64,000 nucleotides of DNA from Dehalococcoidia bacterium (lineage in GTDB: Bacteria; Chloroflexota; Dehalococcoidia; GIF9; UBA5629), in assembly GCA_050011565.1 (NCBI GenBank), contig JBEKIW010000006.1:1-64000 (forward strand), in the 5' to 3' direction. Below the pieces are notes generated by a model that was not told the DNA's origin, made no database searches, and was given only the letters and a program-made list of their open reading frames with translations. Positions 1 through 64,000 of this stretch are shown here, piece by piece; within the stretch, counting starts at the first letter, position 1, and each line of letters begins with the position of its first letter. The translations under genes and the position numbers were made by a program.

Positions 1-1
1 A

Positions 2-646
2 AACTTTGCCACCGCAATTGACGGCGTGAATACTCCGGAGCTGCAACAAGCTGACAACGACTATGCGGTTGGTCTGCTGATTCAAAAGATCGCAGACAGC
101 AAGTACGCCAACAACACGCTGATCTTTATCATTGAAGACGACGCCCAGGATGGACCTGATCACGTCGATTCGCATCGCAGCCCTGCCTACATCGTCGGTG
201 CTTATGTGAAGCAGGGTGCACTGATCTCCACGCAGTACAACACCATCGACTTTTTGCGCACGATAGAAATGGTCCTGGGCCTCCCGCCGATGAACCTGAA
301 CGACGCACTCGGGAGACCCATGGCTGATGTCTTCAACACGACGCCGAGCAAGTGGAGCTTTACCGCCGCTCCCTCACCGGCTCTCTACAATACAGAACTG
401 CCGCTGCCTCCCAAGTCGGCCAGCCTGATCGTGCCCAGGCCAACGCACGACGCGGAATACTGGGCAGAGGTCACGAAAGGGATGGACTTTACCTCCGCAG
501 ATAAGATGGATTTCCCGACCTACAATCGCATCCTTTGGACAGGGTTGATGAGCGGTCAACTTTATCCCGCCGCACCGACCGGAATGGACCTGAGGCAGAA
601 CCGCAAAGAGCTCCTCGCGAGATACGAACAGTCTCTGAAGCAATGA
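2..646 (+). CDS. C-terminal part of a phosphoesterase/alkaline-phosphatase-superfamily protein (YncE-phosphoesterase fusion type); 5' truncated by the window edge
   Basis: Frame open from base 2; motif IFIIEDDAQDGPDHVDSHRS; visibly GC-richer than the DNA that follows. Confidence 0.7.
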   Translation, partial: NFATAIDGVNTPELQQADNDYAVGLLIQKIADSKYANNTLIFIIEDDAQDGPDHVDSHRSPAYIVGAYVKQGALISTQYNTIDFLRTIEMVLGLPPMNLNDALGRPMADVFNTTPSKWSFTAAPSPALYNTELPLPPKSASLIVPRPTHDAEYWAEVTKGMDFTSADKMDFPTYNRILWTGLMSGQLYPAAPTGMDLRQNRKELLARYEQSLKQ

Positions 647-740
647 CCCGTTTGGCGTAGGCGGCTACAACTATCCAGAAGGAAGTCTGGGTGAATTCTA
701 TTTGCTTCGTCGGGAAATTAACAATCGTTGTAGACAGTGA

Positions 741-768
741 CATTCTAATAAAACGGTTTATTAGAATT
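741..768. repeat. Palindromic site with 11-6-11 Xer/dif-like geometry
   Basis: CATTCTAATAA-AACGGT-TTATTAGAATT; perfect 11-bp inverted repeat at 742-752/757-767; TAA-N6-TTA core. Confidence 0.5.
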
Positions 769-1128
769 TTGCCTTCTATCTATGCTCGTATACTGCCTGC
801 TGCCCATCTCTTCCAGTTGCAAGGAACAATCTGACTGAGCACTGCCTTTTTTAGTCAGTCTGACGCACTATTTGGTTCTCCTTTTTATTGTCTTCAATGT
901 AATTGAACCAAAGCCTGTATTGTGCAACCCTGATTAAGAGGCCGGGCAGTCAAATACGCCTCGGATCTCCGTCAATTTTTTAAGGCAAATGTCTATATTT
1001 ATTAAGGTATATTATCTGCCTGTTTAAGTAAACACTTGTCCACAAATGTTGAGCCCATGCCCCCCGTATTCTTTAGCCTCGCCCTTGGACAGCAGCCAAA
1101 TATACTGCTTTGTGCATCTACTCAACTT

Positions 1129-1668
1129 CTAACGGAATAAGAAGTCAAGTATCCCATCTTCTGCTTTGTCGGGATGCTTATTGGGTTCAGTCTGAGCATC
1201 ATCACGCCCACTACTAACTTCCTGTTTACTGACCTCCAAGAAACTGACTCTACGGCAAAGATCATCTACCGATTTTGTAATTCTATTCAGTGTCTCCTCA
1301 AGCTGAACGACTTTGCTGCTCGCGGTGTCTTTTTTAGGACTGCTTCCCAACGCCATGAGTTTATCTTCAAGCTTACCAAGTTTCTCCTTGATAGCTTGGA
1401 GTTCGTTATTAATGTCTTTGCCAATCTGTTGGTATGTATCCTCAAACGCACATACCTTGGATCTTAGAGTCTCAATTTCCGCTTTGCTAGAGTCCCCATT
1501 TCCCTCAGCCTTAGCAGTCTGTTCCTGCTCAAGCCTGGCCACTTCATTATTCTGCTCCACCATCGGGGCTTTGGCAGGGTTGTCTCGATTAGGCTTGACC
1601 TTAGCCTTAGGCTTTCCCTCTTGAAAGGACACGTCAACCAGTCGGTAAAACTCTTCAGCAGTCTTCAT
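1129..1668 (-). CDS. Hypothetical coiled-coil protein
   Basis: 179-aa ORF with E/K/L heptad-rich middle; GGAGG RBS; overlaps the stop of the upstream Zn-ribbon ORF. Confidence 0.65.
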   Translation of the reverse strand: MKTAEEFYRLVDVSFQEGKPKAKVKPNRDNPAKAPMVEQNNEVARLEQEQTAKAEGNGDSSKAEIETLRSKVCAFEDTYQQIGKDINNELQAIKEKLGKLEDKLMALGSSPKKDTASSKVVQLEETLNRITKSVDDLCRRVSFLEVSKQEVSSGRDDAQTEPNKHPDKAEDGILDFLFR

Positions 1669-1867
1669 CTTTACCCTCCATCGTCTCTATGACTTTTTTA
1701 GCGAATAATTGATAGGCTGGTTCCTCTCGAATATAGAACTGGCAACCGCAGCCCCCATCCTTGGTAAAACACGAGTATAGTGGACGGTTCGATTTACTCA
1801 GAACCACCTTAACTCGGTGCCCGCAGAGCAGACACCTCACAAATATTTCCTTTTCTACCTTAACCAT
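1655..1867 (-). CDS. Small zinc-ribbon protein (possible excisionase or regulator)
   Basis: CLLC...CFTKDGGCGC Cys pattern; divergent from the integrase. Confidence 0.6.
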   Translation of the reverse strand: MVKVEKEIFVRCLLCGHRVKVVLSKSNRPLYSCFTKDGGCGCQFYIREEPAYQLFAKKVIETMEGKDEDC

Positions 1868-1903
1868 TACCGTAATACCTTAACCCCTCTTACCTTGGGC
1901 AGC

Positions 1904-2764
1904 ATGAGTTATGGCAACCTCAAAAAAGCTCTGGACTCTTTGGTGTGGAAAAGTTATGATTGGCCTACCATCAATGTCAGGTCTTTCATATTTCTTGATA
2001 AATTCCTGCAATCCCGCAGACAAGGTTCATCCGTTAGAACTATCGAATTCTATGAATGTTGCCTTAAGCCATTTGTCCTGAACTATGAGCTTACTACCGA
2101 GGGCATAAATCAATTCCTAAGAAGTCTTGCATGCGGTAATGGCAAGCATGGATATTACCGAGCTATAAGGGCATTCTGTAACTGGCTGTACAGGAATGGT
2201 TATGTCAAGTCCAACCCTATCGAGAATGTCGATCCTCCGAAACAATCAAGAAAGCTATTGCCATGTCTTAATGAAGATGAGGTCGAGTACATACTTGAAC
2301 AGGCAAGAAATGTCCGGGATCGGGCTATTATCAGTTTATTTGTTGATAGCGGTATAAGACTTAATGAACTGGTAAACATCAGGCTTGATGATATTGACTG
2401 GGAAAGCCAGACTGTAATGATTATGGGTAAAGGCAATAAGCAACGGAAAGCCCTGTTCACTGAGCGGACTGCGTCTATGCTTAAGCAGTTGAACATGGAT
2501 AATGAGCATGGGAATATCTGGGGAATGACCAGACGAGGAATAATGATCATGCTCTACCGGTTACATAAGCAGACTGGGTTACCGTCTAATCCTCATACAT
2601 TCAGGCGGACATTTGCATCGAATCTACATAGGCATGGATTGGATGTTGAGCATATTATGAGGTTAGGAGGATGGGAGAGCCTTGATATGGTGCTAAGGTA
2701 TACAAAGAGCGTGAAGTTTGAGGAGAGCTTGAAGGTATACAGGGAACTTGAGAGCATGGGTTAA
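1904..2764 (+). CDS. Tyrosine recombinase/integrase (XerC/D-like)
   Basis: SAM-like N-domain, then GIRLNEL (R), KGNK (K), HTFRR, LGGW and LRY catalytic Tyr; ATG 1904 chosen over GTG 1817. Confidence 0.93.
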   Translation: MSYGNLKKALDSLVWKSYDWPTINVRSFIFLDKFLQSRRQGSSVRTIEFYECCLKPFVLNYELTTEGINQFLRSLACGNGKHGYYRAIRAFCNWLYRNGYVKSNPIENVDPPKQSRKLLPCLNEDEVEYILEQARNVRDRAIISLFVDSGIRLNELVNIRLDDIDWESQTVMIMGKGNKQRKALFTERTASMLKQLNMDNEHGNIWGMTRRGIMIMLYRLHKQTGLPSNPHTFRRTFASNLHRHGLDVEHIMRLGGWESLDMVLRYTKSVKFEESLKVYRELESMG

Positions 2765-2800
2765 AAGGGTTAGATGGGTTAATAAAATAATGTATGGGCT
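2758..2800 (+). repeat. Module left-end site L1
   Basis: 2766-2800 matches 3434-3468 at 33/35; 2758-2772 is a perfect 15-bp inverted repeat of 3389-3403; contains the integrase stop codon. Confidence 0.85.
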
Positions 2801-2871
2801 GCTAATTTCCCGAATCTATTATATAATGACACTTATACTCTCCCAAACCAAAATAACAAAGGGGAAAGACC

Positions 2872-3330
2872 ATGGCTTGGAAATTACCCAAACGAATTAG
2901 AGAGAAACAGTTTTCCATCTATTCAATTCCTTGGGCATTTTTGCTCCTTATGCTATCGATATCTATATTATGTATTGCAATGGCATATAATCTCTATGCG
3001 GTATACATGATCCTTCCAGGTCATTTGGTCACTATGAACACTCTCTTTTTTCTAGGGTCCGCCCAAATTATGGGGAGTGTGGGGTTTATTCTACTTGTCA
3101 TTACAGTAGTATTACTTATTTCCAAACTCTTGTCTAAGACAAAAGACCCTGTAAAAGAAGACCTCGCAAAAATACATAAAGACAGTAGAAATATGGCACG
3201 TGAGATACATGAATTACGTATGTCTCTAGATAACTTTGTCAAATCTTTTCAGGGGGTTAGTAATGCCCAAACAACCATAAAGGCGAAGACAGACAAAAGG
3301 AAAAAGGAAGAGAAGGGTGGAAAAACATAA
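2872..3330 (+). CDS. Hypothetical membrane protein (two TM helices, basic coiled-coil tail)
   Basis: 152-aa ORF; two hydrophobic segments; purine-rich RBS. Confidence 0.7.
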   Translation: MAWKLPKRIREKQFSIYSIPWAFLLLMLSISILCIAMAYNLYAVYMILPGHLVTMNTLFFLGSAQIMGSVGFILLVITVVLLISKLLSKTKDPVKEDLAKIHKDSRNMAREIHELRMSLDNFVKSFQGVSNAQTTIKAKTDKRKKEEKGGKT

Positions 3331-3360
3331 GATAACCAGAGACCAGAATTCTAAGATATC

Positions 3361-3468
3361 CCCATATACTTAAAAACCCTAACCTTATTAACCCTTTTAA
3401 CCCTTGCGCTTGGACTCTAAGCTGTAGGGTAATAGGGTCAGATGGGTTAATAAAATAGTGTATGGGCT
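3361..3468. repeat. Composite junction site R1+L2 forming a long imperfect inverted repeat
   Basis: CCCATATAC (3361) pairs with GTGTATGGG (3458-3466); TAACCC runs face GGGTAA/GGGTCA/GGGTTA runs; R1 (3364-3386) matches 5049-5071 at 22/23. Confidence 0.85.
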
Positions 3469-3574
3469 TGTTTGTTTGGAGTCCTGACCATCCCCGAATG
3501 GATCAAACTCCGGTCACATTTTGGCTATGTGGGTATCCTTTTAAAGAATTACTAAACAATCTCCAAGAAAGCAC

Positions 3575-3603
3575 TTGACATCTTTGGTATTATCAGGTAC
3601 AAA
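3575..3603 (+). promoter_or_regulatory. Sigma70-type promoter for the 3710 gene
   Basis: TTGACA-17 nt-TACAAA. Confidence 0.55.
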
Positions 3604-3709
3604 TATTCTAATCTAGACTCACAGTATCAATGTAAATAGGAGCCGTTAAGTTGCCACTCTGTAAATGGCCGGTTAGATGGCGGGAAGCCTACGGTGAAAG
3701 AGGTTGAAA

Positions 3710-4288
3710 ATGGAGATATCACATAAATCAGACTCAAGTCCGGTATTCGGCAGTCCAGAAAGACATATCACCAAGGAACAATTGAAGGTGTGTATCTACA
3801 CTCCCACTTGCATGCTCAGCGGATATATTCATTGCTTGCAGAGGCAACGCCTTTTGGACCTACTCAACAACGTAGTGGTAGGCGAATTGCGTCTTGGCAC
3901 CGACTTTTTGCCTGTGACAGAAGCCACCAGCCACAACCAGGATGGCACAGAAACAACAACGCAATTGACCCTAATTAATAAGGCAAACATCCTCTTCATA
4001 AATGAGATTGAGCAACATGGAGAGCCCAGTACAGAGGCAAGTTATAAGTTACCTACAGCGAGAGAGAAATTACCTATCATCGCCAAGCTCCACATACCAC
4101 CCTATATACTCAGCGGAGAGATGCATTGTGCCAAAGGGCATCGATTGTCAGACTTGCTAAATACCAAGGATATGTTCCTACCTATGACAAATGTGGATAT
4201 AGTCCCCTCATCGGGTATCAGACAATCGGCTGTCTTTGTAGCTGTTAATAAGGCGCAGATAATCTATGCCGAGGAGACATCGCCGTAA
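3710..4288 (+). CDS. Hypothetical protein with an internal domain duplication (DUF6812-like)
   Basis: Two copies of LSGxxHC...RLxDLLN...FLPxT...NKAxI. Confidence 0.7.
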   Translation: MEISHKSDSSPVFGSPERHITKEQLKVCIYTPTCMLSGYIHCLQRQRLLDLLNNVVVGELRLGTDFLPVTEATSHNQDGTETTTQLTLINKANILFINEIEQHGEPSTEASYKLPTAREKLPIIAKLHIPPYILSGEMHCAKGHRLSDLLNTKDMFLPMTNVDIVPSSGIRQSAVFVAVNKAQIIYAEETSP

Positions 4289-4355
4289 GTCGATTCAAAT
4301 ATATATAAAAAGGCTATTGGCAGTCCTTCTCTTTCTTTTTTATCCATCATTCAAA

Positions 4356-4973
4356 CTACTTAAGCCAAACCCAATTATCTGATGTCTGTGATTGGACCTT
4401 GTAGTTACTAGGTACACAAAGAATCTTAACCGTAGGCCATTGCTTTTTTTGATCTGCTAATTGCTCTCGTAATTTGTAGTAATACTCTTTCATTATCTCT
4501 CTGTCGAAATCCAATTGGACAAAGTTGAGAAAGTATGGATTTTGCACTCGGTTGTCCTGATCAGTAAGTTTTTCAATGTCCCATTTTACTATGTCGAGTA
4601 CTTCCTTAGTGTTTAATCTATCTACCCATATTTTAACTTCGACAGCAATCAGCAATTTAACCCTCGATAGAAAATCGTCCCAAGGCGCCCATGGTTTGAA
4701 GGCGAGGACATTTGGGTCTCTAAATGATACAGGTTCCAAAATTACCAAGTCATAGTGACCTCTAGCCCTTCTCTTACCATACTTATTAATGGTTGGAAAT
4801 TCTGCACGAATGAGCTCAATTGCCTGAGCTTTCTCGAGTATGTCATTGTTCCTGAGATTAAATAGAAGGTTCCAATGTATGTCCCGTTCCGTCCAGTATC
4901 TATCAGGCCAACTTTGGAAATCTGTAACAACTTGACCAATCGCCCTCTCAAGTGCTTCTATGAGTTTTATCAC
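4356..4973 (-). CDS. Putative PD-(D/E)xK nuclease-fold protein
   Basis: TERDI helix, GHYDLVIL and IAVEVK motifs; AT-rich. Confidence 0.55.
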   Translation of the reverse strand: MIKLIEALERAIGQVVTDFQSWPDRYWTERDIHWNLLFNLRNNDILEKAQAIELIRAEFPTINKYGKRRARGHYDLVILEPVSFRDPNVLAFKPWAPWDDFLSRVKLLIAVEVKIWVDRLNTKEVLDIVKWDIEKLTDQDNRVQNPYFLNFVQLDFDREIMKEYYYKLREQLADQKKQWPTVKILCVPSNYKVQSQTSDNWVWLK

Positions 4974-5048
4974 TACCAACTCCGAATCAGCTGGGATTAG
5001 ACGTATCTACTGCAATTATACTCTTGCCTAAACTACAATAGAATACTT

Positions 5049-5090
5049 ATATATTTAAAAACCCTAACCTTTCTATCCCTACACAGCTTA
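5049..5090 (+). repeat. Module right-end site R2
   Basis: ATATATTTAAAAACCCTAACCTT is 22/23 identical to R1; the following CTATCCCTACACAGCTTA is an imperfect inverted repeat of 3418-3435. Confidence 0.8.
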
Positions 5091-5124
5091 TATATTCAAA
5101 CTCCAACACTCCCCCAACCTAACC

Positions 5125-5445
5125 TTCTGCACTCTGCGCCCTGCAACTTCCTGCAGTAATGCCTAGCCCAGGGCTCCCCTGCCTTCTGGAATTCAAAAAC
5201 TAATGCAGGCGGCTTCTGCAGATAATGCAGGTAGCAGAAAACGCCACTTACCAGATGTCAGACTAAGCACTTGGTTTTATCCATGACAAACCTAAGTTGC
5301 AAATCCTGCGCACAAATTTAAAAATCGCAGAAACACTGTTAAAGGACACCAACATTCAATCGGATAGCCGCTAGATTTGAAGCGCAGGAACTGTAGAAAC
5401 CAGATTCGGTCAATGTGGCATCCTCATGCAGAAAATGCAGAGGAG
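5125..5445. repeat. Cluster of inverted CTGCA/TGCAG pentamers (iteron-like)
   Basis: CTGC(A/G) at 5127, 5134, 5141, 5151; (T/A)GCAG at 5204, 5217, 5226, 5233, 5427, 5436; no convincing ORF. Confidence 0.55.
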
Positions 5446-5463
5446 CTAAGTTATACCAATTAG

Positions 5464-5712
5464 CTACAAGATCTTTGACAGTAGAACAAGAGTCAACATG
5501 ACCAGTGCGAATACGGCAAAGAAAATTCCAAAGATTCTGTATATCCATATTTCGCGGTTTCGTAAACGTAGGTTAGCATCATTGTCATCGGATCTTGCTA
5601 CTTTCCCCCAAAACCGAGTGATCCAATCTACTAACCTGTCAGAAAAAATAGCCATTAATATTCCCGACAAGAAAACTAAAGAATAAATAATTGATATAGC
5701 TATTATTGACAT
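5464..5712 (-). CDS. Small two-TM membrane protein
   Basis: 82 aa with two hydrophobic helices; overlaps the upstream gene stop. Confidence 0.6.
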   Translation of the reverse strand: MSIIAISIIYSLVFLSGILMAIFSDRLVDWITRFWGKVARSDDNDANLRLRNREIWIYRIFGIFFAVFALVMLTLVLLSKIL

Positions 5713-6287
5713 GGTAAAGGTCCAATATGCCTGGCTATAGTCTCCAAGATATCAAATAATTCGAGACTGGGTAAGAAATAGCTCGTTCTGATCCTTGTAC
5801 ATCTATACTTTGGTTCGGGCACAATTTCCAGAAGGCCGCGAAGAGACCTTAGGTCCGTATTAAGCAACTTATTTTTCAGTTGATTATCGAAATTTAATTC
5901 TCGCACTAGGTCAGTATCACCTCTCCATTCCATGCCAACTATTTTGGCCGAATAAATATTGATGAAGATTAATAAGTTACCCCCGAAGCTTCGTTTCATT
6001 ATAAGCTTAGCGTAATCCTCTCTCATACTAACATGGGGACTGGAAGTCCTCACTATAAAATCTAGGTACCACATATTCAAATACCGACTACGTACATTTA
6101 CAACATTTATTACGTCGATATCTCTGCCCTCCAGTTTGATAACCCCCATAACGTGCTCCCACCATATATGAGGCTGCCCACTTATGCCCCACCAGTTAGT
6201 TTCTTTCATTACGGAGGCATTAATTCCTATCACTTGAAGATGCTCACATAGTCCTGTTACCCTTGTTCCTATTCCTAGTTCTACCAT
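5703..6287 (-). CDS. Hypothetical protein
   Basis: 194-aa ORF with GGGGAG RBS; no recognised motif. Confidence 0.65.
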   Translation of the reverse strand: MVELGIGTRVTGLCEHLQVIGINASVMKETNWWGISGQPHIWWEHVMGVIKLEGRDIDVINVVNVRSRYLNMWYLDFIVRTSSPHVSMREDYAKLIMKRSFGGNLLIFINIYSAKIVGMEWRGDTDLVRELNFDNQLKNKLLNTDLRSLRGLLEIVPEPKYRCTRIRTSYFLPSLELFDILETIARHIGPLPCQ

Positions 6288-6532
6288 GCTCCCCCCGCTT
6301 TTCGGCCAACACCGATCTCTAGTTTATTAGCCATTTCTTTTCTACCTTGTCTCAAGGCCCATAATATAACAGAAATACATTAACTTCCAAAACCTGGCAT
6401 TTTATATATTAACCAAAATTAGCTGGCCTTAAAATGCAAATAGGCATGATGCAATAAGGATATATGGATCATTTATCTTATTATTAAGGCCTCAGGGATT
6501 GGATCTGTACGGAATCAAATTTATCCTCGAAA

Positions 6533-6706
6533 TTACTGCTGTTCCTTATTAACGTCTCGTTCCACCTCAGCAACAGCTTTATAAATGAGCCTGTACGCTT
6601 CTGCTACCCATTGCGCAGGATATTTGTCCTCTCCTATTTTAGTTGGCAAATTTACCCTACCTAAAAATGCAACTAGAATATCCCTTGCTATCTCATCGTT
6701 AGACAT
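6533..6706 (-). CDS. Small hypothetical helical protein (57 aa)
   Basis: AGGAGGT RBS before ATG 6706; MSNDEIARDILVAFLG...AEAYRLIYKAV. Confidence 0.65.
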   Translation of the reverse strand: MSNDEIARDILVAFLGRVNLPTKIGEDKYPAQWVAEAYRLIYKAVAEVERDVNKEQQ

Positions 6707-6840
6707 AGTCCACCTCCTAACGATGATTATATCACTAGGCTGGAAGGCGTCAATAACGGAGGAAGCCAAGTCCAAAGCTAACCAACAAGTTGGCAAAGCT
6801 ACAGTTGACGTATGATCTAAATGTTGACATGCATAAATTC

Positions 6841-6895
6841 GAGCACCTGACTTTTGATCAGGGTGTCACAGGTTCGAATCCTGTACGGCCTACCA
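6841..6895 (+). tRNA. 3' fragment of tRNA-Lys(UUU), non-functional (attR of the island)
   Basis: GAGCA, anticodon arm CCTGA-CTTTTGA-TCAGG, T arm ACAGG-TTCGAAT-CCTGT, ACGGCCT-A-CCA; 5' acceptor strand and D-loop absent; G at position 37 instead of the usual A. Confidence 0.85.
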
Positions 6896-6919
6896 TTCAT
6901 GTCCTGTCTCGCCCGCAAG

Positions 6920-7354
6920 TCACAACTCGCCGCTCTGGGTAAGGAGAGTATATACCCCAAAAATATCTTTCGGATGTAGCCATATCTCTCTCATGCCTCG
7001 ACCGTGTCCCTTACCACCTACAAGATCAGCATCGGTTATATCACCAACTACCCGAATTCCCATCTCTTCCGCCTTAGCTCTGGCTTTGCCGGCGTCCGGA
7101 GTCTTGAATCCAACAGCATAAAGTCCCTCACCCCTCTTGTCGATGAATTTGGCGACATCGCTGTCCGGGCGGGTTGGTGATAGTATTTCCAACCTATTAT
7201 CACCGATAACGCTTATAAAACCTACCGCCTTATTTTCACCGATCTTTCTGAATTTAGCGCCCGTGAATTCCGAAAAGAATTTCTGGGCCTTTTCTATATC
7301 TTTAACGGCTATTACTACATGGCTAAGGTCGCCTATGAGTCGCTCTTCCTCCAT
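6920..7354 (-). CDS. VOC-family protein (methylmalonyl-CoA epimerase-like)
   Basis: SHVVIAVKD, LEILSP, FIDKRGEGL and HPKD motifs. Confidence 0.8.
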   Translation of the reverse strand: MEEERLIGDLSHVVIAVKDIEKAQKFFSEFTGAKFRKIGENKAVGFISVIGDNRLEILSPTRPDSDVAKFIDKRGEGLYAVGFKTPDAGKARAKAEEMGIRVVGDITDADLVGGKGHGRGMREIWLHPKDIFGVYTLLTQSGEL

Positions 7355-7654
7355 ATCTAAACCCCCTTTCAAGATTGTTATTAAATTATATAGTCATGGG
7401 CAGGAGTTCTCAAACACCTCACTTGGCAGCCACAGGAAACGCTATAAATAGGATCGAGGTTATGTATCACTAATGTTTGGACGAGTACAGCCTTTTTGCT
7501 CTTGCTCATAGTGCGTGTTAAAATGCTCAAAGCTGTCCGCTGTGTGATGTTTAGAGCCAGAACTAAGAGCATAGTACTGATATTGTCAAGCAAACATATG
7601 AAGCTGCGAGTCCATATATTGTCGACAATCTAAAACTTATTCGCGAGGTACCAG

Positions 7655-8605
7655 ATGGATCGTAAGACTAAAATTGAGATGCTGAGGAGAATGCTACTGA
7701 TCAGGCATCTCGAGAATAAGTGGGGCGAGGCTTACCAAAGGCAAGAAATTGATGGAATACCTCCTTCTCTCAGTACCGGGCAAGAAGCAGTGTCAGTCGG
7801 CGCCTGCATGGCCTTAAAGCCCGGCGACTTTGTCTTTACCACGCACCGTGGTGTTGGGCCACAAGTTGCCATGGGCATGGACCCGGACCGGATAATGGCT
7901 GACGTTTGCTACAAAGCTACCGGTTACAACAAGGGGAAATCATACCATGTAACCAGCATTGAACATGGCGTGGTTGGCACGGGTGGCATTGTAGGTGGGC
8001 AGATACCCGTGGCTGCAGGGCTGGCTTTAGCCTTTAAATTGAGGGGGCTCAAGCAGGTGGCCATGCCCTTCTTTGGCGAAGGAGCGTCTAATGAGGGAGC
8101 CTTTCACGAGGCGGCAAATTTAGCCGCGATTTGGAAACTGCCGGTTATCTTTCTATGCGAAAATAATATGTACGCTATCTCGCTCAGATTTGAAGAGTTC
8201 ATTCCTGTTAAGAGTGTAGCCATAAGAGCTAAAGCCTACGGGATGCCTGGTGTAACCGTCGATGGGAACGACGTCATCTCTGTATATGAGGCGGTACGTA
8301 AGGCAGCGGAAAGGGCCAGAAGGGGTCTTGGGCCCAGCCTGGTTGAGGCCAAGACGTACAGACTCGCCGGCCATCTGCTCGATGACCCCGGCCATTATCG
8401 TCCTAAGGAAGAGGTGAAAGAACAGTGGTCTAAGTGCCCCATCCTGAGGTTTAAGACTCAATTAGAATCTGAGGGTATCTTAAAGAATGAAGATATGGAT
8501 AGATTGGAGCGTGAGATTAAGGAAGTAGCGGAAAAGGCGGCGGATTTTGCCAGAAAAAGCCCCTGCCCGGAGGCGGAAGAAGCCTTTACTGATATTTTCG
8601 CTTAG
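7655..8605 (+). CDS. TPP-dependent dehydrogenase E1 alpha subunit (AcoA/PdhA family)
   Basis: GQEA, THRG, GEGA...ENN TPP motif, TYRLAGH. Confidence 0.9.
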   Translation: MDRKTKIEMLRRMLLIRHLENKWGEAYQRQEIDGIPPSLSTGQEAVSVGACMALKPGDFVFTTHRGVGPQVAMGMDPDRIMADVCYKATGYNKGKSYHVTSIEHGVVGTGGIVGGQIPVAAGLALAFKLRGLKQVAMPFFGEGASNEGAFHEAANLAAIWKLPVIFLCENNMYAISLRFEEFIPVKSVAIRAKAYGMPGVTVDGNDVISVYEAVRKAAERARRGLGPSLVEAKTYRLAGHLLDDPGHYRPKEEVKEQWSKCPILRFKTQLESEGILKNEDMDRLEREIKEVAEKAADFARKSPCPEAEEAFTDIFA

Positions 8606-8616
8606 GCTGTGAAGAA

Positions 8617-9654
8617 ATGTTTCCCAGAAGACTTTTTGAACACGGCGCCAAAATTCCTCCGGAGCAGAAGAAGCTACCCGGTTATCGGGGTGCCATCAAT
8701 GAAGCTCTTATGGAGGAAATGGAGAGGGACAGTCGAATCATAGTCATGGGGCAGGATGTGGGGAAAGCACCCCCCTTCGGCGTAACCCTAGGGCTACTGG
8801 GCAAATTTGGGCCAGAGCGGGTTCTGGATACGCCAATCTCAGAGATAGCTATGGTCGGAGCAGCAGTAGGCGCTGCCATCGGTGGTATGAGGGCTGTAGT
8901 GGAGATGCAGTTCGGAGACTTTCTTTCTTGTGCCATCGACCAGGTGGTACACCAGGCCGCTATGCTTCGGTACCTGACGGGGGGTCAAGTCAAAATGCCT
9001 ATGGTAATCAGGTTGCCTTGTGGCGCGGGGCAGGGTACAGGGTCTCACCACTCTCAGAGCATGTACTCCTGGTTCGTTCACAGCCCGGGTCTCAGGGTTG
9101 TCGTTCCCTCCACGTCGGCGGATGCCAAAGGCCTGATGAAGACCGCATTGAGGCAAGATAACCCGGTGCTCTTCTTTGAGGGAAAGATGTTATACCGAAC
9201 CAGATGGGAGGTGCCTCCCGAGTATTACAATGCCGATTTCACTATACCTTTCGGCAAAGCCGATATAAAGAGACAGGGACGAGATATTACCGTGGTGGCT
9301 ACCCTGACCATGGTTCATTATGCCATTGAGGCGGCTAAACGTTTGGAAGCGGAAGGCACGTCTGTGGAAGTTATCGACCCTCGCACCCTGGCTCCTCTGG
9401 ATGTGGAAACGATACTGGCCTCGGTAAGAAAGACCGGCCGCCTGGTAGTCGTAGACGAAGCTTATCTGGGCTGTGGCATTCAGGGAGAGATAATCGCCAC
9501 CGTCACAGAAAAAGCCTTTCATCACTTGAAAGCACCTCCCATCCGTCTGGGAAACCCAGGCGTGCCTGTGCCTTTCGCACCGACGTTGGAGCAGGCGGTG
9601 ATTCCAAACGTAGATAAGATAGAACAGGCAATCAGGAAAACGTTGAAAGCTTGA
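8617..9654 (+). CDS. TPP-dependent dehydrogenase E1 beta subunit
   Basis: DTPISE, EMQFGDF, HHSQS, EVIDPRTL. Confidence 0.9.
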   Translation: MFPRRLFEHGAKIPPEQKKLPGYRGAINEALMEEMERDSRIIVMGQDVGKAPPFGVTLGLLGKFGPERVLDTPISEIAMVGAAVGAAIGGMRAVVEMQFGDFLSCAIDQVVHQAAMLRYLTGGQVKMPMVIRLPCGAGQGTGSHHSQSMYSWFVHSPGLRVVVPSTSADAKGLMKTALRQDNPVLFFEGKMLYRTRWEVPPEYYNADFTIPFGKADIKRQGRDITVVATLTMVHYAIEAAKRLEAEGTSVEVIDPRTLAPLDVETILASVRKTGRLVVVDEAYLGCGIQGEIIATVTEKAFHHLKAPPIRLGNPGVPVPFAPTLEQAVIPNVDKIEQAIRKTLKA

Positions 9655-9706
9655 ATCTTACCGCCGCCGGGTGTAATCTCTACAGTTCTATAACGAGGAG
9701 GATGCC

Positions 9707-10525
9707 GTGCCTACGGCCAAAGTCGGTGACATAAATATCTACTACGAAGTGGAGGGCGAGGGAGAAGCGCTAGCCTTGATAATGGGCTTAGGGGGCGGCA
9801 TTCCTTGGTTGTTCCGGCAGGTTCCGTCATTCTCACAACAATACCAAGTAGTTGCTTTCGATAACAGAGGGACCGGAGGCAGCGATGCTCCGGATATTCC
9901 CTATTCGATGGAGATGATGGCCGGCGACCTTGCCGGTCTGCTGGAAAACATCGGTATTAAAACTACACATGTTTTTGGTATATCCATGGGCGGCATGATA
10001 GCCCAGCACTTTGCTCTACTTTATCCCGAAAAAGTGAAGACCCTCATATTGGGGGCTACTACGTGCGGTGGATCTCACAGGATAATGCCGGATATGGAGG
10101 CAATCAAAGTCCTTTTCGACATGGACCGTATGCAAAAGCTGACTCCGGAAGAGCGGGCAAGGGAGACCCTTCCCTTTGTCTTCAGCCAGGAGTTCATCAA
10201 AACCAATCAAGCGCTTATTCAACAACTTCTGGCGAAAATGGTGGGGCACGTCACTCCCCTACATGGCTATGTGAGGCAGGCGGGCGCGATAATGGGTCAC
10301 GATACTTACGAGCGCCTACCGGAGATTAAGGCGCCCACTCTGGTAATCGCCGGAGACGCCGATAAGCTGGTACCGGTGGAGAACTCCAGGCTGATTGCCT
10401 CCAGGATACCCAACGCCGAATTGGTGACACTGAAAAACATGGGCCACGGTTTCAACATCGAGGCGGCTGATGAAGTGAACCATGTTGTGCTGCGCTTCCT
10501 CAACCGGCACAGCCGTCCTGGCTAG
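9707..10525 (+). CDS. Alpha/beta hydrolase (enol-lactone hydrolase-like)
   Basis: DNRGTG, GISMGG nucleophile elbow, GDAD, GHG. Confidence 0.88.
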   Translation: MPTAKVGDINIYYEVEGEGEALALIMGLGGGIPWLFRQVPSFSQQYQVVAFDNRGTGGSDAPDIPYSMEMMAGDLAGLLENIGIKTTHVFGISMGGMIAQHFALLYPEKVKTLILGATTCGGSHRIMPDMEAIKVLFDMDRMQKLTPEERARETLPFVFSQEFIKTNQALIQQLLAKMVGHVTPLHGYVRQAGAIMGHDTYERLPEIKAPTLVIAGDADKLVPVENSRLIASRIPNAELVTLKNMGHGFNIEAADEVNHVVLRFLNRHSRPG

Positions 10526-10528
10526 CGT

Positions 10529-11281
10529 CTACCATTCATTCAGGCTTTTAAACACCTCTTCGGGGTTAGTCCTGGAGCCCGTAACCAACCCCTGAGCCTC
10601 GCCGACCGCAATCTCATACTCATCTTTTTTCAATGAACTTATAACGGCTCTGGCCACTTCGGCTGGCGGTATACCTCTATTCGACTCCCCTTCTTCCTCT
10701 ACTGACCCTTTACCCAGTTCCGTATCTACCATCGGCGGCACTATCTCAAACACTTTAATTGACGTATCTTTCAACTGATGTCTTAGGGACATGGTGAAAG
10801 AGTGTACGGCGGCTTTAGTGGCACAGTAAACAGGCATGGAAGCTATGGGTACAAAAGCTAAACCGGACGAGACGTTAATAATCGCCGCCTCTTTTTGCTT
10901 AAGCAGCAACGGAATAAAATAGGCTGACAAATATATAGCGGCTGCCAGGTTGATTTCGATTTCATTTTCTCCACCCGTTAAATCCCGGATTTCCTTTTTA
11001 AAGTCAACCATTCGCTGAATTCCGGCATTGTTTATTAACATATTGAAATCTTTAAAATTATCTTTAACCCAGTCGAAAAGTGCTTTGCGCTCCTTCTCTT
11101 TTGAGACATCGCAAGTGCGGATGTATATCTGGGGCAATTTACGCTTGGCTTCTTCCAGCTTGCTCTGTCGCCGGCCGCAGATAATTACCTTGTTTCCAGC
11201 TCTTACCAGCGCTTCAGCCAGTGAAAAACCAATGCCGGTAGCTCCACCGGTGATAAGTACGGTGTTATTTCTAATCTTCAT
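10529..11281 (-). CDS. Short-chain dehydrogenase/reductase (DltE-like)
   Basis: TGGATGIG, NNAG, YCATK. Confidence 0.9.
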   Translation of the reverse strand: MKIRNNTVLITGGATGIGFSLAEALVRAGNKVIICGRRQSKLEEAKRKLPQIYIRTCDVSKEKERKALFDWVKDNFKDFNMLINNAGIQRMVDFKKEIRDLTGGENEIEINLAAAIYLSAYFIPLLLKQKEAAIINVSSGLAFVPIASMPVYCATKAAVHSFTMSLRHQLKDTSIKVFEIVPPMVDTELGKGSVEEEGESNRGIPPAEVARAVISSLKKDEYEIAVGEAQGLVTGSRTNPEEVFKSLNEW

Positions 11282-11357
11282 TGTTTATGCTCCTTCTCGA
11301 TAAATAATACGTGAAAAATCAGGATGTCTTATTGATTCAATGTACGCCTTCGAATTG

Positions 11358-12365
11358 CTAGTACTGGTCCTCTGCCTCGTCCCCATATACCTTCCCGGCA
11401 AATACTCCGTGCACATACATATTATAGACGATAATTATGGGCAGAATTATTCCGGCACCAAACAGCATAAATACTAAACTCGCCTGCGGCGACGCCGCCT
11501 GTGCTATGGAGAGTGAGAATGGAATGAAGTACGGAAATATACCGCCGATTGTGGCCGCAGCGATACCCAGGAATACAACAATAGCCCAAATATAGGGGGC
11601 TCTATCGCTCTTTTCATCTCTGGAGCTAATCAGCAGCATGATAAAGGCAAAGAGCACTACAAGCAAAAACAGTGGCACGAAATAAACCTGCGGCGGTCTA
11701 GACCATATCAGCGATAAAGGAGTATACGCCAACAACATCATAGCGATGACCGCAACAAACGATGCCAGGGCAATCGAAGCACTGCCCAGCAAAAGCCGCC
11801 GATTCTGAATTTGGACGGCTCCTTCCGTCTTACGCACCAGATGCGCCGCACCCATCATAGCGTAGGCAGCCAGTACTCCCATAGCTATGATGACCGACCC
11901 GAGATTCAGCCAGTCCCACGGCCCACCAACAAAGGAACCTCCCTCTATCTTCAGGTTACTGAATAATCCGCCAAAAATAAACCCCTGACCAGCGATAGCC
12001 AGGAGACAGCCTATCCCGAAGGCGATGCCCCATAAACGCTTATGCTCCGAATGGCCACGAAACTCGATAGACACGGCTCTGAAGACCAAGCCGAAAAGAA
12101 GCATCATTGCCGGGATATAAAGAGAGCTGAGTATAACGCCATAGGCCAACGGAAAAGCGCCGAATAGCGTAGCCCCACCCACAACAAGCCAGGTTTCATT
12201 GGCGTACCACAGCGGTCCGATAGCCACCAGCATAGTAGAGCGCCTGGACTCACCTGCATTTAGGGATAGTACACCGATTCCAAGGTCGGCCCCGTCCAAA
12301 GTGATGAACAGGGTCATGGTGACAACTAACAAAAAATACCAGAGCAGCGGTAGAAAAGCTCCCAT
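11358..12365 (-). CDS. cydB: Cytochrome bd ubiquinol oxidase subunit II
   Basis: LDGADLGIG, GPLWYANETWLV, RAVSIEFR; follows cydA. Confidence 0.93.
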   Translation of the reverse strand: MGAFLPLLWYFLLVVTMTLFITLDGADLGIGVLSLNAGESRRSTMLVAIGPLWYANETWLVVGGATLFGAFPLAYGVILSSLYIPAMMLLFGLVFRAVSIEFRGHSEHKRLWGIAFGIGCLLAIAGQGFIFGGLFSNLKIEGGSFVGGPWDWLNLGSVIIAMGVLAAYAMMGAAHLVRKTEGAVQIQNRRLLLGSASIALASFVAVIAMMLLAYTPLSLIWSRPPQVYFVPLFLLVVLFAFIMLLISSRDEKSDRAPYIWAIVVFLGIAAATIGGIFPYFIPFSLSIAQAASPQASLVFMLFGAGIILPIIIVYNMYVHGVFAGKVYGDEAEDQY

Positions 12366-12389
12366 ATATCACCCGTCACCCAATGCCAC

Positions 12390-13772
12390 TTAATTACCTC
12401 CGGTGGAATCCAGCTTTCTGTATGTTGGCAGAGGACTGGTCAGGTCAGGCCCCTTCTCGAGAATACGTCTGGTGAAATAAATGAACAGGCCAAGCAAGAG
12501 TACATAAATTACAATAAAAAGTGACAGGCTTGTGGCAGCAGTAGCCGTACTTACCGGAGATACACCTTCGGTAGTCCGCAGTATGCCATAGACGAGCCAG
12601 GGTTGACGCCCCACCTCACGTACAATCCACCCGCACTCGGTAGCCAGAAAACCCGCCGGTATGGCATAAAGCCAGAAGTTCCAGAATATCCTGTGCTTCG
12701 GTGCGGATTCGACTCGCAGCTTTTTCCGATACCACTGCCACAGAGCCCATAGGACTAGAAAGAGCATAACAAAGCCCAGCAAGACCATAATCCGGAAGGC
12801 ATAAAACGGCGGTGCAACCGGCGGCTGGTCGTTGACCGGAAAATCCTTTAGCCCTATTACTTGCCCTTTTACAGAATGAGTACTGACAATACTCAGCATG
12901 TAGGGAATCTTAACTTCCCAGCTATTGTCCTGTGCCTTCTGGTCCGGTTGGGCCACCAAAACCCACGAGGCGCTGGTATCGGGAGGATTGGTAACCCAGT
13001 GAGCCTCCATTGCCGCCGCTTTAGCCGGCTGGTGCTTGATTACGGTAAGCCCAGAGGCATCTCCCAGGAAAATCTGAAGCGGCGCCACTACTATTCCGAT
13101 AATAACCATAATTTTGAACGCTTTCAGGAAAAAGCCGACGTTGCGATTCCGGAGAATATACCAGGCGCAAATGCCGCCTACAAAAAACAGCGTGGTCTCG
13201 ATACTGGCCACCCATATATGTGTGAACGCTATGGGCAGGTCCGGATTGAAGGTCGCTTGCAGGTAGTTGGTGATAGCAATCTTCCCGCCTTCCAGACTAA
13301 CTCCGGCAGGAGTTTGCATCCATGAATTGGCAGCCATGATCCAGAACGCCGACAGAGAAGCGCCAAAGGCTACCATTATGTTGGAGAACAGGTGCATTCG
13401 CCTGGACACGCGATTCCACCCGAATATAAACACTGCCAGAAAAGCGGCTTCCAGCGCAAAAGACATTGAGGCTTCAAAAGCCAGGAGATTGCCAACTATA
13501 TTTCCGGTAGCTGCAGAAAAGCGTGACCAGTTGGTACCAAACTGAAACTCAAGCGGTACGCCGCTAGCTACTCCTATCCCAAACGTAAGAATGAAGAGTA
13601 TTGACCAGAAGCGCACCTGCCGGTAGTACATCTCGTCCCCGGTTCTGAGCCACAGAACTTCCATTACCACCATCAATAAACTTAACCCGATGCTGAGCAG
13701 GGGCCATAACATATGGAAGATGGTGGTAACCGCGAACTGGGCACGGGCTACATCGACTGCCGCGTATTCCAT
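12390..13772 (-). CDS. cydA: Cytochrome bd ubiquinol oxidase subunit I
   Basis: ARAQFA..IFH, FQFGTNW, ANSWMQTP, QPAKAAAME, FRIMV, EVGRQPW. Confidence 0.95.
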   Translation of the reverse strand: MEYAAVDVARAQFAVTTIFHMLWPLLSIGLSLLMVVMEVLWLRTGDEMYYRQVRFWSILFILTFGIGVASGVPLEFQFGTNWSRFSAATGNIVGNLLAFEASMSFALEAAFLAVFIFGWNRVSRRMHLFSNIMVAFGASLSAFWIMAANSWMQTPAGVSLEGGKIAITNYLQATFNPDLPIAFTHIWVASIETTLFFVGGICAWYILRNRNVGFFLKAFKIMVIIGIVVAPLQIFLGDASGLTVIKHQPAKAAAMEAHWVTNPPDTSASWVLVAQPDQKAQDNSWEVKIPYMLSIVSTHSVKGQVIGLKDFPVNDQPPVAPPFYAFRIMVLLGFVMLFLVLWALWQWYRKKLRVESAPKHRIFWNFWLYAIPAGFLATECGWIVREVGRQPWLVYGILRTTEGVSPVSTATAATSLSLFIVIYVLLLGLFIYFTRRILEKGPDLTSPLPTYRKLDSTGGN

Positions 13773-13778
13773 TCTTGA

Positions 13779-14342
13779 TTATCCGGGAAAAGCGGAATTT
13801 AGAATCTGCATGCCAAGTAGTGCCAGCACCACGCTACAAGCTACTCCTCCAGCAGCCAGAGTCACGGCTATGCAAATCAGAGTCACGCTGCCCAGGCCTC
13901 CCAGCCAGACGAGCAAGGCCAACCCCACCGCAAGGACAAAGAAAATGCTCCCATAAAGCATCTTGCTCTTTAAAATATGCGAACGGTCCAGTCGTCGAAA
14001 ACGAGTTTTCCCGTCCAGCAATCCAGCCAGGAAAGCTATAAGGACCAGGAGGGGAAGGAATAACGCCATCACCTGCGTAGTGCAGATCAAAAACTGTTCA
14101 ACCGGTCCCGAGAAAAAGAACGTGGCGATGGTAAATACTAAAACGGCTACTGCAAATGAAGTCGGGAAATGCACCGCACTCGGATGTAGATGGAAGTCTA
14201 GAATTCTGCGGCGCGGTTCTGACATAGGGTCGGTATATGGCTCGAACATCTCCCGCGGTACGCCGCAGGCAGGACATTTGTCTCTTAACTTTGCCTCCCG
14301 CATGATATAGCCGCAGGACTTACATCGAACTAATTTCTCCAC
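13779..14342 (-). CDS. Rubredoxin-like domain fused to a DUF2231-like membrane domain
   Basis: CKSCGY...CPACG, then HPSAVHFP and four TM helices. Confidence 0.75.
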   Translation of the reverse strand: MEKLVRCKSCGYIMREAKLRDKCPACGVPREMFEPYTDPMSEPRRRILDFHLHPSAVHFPTSFAVAVLVFTIATFFFSGPVEQFLICTTQVMALFLPLLVLIAFLAGLLDGKTRFRRLDRSHILKSKMLYGSIFFVLAVGLALLVWLGGLGSVTLICIAVTLAAGGVACSVVLALLGMQILNSAFPG

Positions 14343-14449
14343 TGATTACCTCCCCCGATAATGCCAGTATAACATGTGAATATACGGTGGACAAGAGTTT
14401 TTATCAGGAGTCTCCAAAAGTTTCCGGCCCCAAAAATTCGATAGCCTGG

Positions 14450-15871
14450 CTACCATCGATGTCGAGAGGCAAAGATACTGCCCCGGGCAGCACCGACAAG
14501 GTAGCGAAAATTATTGACTATTAAAGCCGGCCACAGAGAAGGCCGGTATTTCCAGAAACGGCTCTGTCTCAGGTAGCGGGGATTAAAATAGAGGCTAAGA
14601 CCACCCCGGATTATAGCGCGGTTGAGTTCATTGTTGCTGAGGTGTTCGGTGCGCACGTTGCAGATGAATCCATTGTAGCGGCTGAAATCCTCCAGGTTGG
14701 TTATCAAGCCTCGTTTCAGCAACTGCTCACGAGTCTCTGTCTTCGGATAGGGCGTCAAACACTGCATGATAGGATGGTCGACGCCCAAATCCAGTGCGAA
14801 CTTAAATGTAGATTGTATATCCTGCCCCGTGTCATCCGGATGGGCCAATATGAAACCGCCGAACACACATATTCCCTGCTTCTGTAGTAAGGAGACGGCG
14901 CGCTTAGTATTTTTGAGAACGCCAACTTTACCCATAGCTTCTAAATTCCTTGAAATTCCGCTCTCAATACCCAGAAACACCCAGCGAAAACCGGCTCTGC
15001 CTAACAGTCCCGCCAGCTCCAGGTCCGAGGCGATACCCGGGACACTGGCCTGAATGGCATACGACATCGTGTTGAGATTCTCGTCGATAATAAGACTGCA
15101 TAGCTGCTTGAGGCGCGGAACATCCAGAGTAATATTATCGTCTACAAAAAAGACCCCTTCTTTGCCCTTGCCTTTCAGTTGGTGCAACTCCTCAATCACT
15201 CGCTCCAGTGCGAACTTTCGGATGGAACGGCCGTACATCCGGGTGATGCTGCAAAAACGGCAGCCCATAGTGCAGCCACGAGACGTCTCCACGCAATCAA
15301 AACGATGGCCCAGGAAACAGGCGCCGTCCAAAACCCTGCAGTCACGATTGGGTGGCTTCAAAGTATCAAGGTTTATCAGAGAAGCCGGCGGATTGTGATG
15401 AAATTTGCCGTCCCTACGAAAGGACAGCCCGGGAATCAGCCGGAAGTCCCTTCGACCGGAAATCAGCTCCTTCACTAAACTCGAAAATGTGACCTCGCCT
15501 TCGCCGCGTACCAGGAAGTCGAAAAGCTCCGCTTCAGCTCCCGAGGCTATCTCCTGGTACATCAGTGAAGCATGGTATCCTCCCAGGACAACTGCCACAT
15601 CAGGGTTTACACGCCGGCAGATACGGGACACACGGCAGGCGCTGGCATACTGGAAGCTCATAGCGCTCAGTCCTACGATTTCCGGCTTAAATTCTTCCAT
15701 CAATCGTTGAAGCAGCCTGGCGATATGGCGATTGTGGAAGACCAGGTCGATTACTCTAACGTCGCATCCCTCCAGGTTGCCGGCGATAGAGCACAACCCC
15801 AGGTTTGGCACTCGCATAACCGGGTCCAAGGCAGAGACCGTATCGGGCATGGCAACGAGCAGAACTCTCAT
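14450..15871 (-). CDS. B12-binding radical SAM protein
   Basis: N-terminal cobalamin-binding domain (GGYHA, GEGE); TSRGCTMGCRFC; GIESG. Confidence 0.9.
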   Translation of the reverse strand: MRVLLVAMPDTVSALDPVMRVPNLGLCSIAGNLEGCDVRVIDLVFHNRHIARLLQRLMEEFKPEIVGLSAMSFQYASACRVSRICRRVNPDVAVVLGGYHASLMYQEIASGAEAELFDFLVRGEGEVTFSSLVKELISGRRDFRLIPGLSFRRDGKFHHNPPASLINLDTLKPPNRDCRVLDGACFLGHRFDCVETSRGCTMGCRFCSITRMYGRSIRKFALERVIEELHQLKGKGKEGVFFVDDNITLDVPRLKQLCSLIIDENLNTMSYAIQASVPGIASDLELAGLLGRAGFRWVFLGIESGISRNLEAMGKVGVLKNTKRAVSLLQKQGICVFGGFILAHPDDTGQDIQSTFKFALDLGVDHPIMQCLTPYPKTETREQLLKRGLITNLEDFSRYNGFICNVRTEHLSNNELNRAIIRGGLSLYFNPRYLRQSRFWKYRPSLWPALIVNNFRYLVGAARGSIFASRHRW

Positions 15872-16247
15872 AACATTTTATTGTACTATAATCTAGTTGG
15901 AAACGGTGGCTGCGCAGCAAATCTATTGACTATTTATCTCCTATTAAGTAGATTTACTTATATCGGTCATAATTTAAATATGCCACATTTAAGTAAAGCA
16001 TCTGCAAGTTAGTTATTAAAATAGGCAGGCAGTGAGGAGGTTAGACACCCGCCTCTCGAAAAGTCATAAAATAAGCCACGAGAAAGTTACAAAGTTATTA
16101 CATTTTGAGTGCATCGACGGAAGCAGCTCATGGGCAAGGGCCTCACCCACAAAATCTTCTTGTTATCGATGGTCACTTTAGCTATACTTTTTATATAAGC
16201 GGGCATTTTATTTAGCTTCCAATTTATTAAAGGACGCTGCATACCAG

Positions 16248-17192
16248 ATGAAGGTCGGCATTCTCGAATCCAAGTCTGACACATTTATCAACGACGTCAT
16301 TTCCAAACTTAGCGGAGTTGAGATAGATTTTCTACACTTTCGCCAGCAGATGGCTCCCATTTCAGGTGACTTTAGAGTAATTGTTGACAGAGCCAGCTTC
16401 TGCGACATGTATTTGAAAGAAACAATGAAAAATCTGGCTTTAAGCGGCACTTATGTCATCAACAACCCGTTTGCGGCTACTGCCACTAACAAGCTGCTGG
16501 ACATCGGAATAGCCTATAATCTCGGAATTTCGTTTCCAAAGACATTTGTCCTGCCCGGCGCAAAACTTTCGGAAGAAACAGAGGAGTGGATAGCTGAACC
16601 GATGTGGGAACAAATAATCGACGAAATAGGTTTGCCGTGCATTCTAAAGCCCTTTGATGGCTACGCCTGGACGAACGTACATATCGTCGACTCATTAGAG
16701 GAGCTAAAAAGAGTCTACTGCTCTATCAGCCCCAGCCAGATTATGCTGGTTCAAAGACTGATTAGATACCAGGACTATTACAGGGCTTTCTGCATCAATA
16801 AGAAAGATGTGCTATTCCTTAAATGGATACCAAAACCTTCCAGCATGGGACAATATCTCTACTCGGATTTGAAACCCATAGAGAATATGGTTGACAAATT
16901 GACCAAGCTCACGATTGACATGAATACTTGCCTGGACCTGGATGTTAACGCGGTCGAATGGTGTATTGATGAAAACGGACATCCCTGGGTTATCGATGCT
17001 TTCAATGAAGTCCCTGAAATCAATAAAGAAGCTCTTCCTGAAGCGTACTATAATTGGATAGTGCAAAAATTCGTGGACTGTATCCAGGATAAACTGGATT
17101 CCGATCAGAGAAACAAGACCGTTTTCCTATCGCCCGCAGAGCTTAATTACAATGTTTTTCGTATTTATCCCCCAACACACTTAAAGCCTTAA
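16248..17192 (+). CDS. ATP-grasp (RimK/glutathione-synthase-like) ligase
   Basis: VIVDR, INNPF, FPKT, LKPFDGYAW, NAVEW, IDAFN. Confidence 0.75.
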   Translation: MKVGILESKSDTFINDVISKLSGVEIDFLHFRQQMAPISGDFRVIVDRASFCDMYLKETMKNLALSGTYVINNPFAATATNKLLDIGIAYNLGISFPKTFVLPGAKLSEETEEWIAEPMWEQIIDEIGLPCILKPFDGYAWTNVHIVDSLEELKRVYCSISPSQIMLVQRLIRYQDYYRAFCINKKDVLFLKWIPKPSSMGQYLYSDLKPIENMVDKLTKLTIDMNTCLDLDVNAVEWCIDENGHPWVIDAFNEVPEINKEALPEAYYNWIVQKFVDCIQDKLDSDQRNKTVFLSPAELNYNVFRIYPPTHLKP

Positions 17193-17303
17193 TCTTTGCA
17201 GATAAAATTGCAGTCTAAGCCACAAATAAAGCGAAGAATCCTCAGATTTCCTTGGCTTGGGTTAACCAAAACGGGCTACCGAAAACCGCGAGCGGGGAGT
17301 TGG

Positions 17304-18437
17304 TCAGCTAGTCATGGCTGGCCATTTCAAGTCGACGAGTTTCTGAGTCACGCGCTCACGTTCCGTAGCATCACGGCAGATAGACCTGAAGCCTATTATC
17401 TTGCCCTCAGTATTTCGCAGGGGCGAAACTGAATCCTCCAGATATACCTTCTGCCCGCATTTCTTGACATTTGCATGGTGATACGAAGTTACTGGCTCTC
17501 CGGTCCGGTATACCTTATTCCACGTCTGATATACGCTGTCTATTTCCTCTTCCGGTATGTAGCATCGATAGTTCATTCCGACTAACTCTTCTTTAGAGCG
17601 TCTTAGCTGACGGCAGGCTGCCTCATTGACATACGTGAAATTACCGGAAAGGTCAACCTCGAAGTAGCTTTCGCCGATTTCCTCCATTACCGCCCGATAT
17701 TTCTCTGCCGACTGCTTTAGAGCTTCCTCCTGCCTCACACGCTCGGTAACGTCACGGCCGATACACCTGAATCCCGCGACCTCACCGTACTCATTTCTTA
17801 ACAGACAAGCCGACATCTCAGCAATCGCAGTGGTACCATCCTTACGAATGACCTGGCAATGAAGGTCTTTGACCTCTGTCCTACTTTGAAAGGCATCATC
17901 GAAAGCCTTATATACAGCTTCATAACACTCTTCGGTTATATGATCTCGACAAGCCGTTCCTGTCAGTTCTTCTTTAGAATATCCCAGAAAGCGGCATAAT
18001 GTATCATTAACGAAAATGAAGTTACCGACAGGGTCTATCGCAAAATAGGCATCTGGTATCTGGTCCACGATAGTCCTGTGTTTCTCTTCGGCTTCCGCTG
18101 TGGTCTCTTTTAGTTGCACCTGGTTGGTTGCAATGGCTTTCTCTAGAATTAAGACCCCATTACCATTACCATTGCCGTTACTGTTACCGTTACCGTTCTT
18201 TTTTACAGATTTTAACTCGTAGGGGAATAGGGGATGATACTCAATACTCTCGGCCGCCTTCTTCCCGGAGGCTCCGTTACCATTTGTGCCAACATCGCCC
18301 GGAGAGTACCCACCCGATAATTCCTGTTCTTTGAAATCTGCCTCTTCCTTATGCGAGGAATCATTGGGCTTCGCTTTCTTTTCCTCTGGAACAATATAGA
18401 TATCCGTGCCATCGCAATGTATCGAAACCTTAGCCAT
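17304..18437 (-). CDS. PAS-PAS sensor protein lacking an output domain (probably a truncated diguanylate cyclase)
   Basis: Two PAS/PAC repeats ending RDVTER and RDATER; NG low-complexity N-region; out-of-frame EMASHD*LTNSP at the 3' end. Confidence 0.8.
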   Translation of the reverse strand: MAKVSIHCDGTDIYIVPEEKKAKPNDSSHKEEADFKEQELSGGYSPGDVGTNGNGASGKKAAESIEYHPLFPYELKSVKKNGNGNSNGNGNGNGVLILEKAIATNQVQLKETTAEAEEKHRTIVDQIPDAYFAIDPVGNFIFVNDTLCRFLGYSKEELTGTACRDHITEECYEAVYKAFDDAFQSRTEVKDLHCQVIRKDGTTAIAEMSACLLRNEYGEVAGFRCIGRDVTERVRQEEALKQSAEKYRAVMEEIGESYFEVDLSGNFTYVNEAACRQLRRSKEELVGMNYRCYIPEEEIDSVYQTWNKVYRTGEPVTSYHHANVKKCGQKVYLEDSVSPLRNTEGKIIGFRSICRDATERERVTQKLVDLKWPAMTS

Positions 18438-18548
18438 TATCGTCAACTCCTCCAAACTGAACTCGGTTTGTTCGACCGCTCTGCCCTATTTAAACCGGTA
18501 ATTAACGTATAACTTCCCCTCAAGCTCATAATTCAAATATACTACCGT

Positions 18549-18614
18549 ATAGGACTTATGTAAATAGCCTAAAGGTAACTTTACATATAGTAAAAAGGTA
18601 ATAGGCCCAAAGTA
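18549..18614. promoter_or_regulatory. Four direct repeats ATAG-N7-GTA, putative regulator-binding array
   Basis: Copies start at 18549, 18564, 18587 and 18601, upstream of the PAS gene. Confidence 0.45.
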
Positions 18615-18683
18615 TATCACAGGGCTTTCAGGGCAATGAGATTAGCTATGACTAAGTGGTGTTTAAGCCTGCCAGGTTTGGTC

Positions 18684-21209
18684 TCAGAATTTCACTTTGC
18701 TGTAGAAGATTCTTTTTGTTATTTCAGCGCCGGCAACATATAACAGCACAATCACCACAATCACGAAAAAGAACCAGAGCGGCAATGGTTGGAAACCAAA
18801 TAGTTGCCCGAGTGGAGTAAAAGGGAAGATAAACGTGACGCCTACGATCAACAGAGTGGTAATAAGCAAATACTTCCCCGGCTTGCTCCTAAAGAAAGGC
18901 TTCCGACTGCGAATAACGAGCACAATCACCGAAGCTGAAATAACAGACTCCATAAACCAGCCGGTTCTGAATTGGTTCGTTGTGGCGTGCAGTATAAACA
19001 GAAGTACGCCAAAGGTAAGATAGTCAAACACCGAACTGAGTAGCCCGAAAGTTATCATGAATTTGCGGATGAATTTGATATCCCAGCGTCGGGGTTTATC
19101 AACTGCTTCACGGTCTACGTTATCTGTGGCGATGGTCATCTCAGGAAAATCGGTAAACAAATTGGTGAGAAGGACCTGTTTGGGAAGGAGAGGAAGAAAG
19201 GACAAAAAGAGGGATGCTCCAGCCATGCTGAACATGTTCCCGAAATTAGCACTCGTCGCCATGAACACATACTTGAGTGTGTTTGAAAATGTCATCCTTC
19301 CTGCCTGCACACCCTGCTTTAGGACGCGGAGGTCCTTTTCGAGCAGCACAATATCAGCCGCATCCTTGGCCACATCTACAGCGCTATCAATAGAAATACT
19401 AACATCAGCAGCATGTAGTGCCGAGGCATCATTGATTCCATCGCCCATATAACCAACCACATTTCCAGCCTTCTTCAAAGCCAGAATAATACGCTCTTTA
19501 TGATTTGGCTCGACTTCGGCGAAGACATCTACCTCATTAACTTGTTTAAGCAGCGCTTCATCACTCATCTTATGCAGGTCTGAACCCGAAATGATTCGTA
19601 GATTAAGTAGTCCTACCTGTCGACTAACACTAGCCGCGACAAGCTTGTTGTCCCCGGTAATGACCTTTAATGAAACGCCGAGTTCTTTCAATTCACCTAT
19701 GGTTTTCGCAATATCAAGCTTAGGTGGGTCAAAAAGCGCCAGGAATCCTGCAAATGTCATACCAACTTCATGGTCTTTAGTGATAACTGAATCAGAGCCA
19801 ACGTCACGATAAGCGACCCCAAGCGTGCGAAAGCCTTTACTGCTTAGCTCTTCAAAGCGCCCTTTTATCCTTTCCCGCACGGCAGCTATATCGACAACAG
19901 TTCCACCGGCAATTTCTATTGTGGAACAGACGGCAAGAACATTCTGTAAAGCACCTTTGGTCACCATTAAATGCCTACCATTGTCTGAGACCAAAATGCT
20001 AAGCCTCTTTCGAATGAAATCGTATGGCAACTCGTCAAGTTTTTCATAGCCAGACAAGTCAAACTGGCGATGGTTGCGTATCCCTTCATCAATAGGGTTC
20101 GCAAACCCCGTTTCATAAAACGCATTTATATAAGCATAGAAAATAACCTTTTCACTTTCGTTACCATCAATATCAACGGCAGAATGGACACGAACCACTC
20201 CTTCGGTCAGCGTACCCGTCTTATCTGAACAAAGCACATTCATGCTGCCAAAATTCTCAATAGAGGCAAGCCGTTTGACAATCACCTTGTCTCGTGCCAT
20301 ACGTTTGGCACCCTGTGCCAGGTTGATACTAATAATTGCCGGCAGAAGCTGAGGAGTGAGTCCAACAGCTAAGGCTAAAGAAAATAGAAAAGCCTCCAAC
20401 ACCGGGCGGGCAAAAAAGACATTGATGGCGAAAACAGCAACCACCAGTATTACCGTAACTTCCAGGAGGAGATACCCGAATTGCCTGACGCCGTGTTCAA
20501 ATTCCGTCTCCGGAGGCCTCAGTTTCAGACATTCGGAAACTTTGCCGAATTCGGTTTCTTTACCCGTGCGAACAACCACGGCTCTGGCAGTACCGCTTAC
20601 CACGTGAGTCCCCATAAGAATACTGTTTGTCCGTTTACCAAGGGGTGTTTCCGGTGACAAGAGCTGGACCAGTTTCTCTACAGGATAGGTTTCCCCCGTC
20701 AGTGTCGCTTCATCTACAAAGAGATCCTTTGATTCCAGAATCAGACAGTCTCCCGGAATGACGTCCCCGGCATTGAGGACAACAATATCTCCGGGCACAA
20801 TCTCCTCGACGGGAACCTCACTCTCATTTCCATCGCGAAGCACTGCAGCCTTTATTTGCACCAGCGCTAACAACTTCTCGACGGCATTGGCGGCTCCCCT
20901 CTCTTGCCAGAATCCGAGCATGCCGCTCACGAAGATAATCGCCAGGATAATCAGAGCGTTAGTAGTATCACCCAGGAAAGAAGACAGTATTGCAGCAAAA
21001 AGAAGAATAAGAATGATGGGACTTTTAAATTGACTAAGTAAAAGTATAAGTGTGCCTGATCTCTTTTTGGGTTTAAGGACATTAAAGCCATACCGCTGGA
21101 GACGCTTCTTGGCTTCCTGGGTCGTCAATCCCCCGGATTTTGCTCCCAAACGTGCCAGCAATTCGCTAACCGGTAGGCTCCAAAATTCAGACAGGTTTTG
21201 ATTACTCAC
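18684..21209 (-). CDS. mgtA: Magnesium-translocating P-type ATPase
   Basis: TGE, AVGLTPQLLP, DKTGTLT, KGA, GDGIND, SANFGNMFS; GTG start after GAGGA. Confidence 0.9.
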   Translation of the reverse strand: MSNQNLSEFWSLPVSELLARLGAKSGGLTTQEAKKRLQRYGFNVLKPKKRSGTLILLLSQFKSPIILILLFAAILSSFLGDTTNALIILAIIFVSGMLGFWQERGAANAVEKLLALVQIKAAVLRDGNESEVPVEEIVPGDIVVLNAGDVIPGDCLILESKDLFVDEATLTGETYPVEKLVQLLSPETPLGKRTNSILMGTHVVSGTARAVVVRTGKETEFGKVSECLKLRPPETEFEHGVRQFGYLLLEVTVILVVAVFAINVFFARPVLEAFLFSLALAVGLTPQLLPAIISINLAQGAKRMARDKVIVKRLASIENFGSMNVLCSDKTGTLTEGVVRVHSAVDIDGNESEKVIFYAYINAFYETGFANPIDEGIRNHRQFDLSGYEKLDELPYDFIRKRLSILVSDNGRHLMVTKGALQNVLAVCSTIEIAGGTVVDIAAVRERIKGRFEELSSKGFRTLGVAYRDVGSDSVITKDHEVGMTFAGFLALFDPPKLDIAKTIGELKELGVSLKVITGDNKLVAASVSRQVGLLNLRIISGSDLHKMSDEALLKQVNEVDVFAEVEPNHKERIILALKKAGNVVGYMGDGINDASALHAADVSISIDSAVDVAKDAADIVLLEKDLRVLKQGVQAGRMTFSNTLKYVFMATSANFGNMFSMAGASLFLSFLPLLPKQVLLTNLFTDFPEMTIATDNVDREAVDKPRRWDIKFIRKFMITFGLLSSVFDYLTFGVLLFILHATTNQFRTGWFMESVISASVIVLVIRSRKPFFRSKPGKYLLITTLLIVGVTFIFPFTPLGQLFGFQPLPLWFFFVIVVIVLLYVAGAEITKRIFYSKVKF

Positions 21210-21235
21210 TTCAATCCTCAAGTGAGAACGCCTCA

Positions 21236-21360
21236 AAAAATAAACCTACAAATGCCAATCACGCTGCCTGCATGGGCTAACTGCCAAGGCACTGTTAATT
21301 AGCAATCACGCCGTGGCGCGGATCTAACTAATTGCTGCTGACCCAATGAGTGCCCTTAGT
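21236..21360 (-). ncRNA. Candidate structured 5' leader of mgtA
   Basis: Pairings AGGGCACT/AGTGCCTT, AGCAATTA/TGATTGCT, AATTAG/CTAATT and TGGGTCAGCAGC/GCAGTTAGCCCA; T-run before the RBS. Confidence 0.35.
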
Positions 21361-21491
21361 TTGAATCTACATTATAGAGTTAGTAGTTGTCAAGGTAAGG
21401 CTGACCAGGGTAAAAGGTTGGTAGACTTCGTAGTAATCATGAGATCAGGTTTTTCATCTCGAAGAAATCTTACAGGTATACTTACGCACGA

Positions 21492-22640
21492 TTATTGTTT
21501 CTGCTGGTTCAAGAAGTCTATCGCCCACTGGATTTCGTCATTGCCGGTGACCGTTAGAGTATAGTCCGGCTCTATGCCCTTCCCTTCTATAAGCTGGCCA
21601 TTGGGTCTCAGCCAGCGGCCAACCGTTAAATATATATCGGAGCCGTCATCAAGCGGCACATTGATATCATAGCTGCCCTTGCCGAAGGTTTTAACGCCGG
21701 CTACGGTGGCACGATTATGGTCACGCAAGGCTGCAGTCAAAACCTCGCTGCCGCTGGCGCTGTACTGGTCGACCAGTACCACCACAGGCAGGTTGGTAAA
21801 CACGCCGTTGGGATTCACCGGCACCGGGGTCTTACTACCATGATTATCCACCAGCGTCAGAACTACGCCATCTTTAATAAAGTGGCTGGCTACATCGACC
21901 ACAACCGGCACTATACCTCCCGGATTACTGCGCAAATCGATGATGATTCCGGCAGCTTTTTGTGCCAAAATTGACTGCAGTGCATTGTTAAACTCGGCAT
22001 TTGTCTTGGTGTCGAATTCGTTAATTCTTATGTAAGCTATATCCCCCTTCATCTCCGAGCTAACCGTAAACGACGAAATCCGGGCTCTGACTATGTCAAT
22101 CTCCACCGGCGTTGTCTGGCCTTCATGCTGGATAGTCAACTTAACGGACGTTCCCGCAGGTCCGCGTATGTTCAAGACGACTTCGATGAGGCTCATACCC
22201 TCCGTCGATTTACCGTTAATCTCCAGGATAATGTCGCCCGTCTTTATGCCCGCCTTTTGTGCCGGCGAATTCTCCAGCGGAGCCACAATTGTCGGCTGAT
22301 TGCTCTTATTCATGTTTACCTGGGCGCCGATGCCCTCGAATGTGCCTTCAAGGTCGCTTTCAAACAGCTTATACATCTCGGGGTCGAGGAACGCGGAATA
22401 AGGGTCGTTCAAAGCCGTCATCATCCCCTTGATGGCACCGTGGCTGAGGTTGGTCGAATCGAGTTTGCTCGGCTCTACATAGTCCTGGTAGAGTGCGTTC
22501 CACGCCTGGTCTATCAGGGGCAGACCGGCATTCTGGTCCTGTGCTGATTTACCACCCATCATGTAGCCGATGTTAAAAGAGAGGGCGATTACAAGTACGG
22601 CTACGATAGCAAACAGAGCATACTTTAACTTTTTCGGCAT
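21492..22640 (-). CDS. S41 family C-terminal processing peptidase with PDZ domain
   Basis: N-terminal TM, DPYS, GIG, DLRSNPGG, SASGSE, TFGKG. Confidence 0.92.
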   Translation of the reverse strand: MPKKLKYALFAIVAVLVIALSFNIGYMMGGKSAQDQNAGLPLIDQAWNALYQDYVEPSKLDSTNLSHGAIKGMMTALNDPYSAFLDPEMYKLFESDLEGTFEGIGAQVNMNKSNQPTIVAPLENSPAQKAGIKTGDIILEINGKSTEGMSLIEVVLNIRGPAGTSVKLTIQHEGQTTPVEIDIVRARISSFTVSSEMKGDIAYIRINEFDTKTNAEFNNALQSILAQKAAGIIIDLRSNPGGIVPVVVDVASHFIKDGVVLTLVDNHGSKTPVPVNPNGVFTNLPVVVLVDQYSASGSEVLTAALRDHNRATVAGVKTFGKGSYDINVPLDDGSDIYLTVGRWLRPNGQLIEGKGIEPDYTLTVTGNDEIQWAIDFLNQQKQ

Positions 22641-22747
22641 CGGATTCACCTCTTCTTTTATTCTTTTAGGTGGCACCTTCCCGCAGGTGCTCCGGTAATC
22701 GTGCCTGGAGCGGATGCTCCAGGCTACCCCAGTGGCTCCAAAAATAT

Positions 22748-23209
22748 TCAAGCTTGCGTTATTAGTTCAGACGTGCAATAGGCGCATTTCCTGGCTTTTA
22801 CGTGCACCTGAGACAGGCAGTAGGGACATTCCTTTGTGGTAAGCGCAACTCCCTTCTTGGACTCAAGCCTGGTGCGAGCATGAACGAAGGCACGTATTAA
22901 AAAGAACAATACTACGGCAACTATCAGGAAGCTTACTAGAGTATTAATGAACACGCCGTAGTTGATGGTAACAGCACCGGCTGCCTGGGCGTTAGCAAGT
23001 GATGCGTATGGACCTGGGGTCGTGCCTGCTTTTAAGACTGCAAAAAGGTTTGTAAAATCTACGTTGCCCAGCACCAGACCTATAGGTGGCATAATGATGT
23101 CCTTAACAATCGAGGTCACAATAGTGCCGAAGGCAGCCCCGATTATGATGCCCACTGCCATGTCCAATACATTGCCGCGCATCATAAAATCACGGAAGTC
23201 TTTTAGCAT
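22748..23209 (-). CDS. mscL: Large-conductance mechanosensitive channel with C-terminal Zn ribbon
   Basis: [37 protein letters not shown]. Confidence 0.95.
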
Positions 23210-23271
23210 TGCTCCATCCTCCTTTTTTATTTCTAGATGGCACCTGCCCGCTGGCGACCGCACTCTGCCAC

Positions 23272-24075
23272 TTACTCGCTGGAACAAATGAACCACGGAT
23301 ATCTGGTGACTTCTCTGTAGCCTATTTTTAGATAGACGGGCTCACCAAACTTGCTGGCCTGAAGCACGACTTTTCGTGCGCCCAGAGCAAAAGCTGCATT
23401 GCTCACCTCGCGGGTACAGTACTCGGCCAATCCAATTCCTCTTGCCTTCTTTATCGTACCCACCCAGTAAATGCCGGCGATGCCGTGGCTGAGCATAGCC
23501 ATTGCAGTGCCTGCCGGCTCGCCTTTAAGATAGACCACTGCCAAAACTAAATATGGGCTGATTACGCGCTGCGCCTGAGCGAAATAGCTTTCGCTGACCT
23601 CTTTGGGATAGCCCAGGTCCTGGTAAGCTTCGGCCACAACTTGCTTGAAGCCCTGCAATTCATCCTCATTATCCACCCAGTGCAGCCCTGCCCCAGCCGG
23701 CACTGCTCCCCCCTTTATCGGTTCATCAAGTACCATTCCCGGTGCCTCAGACAGCAAGAAGATTTTATTGTCTTTACAATGCTGGATAATGGCCTGGTCG
23801 CAGTGACCTCGAAGTATAAGCGAAAACAGTGTCTTTCGTTTAGCGAAGAAGCCCTTTATTCTAGCCAAAAAAGCATCGGGGTGCTCATTTGGCTCTACTG
23901 CCAAGTTAAATGCGAAATTACAGCCGGGGAAATCCGTGGCCGAATTGATGAACACCGTGTCCTGGCACTGAAATATCTCTGAATTAGGAATACATTTTGA
24001 GCTCTCGCACCAAAACTCTACCAGGTTGAGGTCAGCCAGCCTCAATAACTCAGATTCACTCATGGAATGCTTCAT
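23272..24075 (-). CDS. GNAT family N-acetyltransferase
   Basis: [28 protein letters not shown]. Confidence 0.85.
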
Positions 24076-24217
24076 TCTACACTTGCTTTATTATAACGCC
24101 TTTTCCTTTGCCCGACTTAGCTATCGCAAATACTGCTGGTGTCAGATTATCATTAGGTATTTTTTGGGCGTCATCTGCCTATAGATGATCCTTTATAAAT
24201 TTAACAGTATAAATCGT

Positions 24218-24988
24218 TTATTGTAACTGCCAGCATTTACGAATTGCTAATGGAAGCTTCGGTATCATCCTAACAGGTATACCATCAGGTTCTAACTGAA
24301 CACCAAACAAGCGAGGACTTTTTGTTTTTAGATAAGATGGGCCCTCCCAGATGCAGCCTCCGAGCAAATCAAGACACGTTGGATTAGTCATTTTCCAACG
24401 TCTATCTGGATTAAACGCTAAGTGGCAAGCATGAGCTACGCAGTCAGCAAAACTCAGCAAAGGCTCACTACCACTATCAACTGCTCTTACTTCTTGTAAT
24501 TTATCAAAAAGAATTCTTTCTGTTACTTTCTTTTTTCTATAGAAATGGTTATAACGCAATTTCTGCCAAATATAATCCTCGAGATCTTGCAAATATTTGT
24601 GACTATCAAAGATAATGCAAGCTTTCTCACTATTGTCCGAAGCAAAATGAGTGGCAACACGTACCATTTCTTTCATGTAATATCGATATGCCCATCCTTT
24701 TTGACGTAATTTTTCAGAAGTAATCTCATTGATGCGTACTGCAACAATACTGATTTTTGTATTAGATGCAGATAATGCATGTGTTATATGATATTTGCTG
24801 TTCCCATCCAAATTCCGAAAATGTAATGTACGGTCAGATTTACTGCCTAGGCAATTGCAAATATCTTGATATAACTTCTTCATTATCACTACTTGTTCGT
24901 CTCTCAAAAGCACACATGCAAAACCGAACCATTCGGTTCCTTTAGTTCCCGGCGCCGGATTTCCCCATTCATCTACTAAAGCGAGCAT
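24218..24988 (-). CDS. DUF3800-like (RNase H-fold) protein
   Basis: LVDEWG start, LHFR, IIFD, VDS..PLLSFADCVA; AT-rich relative to its neighbours. Confidence 0.7.
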   Translation of the reverse strand: MLALVDEWGNPAPGTKGTEWFGFACVLLRDEQVVIMKKLYQDICNCLGSKSDRTLHFRNLDGNSKYHITHALSASNTKISIVAVRINEITSEKLRQKGWAYRYYMKEMVRVATHFASDNSEKACIIFDSHKYLQDLEDYIWQKLRYNHFYRKKKVTERILFDKLQEVRAVDSGSEPLLSFADCVAHACHLAFNPDRRWKMTNPTCLDLLGGCIWEGPSYLKTKSPRLFGVQLEPDGIPVRMIPKLPLAIRKCWQLQ

Positions 24989-25069
24989 ACAAACGACCTG
25001 TGCAAAATAATTGTACCACTTCCTAAGTTAGAGTCTATCATTTTAGAGGTAGGCACACAGAGTTATACG

Positions 25070-28000
25070 CTAGCCGAGCGGCTTAACGGCTTCCTGGCTG
25101 CAAAACCGAATGACCTCGGCGAAATTGTTGATTCGCACCAGGTTGTTCGTTTCGGAGAAGCCGTCATAGGTCAGGCTAATCCAGGGTTTTTGATAAGCTG
25201 TGCTTAGCTTCTCGGCAAAAGCAGCTACAATACCACCGGGCATACAGCCATGGGGCATCACCGATATGATGCCGGCGAAATTCGGGTTCTCCAGCCAGTG
25301 GACGGCGCTGCCGATGCTGAGCACGGCCTCACTACCGCACTTCGGCGACAGATACCGGCTGGTCAGCTTTAATAGTTCGGCGGTGGAAAGTTCCTTATCG
25401 TCGACTGAACCATTGAAATGTTCCGCCACTGAATGCTCGTCGTGCTCCTGTATCCGCTTCCTTATGTAGCTATTCACTATCTTCTTGAACTTCCTGTCCT
25501 TTACGGCATCTTCCAGGTTCCGGTACGAGGTGTACTTTATCCACTCCCCCATGGGAGCCACCACGACCTCCAGACCGGCAGCTTCGCAGGCGCGAACCAG
25601 GTTGCTGTTGCTGAACTTGTTGGAGCGGAGGTATATCTCGCCGTTAATGCCCACCAGCGGCTTTCGGGGCAGGTCGGGGTCAATGAGGGCCTCGAACTCC
25701 GAAACCGCCTGCCGCAGGACATCGTCGAAAGCTTCTTGTCTGCGAACGTAATCCGCAATCCGCTTAAGACATTTGTCGAACAACTCGTCTGCTGCACCGG
25801 CATGCTTTTCATAGGGACGGCTGCGCCAGAGAAGCTTCTCCAGGCAGTCCACAGCCACGATTCCTCTCCAGGCCAGCCGTTCAAAGCCGGGGCCTAAACC
25901 CAGATCACGATAGGCATTATTCGATACCGTGCTGCGCACCGGCAGGTCAAAGCCGATATCTCTGAGCAACCGGTTCTGTTCAATAGCGTACTTGCCCAGG
26001 CGGCAGGGACCGTACGAACCGGCCATAAATCCCTCGATATCTCTGGCATCGGCGCCATTTTCGTAGTAATACCGCATGAAGTCGCCCAGGGTGACGCGGT
26101 AAGGCAGGCATTCGGCACCGGTTGTTACCTGATTGCTATATAAAATGTTTCGCTCATCCGGTTCGGGCAGCACAATGACCCTGGCACCGTTAGCCTCCAT
26201 AGCCGCCGCCACAACTTCAACATACGGCGCCATTCTCGGAATCAGGATTGTTTTCTGCGAACTTACGGTAGCTACTGTTCCACGGTAGATGTCCTGGCGA
26301 CGGACCTGGCTCTGTTTGGTAGAGCGGGAGAAACCGGTAATGGTGTCCACAAAGGCTTCGAGGCGGGTGACGATGCCGGCTTCTGCGGCGTGCTCATCTA
26401 TTTCCAGCTGCCCTAACGGCTTGCCGCCCATTATATCTTCCACGATTTTGGTTATGAACGAATTGGGGCCGCATCCGAAATTGGTCAGTACCAGCCCGTA
26501 AAGCTTCGGGTCCGACTCAGTTATAGCCGCCCCGGCTATGTGCTTGCTTTCATACAGCCAGTACGGCCGGTCTGAATATTTCCTGGGATTAACCCGGCCC
26601 AGTGGCAGAAAGTCGAGCGGTATGGGCACCACACCGAGCTGGGCAAGCTTTTCGGCTATACCCAAATTCGCGCCCGAGTCCTGTGAAAGGTAAGACCGGG
26701 CGAAGAGCACGACTCCTAATTTGCCGCTGTCGCGGAGCTGCCTGAGCAGTTTTTTACCAGCCCGTTGTTTGTCCCTCTCAAATTTCTGCTGCGACTGGAT
26801 GCCGGCCAGCGCTGCCTTCCGGCCACCGGTTTTGCTGAAACCCATCTTCACGGCAATATCGGCAAGTTCATCGATGACCTCGTCATCGCCGCGGCTGAAA
26901 TCGAGCACCGGTATCAAAAGGCGCTCCTGTAGGTTCAGTGCCTCGCGTATTATAAACGGCGATGCCTGGACCAGCGGGCAGGTGTATTTCTGGTTCTCAT
27001 CGCCCTCCTTCAGTCCCAACCGGATAGCACAGGGATACAGAATGTAATCTACGTCCGGCAGGCTGGCGGCGTGACCGTGAAGCAATTTAAGCGGGAAGCA
27101 ACTGTCGCTGTAGCTCAACTCCACGGCTTTCTCTATTGTCTCTTTGGTGGTGCTGCTGGAAAGGACAACCCTGGCGCCGAGAGCATTCAAAAAACCGATG
27201 AGCAAAGGTGCGTAGTCGTAAGTAAACAACGCACGAGGAACCCCTACCGTGGGCCCGGTGCCGGCGCCATCCTTATATTCGCGGAAGAGCAATCTCTCCC
27301 GTTCGTCAAAGGCTGTTTCAACCTTTCCCGCGGCAATGGTGCTATCGTAGCGGTCGCATCGGCTGCCGTAGAATGTAGATTTCTCGTTCGGTACCTGCAT
27401 TCGCGTTATGTTGCAGTTGTTGTCGCATCGCTTGCAGACAAACGTGGACAGGCTGGGCTCGCTGCCGATTATTTCCTGGAAACCTCGAAACTTTGACTCC
27501 TTGCCGGACATCCTTTCCTTTGCCAGGAGCGCGGCACCTATGGCGCCGCTTATTTCCTTATGTTCAGGCACTGTCAGTTTTTTGCCTTTAAGCTGCTCGC
27601 GGAAGGCAGACACAACAGCGTGGTTGTAGAATACGGCTCCCGTGAGAATAACCTTATTGCCCAGCATCCTATTTCCCACCACCTTGGAAAGGTAGTTCTT
27701 GGCGATGGAATTAGACAGGCTGGCGGTTATTATCGGCAGCGGCACGCCCTCCTGCTGGGCAGACGTCACCGCCTGGCCCATGAAAGCGGCACATCTCGTC
27801 CCCAAATCTATGGTGTAAGGCGCCTGGAAGGCTAGATTGGCGAAATCACCATTGCTGACAGAAACGTTGAGCATTTCGGCCAGCTCGTCGATGAAGCTGC
27901 CAGTTCCGGCGGCACAGGCCTTGTTCATCTGGTAGTCAACCACGACGCCGTTCCTTTTGATAACCAGCTTGGAGTCCTGACCTCCTATTTCGATTATGTC

Positions 28001-29209
28001 AGCATCGGCATCGATATCGGCGGCGGCTCTGGTCTGTGCCGTAATCTCATTTTTAATGAGGTCGGCGCCTATGAAGCTGCCTACCAGGTATCTGCCGGAG
28101 CCGGTAACGCCTACGCCGGCTATTTTTACCTTGTCCGCGCCGCAGCAGAGCAGGTTTCTAAAGACCTCTTTAACGGCATCGATAGGTCGCCCGGCGGTCA
28201 TGAGGTAATGTTTTGCCAGCACCTTCCGGCCGGCTTCATCCATTATCACCGCCTTGGTGCTGGTAGAGCCGACATCGACACCTAGATATCCGGTGCACGG
28301 GTTCTTTACGTTCAGGTCTGCCCTAATTTCCTGAATCGACGCCGCCTCCAGCGCCGGCATTTGATAATAGCGCTGGCCGGCACCCGCTTCCAGCAGTGTG
28401 ACAGAGTTCGGTCGTTTGCCTTTAGACAGCAGTGCAGCGCCGATGGCACCCAGATGCATGTAATGTTCAGGAATAGCAACAGTTGTCGCCTGCCCGTTTC
28501 TGACTGAAAGCACATCGTTAAGTGCCTTCACTATAGCGCGGTTGGAAGCCACGCCGCCGACAAAATAGACGGGCTGTCGAAAAGGGCCTTTCTTGATGGA
28601 GGTGACCATCCGGGCTACGCTTTCGCACAGCGCGTACAGCATCGACTCTACCGGAACGCCTTTTTGCTGGAGATGAATGAGGTCTGTCTTGGCGAAGACG
28701 CTGCATCTGGCGGCTATTCTGGGCGCGGCGCCGTTGCATTTCATCGCCAGACCGGATAATTCGTCCATGCTGATGCCGAGCCGGTACGCCTGCTGCTCCA
28801 TGAAACGTCCGGTGCCGGCGGCACACAGTGGATTAGACGCCAGCTTCCACGGTTTCCTTAACCCATCCTCCAGCTCAATGACCAGCGAACTCTGGCCGCC
28901 TATCTGTATAACTGTCATAGCCTCAGGATGATAGTGAAGCAGACCGGCGGCAGTGGCTAGCGGGCTGCCATACTCTCCCCAGTTGAGCTCTTTGGGTATC
29001 ACAGCCCTGCCCGAGCCTGTTACTCCGGCTGAAGCAACCTCCTCTAAGTTAAAGTCCCGGGCGAGTCTGGAAATTAGTGAGTTCAAGGCGGCTCTGGGGC
29101 TCGAGGTCACCTTCTCTATGTCAAGCCTGAGTATTTCGCCGCCGTCATCGATAAGCGACAGCTTGGCATTGACAGAGCCGATGTCTACCCCCAGAAGATA
29201 AGAAGCCAT
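25070..29209 (-). CDS. Fused acyl-CoA dehydratase activase/reductase (PlsA/Ger-like)
   Basis: Two ASKHA activase domains (GVDIGS/GVDVGS, CAAGTG twice), then CFPLK..HGH, CP, FGCGP, DEH, GPCRLG and PHGCMP. Confidence 0.85.
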   Translation of the reverse strand: MASYLLGVDIGSVNAKLSLIDDGGEILRLDIEKVTSSPRAALNSLISRLARDFNLEEVASAGVTGSGRAVIPKELNWGEYGSPLATAAGLLHYHPEAMTVIQIGGQSSLVIELEDGLRKPWKLASNPLCAAGTGRFMEQQAYRLGISMDELSGLAMKCNGAAPRIAARCSVFAKTDLIHLQQKGVPVESMLYALCESVARMVTSIKKGPFRQPVYFVGGVASNRAIVKALNDVLSVRNGQATTVAIPEHYMHLGAIGAALLSKGKRPNSVTLLEAGAGQRYYQMPALEAASIQEIRADLNVKNPCTGYLGVDVGSTSTKAVIMDEAGRKVLAKHYLMTAGRPIDAVKEVFRNLLCCGADKVKIAGVGVTGSGRYLVGSFIGADLIKNEITAQTRAAADIDADADIIEIGGQDSKLVIKRNGVVVDYQMNKACAAGTGSFIDELAEMLNVSVSNGDFANLAFQAPYTIDLGTRCAAFMGQAVTSAQQEGVPLPIITASLSNSIAKNYLSKVVGNRMLGNKVILTGAVFYNHAVVSAFREQLKGKKLTVPEHKEISGAIGAALLAKERMSGKESKFRGFQEIIGSEPSLSTFVCKRCDNNCNITRMQVPNEKSTFYGSRCDRYDSTIAAGKVETAFDERERLLFREYKDGAGTGPTVGVPRALFTYDYAPLLIGFLNALGARVVLSSSTTKETIEKAVELSYSDSCFPLKLLHGHAASLPDVDYILYPCAIRLGLKEGDENQKYTCPLVQASPFIIREALNLQERLLIPVLDFSRGDDEVIDELADIAVKMGFSKTGGRKAALAGIQSQQKFERDKQRAGKKLLRQLRDSGKLGVVLFARSYLSQDSGANLGIAEKLAQLGVVPIPLDFLPLGRVNPRKYSDRPYWLYESKHIAGAAITESDPKLYGLVLTNFGCGPNSFITKIVEDIMGGKPLGQLEIDEHAAEAGIVTRLEAFVDTITGFSRSTKQSQVRRQDIYRGTVATVSSQKTILIPRMAPYVEVVAAAMEANGARVIVLPEPDERNILYSNQVTTGAECLPYRVTLGDFMRYYYENGADARDIEGFMAGSYGPCRLGKYAIEQNRLLRDIGFDLPVRSTVSNNAYRDLGLGPGFERLAWRGIVAVDCLEKLLWRSRPYEKHAGAADELFDKCLKRIADYVRRQEAFDDVLRQAVSEFEALIDPDLPRKPLVGINGEIYLRSNKFSNSNLVRACEAAGLEVVVAPMGEWIKYTSYRNLEDAVKDRKFKKIVNSYIRKRIQEHDEHSVAEHFNGSVDDKELSTAELLKLTSRYLSPKCGSEAVLSIGSAVHWLENPNFAGIISVMPHGCMPGGIVAAFAEKLSTAYQKPWISLTYDGFSETNNLVRINNFAEVIRFCSQEAVKPLG

Positions 29210-29255
29210 TTTCAAAGCCTAAACTTTAATGGAAAACCAGCCGTGATTTAAAACT

Positions 29256-30038
29256 TCAATGCTTGGACACGAATTCGAGGAGTATGGCATTGAACTCCTC
29301 CGTACGTTCCCTGGGCGCGGAATGCCGCGAATTATTTATCACTACGAGCTCGGCACAGGGCATTTTAGAGGCATACCCCTCCTTAATAGATACCGGCACA
29401 AAGTCCTCATCGCTGGTAATCATCAGCGTCGGGCATTTAATGGTATCCAAACGGTCGGCAACGCTCCACTTTACCAGCGCCCCGAACGCATTGGCATAGG
29501 CTAGCTTGTTGGTCACCGCCATGCGCTGAATCACCGACTGATGCGGGCGTTCCTGGCCGGATGCGGGCAGCAGTTCTCCACCGTTATTCTGTCGCCTATG
29601 CCTGATGCCATTGAATTGCAGTCCTACCAGGTGCTTGATACACTCCACGCCGTTGTTGAACGTACGCATAGAGCCTTCGGGGCAGCAGTTCACAGCCACC
29701 AGGCTCCTGACCAGTTCCGGGGCGTCTACTGCCAACTGGAAGGCAACCATGCCGCCCATGGAGAACCCGACCACGTGTGCCGACCTTATTCCAAGCGCTC
29801 TCAGCAGCTCCCGGGTATCGGCAGCAAACAGCTCGATGCTGTAGGATTCAATATGTTTGTCCGAGCGACCGTGGCCGCGAATATCGAACGTAATCACACG
29901 GTAGTGTTGAGAAAAAAGAGGCACCTGCTTTTTCCAGCTCCGGCTGCTCGAAGCCAGACCATGGATGAACAGTAACGGCTCGCCCTGCCCCGTCACCTCA
30001 CAGTAGATACCGGTATTATTGACACGCAGCTTTGGCAT
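29256..30038 (-). CDS. Alpha/beta hydrolase
   Basis: HGL, DIRGHG, GFSMGG, catalytic D and H. Confidence 0.85.
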   Translation of the reverse strand: MPKLRVNNTGIYCEVTGQGEPLLFIHGLASSSRSWKKQVPLFSQHYRVITFDIRGHGRSDKHIESYSIELFAADTRELLRALGIRSAHVVGFSMGGMVAFQLAVDAPELVRSLVAVNCCPEGSMRTFNNGVECIKHLVGLQFNGIRHRRQNNGGELLPASGQERPHQSVIQRMAVTNKLAYANAFGALVKWSVADRLDTIKCPTLMITSDEDFVPVSIKEGYASKMPCAELVVINNSRHSAPRERTEEFNAILLEFVSKH

Positions 30039-30111
30039 TTATGTTTTCTGTAATTATTGTGCTACAAAAATGCCTGAGGATTCAAGTTTCAGAAATCCGG
30101 TAACCAATCAC

Positions 30112-31422
30112 CTACTCTTGAGGATGAGAGAAGGACGCCAACCTATTGGAAAGTTTCTGCATAAGCCCATCGGCTGTTGCTATACCTTGGATTATACGTG
30201 CAAAATCCGGTCCGCCCAGCAAAGCCTGCCCGCCGCCGCTTACAAAATCTGCCGCGGCATCGGCAATTTTGATACAACTCGACAGTACTTGCTCAAATTC
30301 ACTCCTGGCCTCGCGTAATTCCTTATCCTTGGGTTTGGATAGTTTTTTAGATCGCTCCAGCATTGGACGAAGCTTTAACCCCTCCATCAAGTCCAGCGGT
30401 GAAGCCGGCATGCCATCAGTGCTCTTTCTGGTAACAACGTTTATAATAGGTGACGCCTGTTCATAGACCGCCATAAATTCGCTTGGCCATTCACTTTTCT
30501 TCGCTTCCGGCTTCTCTGCTAAGGCTACAGTTTTTTGTTTCTCCGGTTTGGGGGGCTTAACACTCTTTTGCTTCTCTGATTTGACTAACGCTGGACTTTC
30601 TTGCTTCTGAGCCTGTGGTGCTATTATAGGAACGTCGCCCCGCTTATCCCAGCAGTTGCGGCATATAGGATGAGTCCCGGTCACATAATTGCATTCATTA
30701 CAGACATACTGCTTGCACCTGGAACATAAATTAACGGCATCCGCCCCGGGATGATAGAAACACCTTATCACCGCTCCGGCATCATCCAACAAGATCGGCA
30801 ACTTTAACCGCTCCGTACTAACCGCCCTCTCCGTCACTTTTTCTGGTGCAGGAGCTTCTTCGCTGGCGGCGCCGGCGACGCCGACATCACCGATGTCGCT
30901 GACATCCTTGGTAACTCCAACATCTTTTGTATCCCGACTATCCACTATATCCAGGACATTCTTATTAGGAGTGTAATCGAGCTCTTTTAGTTGCCGGTCA
31001 TTAGGCGCACTGTATGGTCCCGTATCCGGCCATCGGTTGGTTACTGGTTCGCCCTCAAAGTCGCCGCCGTAGCCGATTGCCTTATTCTCTAAGAGTAGCA
31101 GGACAATAAATCCAAATGGAACGAAGAGTAAAAGTAATAACCACTTGTTCCTTGCCTTTCGACCAAGATACCACCACGTTATAATACAGGCAAATATAAG
31201 CAATACGAATCCGACAATAAAAAATACAACCGCGTATTGCATAGCTATACTTAATATATATGCCATGATTTCCGATTTTCCGGCACCAGAAGCAACAAGA
31301 CTTAAAAGTCCACTATAAAGTTGTGGTAAAAATATCAAATACAAAATAAACGATACGATAGATGGAAAAAGATAGACTCCTAGAAAATAACTCCAGTTGA
31401 GATGTTTTTCAAACCAGTTCAT
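30112..31422 (-). CDS. Membrane protein with a B-box-like zinc finger
   Basis: N-terminal TMs; CFYHP...CSRC...CNEC...CRNC. Confidence 0.75.
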   Translation of the reverse strand: MNWFEKHLNWSYFLGVYLFPSIVSFILYLIFLPQLYSGLLSLVASGAGKSEIMAYILSIAMQYAVVFFIVGFVLLIFACIITWWYLGRKARNKWLLLLLFVPFGFIVLLLLENKAIGYGGDFEGEPVTNRWPDTGPYSAPNDRQLKELDYTPNKNVLDIVDSRDTKDVGVTKDVSDIGDVGVAGAASEEAPAPEKVTERAVSTERLKLPILLDDAGAVIRCFYHPGADAVNLCSRCKQYVCNECNYVTGTHPICRNCWDKRGDVPIIAPQAQKQESPALVKSEKQKSVKPPKPEKQKTVALAEKPEAKKSEWPSEFMAVYEQASPIINVVTRKSTDGMPASPLDLMEGLKLRPMLERSKKLSKPKDKELREARSEFEQVLSSCIKIADAAADFVSGGGQALLGGPDFARIIQGIATADGLMQKLSNRLASFSHPQE

Positions 31423-31713
31423 CACCAGCTCCTGTGCACTTCAATAGCCAGCATCCATTGTCTCGATTATACGACAACTAAACATAAAATAAAATACCCT
31501 CGGCTTCGCTACGGCTATCCGACAAAAGGACTAGGCAAAGTGGCCGATAACCGCAGCCGTTAGTCTTAAGACCAATCTACGACCCAAAATCATACAGGTG
31601 CCCGATTCACTTCAAGCGATATTAGGTAGATAATATATTCAGAAATCGATAACCTAAACCAATTTAGCTTAAAATCGTTATAAATAGTAGAGAGGCAACA
31701 AGGAGGTAAAGAA

Positions 31714-31845
31714 ATGAAGAAAATAAACAAATTCACCGCCGTTATCTCTCATGACAGACAGCTTATAAGCCTGTTCAGCGGCATGGTCCTCTCCTGTATA
31801 GGACTGCTTGGCGTGGTAGTTACCGCCTGTGTCTGGTACCTGTAA
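31714..31845 (+). CDS. Small single-TM protein (43 aa), not in the ORF track
   Basis: AGGAGGT RBS; MKKINKFTAVISHDRQLISLFSGMVLSCIGLLGVVVTACVWYL; terminator follows. Confidence 0.65.
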   Translation: MKKINKFTAVISHDRQLISLFSGMVLSCIGLLGVVVTACVWYL

Positions 31846-31887
31846 TTAGCGTTGTCAATCAATTGAATCGGAACCTGCGTAATAATT

Positions 31888-31930
31888 AATCGGGGCCTGT
31901 GCTATTAACACAGACCCCGATTTCTTTTTT
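31888..31930 (+). terminator. Intrinsic terminator
   Basis: AATCGGGGcCTGTG-loop-CACAGaCCCCGATT followed by a T-run; lies between convergent genes. Confidence 0.75.
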
Positions 31931-31945
31931 AACTCAACCTTAGAC

Positions 31946-33094
31946 TTAAATCTTCCCGCTTTTCAACGTTTTGGTCGGCTCAAACGTCTTAATGCCAAAC
32001 TTCTTAGCCAATTCCTCTAATCTTTTAGCCAGTTTGTCATAGCCTATACCCTTGGCAAGCTGGAACGGGCCAAACGCAGAGCCACCCCCATTAATCATGG
32101 CTTTGTCAATCTCATCCGCGCTCTTTACTACACCTTCCTCAAGCAACTTCGTGGCTTCATTGACCTGTATGGCAATCATGTCGGTCGGGTCGAAGTCCTC
32201 TTTTGCCTTGGACAAGTCTATCTCAGGTCTTCCCTTGGACCAATCGAAAATACCTTTTCCTGACTTCTTGCCCAGGGTCTTGGCATCAATCAAATCCTTC
32301 AGCCATTTATGCGGCTTATAATCCGGTGACAACACGCCGGCAAAGTAAAGACTGCCATGATAGAAAACGTCCAAGCCGACATAGTCCATCAGTTCGTACG
32401 GCCCCATAGGCATGCCGATTTTTCTCATCTTGGCGTCGATTTCCTCAGGTGTAGCCAGCTTCCTTTCGATTATTTCACCGAGATAGATTCCAGTAGGGGC
32501 ATTAACCCTATTGTAAACAAAACCTGGAGAGTCTTTTTCAACCCTTACCGGAACCTTGTTCATCTTCAATGCCAGGTCGTAGGTCACTTTCATCGTCTCC
32601 TCGCTGGTCTTATTGCCCTTTATAACTTCAACCAGCTTCATCAGAACGGCGGGATTAAAAAAGTGCATACCGACAACCTGTGCCTGTCTCTTGGTATGCT
32701 CGGCGATCTCCGAAACGCTCATATTGGAGGTATTTGAAGCCAGAATCGCATGTTTCGGCGCCGCCTTATCCAGCGCCTCGAAAACCTGTTTCTTCAGTTC
32801 CATAATTTCCGGAACGGCTTCGATGACAAAATCAGCATCTTTAACGGCTTGGGCTACATCGACAAAGGTCTCAACGTTAGCCAGCATCACTTGTTTATTG
32901 GCTTCGGTTATTTTCTGCTTCTCAGTAAGTTTCTCCAGGCTCTCCTTAATTCTGGTAAGTCCCCTATCGACAAATCTCTGTTCGATGTCCCGCAAAGCCA
33001 CTTTGTAGCCGGCGAGTAACGCCACCTCGGCGATACCGTGGCCCATATCACCCGCACCCATGACTGCAATCTTTTTAATGTCCTCTACTTTCAT
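31946..33094 (-). CDS. 3-hydroxyacyl-CoA dehydrogenase with duplicated C-domain
   Basis: GAGDMG, EAVPE, SNTS, GMHFFNP. Confidence 0.92.
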   Translation of the reverse strand: MKVEDIKKIAVMGAGDMGHGIAEVALLAGYKVALRDIEQRFVDRGLTRIKESLEKLTEKQKITEANKQVMLANVETFVDVAQAVKDADFVIEAVPEIMELKKQVFEALDKAAPKHAILASNTSNMSVSEIAEHTKRQAQVVGMHFFNPAVLMKLVEVIKGNKTSEETMKVTYDLALKMNKVPVRVEKDSPGFVYNRVNAPTGIYLGEIIERKLATPEEIDAKMRKIGMPMGPYELMDYVGLDVFYHGSLYFAGVLSPDYKPHKWLKDLIDAKTLGKKSGKGIFDWSKGRPEIDLSKAKEDFDPTDMIAIQVNEATKLLEEGVVKSADEIDKAMINGGGSAFGPFQLAKGIGYDKLAKRLEELAKKFGIKTFEPTKTLKSGKI

Positions 33095-33137
33095 GTGAAA
33101 ATCTCCTTTCTATTTATTATATACCGCTTTACGGCGG

Positions 33138-33914
33138 CTATTCACCTGTAAATACCGCCTCCCGCTTCTCAATAAAGGCTATGATCCCTTCCATGGCATC
33201 CTTTGTCTTCGCCACCCGCTGGGAACCCGCCAGCTCAATCTTGATTCCTTCCTCGGTAGTTGTTTCCAGTCCGCGAGTTACCGCGTCCAGAATTACCTCT
33301 ACGGCAACGGGGGCCTTCTTCGCCAGTGCTCTGGCGAGCTCTTTGGCGTCCTTCATCAGCTCCTCTGATTTAGATACCTTGGTCACCAGGCCGATTCTTA
33401 GAGCCTCGGCGGCCCCGACTCTTGTTGACAGCAGCAACATTTCCAATGCCTTAGTCTTACCCACTAATCTGGGCAATCTCTGAGTACCACCCCAGCCTGG
33501 TATGATACCCCGATCTATCTCAGGTTGGCCCATGAATACCTTTTCGGAATCAGCGATTATCCTGAAGTGGCACGCCATAGACAGTTCACAGCCCCCACCC
33601 AACGCAAAGCCGTTTATGGCTGCAATCACGGGCTTGGGGTATTTCTCAATCTGGCTAAATACCACCTGGCCTTTGTCCATGGCTTTGGTACCCTCCGGGG
33701 TACCGCCGATCTTTAAATCGAATCCTGCTGAGAAACCCTTTTCGCCGGCGCCGGTGATGATTAAGGCTCTTACTGCCTTATCCTTTCGAAACTCATTTAG
33801 AACCGCTTCAAGTTCATCGAGGACAGTAAGGTTTATCGGGTTAGCCGGCGGTCGGTTTAGCGTGATTACCGCGATGTTCTCGTCTCGTTCAACAATTAAA
33901 GTCTCATAAGCCAT
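33138..33914 (-). CDS. Enoyl-CoA hydratase/isomerase
   Basis: FSAGFD, ALGGGCE, PEIDRGIIPGWGGTQRL. Confidence 0.92.
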   Translation of the reverse strand: MAYETLIVERDENIAVITLNRPPANPINLTVLDELEAVLNEFRKDKAVRALIITGAGEKGFSAGFDLKIGGTPEGTKAMDKGQVVFSQIEKYPKPVIAAINGFALGGGCELSMACHFRIIADSEKVFMGQPEIDRGIIPGWGGTQRLPRLVGKTKALEMLLLSTRVGAAEALRIGLVTKVSKSEELMKDAKELARALAKKAPVAVEVILDAVTRGLETTTEEGIKIELAGSQRVAKTKDAMEGIIAFIEKREAVFTGE

Positions 33915-34151
33915 AGTATCCTCCATTATTGAAATTATTGTACTGTGTCATGATTGTGCTATTAAAACTCCGTACTCTACAGCCTCCTTTCAGCTCGGGA
34001 GTTATCGGGATACTTTTGCACTAACACAACAAAGAAATGTTAACACCTATAGCTGTAGCTGTCAACGTACTTTAAGTCTAATGATACCTATTGATTTATT
34101 GAACGCGGAAACATATACTAAGGGACAAAAACAGGAAGGAGGTGACCTCGA

Positions 34152-34403
34152 ATGCCAGAAGTTGAAATCGGGCACGTAAGCGATTTCTTTGCCCGGCCTG
34201 TGGTTGCCGGCATAACGCTAACCGGCACCTTAAAAGTAGGCGATAAGGTTCACATCAAAGGCCATACTACAGACCTTGAAATGACGGTTGATTCCATGCA
34301 AATCAACAATTTAAACGTAACCGAAGGTAAGGCCGCAGATGCTATTGGCGTTAAAGTAACCGACCGCGTCAGACCCGGCGATAAAGTTTACAAGGTTACT
34401 TAA
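34152..34403 (+). CDS. Small EF-Tu domain II-like beta-barrel protein
   Basis: [30 protein letters not shown]; strong RBS. Confidence 0.8.
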
Positions 34404-34875
34404 CTTCTAAAACGATGGCTTTAAGCAAATTCGCCATTTCTATGGCGTTCGATGCTGCCATAAAGCCACGATTGCCTGCCTTAGCTCCAGCTCGCTCGAT
34501 GGCCTGTTCCAGAGTATCCGCAGTTATTATGCCTTGAATTATGGGCACACCGGTATCCAGGCTTACCCGGGAGATGCCGCGGTTCACCTCGGAAGCCACA
34601 TACTCAAAATGTGATGTGCCGCCCCGAATCACTGCTCCAAGACAAACGACAGCATTATATTTGCCGCTTTCGGCAAGCCTTTTGGCTACCAGCGGAATTT
34701 CCAGCGCACCCGGCGTCCAGGCAACATCGATATCGAGCTCACCAACGCCGTGACGCAGAAAAGCGTCTTTGGCTCCATCGAGCAACCTCGCCGTTATAAC
34801 TTCATTGAAACGCGATACAATCACACCGAATTTCAGCCCTTTGCCTAATAGCATACCTTCGTAATTCTTTACCAT
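34396..34875 (-). CDS. ribH: 6,7-dimethyl-8-ribityllumazine synthase
   Basis: [32 protein letters not shown]. Confidence 0.96.
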
Positions 34876-34901
34876 ATACCTTACCCTCCTTAACTCACAA
34901 A

Positions 34902-36119
34902 TTACGCTTTATCGTCTTCGTCTACGTCTAACATGTGCCCGAGCTTCTTCTGTTTCGTCTTCAGGTACTCCAGGTTGTACGGATTCGGCGGCGTTTGTAA
35001 ATCGACAATCTCCACTATGTGAAGTCCGTAGCTCTCCAGCCCGATTACCTTCTTCGGGTTATTGGTCAGCAGTCGAATCTTATGTAAACCTAAGTCGGCC
35101 AGAATCTGAGCCCCGATGCCGTAATCTCTCAAATCGGCATCAAAGCCCAGTGCCAGATTGGCTTCCACGGTATCCAGACCCTGGTCCTGGAGAGCATAAG
35201 CCCGCAGTTTGTTATGGAAACCTATCCCCCTGCCTTCCTGCCGCATGTAAAGAAATACGCCACGCCCCTCGGCAGTAATCTTCTCCATTGCCAGGGCGAT
35301 TTGGCCACCACAATCGCAGCGCAGGCTGCCGAAAACATCACCGGTAAGACATTCACTGTGGACCCGTACCAACACCGGTTCTTCACCCGTTATATCGCCT
35401 TTAACCAAAGCCACGTGCTGGTCCGGGTCAACCTTGCTCCTGTAGGCAATAACAACGAACTCACCATACCTGGTGGGCAGTTTGGCTTCGGCTACCCTTT
35501 CCACCAGCTTCTCATGGCGGCGGCGGTACGCTATCAAATCGGCTATACTCATAATTTTAATTCCGAACTTATCTGCCATGTCTTCAAGCTGGGGCAACCG
35601 GGCCATGGTGCCGTCTTCATTCATAATCTCACAGACAACTCCTGCAGGATAAAGCCCGGCGAATTTAGCCAGGTCCACTATAGACTCGGTGTGTCCGGCG
35701 CGCACCAGCACGCCGCCTTCTTTAGCCCGGATGGGGAACATATGGCCGGGACGGGCTAAATCGTCAGGCTTAGTATTGGGGTCGAGAATAGCCTTTACCG
35801 TTGCCGCACGGTCATGAGCTGAGATACCGCTCGATGTTTTATGCTTGGCTTCGATAGATACGGCAAAAGCGGTTGAGAACTTCGCCGTATTCTCCTGAAC
35901 CATCAGGGGTATTTTCAACTCATCTAACCGATAGCCGATTATAGGCAGGCATATCAGTCCGCGAGCATGCCTGGCCATGAAATTAATTGCCTCCGGATTG
36001 ACCTTCTCCGCAGCAATTGCCAGGTCTCCTTCATTCTCACGGTTCTCATCATCAACTATGATGATGAATTTGCCGGCTTTTATATCCTCAATTGCTTCAG
36101 GAACGGTAGCAAACACCAT
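34902..36119 (-). CDS. ribBA: Bifunctional DHBP synthase/GTP cyclohydrolase II
   Basis: [37 protein letters not shown]. Confidence 0.97.
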
Positions 36120-36125
36120 TAAACC

Positions 36126-36758
36126 TCACCTCGCTTTTAAGAAACCCTGCTCTTCCAGGAAATCCAGCATCACACCACGTTTATCTCTTTGCTGGAGCCT
36201 TTCCACGTATTTAGCCATTATGTCCACCTCAAGATTAACTACATCACCCGGCCTAATTATACCTAATGTGGTGTGCTTTCGCGTAAAATCTACCAAAGAG
36301 ACGGAAAATGAAAAATCATCGCAATCGATAACAGTCAGGCTGACGCCATCGACGGCGATAAAGCCTTTGCTCACCACATACGGCATCAAATGAGGCGGCG
36401 CTGAAATCCTGGCAATATAGGCCCCCTCTTCGGGCTTCACTGATAGGACTTTTCCCACGTCGTCAACATGCCCCTGCACAAAATGACCGCCGAAACGCCC
36501 ATCGGCCGGCACCGCTCTTTCTAAATTCACCCTGTCTCCATAATGAAGCCTGCCCAGATTGGTACGTCGAATCGTCTCCGGCATGACCTCTGCGCTGAAG
36601 TCATTTTTACTTGTTGAAGTCACCGTTAAGCAAGCTCCGCTTACGGATATGCTGTCACCCGGCTTGGTTCCCTCGACTACCTTATTGGCCTCGATATTCA
36701 GCCGCCCGGGACCAAGCTCTTTGACCTTGCCGATTTCCTCAACAATGCCGGTAAACAT
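36126..36758 (-). CDS. ribE: Riboflavin synthase (alpha chain)
   Basis: [24 protein letters not shown]. Confidence 0.96.
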
Positions 36759-37873
36759 TATTCTTTTCCATTAACATAGCCACTGATTAAGACATCGTCA
36801 CCGAATTCGAGCATTTTAACCCGCTTCAAACGAAGCGCATCGGCAATTTTCCTGACGCCGTTGCCACCGACAGCGCTCTTAGCTTGATCCCCACCTACTA
36901 TAATAGGTGACACGAAAGCCAGAACCTTATCTACCAGGCCACCATCGAACAGCGAGCCGAAGAGCCCACTTCCACCTTCTACCAAAACACTGGTGACCTC
37001 TCGCCTACCCAGAACAGTCAAAAGCTCCTTTAAATCTATTACATCCTTTTCAGCCGGCAATTCGACAATTTCGGCACCGGTCTTTCCAAAGCGATCAGCC
37101 GCTTTGGCATTAAAGGGTTTAGCCACAGCCAAAAGTGTTTTTCCCGGCTCCTTAAAAACCTTTGCTGATATCGGTGTTCGCCCCCGGCCGTCGACAATTA
37201 CCCTTAAAGGTTGCAGCTTGGTCTTACCACCTTTTCCGCTGCATCCCCTGGCTGAAAGCTGAGGGTCATCGGCTATCACGGTATTCGCCCCCACCATAAC
37301 GGCGTCAACGATATGACGCAGATAATGCACAAACTTCAACGATTCTTCGCTGCTTATCCATTTGGAATCGCCGGTTTTAGTAGCAATTTTGCCGTCAAGG
37401 CTCATGGCAAATTTGGCGATGACAAACGGTATACCGGTAGTTATATATTTTATGTAACCTTCGTTTAACTCTTGAGCTCTGTCTTCATACTGGCCGACAA
37501 AGGTCTTGATGCCGGCGGCTTTCAATGTCTTTAATCCTTTTCCCGAGACTAGGGGATTCGGGTCAATCAAAGCCATATGAACTTCAGAAATACCGGCATC
37601 GATTACCGCCTGCGTACAGGGAGGCGTATGCCCGTGGTGGCAGCAGGGCTCCAGCGTAACATACATTGTTGCCCCTTTAGCCCTTTGTCCCGCCTGTCTA
37701 AGCGCCATTATCTCAGCATGTACAGAACCGGGAGGCTGCGTATGCCCCAATCCCACCACAACTCCGTCTCTAACCACCACGGCACCGACCGCCGGATTAG
37801 GGCTGGTATAGCCTAAAGCTAAACCTGCCAATGATAAAGCGGATTCCATAAAGTCTTTAGGACGAGCTAACAC
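36758..37873 (-). CDS. ribD: Pyrimidine deaminase/reductase
   Basis: PNPAVG, HAE, TLEPCCH..TPPC, SLDGK, EGG. Confidence 0.96.
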   Translation of the reverse strand: MLARPKDFMESALSLAGLALGYTSPNPAVGAVVVRDGVVVGLGHTQPPGSVHAEIMALRQAGQRAKGATMYVTLEPCCHHGHTPPCTQAVIDAGISEVHMALIDPNPLVSGKGLKTLKAAGIKTFVGQYEDRAQELNEGYIKYITTGIPFVIAKFAMSLDGKIATKTGDSKWISSEESLKFVHYLRHIVDAVMVGANTVIADDPQLSARGCSGKGGKTKLQPLRVIVDGRGRTPISAKVFKEPGKTLLAVAKPFNAKAADRFGKTGAEIVELPAEKDVIDLKELLTVLGRREVTSVLVEGGSGLFGSLFDGGLVDKVLAFVSPIIVGGDQAKSAVGGNGVRKIADALRLKRVKMLEFGDDVLISGYVNGKE

Positions 37874-38449
37874 TTAAGTCCCCTTCACAAAGTTTTCATG
37901 GTACTTACTGGCGGTTGGCTCAGTCTGACCTTGATATTTGCTTCCCAGCTCCGCCGCCCCGTACAATCTGTCTACAGGAGAGGTTAGTCTAAGAAAAGAG
38001 ATTTGTCCAATCTTCATCTTGTAATAAAGAGTAATCGGCAATTTAGCGACATTGGATAGCTCGAGTGTGAGGTGACCCTGCCAGCCCGGATCTACATAGC
38101 CGGCGGTTGAGTGAATTAAAAGCCCGATCCTGCCCAGAGAGCTTTTCCCTTCAAGCCTGCCAACTATATCATCGGGCAGTGTAATCGATTCCAAAGTGCT
38201 GGCTAAAACGAATTCACCGGGATTAAGAAAAAAGGCGTTGTCCTCTTCAATCTCCACGAGTTCATTTAAATGGTCCAAACTACGCCTGACATCTATATAC
38301 GCCGGATATCGCTGCGACTTAAAGACCAGGAGTTTTTTATCTAAATGAAGGTCGACACTGGCCGGCTGGATGCAATCCGGACTAAGAGGCTCGATAATGA
38401 TTCTGCCCCTGTTAATTTCCTCTCTAATTGTCCTGTCGCTGAGCACCAT
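37874..38449 (-). CDS. dcd: dCTP deaminase
   Basis: QPASVDL, GKSSLGR, AGYVDPGW.G.LTLE, KYQGQ. Confidence 0.95.
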   Translation of the reverse strand: MVLSDRTIREEINRGRIIIEPLSPDCIQPASVDLHLDKKLLVFKSQRYPAYIDVRRSLDHLNELVEIEEDNAFFLNPGEFVLASTLESITLPDDIVGRLEGKSSLGRIGLLIHSTAGYVDPGWQGHLTLELSNVAKLPITLYYKMKIGQISFLRLTSPVDRLYGAAELGSKYQGQTEPTASKYHENFVKGT

Positions 38450-38691
38450 AGCTTCGAAAGACATTTTAGCATCTAGCTTCTTTGCAGTGCAAACGAGAGG
38501 ACATCAATTAAATTCTCAAATATCATCCTCCGTCTGCATGTGGGGCGAACTCAACCTGACGTTGACAGCTACCAAGGCAGATGCTAACATCTGAGAAGCT
38601 ATCTCATAGACAAATCTCACTTTGTCCGCATAATGTTCAGACGTAATCGCGCCAATCAAAACTGCCTCTAAGGAAACCTTAAAGTAACCCA

Positions 38692-40467
38692 ATGGATACG
38701 CAAGAGCTAATAGCTTTCATAGACTCAAAGTTCCAGGTCCCCATAGTTGAAGGGGAAGATAAGCTCTGCCCCCTCGATGAAGCCATACGGAGGCATGTCA
38801 AGAAAGGAATGAGCATACATTTCGCCGGGCGTGGCGGAGCTTTATTCTATCAACTGGTAAGGGAATTCTGGGGCAAAAAGCCCGACTTCACAATCATAAA
38901 CAACAGCGTAGCTGCCACTGTAATCTCTTTAATTCAAGGAAGAATGGTAAAGAAAATCATAGCCAGTTTCGCCGGAGATGGTTACCCAACGTCCGGACCA
39001 AATCCTGTCGTTCAGAAAGCCTATTTGTCCGGTGAGGTGGAGTTCGAGAATTGGACGATGCTTACCATCCCACAAAGGCTTCTGGCAGGGGCTATGGGCT
39101 GGGGTTTCACCCCTACCAGGTCACTCGTAGGCAGCTCCATGGAAGAGGATAACAAGGAATCGTTTGCTGTAATTTCCGACCCATTCGACCCGGGGAGAAA
39201 AATCGGACTGATGAAAGAACTAAGGCCCGATATAGCCCTGGTCCACGGCATAGCTGCCGACCGCTGCGGTAATTTAATAATGACCTATCCGCTGGGACCT
39301 GACGTCTTCGGAGCCTGGGGGTCGAAAAACGGAGTGATCGTCAGCGCTGAAAAAATCGTCCCCACAGAATATATACGTAACCACTCACATCTGGTCCGGA
39401 TTCCATCATACATGGTCAAGGCAGTATGTGAGGTGCCTTACGGCGCTCATCCCGGTGGCATGACAAACTGCGGACTGCCCGAATTCGAGCATTACTTCGA
39501 TGACTACGATTTTGTCACTGATGTCAGAAATGCCTCCAGAGACGAGGAAAAATTTCTGAAGTGGATAAAATACTGGATACTCGACTGCAAAGACCACAAT
39601 GAGTACCTTGCCAAAGTCGGTAGAGACAGGCTGCTTTATCTCAAAGGAAAGGCCCATTCGGACTCATGGAAAGCTGAAATAATGGCTGAAATACCTAAGA
39701 TGGATTTTAATAGACAGGCAAATTCCATGGAGACAATGGTGATAACCGCGGCACACGTCACCGCCGAGAAATTCATTACTGGAGGATATAAGACTCTATT
39801 AACCGGTGTCGGACTTTCGAATCTGGCCTCGTGGCTGGCTATTCACAGGCTTAAAGAAACAAGCCACGAGGTGGATTTAATGGCGGAAATAGGTATGTAC
39901 GGCTATTTACCCAGGGCCTCAGACCCAACCATATTCGGCTACTATAATATGCCGACATGTAAAATTTTGAACAATATCGATACAATGCTTGGTGTCTTCG
40001 TCAGCGGCCCCACAAATCAATGTATAGGCGTTTTGGCGGCGGGTCAGGTAGATAAATTCGGAAATGCGAACTCGACATTAATTCCAGGTGTGACCTACCT
40101 CGTCGGCTCGGGAGGAGCCAACGACATAGCTACCAGTAATCGGGAAACTATAGTCGTCATCAACTCGGGCAAATCGAGGCTTGTTGAGAAAGTGCCGTAT
40201 ATTACCTTCCCCGGAAAAAATGTAAAGACACTCGTTACAGATGTCGGCGTCTTCGAGAAGATTGGGGATAAGGAAGCCTTCACGCTGACGTCCTATATTC
40301 CCTCAAAAACAAAACAGAAAGTAGAAGACGCGATATCCGAGATAAGAGAAAAGGTCGGTTGGGAACTCGACATAGCTCCGAACTTAAAGAAAGCCGAGCC
40401 GCCCACTGAAGAGGAAGTAACGCTGCTCAGGCTATTTGACCCCAGAGGGTTTTACATAGGGTCGTAG
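38692..40467 (+). CDS. Family I CoA-transferase with fused alpha and beta subunits (glutaconate CoA-transferase-like)
   Basis: PDIALVH..ADRCGN, PYGAHP, MAEIG, QVDKFGNANST, GSGGANDI, DPRG. Confidence 0.85.
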   Translation: MDTQELIAFIDSKFQVPIVEGEDKLCPLDEAIRRHVKKGMSIHFAGRGGALFYQLVREFWGKKPDFTIINNSVAATVISLIQGRMVKKIIASFAGDGYPTSGPNPVVQKAYLSGEVEFENWTMLTIPQRLLAGAMGWGFTPTRSLVGSSMEEDNKESFAVISDPFDPGRKIGLMKELRPDIALVHGIAADRCGNLIMTYPLGPDVFGAWGSKNGVIVSAEKIVPTEYIRNHSHLVRIPSYMVKAVCEVPYGAHPGGMTNCGLPEFEHYFDDYDFVTDVRNASRDEEKFLKWIKYWILDCKDHNEYLAKVGRDRLLYLKGKAHSDSWKAEIMAEIPKMDFNRQANSMETMVITAAHVTAEKFITGGYKTLLTGVGLSNLASWLAIHRLKETSHEVDLMAEIGMYGYLPRASDPTIFGYYNMPTCKILNNIDTMLGVFVSGPTNQCIGVLAAGQVDKFGNANSTLIPGVTYLVGSGGANDIATSNRETIVVINSGKSRLVEKVPYITFPGKNVKTLVTDVGVFEKIGDKEAFTLTSYIPSKTKQKVEDAISEIREKVGWELDIAPNLKKAEPPTEEEVTLLRLFDPRGFYIGS

Positions 40468-40594
40468 CACTGCTCAGGTAAAAACACCGTCAAAATCCGG
40501 ATATTTCACTCATTTTATACCAGGAATAAGAACGTATCCAGCCACATAGAGTGAGAAGAAAGACTAATTAAAAACAAAGGGGGTAAATGAATAT

Positions 40595-41791
40595 ATGGCA
40601 AAAAGAGTTGGCATTGTGGGTGCGGCCATAACACCTTTTAAAGGCAGATGGTATCAAAAAACGTATTATGAACTGGCCCAGATGGCCACCAGGGAGGCAG
40701 TCGCTGACGCAGCCATTTCTATCAAGGATGTGGATGCCGTTTTTTATGGAATATACAACGACATTTTCGAAAGAGCCTGCATTCCGGAGAGTCCGCTGCA
40801 GGGCATACTGGGCATGCAAAATAAGTTTGGTATTCGCATCTCCAATGGCGGCGCCACAGGTGCTTATACCATATCAGCCGCCCACGCTTACCTGACAGGA
40901 GAAAGGTTTAAAACAGCTCTGGTTCTGGGCGTGGAAAAGGCAACTGATTGCTTTGACTTTTCATCTATGTCAGCAACACCGGAAGTCATTAAGAGTATCG
41001 CCTGGTCAGGTGACAGTTACTTTGAACAAAACATAGGCTGGAGCGCTTCAGACAGCTATGCCGAAATAGTGCTTGGCTATATGGATGAATATCCCGGCAC
41101 ACTGAAACCGGAGGTTACCGCTCAGATATCCGCCTTGCTCAGCCGGATGGCGAAGACTAATCCCTATGCCCAAAGGCAATTCGACCAGGTGACCCCTGAA
41201 GAAGTGATGAACTCAAGATATATAGTCTATCCCTTTAAAGAGCTGGAGATATGCGTCTACAGTGAAGGCGCCGCGGCTTTAATTCTGGCTGAGGAGGAAA
41301 CAGCCAAAGCCATAGCTAAAAATACCGGAAAGCCAATTATCTGGATAACAGGTGTCGGGGAAGCCAACGAACATTCTTTTGCCGGAAAGAATCAGAAGGA
41401 CATGTCTCACATAGTCTCCGATTTCCTGGGCGCTCATCGCGCCTACGACATGGCCGGCATAAAAGACCCGGCAAAAACGGTACAGGTAGTCGAACTTCAT
41501 GATGCCTTCATTCATCAGCTTGAAATCAGTATGGCGGAGTTCGGCCTGGTGCCTTACCAGACTGTCGACTCTCTTATAGAAGACGGACTTATGTTGCCCG
41601 GTGGTAAATATCTGGTAAATCCATGCGGCGGCCTGACTTACTGCGGTCATGCAGTCGGCGCCAGCAACATCATGTCGGCCTGGTCAGCCAGAAAAGAGCT
41701 GACTGAAAGAAATCTTAAAACCGCGTTGATACATGGCACGGGAAGCACTGTGGCACAGTACACGGCCTGTGCCGTATTGGAACATGAATAA
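40595..41791 (+). CDS. Thiolase-fold protein (SCP2/Ltp2-type) lacking the usual nucleophilic Cys
   Basis: SNGGATG, GVEK, SEGAAA, ELHDAF, GHAVGAS. Confidence 0.82.
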   Translation: MAKRVGIVGAAITPFKGRWYQKTYYELAQMATREAVADAAISIKDVDAVFYGIYNDIFERACIPESPLQGILGMQNKFGIRISNGGATGAYTISAAHAYLTGERFKTALVLGVEKATDCFDFSSMSATPEVIKSIAWSGDSYFEQNIGWSASDSYAEIVLGYMDEYPGTLKPEVTAQISALLSRMAKTNPYAQRQFDQVTPEEVMNSRYIVYPFKELEICVYSEGAAALILAEEETAKAIAKNTGKPIIWITGVGEANEHSFAGKNQKDMSHIVSDFLGAHRAYDMAGIKDPAKTVQVVELHDAFIHQLEISMAEFGLVPYQTVDSLIEDGLMLPGGKYLVNPCGGLTYCGHAVGASNIMSAWSARKELTERNLKTALIHGTGSTVAQYTACAVLEHE

Positions 41792-41807
41792 TTGAGGAGG
41801 TGTAAAA

Positions 41808-42815
41808 ATGTCAGAAAAGAAACGGAAGGTTATACCGGACGAGTTCATACCGGAAGTAAGCAGTAGAGTGGTAACCATCGATAATCAAGATTACTTACTA
41901 CAGAACGATGCTATGTTCACCTTCTATCAGCGAAGTGCAGGCGAGCTATCACCCTTCTTTCTGGCTATTAAAAACGAGAGGAAAATCCTTGGCTGTAAAT
42001 GTTCCAAGTGCGGCCTGGTCAGGGTTCCACCGATGATGACCCACTGCCCTGACTGCGAGTTCGCACCAACAAAGCTAGTAGAAGTCGGTCAAGCGGGTAA
42101 GATGAACTCGACCCCACCAATCACCTATTTCGCCACTTCATTGTTTATGGACAAAGCACCCTTTGGTCGTGGGCGGGTCATACTGGAAGGTGCCGATACG
42201 GCTTTGAGCGTTATGCTTTACACCACGACGGGTATACTGGTGCCTGGATTAATCAAGAAAGGCACTCAAGTCAAGGTGGTTTTCAGAGACGAGCGCGTAG
42301 GTCAAATATCAGATATATACTGCGTGCCCGCTTCAGAACTAACTGCAGAGCAAATTGCTAAGAAAGGTCTACTGGAGTCTGAAATAAATTGGGAGGCGCC
42401 GAAAGAACCTAAATTCCCGAAGCCAACGGAAAAGGATACGGCTGATTTCAAACAGTCTATTAAAGAGATGCAAGCTCTGGCAGTAAAAATGAGTCAATCA
42501 AAACGAGCTCGTAGGGCCATCGAAGGCTGGAAACGGAATATCGCTGTTAAGACAAAAGCCGGCGAGTTTGCCATGTATATCGATGACGGTGATTTCAAGA
42601 TTGAAGAAAAGAAAATGGCGTCACCTGATTTCGTTATGGCATGTGAAGACCCAAAAACTCTTCTTGATGGGCTGATGTATAAAGGTGCTATCACCGATTC
42701 GGTCATAATGAAAAAGTTATGGATAAGCAAGAACCTGGAGTTCAACACTATCTTTAAACTGGACAGGTTGGCCCGGTTCCTGGTTATGGAGCAGAAAGAG
42801 AGAAAGCCAAGATAG
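41808..42815 (+). CDS. DUF35/ChsH2-like Zn-ribbon OB-fold protein fused to an SCP2-like domain
   Basis: CSKC...CPDC and OB fold; C-terminal lipid-transfer-like domain. Confidence 0.78.
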   Translation: MSEKKRKVIPDEFIPEVSSRVVTIDNQDYLLQNDAMFTFYQRSAGELSPFFLAIKNERKILGCKCSKCGLVRVPPMMTHCPDCEFAPTKLVEVGQAGKMNSTPPITYFATSLFMDKAPFGRGRVILEGADTALSVMLYTTTGILVPGLIKKGTQVKVVFRDERVGQISDIYCVPASELTAEQIAKKGLLESEINWEAPKEPKFPKPTEKDTADFKQSIKEMQALAVKMSQSKRARRAIEGWKRNIAVKTKAGEFAMYIDDGDFKIEEKKMASPDFVMACEDPKTLLDGLMYKGAITDSVIMKKLWISKNLEFNTIFKLDRLARFLVMEQKERKPR

Positions 42816-42853
42816 CACTTATATACTGCTACTGGGGACCGCCAAAATACCTG

Positions 42854-43417
42854 CTAGTTGAATTGTAAAGTATGTACTATTTCTGAAAATAGCGTTTCGT
42901 CGTATTTTGCCAGCAGTGACGCAGTAGTTACCGCAACTATAATCCACTTGCCGTCTTTCTGTACGCCCAAGGCAAAAGTGTTAGCACTTAAGCCTTGAGC
43001 CTTCCATTTAACCGCAGCTTCAGTAGCTGGAGTACCATCCGCTAGAGTTGTTGCTCGCTCAGCTGTAATATTAATATCGGAGCCCTCAACCATCAGGGTG
43101 GCAGTAAGTGCCTCGGCAAAGGTGGCGCTATCTTGCACGGAAATACTTATTGCAGGAACTCTTTTCGCGGCAGCAGCAAGAAATAGAGTAGTCGCCTCCG
43201 TACTCGTTTGCTCCTTCCAGTCCTTAGGATATTTTACAGAGAAGCCATAATCTGTGCTCACATACTCGGCAGCTTCAAATGTGAGCGCACCTCCGGCTAG
43301 TTGCTCCGGTGGAGTCGTCTCTGTTGTATTCTGGCAGGTACAGGCAGGCAGGGTAAGACCTAGAATGAGCAGCACAAGAATAAACGGCATCACGAACCTG
43401 TGTGTTTTGTTTACCAT
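42854..43417 (-). CDS. Putative lipoprotein (PsbP-like fold)
   Basis: Signal peptide ending LPAC; YGFSVKYPKDW. Confidence 0.7.
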   Translation of the reverse strand: MVNKTHRFVMPFILVLLILGLTLPACTCQNTTETTPPEQLAGGALTFEAAEYVSTDYGFSVKYPKDWKEQTSTEATTLFLAAAAKRVPAISISVQDSATFAEALTATLMVEGSDINITAERATTLADGTPATEAAVKWKAQGLSANTFALGVQKDGKWIIVAVTTASLLAKYDETLFSEIVHTLQFN

Positions 43418-43651
43418 CACGCCTCCTTTAAAATGTCAATCATGACATTATATCGATACATTGTACAGCCTCTGTCAAGCACCCGTATATTTACATGTCG
43501 TAAGAATTGAACAACCGGCTGTTAATATGTTAAGCTTTTGCCTTGAGACACCTTCTCAGATTTCGAGTAGATTGCCTTTTAGCCTAAAGTGATTTGTTTT
43601 CTTTTGTCAGAAAAACCTTCAAATAAACACTAAGATGCAAGGAGGCTGCTT

Positions 43652-45079
43652 ATGTCCGGAATAATCTCTTATGGGGCTTACGTACCGATTTGGCGTCTGA
43701 ATCGGGATGCTATAGGTGCCGCCTGGGGAAGGCCATCTTTCGGCGGCGAGCGAAGCGTGGCTAACAACGACGAAGACACCGTGACAATGGCAGTGGAAGC
43801 GGTGCTGGACTGCCTCGCCGGAATCGACCGCGACAGCATTGATGGCTTATATTTTGCGTCCACTACGGCACCTTTTCAGGAGAAGCAATGTGCCGCGATG
43901 ATAGCAGGAGCCGCCGACTTGAAACCGGATATAATCACGGCCGACTTCGGTAACAGCTTACGAGCCGGGACCTCTGCATTAAGGGCAGCATTGGATGCAG
44001 TGAATAGCGGCTCGGCGGAGAACATAATTGTCACCGCCGCTGACTGTCGCCTCGGCTATCCCCGTTCGGATTATGAACAAAACTTCGGTGATGCCGCAGT
44101 GGCTTTGTTGGTAAGCAAGAAAGGCAAACCAATCGCCAATGTTAAAGCCAGCCACACAATATCTAACGAGATGTACGATGTCTGGAGACTGGATAAGGAC
44201 ACCTTCGTGCAATCCTGGGAAGACCGCTTCATAATCGAGCGTGGCTATATTGAAAACATGTCTAAAGCAATCACCGGTTTAATGAAAAAGCAGAACCTCA
44301 CGCCCGCGTCTATCACTAAAGCAGTGCTTTACGCATCGACCGCCCGAACTCAACAGCAGCTTGCCAGGCAGCTGGGTTTCGACCCGAAAACGCAACTTCA
44401 GGACTTGTTGGCTGCTAATTTAGGTGTCTGCGGCTGCGCCCACACCTTATTACTGATGGTGGCAGCGTTAGAGGAAGCCAAAGGTGGTGATAACCTCCTT
44501 ATCGCCAGTTACGGTGACGGCAGCGATGCCTCTCTTATCGAGGTCACGGCTGAGGTAGACAAAATAAAAACTGGAAGGCGCGGAGTCAAGGGCTTCTTAG
44601 CTTCCCGTCTGGCACTACCGACCTACGAGCGGTACCTCAGCTATCGTGGCATACTGGAACCGCAACCCGGAGAAGCCTTCCGTCTCTTCCCCTCAGCCAG
44701 TGTTAGCTGGCGAGAGCGCAACTGGTCTCTTCGCTTCCACGGCAGCAAATGCAAGAGCTGCGGACTGGTTACATTCCCGATACAGCGGATATGCTACCAG
44801 TGCCAGTCCAAGGATGATTACGAAGAGGTAAGGTTATCGGATAAGAGAGGAAAAGTATTCACCTTCTCTTTGGATAATCTCGCCGGCAGAAGCGACGACC
44901 CGGTAATCCCCCAAATAGTCATCGAGTCCGATCTGGAAAAAGCACGAATATACTCCATAATGACCGACTGCGACCCCAAGCTGATAAAAATAGGCATGCC
45001 CGTAGAAATGACTTTTCGAAGGATTTATGAAGGGGGCGGCATGTATAACTACTTCTGGAAATGTCGACCCGTAAGATAG
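43652..45079 (+). CDS. HMG-CoA synthase-like domain fused to DUF35 Zn-ribbon/OB fold
   Basis: GAYVP, DEDTVTMAVEA, SYGDG; C-terminal CKSC..CYQC and YFWK. Confidence 0.85.
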   Translation: MSGIISYGAYVPIWRLNRDAIGAAWGRPSFGGERSVANNDEDTVTMAVEAVLDCLAGIDRDSIDGLYFASTTAPFQEKQCAAMIAGAADLKPDIITADFGNSLRAGTSALRAALDAVNSGSAENIIVTAADCRLGYPRSDYEQNFGDAAVALLVSKKGKPIANVKASHTISNEMYDVWRLDKDTFVQSWEDRFIIERGYIENMSKAITGLMKKQNLTPASITKAVLYASTARTQQQLARQLGFDPKTQLQDLLAANLGVCGCAHTLLLMVAALEEAKGGDNLLIASYGDGSDASLIEVTAEVDKIKTGRRGVKGFLASRLALPTYERYLSYRGILEPQPGEAFRLFPSASVSWRERNWSLRFHGSKCKSCGLVTFPIQRICYQCQSKDDYEEVRLSDKRGKVFTFSLDNLAGRSDDPVIPQIVIESDLEKARIYSIMTDCDPKLIKIGMPVEMTFRRIYEGGGMYNYFWKCRPVR

Positions 45080-45091
45080 GAGGCAAGAGAA

Positions 45092-46297
45092 ATGGAAAGC
45101 ATTAAAGATAAAGTCGCCATAGTAGGTATGGGGTGCACCAAGTTCGGTGAGCGCTGGGATTCCGGTCTTGACGACCTGGCTATTGAGGCAGCCTATGAAG
45201 CCTATGAAGACGCCGGCATCGCACCCAAGGATATTCAAGCTTGCTGGTTTGGAACGGTAACTGCGCCGGCAACAGGCATAGGAGCTACCCATGCCGCCAA
45301 CTCTTTGAAGCTGCGCATTCCCATGACCCGCGTGGAAAACTGGTGCATTACCGGACATGAGACCTTAAGGAACGCCTGCTTTGGCGTGGCTTCCGGAATG
45401 TACGATGTAGTACTTGCCCTGGGCGTGGAAAAGCTCAAGGATACCGGTTTTCCCGGGCTGGGCACCGGTCGGGGCATGGGACCGGTATGGGAAGCCCGAC
45501 GTACCTCACCCGGCAGCTTTTCACTTATCGCTACCAGATATTTCTATACTTATGGACTAAGCCCGGAGGAAGGCAAGAAAACTATCGGCAAAATAGCCGT
45601 CAAAAACCATAACAACGGCAGCATGTCCCCCAAAGCCCATTTCCGCAACAAGATCACCCTGGAGCAGGTAATGAATGCGCCAATCATCGCCTGGCCTCTG
45701 GGTCTCTTCGATTGCTGCGGTAACAGCGATGGCGCCGCCGCTGCCATACTGGTCCCGGCCAGCCAGGCAAAGAAATTCAGGCCTGACCCGGTTTACATCA
45801 AAGGCCTGGGGCAATCCTTCGACCCGCTGCTGCCACATGCCCGCCCCAATTTCGACTGGATAAACTGGGACGCCCTGCAAAACTCATCCCGTCAGGCTTA
45901 TGAGCAAGCGGGCATACGGAATCCCCGTGAAGAGCTCGATATCGCCGAGGTCCACGACTGCTTCACCATCACCGAGCTTGCTATTTACGAGAACTTCGGC
46001 TTCAGTGCGAAAGGCAAAGCTAAAGAGGACATAGATGCCGGCTTTTTCGAGCTTTCGGGAGGATTGCCGGTAAACGCCGACGGCGGCTTGAAGTGCTTCG
46101 GACACCCGGTAGGCGCCAGCGGCCTGAGAATGACCTACGAAGTCTATAAACAAATACAGGGCAAGGCTCAACTGCCGGAGCGGCAACTGAAGGACGTGAA
46201 ACTGGGTCTGTCACACACTTTCGGCGGCCCGCCACAGGTAAGCGCCGTAGCCATTCTGGGCAGGGATTTGGACAAAAGTAAGGCTAAATCCAGATGA
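45092..46297 (+). CDS. Acetyl-CoA acetyltransferase (SCP2-type thiolase)
   Basis: VENWCITG, SDGAAA, EVHDCF, GHPVGASG. Confidence 0.9.
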   Translation: MESIKDKVAIVGMGCTKFGERWDSGLDDLAIEAAYEAYEDAGIAPKDIQACWFGTVTAPATGIGATHAANSLKLRIPMTRVENWCITGHETLRNACFGVASGMYDVVLALGVEKLKDTGFPGLGTGRGMGPVWEARRTSPGSFSLIATRYFYTYGLSPEEGKKTIGKIAVKNHNNGSMSPKAHFRNKITLEQVMNAPIIAWPLGLFDCCGNSDGAAAAILVPASQAKKFRPDPVYIKGLGQSFDPLLPHARPNFDWINWDALQNSSRQAYEQAGIRNPREELDIAEVHDCFTITELAIYENFGFSAKGKAKEDIDAGFFELSGGLPVNADGGLKCFGHPVGASGLRMTYEVYKQIQGKAQLPERQLKDVKLGLSHTFGGPPQVSAVAILGRDLDKSKAKSR

Positions 46298-46313
46298 GCT
46301 AGCCGGTTTTTTG

Positions 46314-46655
46314 TTATTCTACCTCGATATCTTTTACTCGAAACTCTGTCCCGCTGACAGTCTCTATATCTTCACTCCGGCATTTGGTGCAGAGATAGCG
46401 ATAATCTTTCACAACAAATTGCTCCTGGCACTTCCTGCATCTGCCCACTACCGGAGTTATCTCCAGGTTGAGATAGGCTCCGCTGGCGATGGTATTCTCC
46501 GCCATCAGTCCAAAGTTAAAGACGAGTTGCGCTGGTACAATTCCCCTCAGTTCCCCCGCCACCACGTTGACCCTGGTAATCTTTCGGGCGCCTTCTTTCT
46601 CAGCGGCAGCAACGGCAATATTGACTATATTTCTGGCTATTGCCATCTCATGCAC
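46314..46655 (-). CDS. hypA: Hydrogenase nickel incorporation protein
   Basis: MHE N-terminus; CRKC...CTKC. Confidence 0.95.
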   Translation of the reverse strand: MHEMAIARNIVNIAVAAAEKEGARKITRVNVVAGELRGIVPAQLVFNFGLMAENTIASGAYLNLEITPVVGRCRKCQEQFVVKDYRYLCTKCRSEDIETVSGTEFRVKDIEVE

Positions 46656-47319
46656 GCGTTTTGGTCCCGAACTTCTTTTGGTAATGCTGATTAAGCCATG
46701 ATATCCAATCTGCTATCCCCTCATCGGTCACGCAAGAGATATCGATGATATCTAAATCCGGATGGACCTGACGCGCATTTGCCTTAGCTTCCTTTAAGTT
46801 GAAATTGGTATATTTCAGCAAATCGATTTTGTTTATTAGAAGCAGCGAAGATTCGTGAAACATCAGCGGATACTTAAGCGGCTTCTCATCGCCTTCGGTC
46901 ACGCTGAGCATCATGATCTTGTAATCCTCCCCCAGCTTGAACTCGGCAGGACAGACAAGATTGCCTACGTTCTCAATAATCAAAATGTCAATTTTCTTTA
47001 GGTCAATATGAGGCAGAGCTGAAGCAACCATATTGGCATCGAGATGACAGGCACTGCCTGTGGTCAATTGAACTACAGGAAGCTTATGCTTTTCCAATCG
47101 CTCCGCATCGCGAGAGGTCTCGATGTCACCGGCAATTACACCCAGACGGAGCTTGCCCTTGAGTGCCTCACCTGTTTTCTCCAGCAAGGTTGTCTTACCG
47201 GCTCCCGGTGAGCTCATCAGGTTAAAAACCAGATTCCGATTCTTATTGAAGACATCACTATTGACAGCAGCAATGCGGTCATTGGCTTCAAGAATGTCAG
47301 TCATCACGTTGATTTTCAT
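46648..47319 (-). CDS. hypB: Hydrogenase nickel-insertion GTPase
   Basis: SSPGAGKT, CHLDA, ENVGNLVCP, KPLKYP, NKID. Confidence 0.96.
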   Translation of the reverse strand: MKINVMTDILEANDRIAAVNSDVFNKNRNLVFNLMSSPGAGKTTLLEKTGEALKGKLRLGVIAGDIETSRDAERLEKHKLPVVQLTTGSACHLDANMVASALPHIDLKKIDILIIENVGNLVCPAEFKLGEDYKIMMLSVTEGDEKPLKYPLMFHESSLLLINKIDLLKYTNFNLKEAKANARQVHPDLDIIDISCVTDEGIADWISWLNQHYQKKFGTKTRA

Positions 47320-47385
47320 TTGTCACTCCTCGTGTCATCTGCTTCAGTGTAACATCATGTGCAAACCCGTGCAAAAGCAGCTAAC

Positions 47386-48249
47386 TCAACTTTGCGATTT
47401 ATACTCATAAAACCCCCGCCCGGTCTTCCTGCCCAGGTCTCCGGCCTTAACCTTCATAATCAGGCATCTTGGCGGCCTGAATTGTTCCCGCATTAATTCC
47501 CGGTAGTGTGTAGTGGTGCTGGCTATACCGATATCAAGGCCAACCATATCACGCAGTTCAAAAGGTCCCATCCTGAAATTATAGGCCGACTTTAAAGCCG
47601 TATCTATGTCCTGCGGTTCAGCTATGCCTTCATCGTACATATTTAAGCCCTCGTTGTACCAAATTTGGAGAAGCCTGTTGACAACAAATCCAGGCGAGTC
47701 CTGGCATACGCCTGGCTCTTTGCCCAGCTTTTTGCATAAGTCCACTATTGTATCCCGTGTCTCTTTAGAGGTCTTGTCGTGAACAACGACCTCTATGCCC
47801 CGCATAAGTTGCGCCGGATTGAACCAGTGCATACCAATGAACTTGTCAGGTCGTTTAGTTACCATTGCCATCTCAGTTATGGATTGGGCTGACGTATTAG
47901 AGGCAAATATGGTATCCGGGCGGCACATCTGGTCGAGCTCTTTATACATGTCCTTCTTAATAGTAATGTCTTCAACTATGACCTCGATGACCAAATCGAC
48001 ATCCTTGACTGCTTCTTTCAGATCGGTCATGCCTCTAATCCGGCCCAATATAGCATCGGCTTCAGCTTGAGTTATTCTCTGGCGCTCGACGCCGCCGCTG
48101 AGGAATTTCCGAATTTTGCCTATACCCGATTGCACGAACTCGTCTTTAATATCCCGCAAATTAACTTCGTACCCTGCCTGCGCGCAGACCTGGGCGATTC
48201 CATGCCCCATGACCCCAGCCCCTAGTACTGCAATCTTTTTGATTTCCAT
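47386..48249 (-). CDS. 3-hydroxybutyryl/3-hydroxyacyl-CoA dehydrogenase
   Basis: GAGVMG, SNTS, GMHWFNP, LGRKTGRGFY. Confidence 0.92.
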   Translation of the reverse strand: MEIKKIAVLGAGVMGHGIAQVCAQAGYEVNLRDIKDEFVQSGIGKIRKFLSGGVERQRITQAEADAILGRIRGMTDLKEAVKDVDLVIEVIVEDITIKKDMYKELDQMCRPDTIFASNTSAQSITEMAMVTKRPDKFIGMHWFNPAQLMRGIEVVVHDKTSKETRDTIVDLCKKLGKEPGVCQDSPGFVVNRLLQIWYNEGLNMYDEGIAEPQDIDTALKSAYNFRMGPFELRDMVGLDIGIASTTTHYRELMREQFRPPRCLIMKVKAGDLGRKTGRGFYEYKSQS

Positions 48250-48276
48250 ATTCATACCTCCAACATTTTTCGGATG

Positions 48277-49014
48277 CTAGCTATATAAATGGAATCCTCT
48301 ACCCGTCTTCTTACCCAACCAGCCGGCATCGACCATTCTCCTCAACAAGAAACAAGGCTGATATTTAGGCCCAAGTTGCTGCGCCATTGAGTCCAAGATC
48401 TCGACTACCCTGTCCACGCCCATGTTGTCGGCAAATTCGAACGGCCCCATAGGCCAGTTCACACAGACTTTCATCATGTTATCGATGTCCTCTTTGGTTG
48501 CCAGCTTCGACGAATACATTACAGCCGCCTCGTTGACTATCGAAGCAATCACCCTATCCAGAATGAACCCCGGCGTCTCCTCTAGTGGCACCGCAGTAAT
48601 CCCCACAGTTTCTAGCAACTCCATCACCGCCCGGACAGTCTCATCGGAAGTCTGCAGCCCCTTGACTACCTGAACCAGGTATTTATCCTCGAACGGATTT
48701 TTGGTGAAGTTTATACCGACAACTTTATCCTGCCTTTTGGTCCCCCCGGCTAACTGCGTCACCCACGGATTCGATGTTGTCGTGGCCAGTATCGTCTCTT
48801 TACGGCATTTGGCCTCACAGCTCTTGAATATTTTCTTCTTGGCAGCCAAATCTTCAGGAGCTACCTCAAGGACTAAATCAGACTCGCCCACCTGCTTGGC
48901 ATAGTCCTCCTTCAAGTTAGCTATAAAGACCTTTAAGTTCGCTTTACTTAGAAGCTCTTTGAGCTTGTCCGCCAGTTCCCCCTCTCCGATAACGCTGACC
49001 GTACTTATTTTCAT
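48277..49014 (-). CDS. Degenerate 3-hydroxyacyl-CoA dehydrogenase-like protein
   Basis: C-domain conserved (PMGPFE, LGKKTGRGF); Rossmann motif altered (GEGELA) and catalytic His replaced (GINFTKNP). Confidence 0.8.
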   Translation of the reverse strand: MKISTVSVIGEGELADKLKELLSKANLKVFIANLKEDYAKQVGESDLVLEVAPEDLAAKKKIFKSCEAKCRKETILATTTSNPWVTQLAGGTKRQDKVVGINFTKNPFEDKYLVQVVKGLQTSDETVRAVMELLETVGITAVPLEETPGFILDRVIASIVNEAAVMYSSKLATKEDIDNMMKVCVNWPMGPFEFADNMGVDRVVEILDSMAQQLGPKYQPCFLLRRMVDAGWLGKKTGRGFHLYS

Positions 49015-49125
49015 ATTTGTCCTCCTTAAAACTAAAAATTAAGCATAAAAAAGCGCAAGTCTATTGTCAACCTGGGTCCGGCTTCTACCACATGCCCACT
49101 TAGACGGCTAAGCCGGCGGAGAAAT

Positions 49126-50016
49126 TCAGCTTTCGATAAACTCCCGGATATAGGAATTAACCAGCGCCGGCTTCTCGTGAATGACCCAATGCGAGCCATC
49201 GGGAATGCGCTTGATGGTCAGGTGGGGTACGTACTTTTCGAGACCTTCCAGATTTCCGGTGAGCAGCCACTTATCTTGCTCGCCCCATATCACGAGCGTC
49301 GGCACCTTGACCGTAAACAATGAAGCGTTTGCCGACAATATATCGTCGCTTTCACCCGTAAACAGGCCGAGACGGGCGGCTCTATAATAATTAAGACCGC
49401 CGGTGAGCGAGCCCGGCTGCGACCAGGCTTCTATATACGCTTTCCTGTCTTCTTCCGTGAAGTAGCCCTGCTTTAGGCCTTCCTCCAGTAGATTGCTAGC
49501 CGGTAAAGCGTAGTTGTTTCGAGACAGTATCTCCTCAGCTTCAGGAGTTCGATACACGAGAATATACTGGCTGGCTTTCCGCTGCTCCGGGTTATCACGG
49601 AGTTCGCGAGTAAAGGTAACCGGATGTGTGCCGTTTATTATAATGAGCTTTTCCAGATAATCTGGATGGCGTATGGCAAACGGCCACGCCACTCCCGCGC
49701 CCCAATCATGAGCCACCAGGAAAAACTTCTTATAACCCAGGTACTCAGCAAGAGCACGTATATCCTCAATCAGATACTTCATTCGATACTGCTCGACATC
49801 GGCAGGCTTCGATGAGAGATTGTAGCCCCGCATATCCGGAGCCACGGCCTGGTAATCTCGCCCGAACTCGGCAAGCTGGTTCTTCCACTCATACCAGAAC
49901 TCAGGAAAACCGTGGAGGAACATTATCAATCTCCCCTTGCCCACAGTCACATAGTGAATACTTATGTTGTTCACATCAGCATATTTATGTTGGAACATGT
50001 TTTTTCGCCGCGCCAT
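49126..50016 (-). CDS. Epoxide hydrolase-like alpha/beta hydrolase
   Basis: HGFPE, AHDWGA, NYYRA, SHW. Confidence 0.88.
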   Translation of the reverse strand: MARRKNMFQHKYADVNNISIHYVTVGKGRLIMFLHGFPEFWYEWKNQLAEFGRDYQAVAPDMRGYNLSSKPADVEQYRMKYLIEDIRALAEYLGYKKFFLVAHDWGAGVAWPFAIRHPDYLEKLIIINGTHPVTFTRELRDNPEQRKASQYILVYRTPEAEEILSRNNYALPASNLLEEGLKQGYFTEEDRKAYIEAWSQPGSLTGGLNYYRAARLGLFTGESDDILSANASLFTVKVPTLVIWGEQDKWLLTGNLEGLEKYVPHLTIKRIPDGSHWVIHEKPALVNSYIREFIES

Positions 50017-50147
50017 GGGGTTTCTCCTCAATCCAGCAGTATACTCAAACCGATATCATTATGTCTAACTTTAAAATGTGTGGACAGAACTGAATTCCTG
50101 TTGTTGCTTTTAGCTTTTTGATAAGATCAATTTACGGCATGGATAAG

Positions 50148-50366
50148 ATGGCTAAGACGCAACAGCAGTTGGAAACCGAAGGCTGGAAGATAGCCTCGGT
50201 CACCGGAGGCACGCATCTCAAGAGAATTTTGGGGATGTACCGCGAACTCGGGATTGAGGTTTATCTTGAGAAAGTAAAGCCTGAAGAATGTGAAGGTTGC
50301 ACCCAATGCTTTACGGAAAACAACGAGGCTATTTACAGAATCTACACCAGACCGTATTCTACATGA
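50148..50366 (+). CDS. Small hypothetical protein with CxxCxxC
   Basis: EGW...YRELGIEVYLE..CEGCTQC...IYTR. Confidence 0.65.
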   Translation: MAKTQQQLETEGWKIASVTGGTHLKRILGMYRELGIEVYLEKVKPEECEGCTQCFTENNEAIYRIYTRPYST

Positions 50367-50430
50367 CTAAAACCGATAGGCTAGATCAGGTACTTCCCGT
50401 TTTACCTTACCGGTACCGGACAATCTGATA

Positions 50431-50808
50431 TCATTTCCCCGCCTTCTTAAGAAACTCCTCAACCTTAGCCACCAGATCCCTCGGCTTAATAGGCTTGGAG
50501 ATATACTCAGAAACATCAAAAGCAAACGGCTGGCCAAGCGACTCTGAAAAGCTGGTCAGTGCTAAAACAGGTACCTTGGCAAGCGACGGGTCTTTACGAA
50601 ATTGGTCGGCAAACGTAAAACCATCGGCTACCGGCATCAATATGTCCAAAACGACTAAATCGGGCTTCTCTTTCTTTGCTTTTTCCAAGCCTTCCAGCCC
50701 GTTATAGGCTACAATCACCTCAAAAGCTTTGCTTTCCAAAGCTCCCCTCATCACTGTTACCAGGTCGACATCGTCGTCGACAAGCAAAATTTTTGGCCTC
50801 TGTTTCAT
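50431..50808 (-). CDS. Single-domain response regulator
   Basis: LLVDDD, LDILMP, KP; AGGAGG RBS. Confidence 0.92.
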   Translation of the reverse strand: MKQRPKILLVDDDVDLVTVMRGALESKAFEVIVAYNGLEGLEKAKKEKPDLVVLDILMPVADGFTFADQFRKDPSLAKVPVLALTSFSESLGQPFAFDVSEYISKPIKPRDLVAKVEEFLKKAGK

Positions 50809-50860
50809 GTTAGTTACCTCCTTAATTATTTCCGTGAGACCCAACTAGCTATTGTATTGA

Positions 50861-52297
50861 CTACTTTTCAGCTACGAGCGCTCTATTTTTCGGCAAAGTA
50901 AAAGTAAATTTGCTTCCCTTACCCGTTTCAGCATCAGGACTCTCAGCCCAAATGCTACCTCCATGAGCTTCTACTATCCTCTTGGATATAGATAATCCTA
51001 AGCCCGTTCCCTTGGCTCCCACATTGCTACCCCGGAAGAAGTCATCAAAGAGTCGAGGCAGGTCATCAGGTGGTACACCAATTCCGGAATCTATTACTTC
51101 AATTCGGACTTCATTGTCACCATCTGCAGCTCTGACGAGTACGGTACCTTCGCGAGTATAATTGATAGCATTGCTTGTCAGATTAGTTACCACCTGCTGT
51201 AGCCTCCGGTTGGAAGCGTAGACACTAGGAGAACTTTCGGGTAATTCAACTCTCAGCGTTAATCCCTTCTGTCTGGCTAAGTTATCCAGGCCATCCGTCG
51301 CCTGCTTTACCACATCGTTTAATGAGATCTCTCTCATCTCGCGATTAAGCTGCCCGGCTTCAATTCGAGGTATGTCCAGCAGGTCGGTAATCAATGTCAG
51401 CAGCCCATCGATTCTTCTGATGCCTCTTTGCATCAGGTCTTTTTGCCCATCGGTTATCTCACCAGTATACCCATCCACAATATAGGATAGCAAACTCTGA
51501 GTTGCCACAAGAGGAGACTGAAGGTCATGTGCGACAACGCTGAGGAAGCGGACAAAGCGACGCCGCTCTTCTACTAATTTGACCACTTCACCAGAAATCT
51601 GCTCCAACTCTACCTTCCTTTGTTCAAGAAGCTGGTCTTTCAATACCACGACTTCTCGCTGCCGCCGTCTCAACTCACCGACAATAGCCGTGGCTACGTA
51701 AACTGTGGCATAGGCTAAGGTGACTAAAGCAACCAGAGCAGAGATAACAACGCCCAGATCTTTGTATCGATCCGGAGGTACGAATCCCTCTAGATTTACA
51801 TGCGGTATTGTCCCCCGATATTCCATGAGAACGAGAGCTGTAACCATTACCATGGCAAAGGTGGTCAGTATATATACTCTACGTTTGGAAAGGAATATAG
51901 CTGCCGCATTGGTATGAATTATATACAGAAACAGAAACGGGTTTTCTACTCCCCCGGTAAAGTGTATAATTGCCGTGAGCATTACCAAATCAAGAACGAC
52001 CTGTATGTAGCCATAGGCCTCAGCTTTTCTGACTACCGAGTCAGGTTCTTGTTTCTCCAGACCTCTTGCCAAAAGAAAAAGCCAAAAATTATAGCCGGCG
52101 ATAATTGCGCAAATAATATAAACAGGCAGGGTGGGAAAACCAACGTGAAATATCAGGGATGCTACGAGGGTGGCAATAACGATTGCCGGAATGGCAAGCC
52201 ATCTCAGATTGATATAAACCCTGAGCCGCAGTACCAGTGCGCGCTGTTCAGGGGAATAATCCGTCGTTTTGCCTGCTTCAGAGGATGTACTATTCAT
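50861..52297 (-). CDS. Membrane sensor histidine kinase
   Basis: Multi-TM N-domain; AHDLQSPL, NLTSNAINY, DSGIG, GTGLGL. Confidence 0.93.
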   Translation of the reverse strand: MNSTSSEAGKTTDYSPEQRALVLRLRVYINLRWLAIPAIVIATLVASLIFHVGFPTLPVYIICAIIAGYNFWLFLLARGLEKQEPDSVVRKAEAYGYIQVVLDLVMLTAIIHFTGGVENPFLFLYIIHTNAAAIFLSKRRVYILTTFAMVMVTALVLMEYRGTIPHVNLEGFVPPDRYKDLGVVISALVALVTLAYATVYVATAIVGELRRRQREVVVLKDQLLEQRKVELEQISGEVVKLVEERRRFVRFLSVVAHDLQSPLVATQSLLSYIVDGYTGEITDGQKDLMQRGIRRIDGLLTLITDLLDIPRIEAGQLNREMREISLNDVVKQATDGLDNLARQKGLTLRVELPESSPSVYASNRRLQQVVTNLTSNAINYTREGTVLVRAADGDNEVRIEVIDSGIGVPPDDLPRLFDDFFRGSNVGAKGTGLGLSISKRIVEAHGGSIWAESPDAETGKGSKFTFTLPKNRALVAEK

Positions 52298-52506
52298 CTT
52301 GAGGATTCTTCAGATAGACTTAGTACATAATGACCTCATTTTACACCGTACGTCAGATATTCTAGTGCAAAACTCGGACAATCCTCGCCGCGCCCAAACT
52401 TTATTTCAAATGGGTTTAAAGCCAGCGATTAAGTTACCCAAACTGTCGCCCACTGCGAACCAAATGATAACTCTGAACGAGGTCCAGTGCAACCCCTAAA
52501 ACAGTA

Positions 52507-53970
52507 TTAAGGTCTCTGCACCGTCCGTATCAGGCTGCCATTCCTGTCCCTTATATTCACTTCAAGGGGCATGTTGCCCGGCAAGGCATGAGTGGCGCAG
52601 CCCAAACACGGGTCATAAGCTCTGAACGCCATCTCTACCATATTAAGTAAACCTTCCTTCACCTCGGGCCCCTTAACAAATTCCATGGCTGCTTTTTTAA
52701 CGGATAAACATATCGGGGCCGCATTATGCTGGGTGGCTACTATGAGATTCACTTTTGTAGTTTTGCCTTCAGCATCTGCCTCATAATGGTGAATCAAGGT
52801 TCCGCGTGCTGCCTCCACGCAGCCAATCCCGACCTTGCCCAATTTGAGATTCATATTCCGTATATCTTTACTGGTCAGCAAGGGGTCATTAACTATCCTC
52901 TGCATGTGTTCTGCGGCTTGAAGAGCCTCAATCAATCTTGCCCAATGATAAGCCAGGGTGTGATGACTGGGCTTACCCCCGAGTATATCAAACATCGCCT
53001 CATATTCTTTCTGCGCCAGAGGCGTATACATGCTCTCAGCTACATTCAATCTCGCTAACGGCCCAACTCGGTAAAGCGAAGTTCCCTTATCATCGTTCAG
53101 CCCATTCCACCCCACTTTCCTCAGGTGAGTCATTCTTATATATGTCCAGGGTTCAATCCACTCACCTATGTGGTTTATGTAATCATGATAGTCGAACAAA
53201 GCAAATTCCTCGCCCTTTGGATTGACAACCCGCAATTTACCTTCGTAAAAGTTTACCCGCTTATTTTCATCAACCAGCCCCATATAATATGTGTTCAATT
53301 TATAGGCATCATTCAGTACCAGATTTAGATACTCCTTATTGTCCAGGACAACCTGTTTGAACAATTCCAGCGCAAACTGAGTAAATTCAACAGAGAAGTC
53401 AGCAGTGTCCCTCATCCATTTTCGGTCCTCCTCTGTAATACCCCTGGACACCCCTCCGGGTAACCCACCTTCAGGATGAGGAGGCTTGCTGGCGATATAT
53501 CTGATTATCTCCCGGCACCTTTTCCTTACTTCAATAACTTTGCCGCCGATTTCTAACCCCACTTTGTTCACTACGCCGAGGATATTCCGTTCTGCAGGGG
53601 CGGCATTTGGCCCCAGCACAAAGTCCGGTCCGGCGAGAATAAAGAAATGCAGTAAATGGTCTTCCACCATAAATGCATTATAGTGGAGCCCTCTTATCAG
53701 CTTTGCCGTAGGCGTTGGCTCCACCCCATAGAGGTCGTCTAATGCCTTGACTGACGCCATATTGTGAGGCGTGGGACAAACACCGCAAATATTAGGCATA
53801 ATTCGCGGCAGTTCCTCCACAGGTCTACCCAGGCAAAACCTTTCAAAACCTCTTAGCTCAACTACCTGCCAGTAGGCGTCGTCTACATTACCCTTATCGT
53901 CCAGGAAGATCTCAATTTTTCCATGTCCTTCAAGTCTGGTTATCGGGTTTATGGTTATCTTTTCGGTCAC
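52507..53970 (-). CDS. mvhA: [NiFe]-hydrogenase large subunit, group 3c (Mvh type)
   Basis: RLEGHG, ICGVC, RAYDPCLGCATH plus C-terminal extension; in operon with mvhG/mvhD-like genes. Confidence 0.88.
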   Translation of the reverse strand: MTEKITINPITRLEGHGKIEIFLDDKGNVDDAYWQVVELRGFERFCLGRPVEELPRIMPNICGVCPTPHNMASVKALDDLYGVEPTPTAKLIRGLHYNAFMVEDHLLHFFILAGPDFVLGPNAAPAERNILGVVNKVGLEIGGKVIEVRKRCREIIRYIASKPPHPEGGLPGGVSRGITEEDRKWMRDTADFSVEFTQFALELFKQVVLDNKEYLNLVLNDAYKLNTYYMGLVDENKRVNFYEGKLRVVNPKGEEFALFDYHDYINHIGEWIEPWTYIRMTHLRKVGWNGLNDDKGTSLYRVGPLARLNVAESMYTPLAQKEYEAMFDILGGKPSHHTLAYHWARLIEALQAAEHMQRIVNDPLLTSKDIRNMNLKLGKVGIGCVEAARGTLIHHYEADAEGKTTKVNLIVATQHNAAPICLSVKKAAMEFVKGPEVKEGLLNMVEMAFRAYDPCLGCATHALPGNMPLEVNIRDRNGSLIRTVQRP

Positions 53971-53996
53971 ATTTCACCTCTTTCCTGTCTAATTCC

Positions 53997-54959
53997 TTAA
54001 CCTCTTTTTTTCTTCAATCTTGAAGTTGGCACCGAGAATCTATACAGGTATCCTGCAAGGTCGGTAATCTGGTCCGCAATTCGGGTAATGTCTGCATCAC
54101 TCTGTGCATCCATAATTGATGCTAAAGCAGAAACAAACTTAGCTCCCGAATCGGCTACTCCTTCCACTGGACCAAAGCATCCCCGGCATGGGACGTTGAT
54201 ATTTATGCAGGATTCTCCACAGCCATCCCTGGTGGCAGGGCCCAGGCAAATTATTCCTTGAGCTAGAAAACAGGTATCAGGGACAGCCTCCACCTCGTGA
54301 ATCCTCTTAATTTCCCTTATCGCTAACCTTTCCGGCTTTGATTTATTTCGCTTGCAGCTATCACATAAAGCCCTCTGAGGCGCCAGGGTTGAGCCTTTAG
54401 GCGGAAGCTTATTTTCGAGGACTGCACTCAAGGCATACATCACCGAGTAAGGTGGAGGCGGGCATCCAGGTAAATAATAGTCGACATTGATTATGTCATT
54501 CAGTGCATAGACACGGTCATAGAATTCTGGGAGAGTGAGCTCTTTTCCGTTGACACGACTTTTTGTCTGTGGATATACCTTATCCGGATTGACCACTGTT
54601 GGAGCATCACGATAGACCCAGTTGAATATATCTTCTTTCGTGGTGAGGTTGGCTAATCCGGGTGTTCCTCCAAGGCAAGCGCAGGCACCAAAGGCGAGAA
54701 TAATCTGAGATTTTTCCCTTAATAGCTTGGCTACCTCCTCCTGCTCAGAGTTTCTGACATTTCCGTTTATTATACTCAATGCGATATCGCCATCCTTTAG
54801 GGCTTTGATGCTGTCGTACTTAAAGTCCAGTGCCACCGGCCACAGAACTAAATCAACCGCTCCAGCTACGCTGAGAATTACTTCGTTTATATCAACAACT
54901 GCCTCGTCACAGCCGCCACAACCCCCCAACCAGCAAATTGCAACTTTTGGCTTAGCCAT
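53997..54959 (-). CDS. mvhG: [NiFe]-hydrogenase small subunit
   Basis: CGGC, GACA, PGCPP, CLGPATRDGC, PCRGC. Confidence 0.88.
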   Translation of the reverse strand: MAKPKVAICWLGGCGGCDEAVVDINEVILSVAGAVDLVLWPVALDFKYDSIKALKDGDIALSIINGNVRNSEQEEVAKLLREKSQIILAFGACACLGGTPGLANLTTKEDIFNWVYRDAPTVVNPDKVYPQTKSRVNGKELTLPEFYDRVYALNDIINVDYYLPGCPPPPYSVMYALSAVLENKLPPKGSTLAPQRALCDSCKRNKSKPERLAIREIKRIHEVEAVPDTCFLAQGIICLGPATRDGCGESCININVPCRGCFGPVEGVADSGAKFVSALASIMDAQSDADITRIADQITDLAGYLYRFSVPTSRLKKKRG

Positions 54960-54960
54960 C

Positions 54961-55410
54961 CTATTTCCTCCCCCCAGCTTTAACCGCTTCTTTTTTGGAT
55001 GTTTTCCGCACTTCTGTGCTCCTCTTCGGCGGTCCCAACTTTGCCAGGTCCTCCATCATCTCCTTAGCTAATTGCTGAATTCTGATACCTTCCGGGTCAA
55101 CGGATAGCTCTATCCTGATCCTTTCCTTCTCTATACCAATTGACTCCAGCAGCCTGCGAAGGAGATATACCCTCTTTTTCGCCTCGAAGTTACCGTCTTG
55201 ATAGTGGCAGTCACCTTCCGGACAGCCGAGTATCAAGATTCCATCCGCCCCTCTTTCAAATGCATCAATCATGTGCGTGGCATCAATTTTTCCTGTGCAA
55301 ATAATAGGTATCCAATTATCTATCTGGTTGGAAAGGCTAGTTTCGTCTGTCAGATAACCCCAACCAAATTTGCAAGAGAAACACACTAATTTGGGTTTAT
55401 ATTGGCTCAA
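54961..55410 (-). CDS. mvhD: Hydrogenase iron-sulfur subunit delta (MvhD/FlpD family)
   Basis: CTGKID, GADG, GC..GDCHY..GN, GIEKER; start uncertain (55410-55440). Confidence 0.85.
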   Translation of the reverse strand: MSQYKPKLVCFSCKFGWGYLTDETSLSNQIDNWIPIICTGKIDATHMIDAFERGADGILILGCPEGDCHYQDGNFEAKKRVYLLRRLLESIGIEKERIRIELSVDPEGIRIQQLAKEMMEDLAKLGPPKRSTEVRKTSKKEAVKAGGRK

Positions 55411-55445
55411 TGTCATCCTCCTTGATAATACTTTACTCAAAGCAT

Positions 55446-57239
55446 CTATGATAAGGCCGCATACACGCTGGCTATCCTCTCAGCCGTATCGTCATCAACC
55501 ATTTTTCTGGCCTGAGATGGACAAGCGACAACACACATACCACATGACTTGCACTTAAACATATCCGTTTCAGAAACGATTTTATCACCGCGATTAACTA
55601 ATCGAGATGCGTAATAGTTACAGGTATAGACACAATGGCCGCAGCCGCTACATTTGGCGATATCCACCTCAACCGGACTTAGAGATTTCTGAAATCCAAT
55701 CGATACGCATGCTTTACAGGACAAACAGGGGCCGCAAGTAACACATCTTTTCGCTTCCTCTATTGCCTCTTTTAATGTCAAGCCCTTTTCAAAAAGTTGG
55801 AAATGCATTCTGTTTTCAGGTGGTATCCACAGTACCTCAGGTTCAGGCTTGTAGTCTCTCCTAACCGGTATCGTGTATCCCTCGTAGTCCCTTCTGCGGC
55901 CCTCCTTCATATCCACGCCCCTTAAACACCTGTCAATCGATTCGGCAGCCACAAGCCCTTCGGCCATAGCTTCTATCATAAAGCCTACCCTCCTCACATC
56001 ACCGCCAATGAATAGCCAGGGCTTACTTGCACTTTGCAGTGTTAAATGGTCCACATCAAGCCTGCCCCGTTCATTCAAAAGATTTTCCTTCTGGAGTAAC
56101 GGCCTGTCCGGAGCCTGTCCCACAGTGATTATAAGCACGTCCCCTGCCAAATCAATGCAATCAGTACACTCGAACTTCGGATTGAAACCCTGTTCATCAA
56201 ACACACTAACACATGTTGGGCATTCGATTCCCTTGAACTTCCCATTCTGCCCCATAATCTTTCTCACCCCGCGGCTATAGACTATTCTTACACCCTCTTC
56301 CCAGGCTCCCCGGATTTCCTCTTCATCAGCAGGCACACCGTCTCTATGGTCCTTGTCCTCTCGTTCAAGCGCTACGACGGTCACATCCCCACCCTGCCTC
56401 CTGGCTGATCTGGCCACGTCAAAAGCCACGTTTCCACCTCCGGTGACTATGACTTTTTTACCCTTGAAATAATTTGAGGCGATATTGTTGTGGCTGACTT
56501 CGTAAAGATAAGTGTGGCCATACATCACACCCGACAGGTCCTGCCCCTCCACAAATTGTCCTTCAAAGGTTAATACTCTAGGATATGGCAATCCAGTTGC
56601 CAGAAAAACTGCCTTATAGCCCTCATTCTTCAATCTTTCCAGCGTCAGTCTCCCTTCCCCAAGACGGCTTTTATACCTGACATCTATGCCGGCAATCCTA
56701 ATCAGGTTCTCGACTGTAGTCTGGAGAATATCCTTCGGCAGGCGGTAGTCTGGTACCAGCCATAAGGCGCCGCCAAGCCGGTCAGAGGCTTCAACTATCG
56801 TTACCCGGTATCCTCTCTTGCTTAAATCGTAGGCACACATTAGCCCGCCCGGCCCGCCGCCTACGACAGCCACATTTTCCTTGTTTTTGGGTATCTCTAA
56901 TTCCTCTTGCTCCTTTAAATGTTCAGTATATACATCCGAAAGGAATCTTTTTAGCAGTCTCCTCTTGATTGCGCCACCCTTCTTGCCATAATTACACTCC
57001 AGTTCGCAAATACCGCAAATGTAACCACAAATGTTGAAGAAAGGGTTCTTTCCATAGAGATATTCACTAATCTGGATGACACCATTTTTCGCCAAATCCG
57101 GGTCTTCCGGGAGAAGAGAAATCAGCACATTTGTCCGCTGAATATCCTCATTTATCGGGCATTTGATTTGGCACGGCGGCAGACACTGTCTTACCGCTGT
57201 CTCCACATGCGTCACCCCGGTAGCTTCAGTTTTCCACAT
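55446..57239 (-). CDS. GltD-like FAD/NAD(P) oxidoreductase with C-terminal ferredoxin domain
   Basis: PPCQIKCP, CGYIC, GGGPGG, GGGNVAFD, EAKRC..CGPC..C..C, two CxxCxxCxxxC motifs; AGGAGG RBS. Confidence 0.85.
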   Translation of the reverse strand: MWKTEATGVTHVETAVRQCLPPCQIKCPINEDIQRTNVLISLLPEDPDLAKNGVIQISEYLYGKNPFFNICGYICGICELECNYGKKGGAIKRRLLKRFLSDVYTEHLKEQEELEIPKNKENVAVVGGGPGGLMCAYDLSKRGYRVTIVEASDRLGGALWLVPDYRLPKDILQTTVENLIRIAGIDVRYKSRLGEGRLTLERLKNEGYKAVFLATGLPYPRVLTFEGQFVEGQDLSGVMYGHTYLYEVSHNNIASNYFKGKKVIVTGGGNVAFDVARSARRQGGDVTVVALEREDKDHRDGVPADEEEIRGAWEEGVRIVYSRGVRKIMGQNGKFKGIECPTCVSVFDEQGFNPKFECTDCIDLAGDVLIITVGQAPDRPLLQKENLLNERGRLDVDHLTLQSASKPWLFIGGDVRRVGFMIEAMAEGLVAAESIDRCLRGVDMKEGRRRDYEGYTIPVRRDYKPEPEVLWIPPENRMHFQLFEKGLTLKEAIEEAKRCVTCGPCLSCKACVSIGFQKSLSPVEVDIAKCSGCGHCVYTCNYYASRLVNRGDKIVSETDMFKCKSCGMCVVACPSQARKMVDDDTAERIASVYAALS

Positions 57240-57700
57240 GTAAAACCTCCTTAGAAAGTTCGGAACTCTTAAAAAACAATGCATTAAAGAATAGTAGGAA
57301 GGTACTTCGGCTAGCATTCCAGGTCATAGCTGCAATGTCACCTTTGTTTTGAATTGTGGTCTCTTCACGAAAAAACCAAGCAATTATACCTATAATTGAC
57401 TAAAGAAACAAGTAATTGCAATCGCGCAGCTAGGCCTTTTTTGTAAATAAGCTGTATATCAATATAGAACTGATGCAATCAACGAGTGTAATCCTTTTGA
57501 TGCTCATATTGCTATATGCTATAATTCAGCGGTTTTGTCTATGGCCACGCAAATTTTTCTCCACCAATCAAGCGATTATCATTTCACAACATGGCAAAGT
57601 CCGTATCAGAACCAGGCCAAAGTCCGATGCCGGCCAAACAGGCAAACTGTTAAAATATCGTACTAGATACTCCGAAATAGTTACAATTTAGGAGGTGTCC

Positions 57701-58213
57701 TTGAAGCAAGCAAAGAAACCTACGACAACCAAGTCAAAAACCGGCAAACAGCTCACCAGCAAAACACTCCAGCAAATCAGAAAGATAGTCGAAGCCACTG
57801 ATGGCAGGGCTGGGGCTCCAATTCGAGTGCTGCAGCAAGTGCAGGGGCTGGTCGGCTATCTACCACCCGAAGTTTTAAGAACTGTCTCCAAGGAGATGGG
57901 GATCCCACTGAGTGAAATATACGGCATAACCAGCTTCTATTCCTTTTTCTCGATGGTACCGAAAGGTAAATATGTCCTTCAAGTCTGTCTCGGCACCAGT
58001 TGCTACGTAAAAGGGGCCGAAAGGATTCTAAAGACGATGAAGAAGGACTACAGCCTTGAGTCGGGTGGAATTACTTCCGACGGAAAATTCTCGCTGGAGA
58101 CAGTAAGATGCCTGGGCTGTTGCGGTCTATCTCCGGTTATGGCAATAAAAGAAAATGTCTATCGAAAGGTAAAACCAAGCCAGATAAAAGACATCCTGAC
58201 TTCATATAAATAG
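57701..58213 (+). CDS. NuoE/HoxE/HydC-like [2Fe-2S] subunit
   Basis: SFYSFF, CLGTSC, CLGCC; TTG start after GGAGG. Confidence 0.9.
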   Translation: MKQAKKPTTTKSKTGKQLTSKTLQQIRKIVEATDGRAGAPIRVLQQVQGLVGYLPPEVLRTVSKEMGIPLSEIYGITSFYSFFSMVPKGKYVLQVCLGTSCYVKGAERILKTMKKDYSLESGGITSDGKFSLETVRCLGCCGLSPVMAIKENVYRKVKPSQIKDILTSYK

Positions 58214-58222
58214 GAGAATGAG

Positions 58223-61200
58223 ATGAAACCACTTGCATCTGTAAAAGAACTGACACAGCTTAGAGGTAAAATACAAGAGAGGCTAGCCAAACAAGAGAAG
58301 AAGATCCAAGTTAAGGTTCATCTTGGCACGTGCGGTATATCCTCAGGAGCAAACAAGGTCCTTCAAGCTTTTCAACAGGGAGTGAAAAGCAACAAATTAT
58401 CGGATGTCTCCGTGCTTAAGGCAGCATGCATCGGTTTGTGCGACCGAGAGCCGGTAGTTACCGTCGTGCATCCCGCAACCGGAAAAACTATTTATTACGA
58501 CGTCACCGAGGACAAAGTCTCCAAAATTATCGAGAAACATCTTATTCGCAATAAGGTGGTCGATGAATGGAAGCTGGACACTACTGACCCGCTGCTCAAG
58601 CTACAGGAGATACGGGTAATGCATAACCAGGACCTCGACCCGATGAATATAGATGAGTACATTGCCCGGGACGGCTACCAGGGGTTAGCTAAGGCTCTTG
58701 CCCAAATGAAGCCGGATGAAGTCATCTCAGAAATCGGGAAGGCTGGCCTGAGAGGCCGTGGAGGAGCAGGCTTCCCCACAGGCACGAAATGGACATTCGT
58801 TCGCAGCGCGGCTGGTGATGAAAAATACGTTGTCTGCAATGGCGACGAGGGTGACCCGGGTGCTTATATGAACCGAGCCGTCCTTGAAGGAAATCCGCAC
58901 TCAATAATCGAAGGAATGGCAATAGGAGCTTATGCCATAGGCAACGTACTCCAGGGCTACGCGTATGTCCGTGCCGAATACCCCCTGGCCATCGAGACAT
59001 TAAATCATGCCATAACCAAGGCTCGAGAATACGGCCTGCTGGGGAAGAACATACTCGGTACCGGCTTTGAATTCGACCTGGATATATTCCCCGGCGCCGG
59101 CGCTTTCGTCTGCGGCGAGGAGACTGCCCTTTTAACCTCAATCGAAGGCAAACGAGGTAATCCACGCCAGCGACCGCCGTTCCCGGCTAACAAAGGACTT
59201 TTTGATAAACCGACTACGTTAAATAATGTGGAAACCTGGTCAAACGTTCCACAGATAATCTGGAAAGGGGCCGATTGGTTTGGAAGTGTCGGCACTGCAA
59301 GCAGCAAAGGTACAAAGACACTGTGTCTGGTTGGAAAGGTCAATAACACCGGGCTGGTTGAGGTTCCGTTGGGCACCAGCCTGGGTAAAATTGTATTTGA
59401 CATAGGCGGTGGCATACCGAAAGGAAAGCAGTTCAAGGCAGTGCAGATAGGTGGGCCTTCGGGTGGAGTTATTCCCATCGAACATCTGAACACCCCCGTC
59501 GACTATGAAGCTGTAACCGCCCTGGGTGCAATTATGGGTTCAGGTGGGCTTGTAGTCATGGATGAGGATAGTTGCATGGTCGATGTGGCTAAATTCTTCC
59601 TGCAGTTCACCAGGGACGAGTCATGTGGTAAATGCACTCCATGCCGGGCAGGAATACCAAAGATGCTTGCTTTCCTGACCAAGATAACCGAAGGTAAAGG
59701 AACAATGGAAGACCTGAATATACTTTCGGAGCTGGCTGACATGGTGTGCTCCGCATCCATCTGCGGCCTGGGACAAACAGCTCCCAATCCAGTTCTGACC
59801 ACACTGCGCCATTTCAGAGATGAATATGAAGCCCACATAATAGACAAGAAGTGCCCGGCTGTAGTCTGCCAGGCCCTGTTCAGGGCTCCATGTCAGGGAA
59901 CATGCCCTGTAGGGCTCGATGCACCGGGTTATATCGCTTTCATTAAGGAGAATAATTTCGAACAGGCTTGCCGAGTTATTATGCAGCGGCTGCCATTACC
60001 CTTAAGCGTAGGGCGGGTATGCCCTCACCCGTGCGAAAGTAAGTGTCGTCGAGGCCAAGTAGAAGAGCCGATAGCCATCAGACAACTACACAGGTTCGCT
60101 ACCGATTACGCTTTTGAGCATGGATTCGAATATAAACCGGATATTAAAGAGCGGAAGAAAGAAAAGATAGCTATCATCGGCGCGGGGCCGGCAGGATTAT
60201 CCGCAGCCTGGGACCTCGCCCACGAAGGATACCAGGTTGCCATATTTGAAGCATTGCCTGTAGCCGGCGGCATGTTGGCCGTCGGTATCCCTGAGTACCG
60301 GCTGCCGAAGGACCTGCTTAAAAAAGAGATTGATATCATCCAGAAACTCGGCGTAGAAATAAAATTGAATACGCGGGTAGAAGATATAGAAGCCCTGTTA
60401 AAAGAGAATAAATATCAAGCCGTATTCATTGCTACGGGTGCCCACAAGGGAGATAAGATGAAGATTCCGGGCGAAGACCTGGCTGGAGTCTTCGACGCTA
60501 TCAACTTTCTGAGAGAGCTGAATCTGGGAAAGAAAATAAAGGTGGGGCAGAAAGTAGCTGTCATTGGTGGCGGCAACTCTGCCATCGATGCAGCTCGAGT
60601 AGCTTTGAGAGAAGGTGCCAAAGAGGTACACATTCTCTACCGGCGGGAGAGGAAAGATATGCCGGCACTGACGGATGAGGTAGTAGCGGCTGACGAGGAA
60701 GGCGTTCAAATCCACTGTTTGACAGCCCCTACCAAGATTCTGGGTAATAACGGCGTAGTCACCGGACTCGAATGCATCCGCATGGAACTTAAAGAGTTCG
60801 ATACCAGCGGAAGAAGGACTCCCAACCCCATTAATGGGTCTGAGTATACAATGAATTTCGACACGGTTATTGAAGCCACGGGACAAAGACCGGATACTTC
60901 ATTTTTGGGTGGGGACGGTATTGGCACGGCCAAGGGCGGAACAATAGCAGCCGACCCGAGAACCCTCGCCACCAATCGCGAAGGCGTTTTCGCCGGAGGA
61001 GACGCAGTTACCGGCGCAGCAACAGTAATCGAAGCTATTGCCGCCGGACAGAGGGCAGCCTCATCCATAAAAAGATATCTCCGCGGCGAGAAACTCTCGC
61101 CGTTGGTAGAACGCAACGGCTATCAGCCAATTGCCATCCCTCCCATACCTCCTACTGAGGAGGAACTGAAAGAAAGGCCGAGGGTAGCAATGACAGAGGT

Positions 61201-61315
61201 AGGCAGCTCACAAAGAAAAGGCTCTTTTAAAGAGGTAGTCTTGCCCTACAGTCCGAAGGAAGCGAAAAGCGAAGGTAGCCGCTGTCTTAGATGTGATCTT
61301 GAGGTAGGAGAATAA
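58223..61315 (+). CDS. NuoF/HydB-like NADH-FMN subunit fused to a GltD-like flavoprotein domain
   Basis: GRGGAGFP, DEGDPG, CGEETAL, GGPSGG, ESCGKCTPCR; then APCQ..CP, GRVCPHPCE, GAGPAG, GGGNSAID, YRR. Confidence 0.9.
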   Translation: MKPLASVKELTQLRGKIQERLAKQEKKIQVKVHLGTCGISSGANKVLQAFQQGVKSNKLSDVSVLKAACIGLCDREPVVTVVHPATGKTIYYDVTEDKVSKIIEKHLIRNKVVDEWKLDTTDPLLKLQEIRVMHNQDLDPMNIDEYIARDGYQGLAKALAQMKPDEVISEIGKAGLRGRGGAGFPTGTKWTFVRSAAGDEKYVVCNGDEGDPGAYMNRAVLEGNPHSIIEGMAIGAYAIGNVLQGYAYVRAEYPLAIETLNHAITKAREYGLLGKNILGTGFEFDLDIFPGAGAFVCGEETALLTSIEGKRGNPRQRPPFPANKGLFDKPTTLNNVETWSNVPQIIWKGADWFGSVGTASSKGTKTLCLVGKVNNTGLVEVPLGTSLGKIVFDIGGGIPKGKQFKAVQIGGPSGGVIPIEHLNTPVDYEAVTALGAIMGSGGLVVMDEDSCMVDVAKFFLQFTRDESCGKCTPCRAGIPKMLAFLTKITEGKGTMEDLNILSELADMVCSASICGLGQTAPNPVLTTLRHFRDEYEAHIIDKKCPAVVCQALFRAPCQGTCPVGLDAPGYIAFIKENNFEQACRVIMQRLPLPLSVGRVCPHPCESKCRRGQVEEPIAIRQLHRFATDYAFEHGFEYKPDIKERKKEKIAIIGAGPAGLSAAWDLAHEGYQVAIFEALPVAGGMLAVGIPEYRLPKDLLKKEIDIIQKLGVEIKLNTRVEDIEALLKENKYQAVFIATGAHKGDKMKIPGEDLAGVFDAINFLRELNLGKKIKVGQKVAVIGGGNSAIDAARVALREGAKEVHILYRRERKDMPALTDEVVAADEEGVQIHCLTAPTKILGNNGVVTGLECIRMELKEFDTSGRRTPNPINGSEYTMNFDTVIEATGQRPDTSFLGGDGIGTAKGGTIAADPRTLATNREGVFAGGDAVTGAATVIEAIAAGQRAASSIKRYLRGEKLSPLVERNGYQPIAIPPIPPTEEELKERPRVAMTEVGSSQRKGSFKEVVLPYSPKEAKSEGSRCLRCDLEVGE

Positions 61316-61317
61316 GC

Positions 61318-63306
61318 ATGAAAGAGATTACACTAACAATCGATGGTAAGCAGGTCAAGGGGAAAGAGGGCGATACTGTCCTCGAGGTCTGTCAGGCTAA
61401 CAATATCGATGTGCCAACTCTCTGCCATTCAAAGGGACTGACGGACGTCGGCGCTTGCCGTATGTGCGTCGTCGATATAGAAAGAGAAAGACGACCTGTC
61501 CCGGCGTGTACCTACCCGGCACGAGAAGGTTTGGTAGTACAGACCCAAAATGAAAAACTGGAGAAATATCGCCGGCTGGTTCTAGAACTCATGTTCACCG
61601 AACGAAACCATCTCTGTGCCCAGTGCGTAGCCAGTGGCGACTGCGAATTACAGCAACTAGGCTACCGGTATCAAATGGATAATACGCGATATCCCTATTC
61701 ATGGCCTTCTCTGCCGGTTGATTCGCAGCACGAATACCTGGTCATCGACCACAACCGGTGCATCCTCTGCGGCCGATGCATAAGAACGTGCGATCAAATT
61801 GTAGGTGTTCATACACTCGATTTCGGGTACCGCGGCTGGAAAGACGTAGTAGTAGCTGACCTTAATCAACCTCTGGGAAAGTCCACCTGTATTTCTTGCG
61901 GCGCTTGTTTTCAAGCTTGCCCAACAGGTGCCATCTTTTCCAAGAAGAGCGCCTACAAGGGCAAACGTCCGGATTCACAGGAGATAACCACTGTTTGCCC
62001 CATATGTGGTATCGGCTGTACGATTCAAGCGTTCGTCAAGAACAACATGTTGATAAGGATAGACAGCCCCGACGCTTCCCAACACGATGGTCTACTCTGC
62101 TATATGGGGCGTTTTGGTCCCTTAAGTCAGAGTCAAGCCAGAGTAAAGACACCGATGATGCGAAATGCCCGCGGTAAGCTGGAGCCCTGCACATTGAATG
62201 AAGCTGTTGATATGGTATCTAAGAAGCTCAGCCAGCTTAAAGCGCATAATGGGGGCGGCAGCATAGCCGGAGTGGCTTCAAGTCAGGCCAGTAGCCAGGC
62301 ACTGAAAGCATTCAAGGAATTAATTACAGGAGCCCTGGGTAGTAAGTTTATGGATAGTCTCGACGGAGATGAGTATAGGGCCGTTATCAAAGGTATCGGC
62401 GCTTTCCAGGATAAGGCGGATTTAAGTACTGAAACGCCACTGGAAGATATTTTTAATGCTGACTGTGTGCTCCTGGTCGGTGCCGACCCGTTCAAAAGCC
62501 ATCCTGTAGCCGGGTCTTATATCGTTAGAGCGGTCAGACAGAACAAGGCAAAGCTCATCATTCTTGACCCAACACAAAATGTTTTACCGGATTATGCGGC
62601 GCTGTGGTTGAAGCCAAAGAAGGGTAAGGAAGCTCTGACTCTTAATAGTCTGGCTAAAGCTATAATAGACAATGGTTTGACTAAAAATTCCGCACAGGTA
62701 AAGAAAATTGCTGCTGCACTAAACAAAGTCAATATTAAGCAGGATGCTGTAGCCGCTGGAATTAATTATAAAAAGCTCATTGAGGCAGCTGAAACACTCG
62801 GCAAAGCCAAGAGCAGCGTCGTCGTCTACGGTGAAGGCATTCTAAAACATCAAAATTCGGGGCTAATAACCGCCATATACAACCTGGCGGCTGTTTCCGG
62901 CGGACGGAACGGTGGCAAGCCGGGAATCATATCTCTAAAGTCCAAGGGAAATAGCCGGGGTGCCTGGGACATCGGTATAGCCAATAGTTCCGTTTCTGTT
63001 ATAAATAACTTAGCTCAAAACGGTATAAAGGCATTATATCTGCTTTTAGCCGATGACCAGGTTGAGGCAAAAGAATTACCGGGACTGCTCAAAGGAGTGG
63101 ATTTCCTGGTCGTTCAAGCCAGTTATCTATCGCCACCGGCCCAAAAAGCCAATGTAGTTTTGCCGTCACCAACCTGGACAGAAATAAGCGGAAATTACAG
63201 CACTCTGGATGGTTCGCCCATATCAGTATCGCGCTTAGTAAAGCCGCCAGAGGGGATAAGGGCAGATTGGGAAATCATCAACGAAATCGCCAAGCGCTTC
63301 AAGTAA
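61318..63306 (+). CDS. NuoG/HoxU-like Fe-S subunit with a degenerate molybdopterin-oxidoreductase domain
   Basis: IDVPTLC, CRMC, HLCAQC, CILCGRC, CISCGAC, CPICGIGC; no evident Mo-ligand Cys/Sec. Confidence 0.85.
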   Translation: MKEITLTIDGKQVKGKEGDTVLEVCQANNIDVPTLCHSKGLTDVGACRMCVVDIERERRPVPACTYPAREGLVVQTQNEKLEKYRRLVLELMFTERNHLCAQCVASGDCELQQLGYRYQMDNTRYPYSWPSLPVDSQHEYLVIDHNRCILCGRCIRTCDQIVGVHTLDFGYRGWKDVVVADLNQPLGKSTCISCGACFQACPTGAIFSKKSAYKGKRPDSQEITTVCPICGIGCTIQAFVKNNMLIRIDSPDASQHDGLLCYMGRFGPLSQSQARVKTPMMRNARGKLEPCTLNEAVDMVSKKLSQLKAHNGGGSIAGVASSQASSQALKAFKELITGALGSKFMDSLDGDEYRAVIKGIGAFQDKADLSTETPLEDIFNADCVLLVGADPFKSHPVAGSYIVRAVRQNKAKLIILDPTQNVLPDYAALWLKPKKGKEALTLNSLAKAIIDNGLTKNSAQVKKIAAALNKVNIKQDAVAAGINYKKLIEAAETLGKAKSSVVVYGEGILKHQNSGLITAIYNLAAVSGGRNGGKPGIISLKSKGNSRGAWDIGIANSSVSVINNLAQNGIKALYLLLADDQVEAKELPGLLKGVDFLVVQASYLSPPAQKANVVLPSPTWTEISGNYSTLDGSPISVSRLVKPPEGIRADWEIINEIAKRFK

Positions 63307-63325
63307 TTGATAAGGAGTAAATAAT

Positions 63326-63862
63326 ATGGCAAAAGTGAAGGTAGCTTCGGTCTGGCTGGAAGGCTGTGCCGGATGTCATATGTCATTTTTAGACATCGAT
63401 GCAGCCATAATTGATTTAGCCAACGTGGTTGAATTCACCAGGACTCCTATTACCGATATAAAGGAGTTCCCACAGGTAGACGTCGGCATCGTGGAAGGCT
63501 CTGTGGGTAATACCGAAGAGGAGGAAGTCCTCAAAGACCTCAGGGCTCATTGCAAAATTCTTATGGCCTGGGGCGACTGTGCCTGTTTTGGCGGCGTGTG
63601 TGCTATGCGCAGTACCCTTGACAAAGAAGATGTGCTAAGGCGCGCCTATATCGAGTCTGAGAGCACTTTTGAGGGCAAAATACCGCGCCCGCCCGGTGTA
63701 CCGGCACTTCTGGACCAGGTAAAACCGATAAATAATATCGTGAAAGTTGACTGTTACGTTCCCGGCTGCCCGCCGGAACCTAAAGCCATCTTGTATGGCT
63801 TAAATGAACTGCTGGCAGGTAGGATACCTGTTTTGCCCCCAGACATGATGCGCTTTGATTAA
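63326..63862 (+). CDS. [NiFe]-hydrogenase small subunit (HoxY-type)
   Basis: CAGCHMS, GDCA, PGCPP; single-cluster length. Confidence 0.9.
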
Positions 63863-63879
63863 ATCTGAGAGGTGTTGCT

Positions 63880-64000
63880 ATGGTTTCTGAAGTTAAAAAG
63901 GCAAATGCCAAAAGAACAATTGAGATAAACCCGGTTAGCCGGATTGAAGGACACGGCAAGGTGACTATCCAATTGGATGAGGCGGGCAATGCCATTGATG
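63880..64000 (+). CDS. [NiFe]-hydrogenase large subunit (HoxH-type), 5' part only
   Basis: GAGGTG RBS; MVSEVKK...[15 protein letters not shown]; runs off the window. Confidence 0.88.

Follow-up and report, generated by a model that had tools for sequence, protein, structure and literature searches.

An array of cargo modules framed by one site family beside a Xer-like integrase in a Dehalococcoidia tRNA-Lys island, a candidate gene-cassette system

Behind a tyrosine integrase gene of a Dehalococcoidia bacterium (assembly GCA_050011565.1, here genome G000) lies an array of two modules that differ in cargo and share the same ends. The stretch of DNA analysed, which we call the window, comprises positions 1 to 64,000 of contig JBEKIW010000006.1. 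The array opens right at the stop codon of the integrase and runs on the same strand, and each module consists of a site (L), cargo and a second site (R) (Table 1). An initial annotation had proposed these end-matched modules, and alignment with blastn-short finds them in the same places, L1 matching L2 at 33 of 35 positions and R1 matching R2 at 22 of 23. The outer ends of module 1 (2758-2772 and 3389-3403) form a perfect 15-bp inverted repeat and those of module 2 (3418-3435 and 5073-5090) an imperfect one, with a 2-nt indel by reading, while the integrase stop codon (2762-2764) falls within L1, all as had been described.

Table 1 Features of the integrase, the module array and the surrounding island in the window
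Feature	Position	Strand	Evidence and remarks
Xer/XerA-like tyrosine integrase, 286 aa	1904..2764	+	PF00589 E = 1.1e-27; without the N-terminal HTH of full-length relatives
Left attachment repeat remnant, like tRNA-Lys 3' end	1962..1984	+	Now within the 5' end of the integrase ORF
Site L1, forward S	2748..2800	+	CM E = 2.1e-10; fused to the integrase 3' end
Cargo 1, 152 aa	2872..3330	+	Hydrophobic by eye; no family match
Site R1, reverse S	3361..3413	-	CM E = 1.4e-9
R1-L2 spacer	3405..3426	.	CTTGGA motif and short inverted arms, read from sequence; candidate crossover region
Site L2, forward S	3416..3468	+	CM E = 1.5e-8
Cargo 2a, 194 aa, two DUF6812 domains	3704..4288	+	PF20660 E = 2.3e-22, two stretches
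Cargo 2b, 207 aa	4356..4979	-	Opposite strand; no Pfam, NCBIfam or PADLOC match
Site R2, reverse S, last of the array	5046..5099	-	CM E = 5.6e-4; joined to backbone, part of one repeat lost
Island backbone, conserved non-coding	5065..5406	.	Follows the array in the window and in G010; 79% over 350 bp to G010
tRNA-Lys(UUU) 3' fragment and right attachment repeat	6831..6909	+	Rfam tRNA 29.6 bits; right end of the island

The integrase resembles Xer recombinases. Its best NCBIfam matches are XerA, XerC and XerD, each below cutoff, and its best solved relatives are XerC-like, XerA and XerD proteins. The integron-integrase models TIGR02249 (60.2 bits, cutoff 265) and PRK15417 (44.6, cutoff 435) stay far below their cutoffs and cover integrase residues 39-195 alone. 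The enzyme is thus not an integron-type IntI, in agreement with its first description as a non-integron tyrosine recombinase. The active-site positions R, K, HxxR, W and Y are kept, as judged by eye in an alignment to solved Xer-type recombinases. The ORF is intact and, with dN/dS of 0.08-0.13 against four relatives, the integrase is under purifying selection. A search of viral contigs found no relatives of it.

Alignments place L and the reverse complement of R in one site family rather than two. We refer to this family as S, with L its forward and R its backward copy. Over about 50 bp, S holds three GGTTA-type repeats at a spacing of 9 bp, followed by A/T-rich sequence and GTATGGG. In a repeat search, L1 (2759-2800) and L2 (3427-3468) are 90% identical over 42 nt, and R1 (3364-3395) and R2 (5049-5080) 88% identical over 32 nt. 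With up to 3 mismatches allowed, the L core (28 nt) and the R core (23 nt) each occur at two places in the window, a number reached in 0 of 100 shuffles, and the two L places are the only ones in the whole 1,996,460 bases of the genome. A model of S (CM), built from 25 aligned sites of 7 loci in which the three GGTTA blocks are conserved, finds exactly four copies in G000, all at the array locus. Of 77 family genomes searched with the model, 5 have matches, and more than a single site is found just in G000, G010 and G186, where 4/4, 8/8 and 5/6 sites respectively lie at the array locus. Two solo sites, on contig C4 of G024 and contig C1 of G186, are far from any integrase homologue. S-like stretches also lie within the integrase ORFs of relatives (19 of 42 nhmmer matches), which ties the S family to the integrase family.

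Between modules, R and the following L stand head to head around a short spacer. These spacers span 6 to about 48 bp and differ in their central bases from junction to junction; by reading, a YTGG(A/C) motif recurs in those of G010, G186 and the metagenome contig L049. The R1-L2 junction had been described as a hairpin of roughly 106 nt. As single-stranded DNA it does fold, but weakly (-15.5 kcal/mol, z = -2.4, 3 of 200 shuffles folding as well; z = -2.1 for the other strand), and the hairpin is no more than two head-to-head copies of S. The sites had also been described as free of the integron core GTTRRRY. One copy is present (GTTAGAT, 2769-2775 in L1), yet it is not conserved across the 25-site alignment. 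With respect to the GTTRRRY core and the folded single strand, S does not qualify as an integron attC. Promoter and terminator counts in 2600-5500 are not above those of shuffles (promoter-like sites, 9 against 7.7 expected). The GGTTA repeats resemble the tRNA T-arm GGTTCGAA, a 5-base match that has no statistical weight and is a lead at most. A degenerate S pattern gave one exact match on viral contigs, a perfect 9-bp triple repeat within a 273-aa ORF that has no assigned function, and it was judged unrelated.

Searches of the window cargo against Pfam, NCBIfam and PADLOC matched DUF6812 alone, whose two stretches bear out the earlier description of this gene as carrying a duplicated domain. 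The label nuclease-like, which had been given to cargo 2b, finds no support in these three collections. The nearest Atlas clusters of cargo 2b are unnamed hypothetical proteins and those of cargo 1 are unnamed too; a single-sequence fold of cargo 2b has a pLDDT of 36, too low for use. Across the arrays, cargo genes lie on either strand, often with 2-4 genes per module, and modules measure 0.6-4.9 kb. No rep or primase families are found among the cargo ORFs put to Pfam. The idea that the cargo forms a defence island finds support in nothing more than Mrr_cat and HSDR_N domains in L049; PADLOC gave weak restriction-enzyme matches to two L049 proteins and nothing more.

The array lies within a decayed island integrated at a tRNA-Lys gene. 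A direct repeat links 1962-1984 to 6887-6909 (83%). Relatives have an intact tRNA-Lys at the position homologous to 1962-1984, directly before the integrase in G010, G016 and L049, and in G010 the opposite end of the island holds a second copy of the tRNA 3' end. The window keeps remnants at both ends: the fragment near 6831 aligns with positions 10-63 of the 71 in the Rfam model, positions 1-12000 yield no intact tRNA with ARAGORN, and the intact tRNA-Lys(ttt) of the genome is on contig C4. The same island contains other variable segments, without S, at 5406-6359, with joints at 5412, 5725 and 6359. In L058, L062 and L081 a single ORF combines HTH_3 and Phage_integrase with a tRNA-Lys-like stretch between them; L073 has the two domains in a single ORF without such a stretch. 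In G010, where the island is integrated, one end carries the HTH part with a tRNA-derived peptide, and the other end the catalytic part beside the tRNA. The full-length integrase, with both its HTH and catalytic parts, seems to hold the attP core within its ORF and to be divided on integration, like the integrases of archaeal SSV-type elements.

Relatives carry variable modules at one position. Integrases of 75-85% identity are followed by four modules in G010, two and a truncated third in G186, at least three in L049 and none in G016, where the stop codon of a 75-77% identical integrase abuts the backbone that follows the array in G186. As with integron cassettes, number and content therefore vary among relatives (0, 2, 2+, at least 3 and 4 modules beside integrases 75-100% identical). 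Arrays are rare, being present in 3 of 77 family genomes. Site orientations run + - + - in the window, + - - + - + - in G010 and + - + - + in G186; modules without an L and R pair occur, module b of G010 lying between two R sites and the G186 array ending in a lone L. None of the three window cargo proteins has a tblastn match at E<1e-5 in any other locus compared. The other arrays also differ from each other in cargo, as judged from their ORF lists, except for a module common to G010 and L049 (89% over 2.5 kb) that is preceded by different modules in the two. This module and one common to L075 and L121 face the same way relative to the integrase in both of their loci. That unlike cargo lies between matching ends, with modules that vary in number and order beside homologous integrases, supports the gene-capture or shuffling reading of the initial annotation; the sites are neither confined to this genome nor always found around the same cargo.

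Single sites and junctions can also be compared between loci. The R site of L049 is a chimera of G010 Ra and Rb, and L1 of the window is a chimera of G010 La (left part) and Ld (right 30 nt, 30/30 identical). The R1-L2 junction as a whole is 88% identical over 97 bp to the G010 junction Rc-Ld, and the cargo on both sides differs. The best match of a site is the other end of its own module in the window, and its junction partner in G010. In L049 (about 80 bp together with L), L121 and L057, cargo is flanked by tail copies of the integrase that are displaced. The L057 copy consists of S and 70 codons, with similarity that begins at the left edge of S. We read these copies as the mark left by insertion at a site within the integrase gene or next to it. 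Integrase C-terminal fragments are scattered in the genomes, as found by a peptide-pattern search that favours the conserved C-terminus. They begin at different residues (205-241) and several are next to other tRNAs; for both reasons most are probably ordinary decayed integrases, and we set them aside as signs of recombination at an internal S.

Natural variants of the array are found in two independent public metagenomes, among Logan contigs of 4 runs rather than raw reads. In a contig of run X5, 3404 is joined to 5104, so that module 2 is absent and R1 leads to the backbone, with 24 letters between that resemble the end of the G010 array. In a contig of run X4, module 1 (2759-3404) is preceded not by the end of the integrase but by an R with a spacer of the junction type, and other DNA comes after it. 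The breakpoints 2759 and 3404 are the inner edges of S. The short sides of these two informative joints measure 37 and 41 letters, at depths of 7.5 and 5.9, and the joints were found at 90% likeness, at which joints can derive from other organisms or repeats. An X5 contig has 7+2+1 extra letters at R2. Neither strand-changing joints nor circle junctions were seen in the contigs of the 4 runs, and neither these contigs nor the two common modules present a module in both orientations, as populations or relatives with a shufflon or inverton would. Coverage of the C-terminal half of the integrase is near 0 in X4, X5 and X8, and that of module 2 is high; parts cannot be ranked by the depth of contigs, so these coverage gaps alone carry no inference.

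The reading that we favour, with a probability of roughly 60%, is conservative site-specific exchange of cassettes by the adjacent integrase, with crossover in the R-L spacer. Integrase subunits would bind the repeats on either side of the spacer, and strand exchange would take place inside it, near the CTTGGA-like motif. A circular module with an R-spacer-L site could then enter or leave any junction, and modules could be swapped between two arrays. In the array as it stands, the first L is fused to the integrase 3' end and the last R to the island backbone. The adjacent integrase as the enzyme, the position of the crossover and the circular intermediate are each elements that we infer. Tyrosine recombinases normally need identical central bases, and their classical core site is made of two inverted arms. 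It speaks against cassette exchange that S has three direct repeats instead of two inverted arms and that the central bases of the spacers vary. Nor does one crossover within the spacer account for the R1-L2 junction, which G010 keeps whole between cargo that differs on either side. Further points against it are the rarity of arrays, the modules that have no L and R pair, the two solo sites far from any integrase homologue, the decay of the window island, and the short sides and low depth of the two informative joints. A more specific version, which we offer tentatively and at clearly less than even odds, is that Dehalococcoidia evolved an integron analogue of their own. In it a Xer-like integrase, itself split and rejoined as its island integrates at tRNA-Lys, would also run double-strand cassette exchange on palindromic R-spacer-L sites, and copies of S in its own gene would let incoming cassettes replace its C-terminal part.

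The locus could instead be a fossil mosaic of tandem tRNA-Lys islands, decayed by deletion and by homologous recombination at S, with S a regulatory or arm-type site and no exchange today. The window island is indeed decayed, with the tRNA fragment alone left and no HTH exon, the genomes often carry C-terminal fragments and tail copies of the integrase, the segments at 5406-6359 vary without S, and homologous recombination could delete DNA between direct copies of S. However, new cargo already framed by S cannot be imported through homologous recombination of 50-bp repeats that are 80-90% identical, and modules come without island backbone or integrase remains. Breakpoints also coincide with the edges of S in five or more independent comparisons, and the integrase is under purifying selection. 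We consider such a mosaic unlikely. Inversion, in which the integrase would flip modules between L and R and so switch expression, draws on the inverted copies of one site that flank each module beside a tyrosine recombinase, and on the perfect repeat of module 1. It leaves the differing number and content of modules unexplained, and the lack of strand-changing joints in the contigs of the 4 runs, the unchanged orientation of both common modules, the cargo on either strand and promoter-like sites that are not enriched make it very improbable.

Two further readings separate the sites from module exchange. S could be an operator or iteron-like site, bound for example by the island's HTH protein or by a protein of replication or partition, the modules having arrived otherwise; three tandem repeats followed by an A/T-rich stretch do look like iterons or operators, similar stretches lie within integrase ORFs, and a perfect 9-bp triple repeat is found in the ORF on a viral contig. 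We hold this very improbable, as the sites stand at every module border, in inverted pairs rather than in one cluster, natural variants break exactly at them, and the cargo ORFs put to Pfam include no rep or primase family; the origin iterons that the initial annotation had named as a possible alternative find no support for the same reasons. Each L-cargo-R unit might also be a non-autonomous transposon with terminal inverted repeats, nested here by chance. The inverted ends, and the best match between the two ends of each window module, are what such an element would have, but no target-site duplication is visible by reading, no transposase is consistently present and the sites are not dispersed. 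In G010, moreover, the best-matching partners are those of a junction and not the two ends of one module. We regard nested transposons as highly improbable. The exchange of cassettes by the adjacent integrase thus remains our preferred reading.

If this reading is true, gene-cassette capture evolved more than once, and a platform for it is invisible to current detection tools, which look for IntI and attC. The platform would operate in streamlined, uncultured Dehalococcoidia, where accessory genes are concentrated in small islands, and would offer a compact and testable cassette-exchange system of one 286-aa enzyme and a 50-bp site. Among bacterial platforms that take up and reshuffle single genes through site-specific recombination, integrons are, to our knowledge, the sole one that is well understood. 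The available portions of the literature on Dehalococcoidia tyrosine recombinase cassettes or tRNA-Lys islands yielded no description of the system.

Several known systems invite comparison. CIME and ICE elements that accrete in tandem share the 3' end of a tRNA or tmRNA gene as their repeated site, and measure kilobases to tens of kilobases. The present array resembles such tandem accretion, including that of Dehalococcoides ssrA islands from the same bacterial class (PMC3146451, as far as its accessible part goes), in its repeated site-specific integration, attP-like internal junctions and hybrid end junctions. Unlike accretion, the repeated site here is a separate family beside the integrase gene, within such an island, and modules are only 0.6-4.9 kb long. 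SSV-type integrases of archaeal viruses have attP within the integrase gene, which is split on integration. The likeness lies in the single ORF of relatives that holds HTH, tRNA-Lys-like stretch and integrase, and in the separation of these parts in the integrated G010 island. It is a likeness by arrangement that concerns the island rather than the array, and the host is bacterial and the catalytic part Xer-like. We know the split-integrase arrangement from archaeal viruses alone, and the split HTH-integrase, if confirmed, extends it to Bacteria.

The array itself probably works like integrons or pdif modules and is a member of neither. On Acinetobacter plasmids, neighbouring pdif modules have a single 28-bp XerC/XerD site in common, and the host XerCD acts in trans. 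As in pdif modules, sites in alternating orientation bound the modules, the recombinase is of Xer type and exchange is deduced from comparisons. In contrast to them, each border has two sites of about 50 bp head to head, the array has its own integrase and lies in a chromosomal tRNA island, and S has, by reading, three direct repeats and not two 11-bp inverted arms. With integrons the array shares a tyrosine recombinase gene beside unrelated small modules, imperfectly palindromic sites of one family between them, a first site that abuts the recombinase gene and a module number and content that vary between close relatives. It differs from them in its Xer/XerA-like recombinase, which scores far under the IntI models, and in its position after the 3' end of that gene, with the stop codon in the first site, whereas integrons have a divergent attI with a Pc promoter. 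Integron cassettes are mostly promoterless and in one orientation, with attI upstream, whereas cargo here lies on both strands and often comprises 2-4 genes. Finally, the sites described here are conserved in sequence, through their three GGTTA repeats, and not in structure, as they fold weakly and have no conserved GTTRRRY.

The four end sequences described in the initial annotation, two forward copies (L1, L2) and two backward copies (R1, R2) that frame modules 1 and 2, are present in the window. L1 and L2 agree at 90 % over 42 nt (33/35 with blastn-short) and R1 and R2 at 88 % over 32 nt (22/23). The ends of module 1 (2758-2772 and 3389-3403) form a 15-bp inverted repeat without mismatch, and the integrase stop codon lies inside L1, as described. 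With up to 3 mismatches allowed, the window holds exactly two copies of the L core pattern and two of the R core pattern, a two-copy match obtained in 0 of 100 shuffles of the window, and the 2.0-Mb genome holds no further copy of the L core. L1 and L2, the reverse-complemented R1 and R2, and sites from a relative align as a single family, referred to as S. Each S site spans about 50 bp and consists of three GGTTA-type repeats at 9-bp spacing, an A/T-rich stretch and GTATGGG; among 25 aligned S sites from 7 loci, the columns that vary little or not at all are those of the three repeat blocks. The supposed hairpin at R1+L2 amounts to no more than two S copies placed head to head; its fold is only modestly better than that of shuffles (z = -2.4 and -2.1).

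Some tyrosine recombinase was found in all of the 41 genomes searched (40 relatives and the window genome), with close homologues of the window integrase in the related genomes G010 (82 %), G016 (77 %) and G186 (75 %). Behind the stop codon of its own integrase (100 %), the window carries L, R-L and R, where R-L denotes a head-to-head junction with spacer, giving 2 modules. G010 carries L, R, R-L, R-L and R, giving 4 modules, followed by a backbone that agrees at 79 % over 350 bp with the one behind R2 of the window. In G186, about 140 bp separate L, R-L and R-L from another backbone; in G016 (integrase 75-77 %) the G186-type backbone begins directly at the stop codon, an empty site. The metagenome contig L049 (integrase 85 %) shows L, a displaced integrase-gene end of ~80 bp with a second L, and R-L before the contig ends. 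Cargo is unrelated from array to array, as judged by tblastn for the window cargo and by reading ORF lists for the other arrays; at E<1e-5, tblastn matched none of the three window cargo proteins to any other fetched locus. The exception is a three-to-four-gene module common to G010 and L049 (89 % over 2.5 kb), which has different preceding neighbours in each array. Pfam matches of the cargo are few (DUF6812, Mrr_cat, HSDR_N, zinc ribbons, IS110 transposase, HNH, methyltransferase) and PADLOC returned two, both weak. The initial annotation had proposed a gene-capture or shuffling system with its own site family, and this putative assignment is supported by the arrays in relatives, where the same ends frame different cargo in variable number beside homologous integrases. 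At the end of the G186 array, a decayed fragment of another tRNA (see table) may be a trace of one more integration event, of a different kind.

Several independent comparisons place the breakpoints between variants at or within S. Set against G016, G186 carries its array as an insertion placed precisely between stop codon and backbone. The left part of L1 resembles site La of G010 and its right part is 30/30 identical to site Ld of G010. Similarly, the R site of L049 combines the outer part of Ra with the inner part of Rb of G010, the product that would be expected from deletion or insertion of G010 module b via R x R recombination. Locus L057 carries S and the final 70 integrase codons twice, the additional copy standing behind two cargo genes; this copy resembles the resident one at about 83 %, with likeness starting at the left edge of S. 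Such displaced, diverged integrase 3′ ends look as if a replacement tail had been delivered by incoming DNA.

Logan contigs from four public metagenome runs, none of which was flagged as a potential origin of the window DNA, were aligned to window 1-8000 at 90 % likeness, and the tool advises caution for joints below 95 %. One contig of run X5 joins 3404 to 5104 and lacks module 2, the 24 letters in between resembling the end-of-array sequence of G010. A contig of 1135 nt from run X4 contains module 1 (2759-3404), flanked on the left by 37 letters of R and junction-type spacer in place of the integrase end and on the right by 441 letters without match on the window. The breakpoints 2759 and 3404 are inner edges of S; these joints come from contigs rather than reads, with sides of 37-41 letters and a depth of 6-7.

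We favor conservative site-specific cassette exchange by the Xer/XerA-like integrase, at a probability of roughly 0.6. A circle with an attP-like site (R-spacer-L) would enter a target B-B′, B and B′ being the sequences left and right of the array, leaving a B-L hybrid first, R-L sites internally and an R-B′ hybrid last, which matches the array pattern. In the window, G010, G186 and L049, the spacers at junctions have a YTGG(A/C) motif in common (CTTGGA in the window, flanked by short inverted arms). The crossover would fall at this motif because the end hybrids have only the bases left of it in common. On either side, the three repeats may serve as integrase-binding or accessory sites. A simple model fits poorly with junction spacers of 6 to about 48 bp, central bases that are unequal between junctions, some modules missing L or R, and the entire R1-L2 junction kept in G010 with other cargo on both sides. 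Retention of R1-L2 as a unit suggests exchange also at the cargo-side edges, or site homogenisation.

The adjacent integrase is the predicted enzyme of S, on grounds of linkage, purifying selection and S-like stretches in the integrase ORFs of relatives. The first S site overlaps the integrase stop codon in 4/4 arrays, and dN/dS is 0.08-0.13 in four comparisons, with dS near saturation. An S-like stretch within the integrase ORF of relatives accounts for 19 of 42 nhmmer matches and encodes a K/R-V-N-rich loop just upstream of the conserved NIWG motif; the integrase ORFs of the window and G186 have no such stretch. The best model matches of the window integrase are XerA, XerC and XerD, all under cutoff, and the closest solved structures are Xer-type recombinases; its scores lie far under integron-integrase models. 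Many of the more distant relatives have 'CTACAATGCAG'-like stretches, similar to the short repeats of the backbone behind the window array, after their integrase stop codon. A perfect triple AAGGTTAAT repeat in a 273-aa ORF of a viral contig, encoding KVNKVNKVN, is probably unrelated to S.

A fossil mosaic reworked by homologous recombination would account for the deletions but leaves the arrival of new S-framed cargo unexplained, and we regard it as unlikely. That S sites are merely operators or iterons is improbable, since breakpoints at S would remain unexplained. Invertons are quite improbable: the orientation data give no support and the contigs of the four runs contain no strand-changing joint on window 1-8000. 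Transposons with terminal inverted repeats are scarcely credible, as target duplications and dispersal are missing. Cassette exchange by the integrase is the reading we retain.

Positions of features in the window and at fetched loci (L plus number)
Feature	Position	Remark
Integrase	window 1904-2764	PF00589 protein
23-bp direct repeat	window 1962-1984 and 6887-6909	island-bounding remnant
tRNA-Lys(UUU) 3′ fragment	window 6831-6884	island-bounding remnant
Single-ORF HTH-integrase	L058:280-1314, L081:1150-2217, L062:1-1023	XRE-type HTH, translated tRNA-Lys sequence, integrase
HTH-integrase fusion	L073:2150-3085	without tRNA-Lys-derived stretch
Further places tied to split integrase	L015:3393-3635 (minus); window 1904-1990, 6759-6909	
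Displaced integrase tail	L049:2149-2263	downstream of cargo, with S site
Displaced integrase tail	L057:8480-8722 (also L111)	downstream of cargo, with S site
Displaced integrase tail	L121:1931-1985	downstream of cargo
Internal full-length S-like stretch (examples)	L140:10535-10571, L129:10528-10571, L081:1926-1969	
Solo S site	L156:9743-9789	G186 contig C1
Solo S site	L155:9971-10020	G024 contig C4
Decayed 3′ fragment of another tRNA	L045:5280-5330 (minus-strand reading)	between last G186 S site and backbone
Zn_ribbon_recom (70 aa) and coiled-coil (179 aa) proteins	window 1129-1867 (minus)	
Variable island segment without S sites	window 5406-6359	ORFs 5464-5712 and 5703-6287, both minus
Conserved non-coding backbone behind array	window 5090-5406	many TGCAG/TGCGC-type short repeats
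Triple AAGGTTAAT repeat	L157:1997-2039	viral contig

The window is the beginning of contig C6 in a genome that is 99 % complete in 8 contigs, and the array sits in a low-GC stretch (about 650-7500). Between the two bounding remnants the island measures ~5 kb. The integrase of relatives is immediately preceded by an intact tRNA-Lys, and the G010 island ends with another copy of the tRNA 3′ end. No intact tRNA was found in window 1-12000; the intact tRNA-Lys(ttt) of this genome lies on a different contig, and the window's island is therefore stranded and partly decayed. The Zn_ribbon_recom and coiled-coil genes occupy the place that the tRNA-Lys 5′ part has in relatives and do not belong to the island in G010, G016 or G186. 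The segment without S sites is missing in G010, and metagenome contigs join 2283 to 5412 (X4) and 5725 to 6359 (X8).

The full-length integrase of the family consists of an HTH_3 domain, a linker and an Xer-like catalytic part. In members targeting tRNA-Lys, a tRNA-Lys-like sequence codes for the linker and is the attachment core. Since this core lies inside the integrase ORF, integration appears to split the gene, placing the HTH part at the far end and the catalytic part beside the tRNA. The integrated G010 island has this arrangement, with an 80-aa ORF (HTH plus tRNA-derived peptide) at its far end and the catalytic part directly behind the tRNA. In the window integrase the HTH part is lost and a new start codon has been acquired. 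Internal junctions of tandem islands, in place of free circles, would explain the fused ORFs equally well. To our knowledge, gene-splitting integration with the core inside the integrase ORF is known solely from archaeal SSV-type elements.

BLAST with the R-L junction matched 5 of 202 genomes of the order, namely the window genome, G010, G186 and two weak matches. A sequence-only covariance model of S, run on 77 family genomes with the tool's stricter filters, also matched five: the window genome (4 sites, all at the window locus), G010 (8, all at its array locus, 1 within the integrase gene), G186 (5 at its array locus and 1 elsewhere), G024 (1 solo site) and G016 (solely a copy within the integrase gene). 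Within 10 kb of either solo site there is no integrase homologue. In G186, the solo site and ~60 bp downstream resemble the last L of the G186 array and its following sequence. Integrase-based retrieval kept the best 80 of 191 relatives on metagenome contigs and gave 28 relatives, at 27 distinct loci, in species-representative genomes. S stands directly behind the stop codon in 7 of the 99 locus rows with an integrase 3′ end, representing 5 distinct sequences (window, L049, G010 in three rows, G186, L122); the more distant loci L075 and L121 have R-L junctions farther downstream. By these counts the array system is real but rare, limited to a small clade of its integrase family.

The portions of the literature on Dehalococcoidia integrases, cassettes and islands available to us contained no description of such a system. 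The array works in like manner to an integron, but its integrase type, attC signature and platform layout are not those of one. It likewise resembles pdif modules in its manner of working, while the window array has another site structure and an enzyme of its own.
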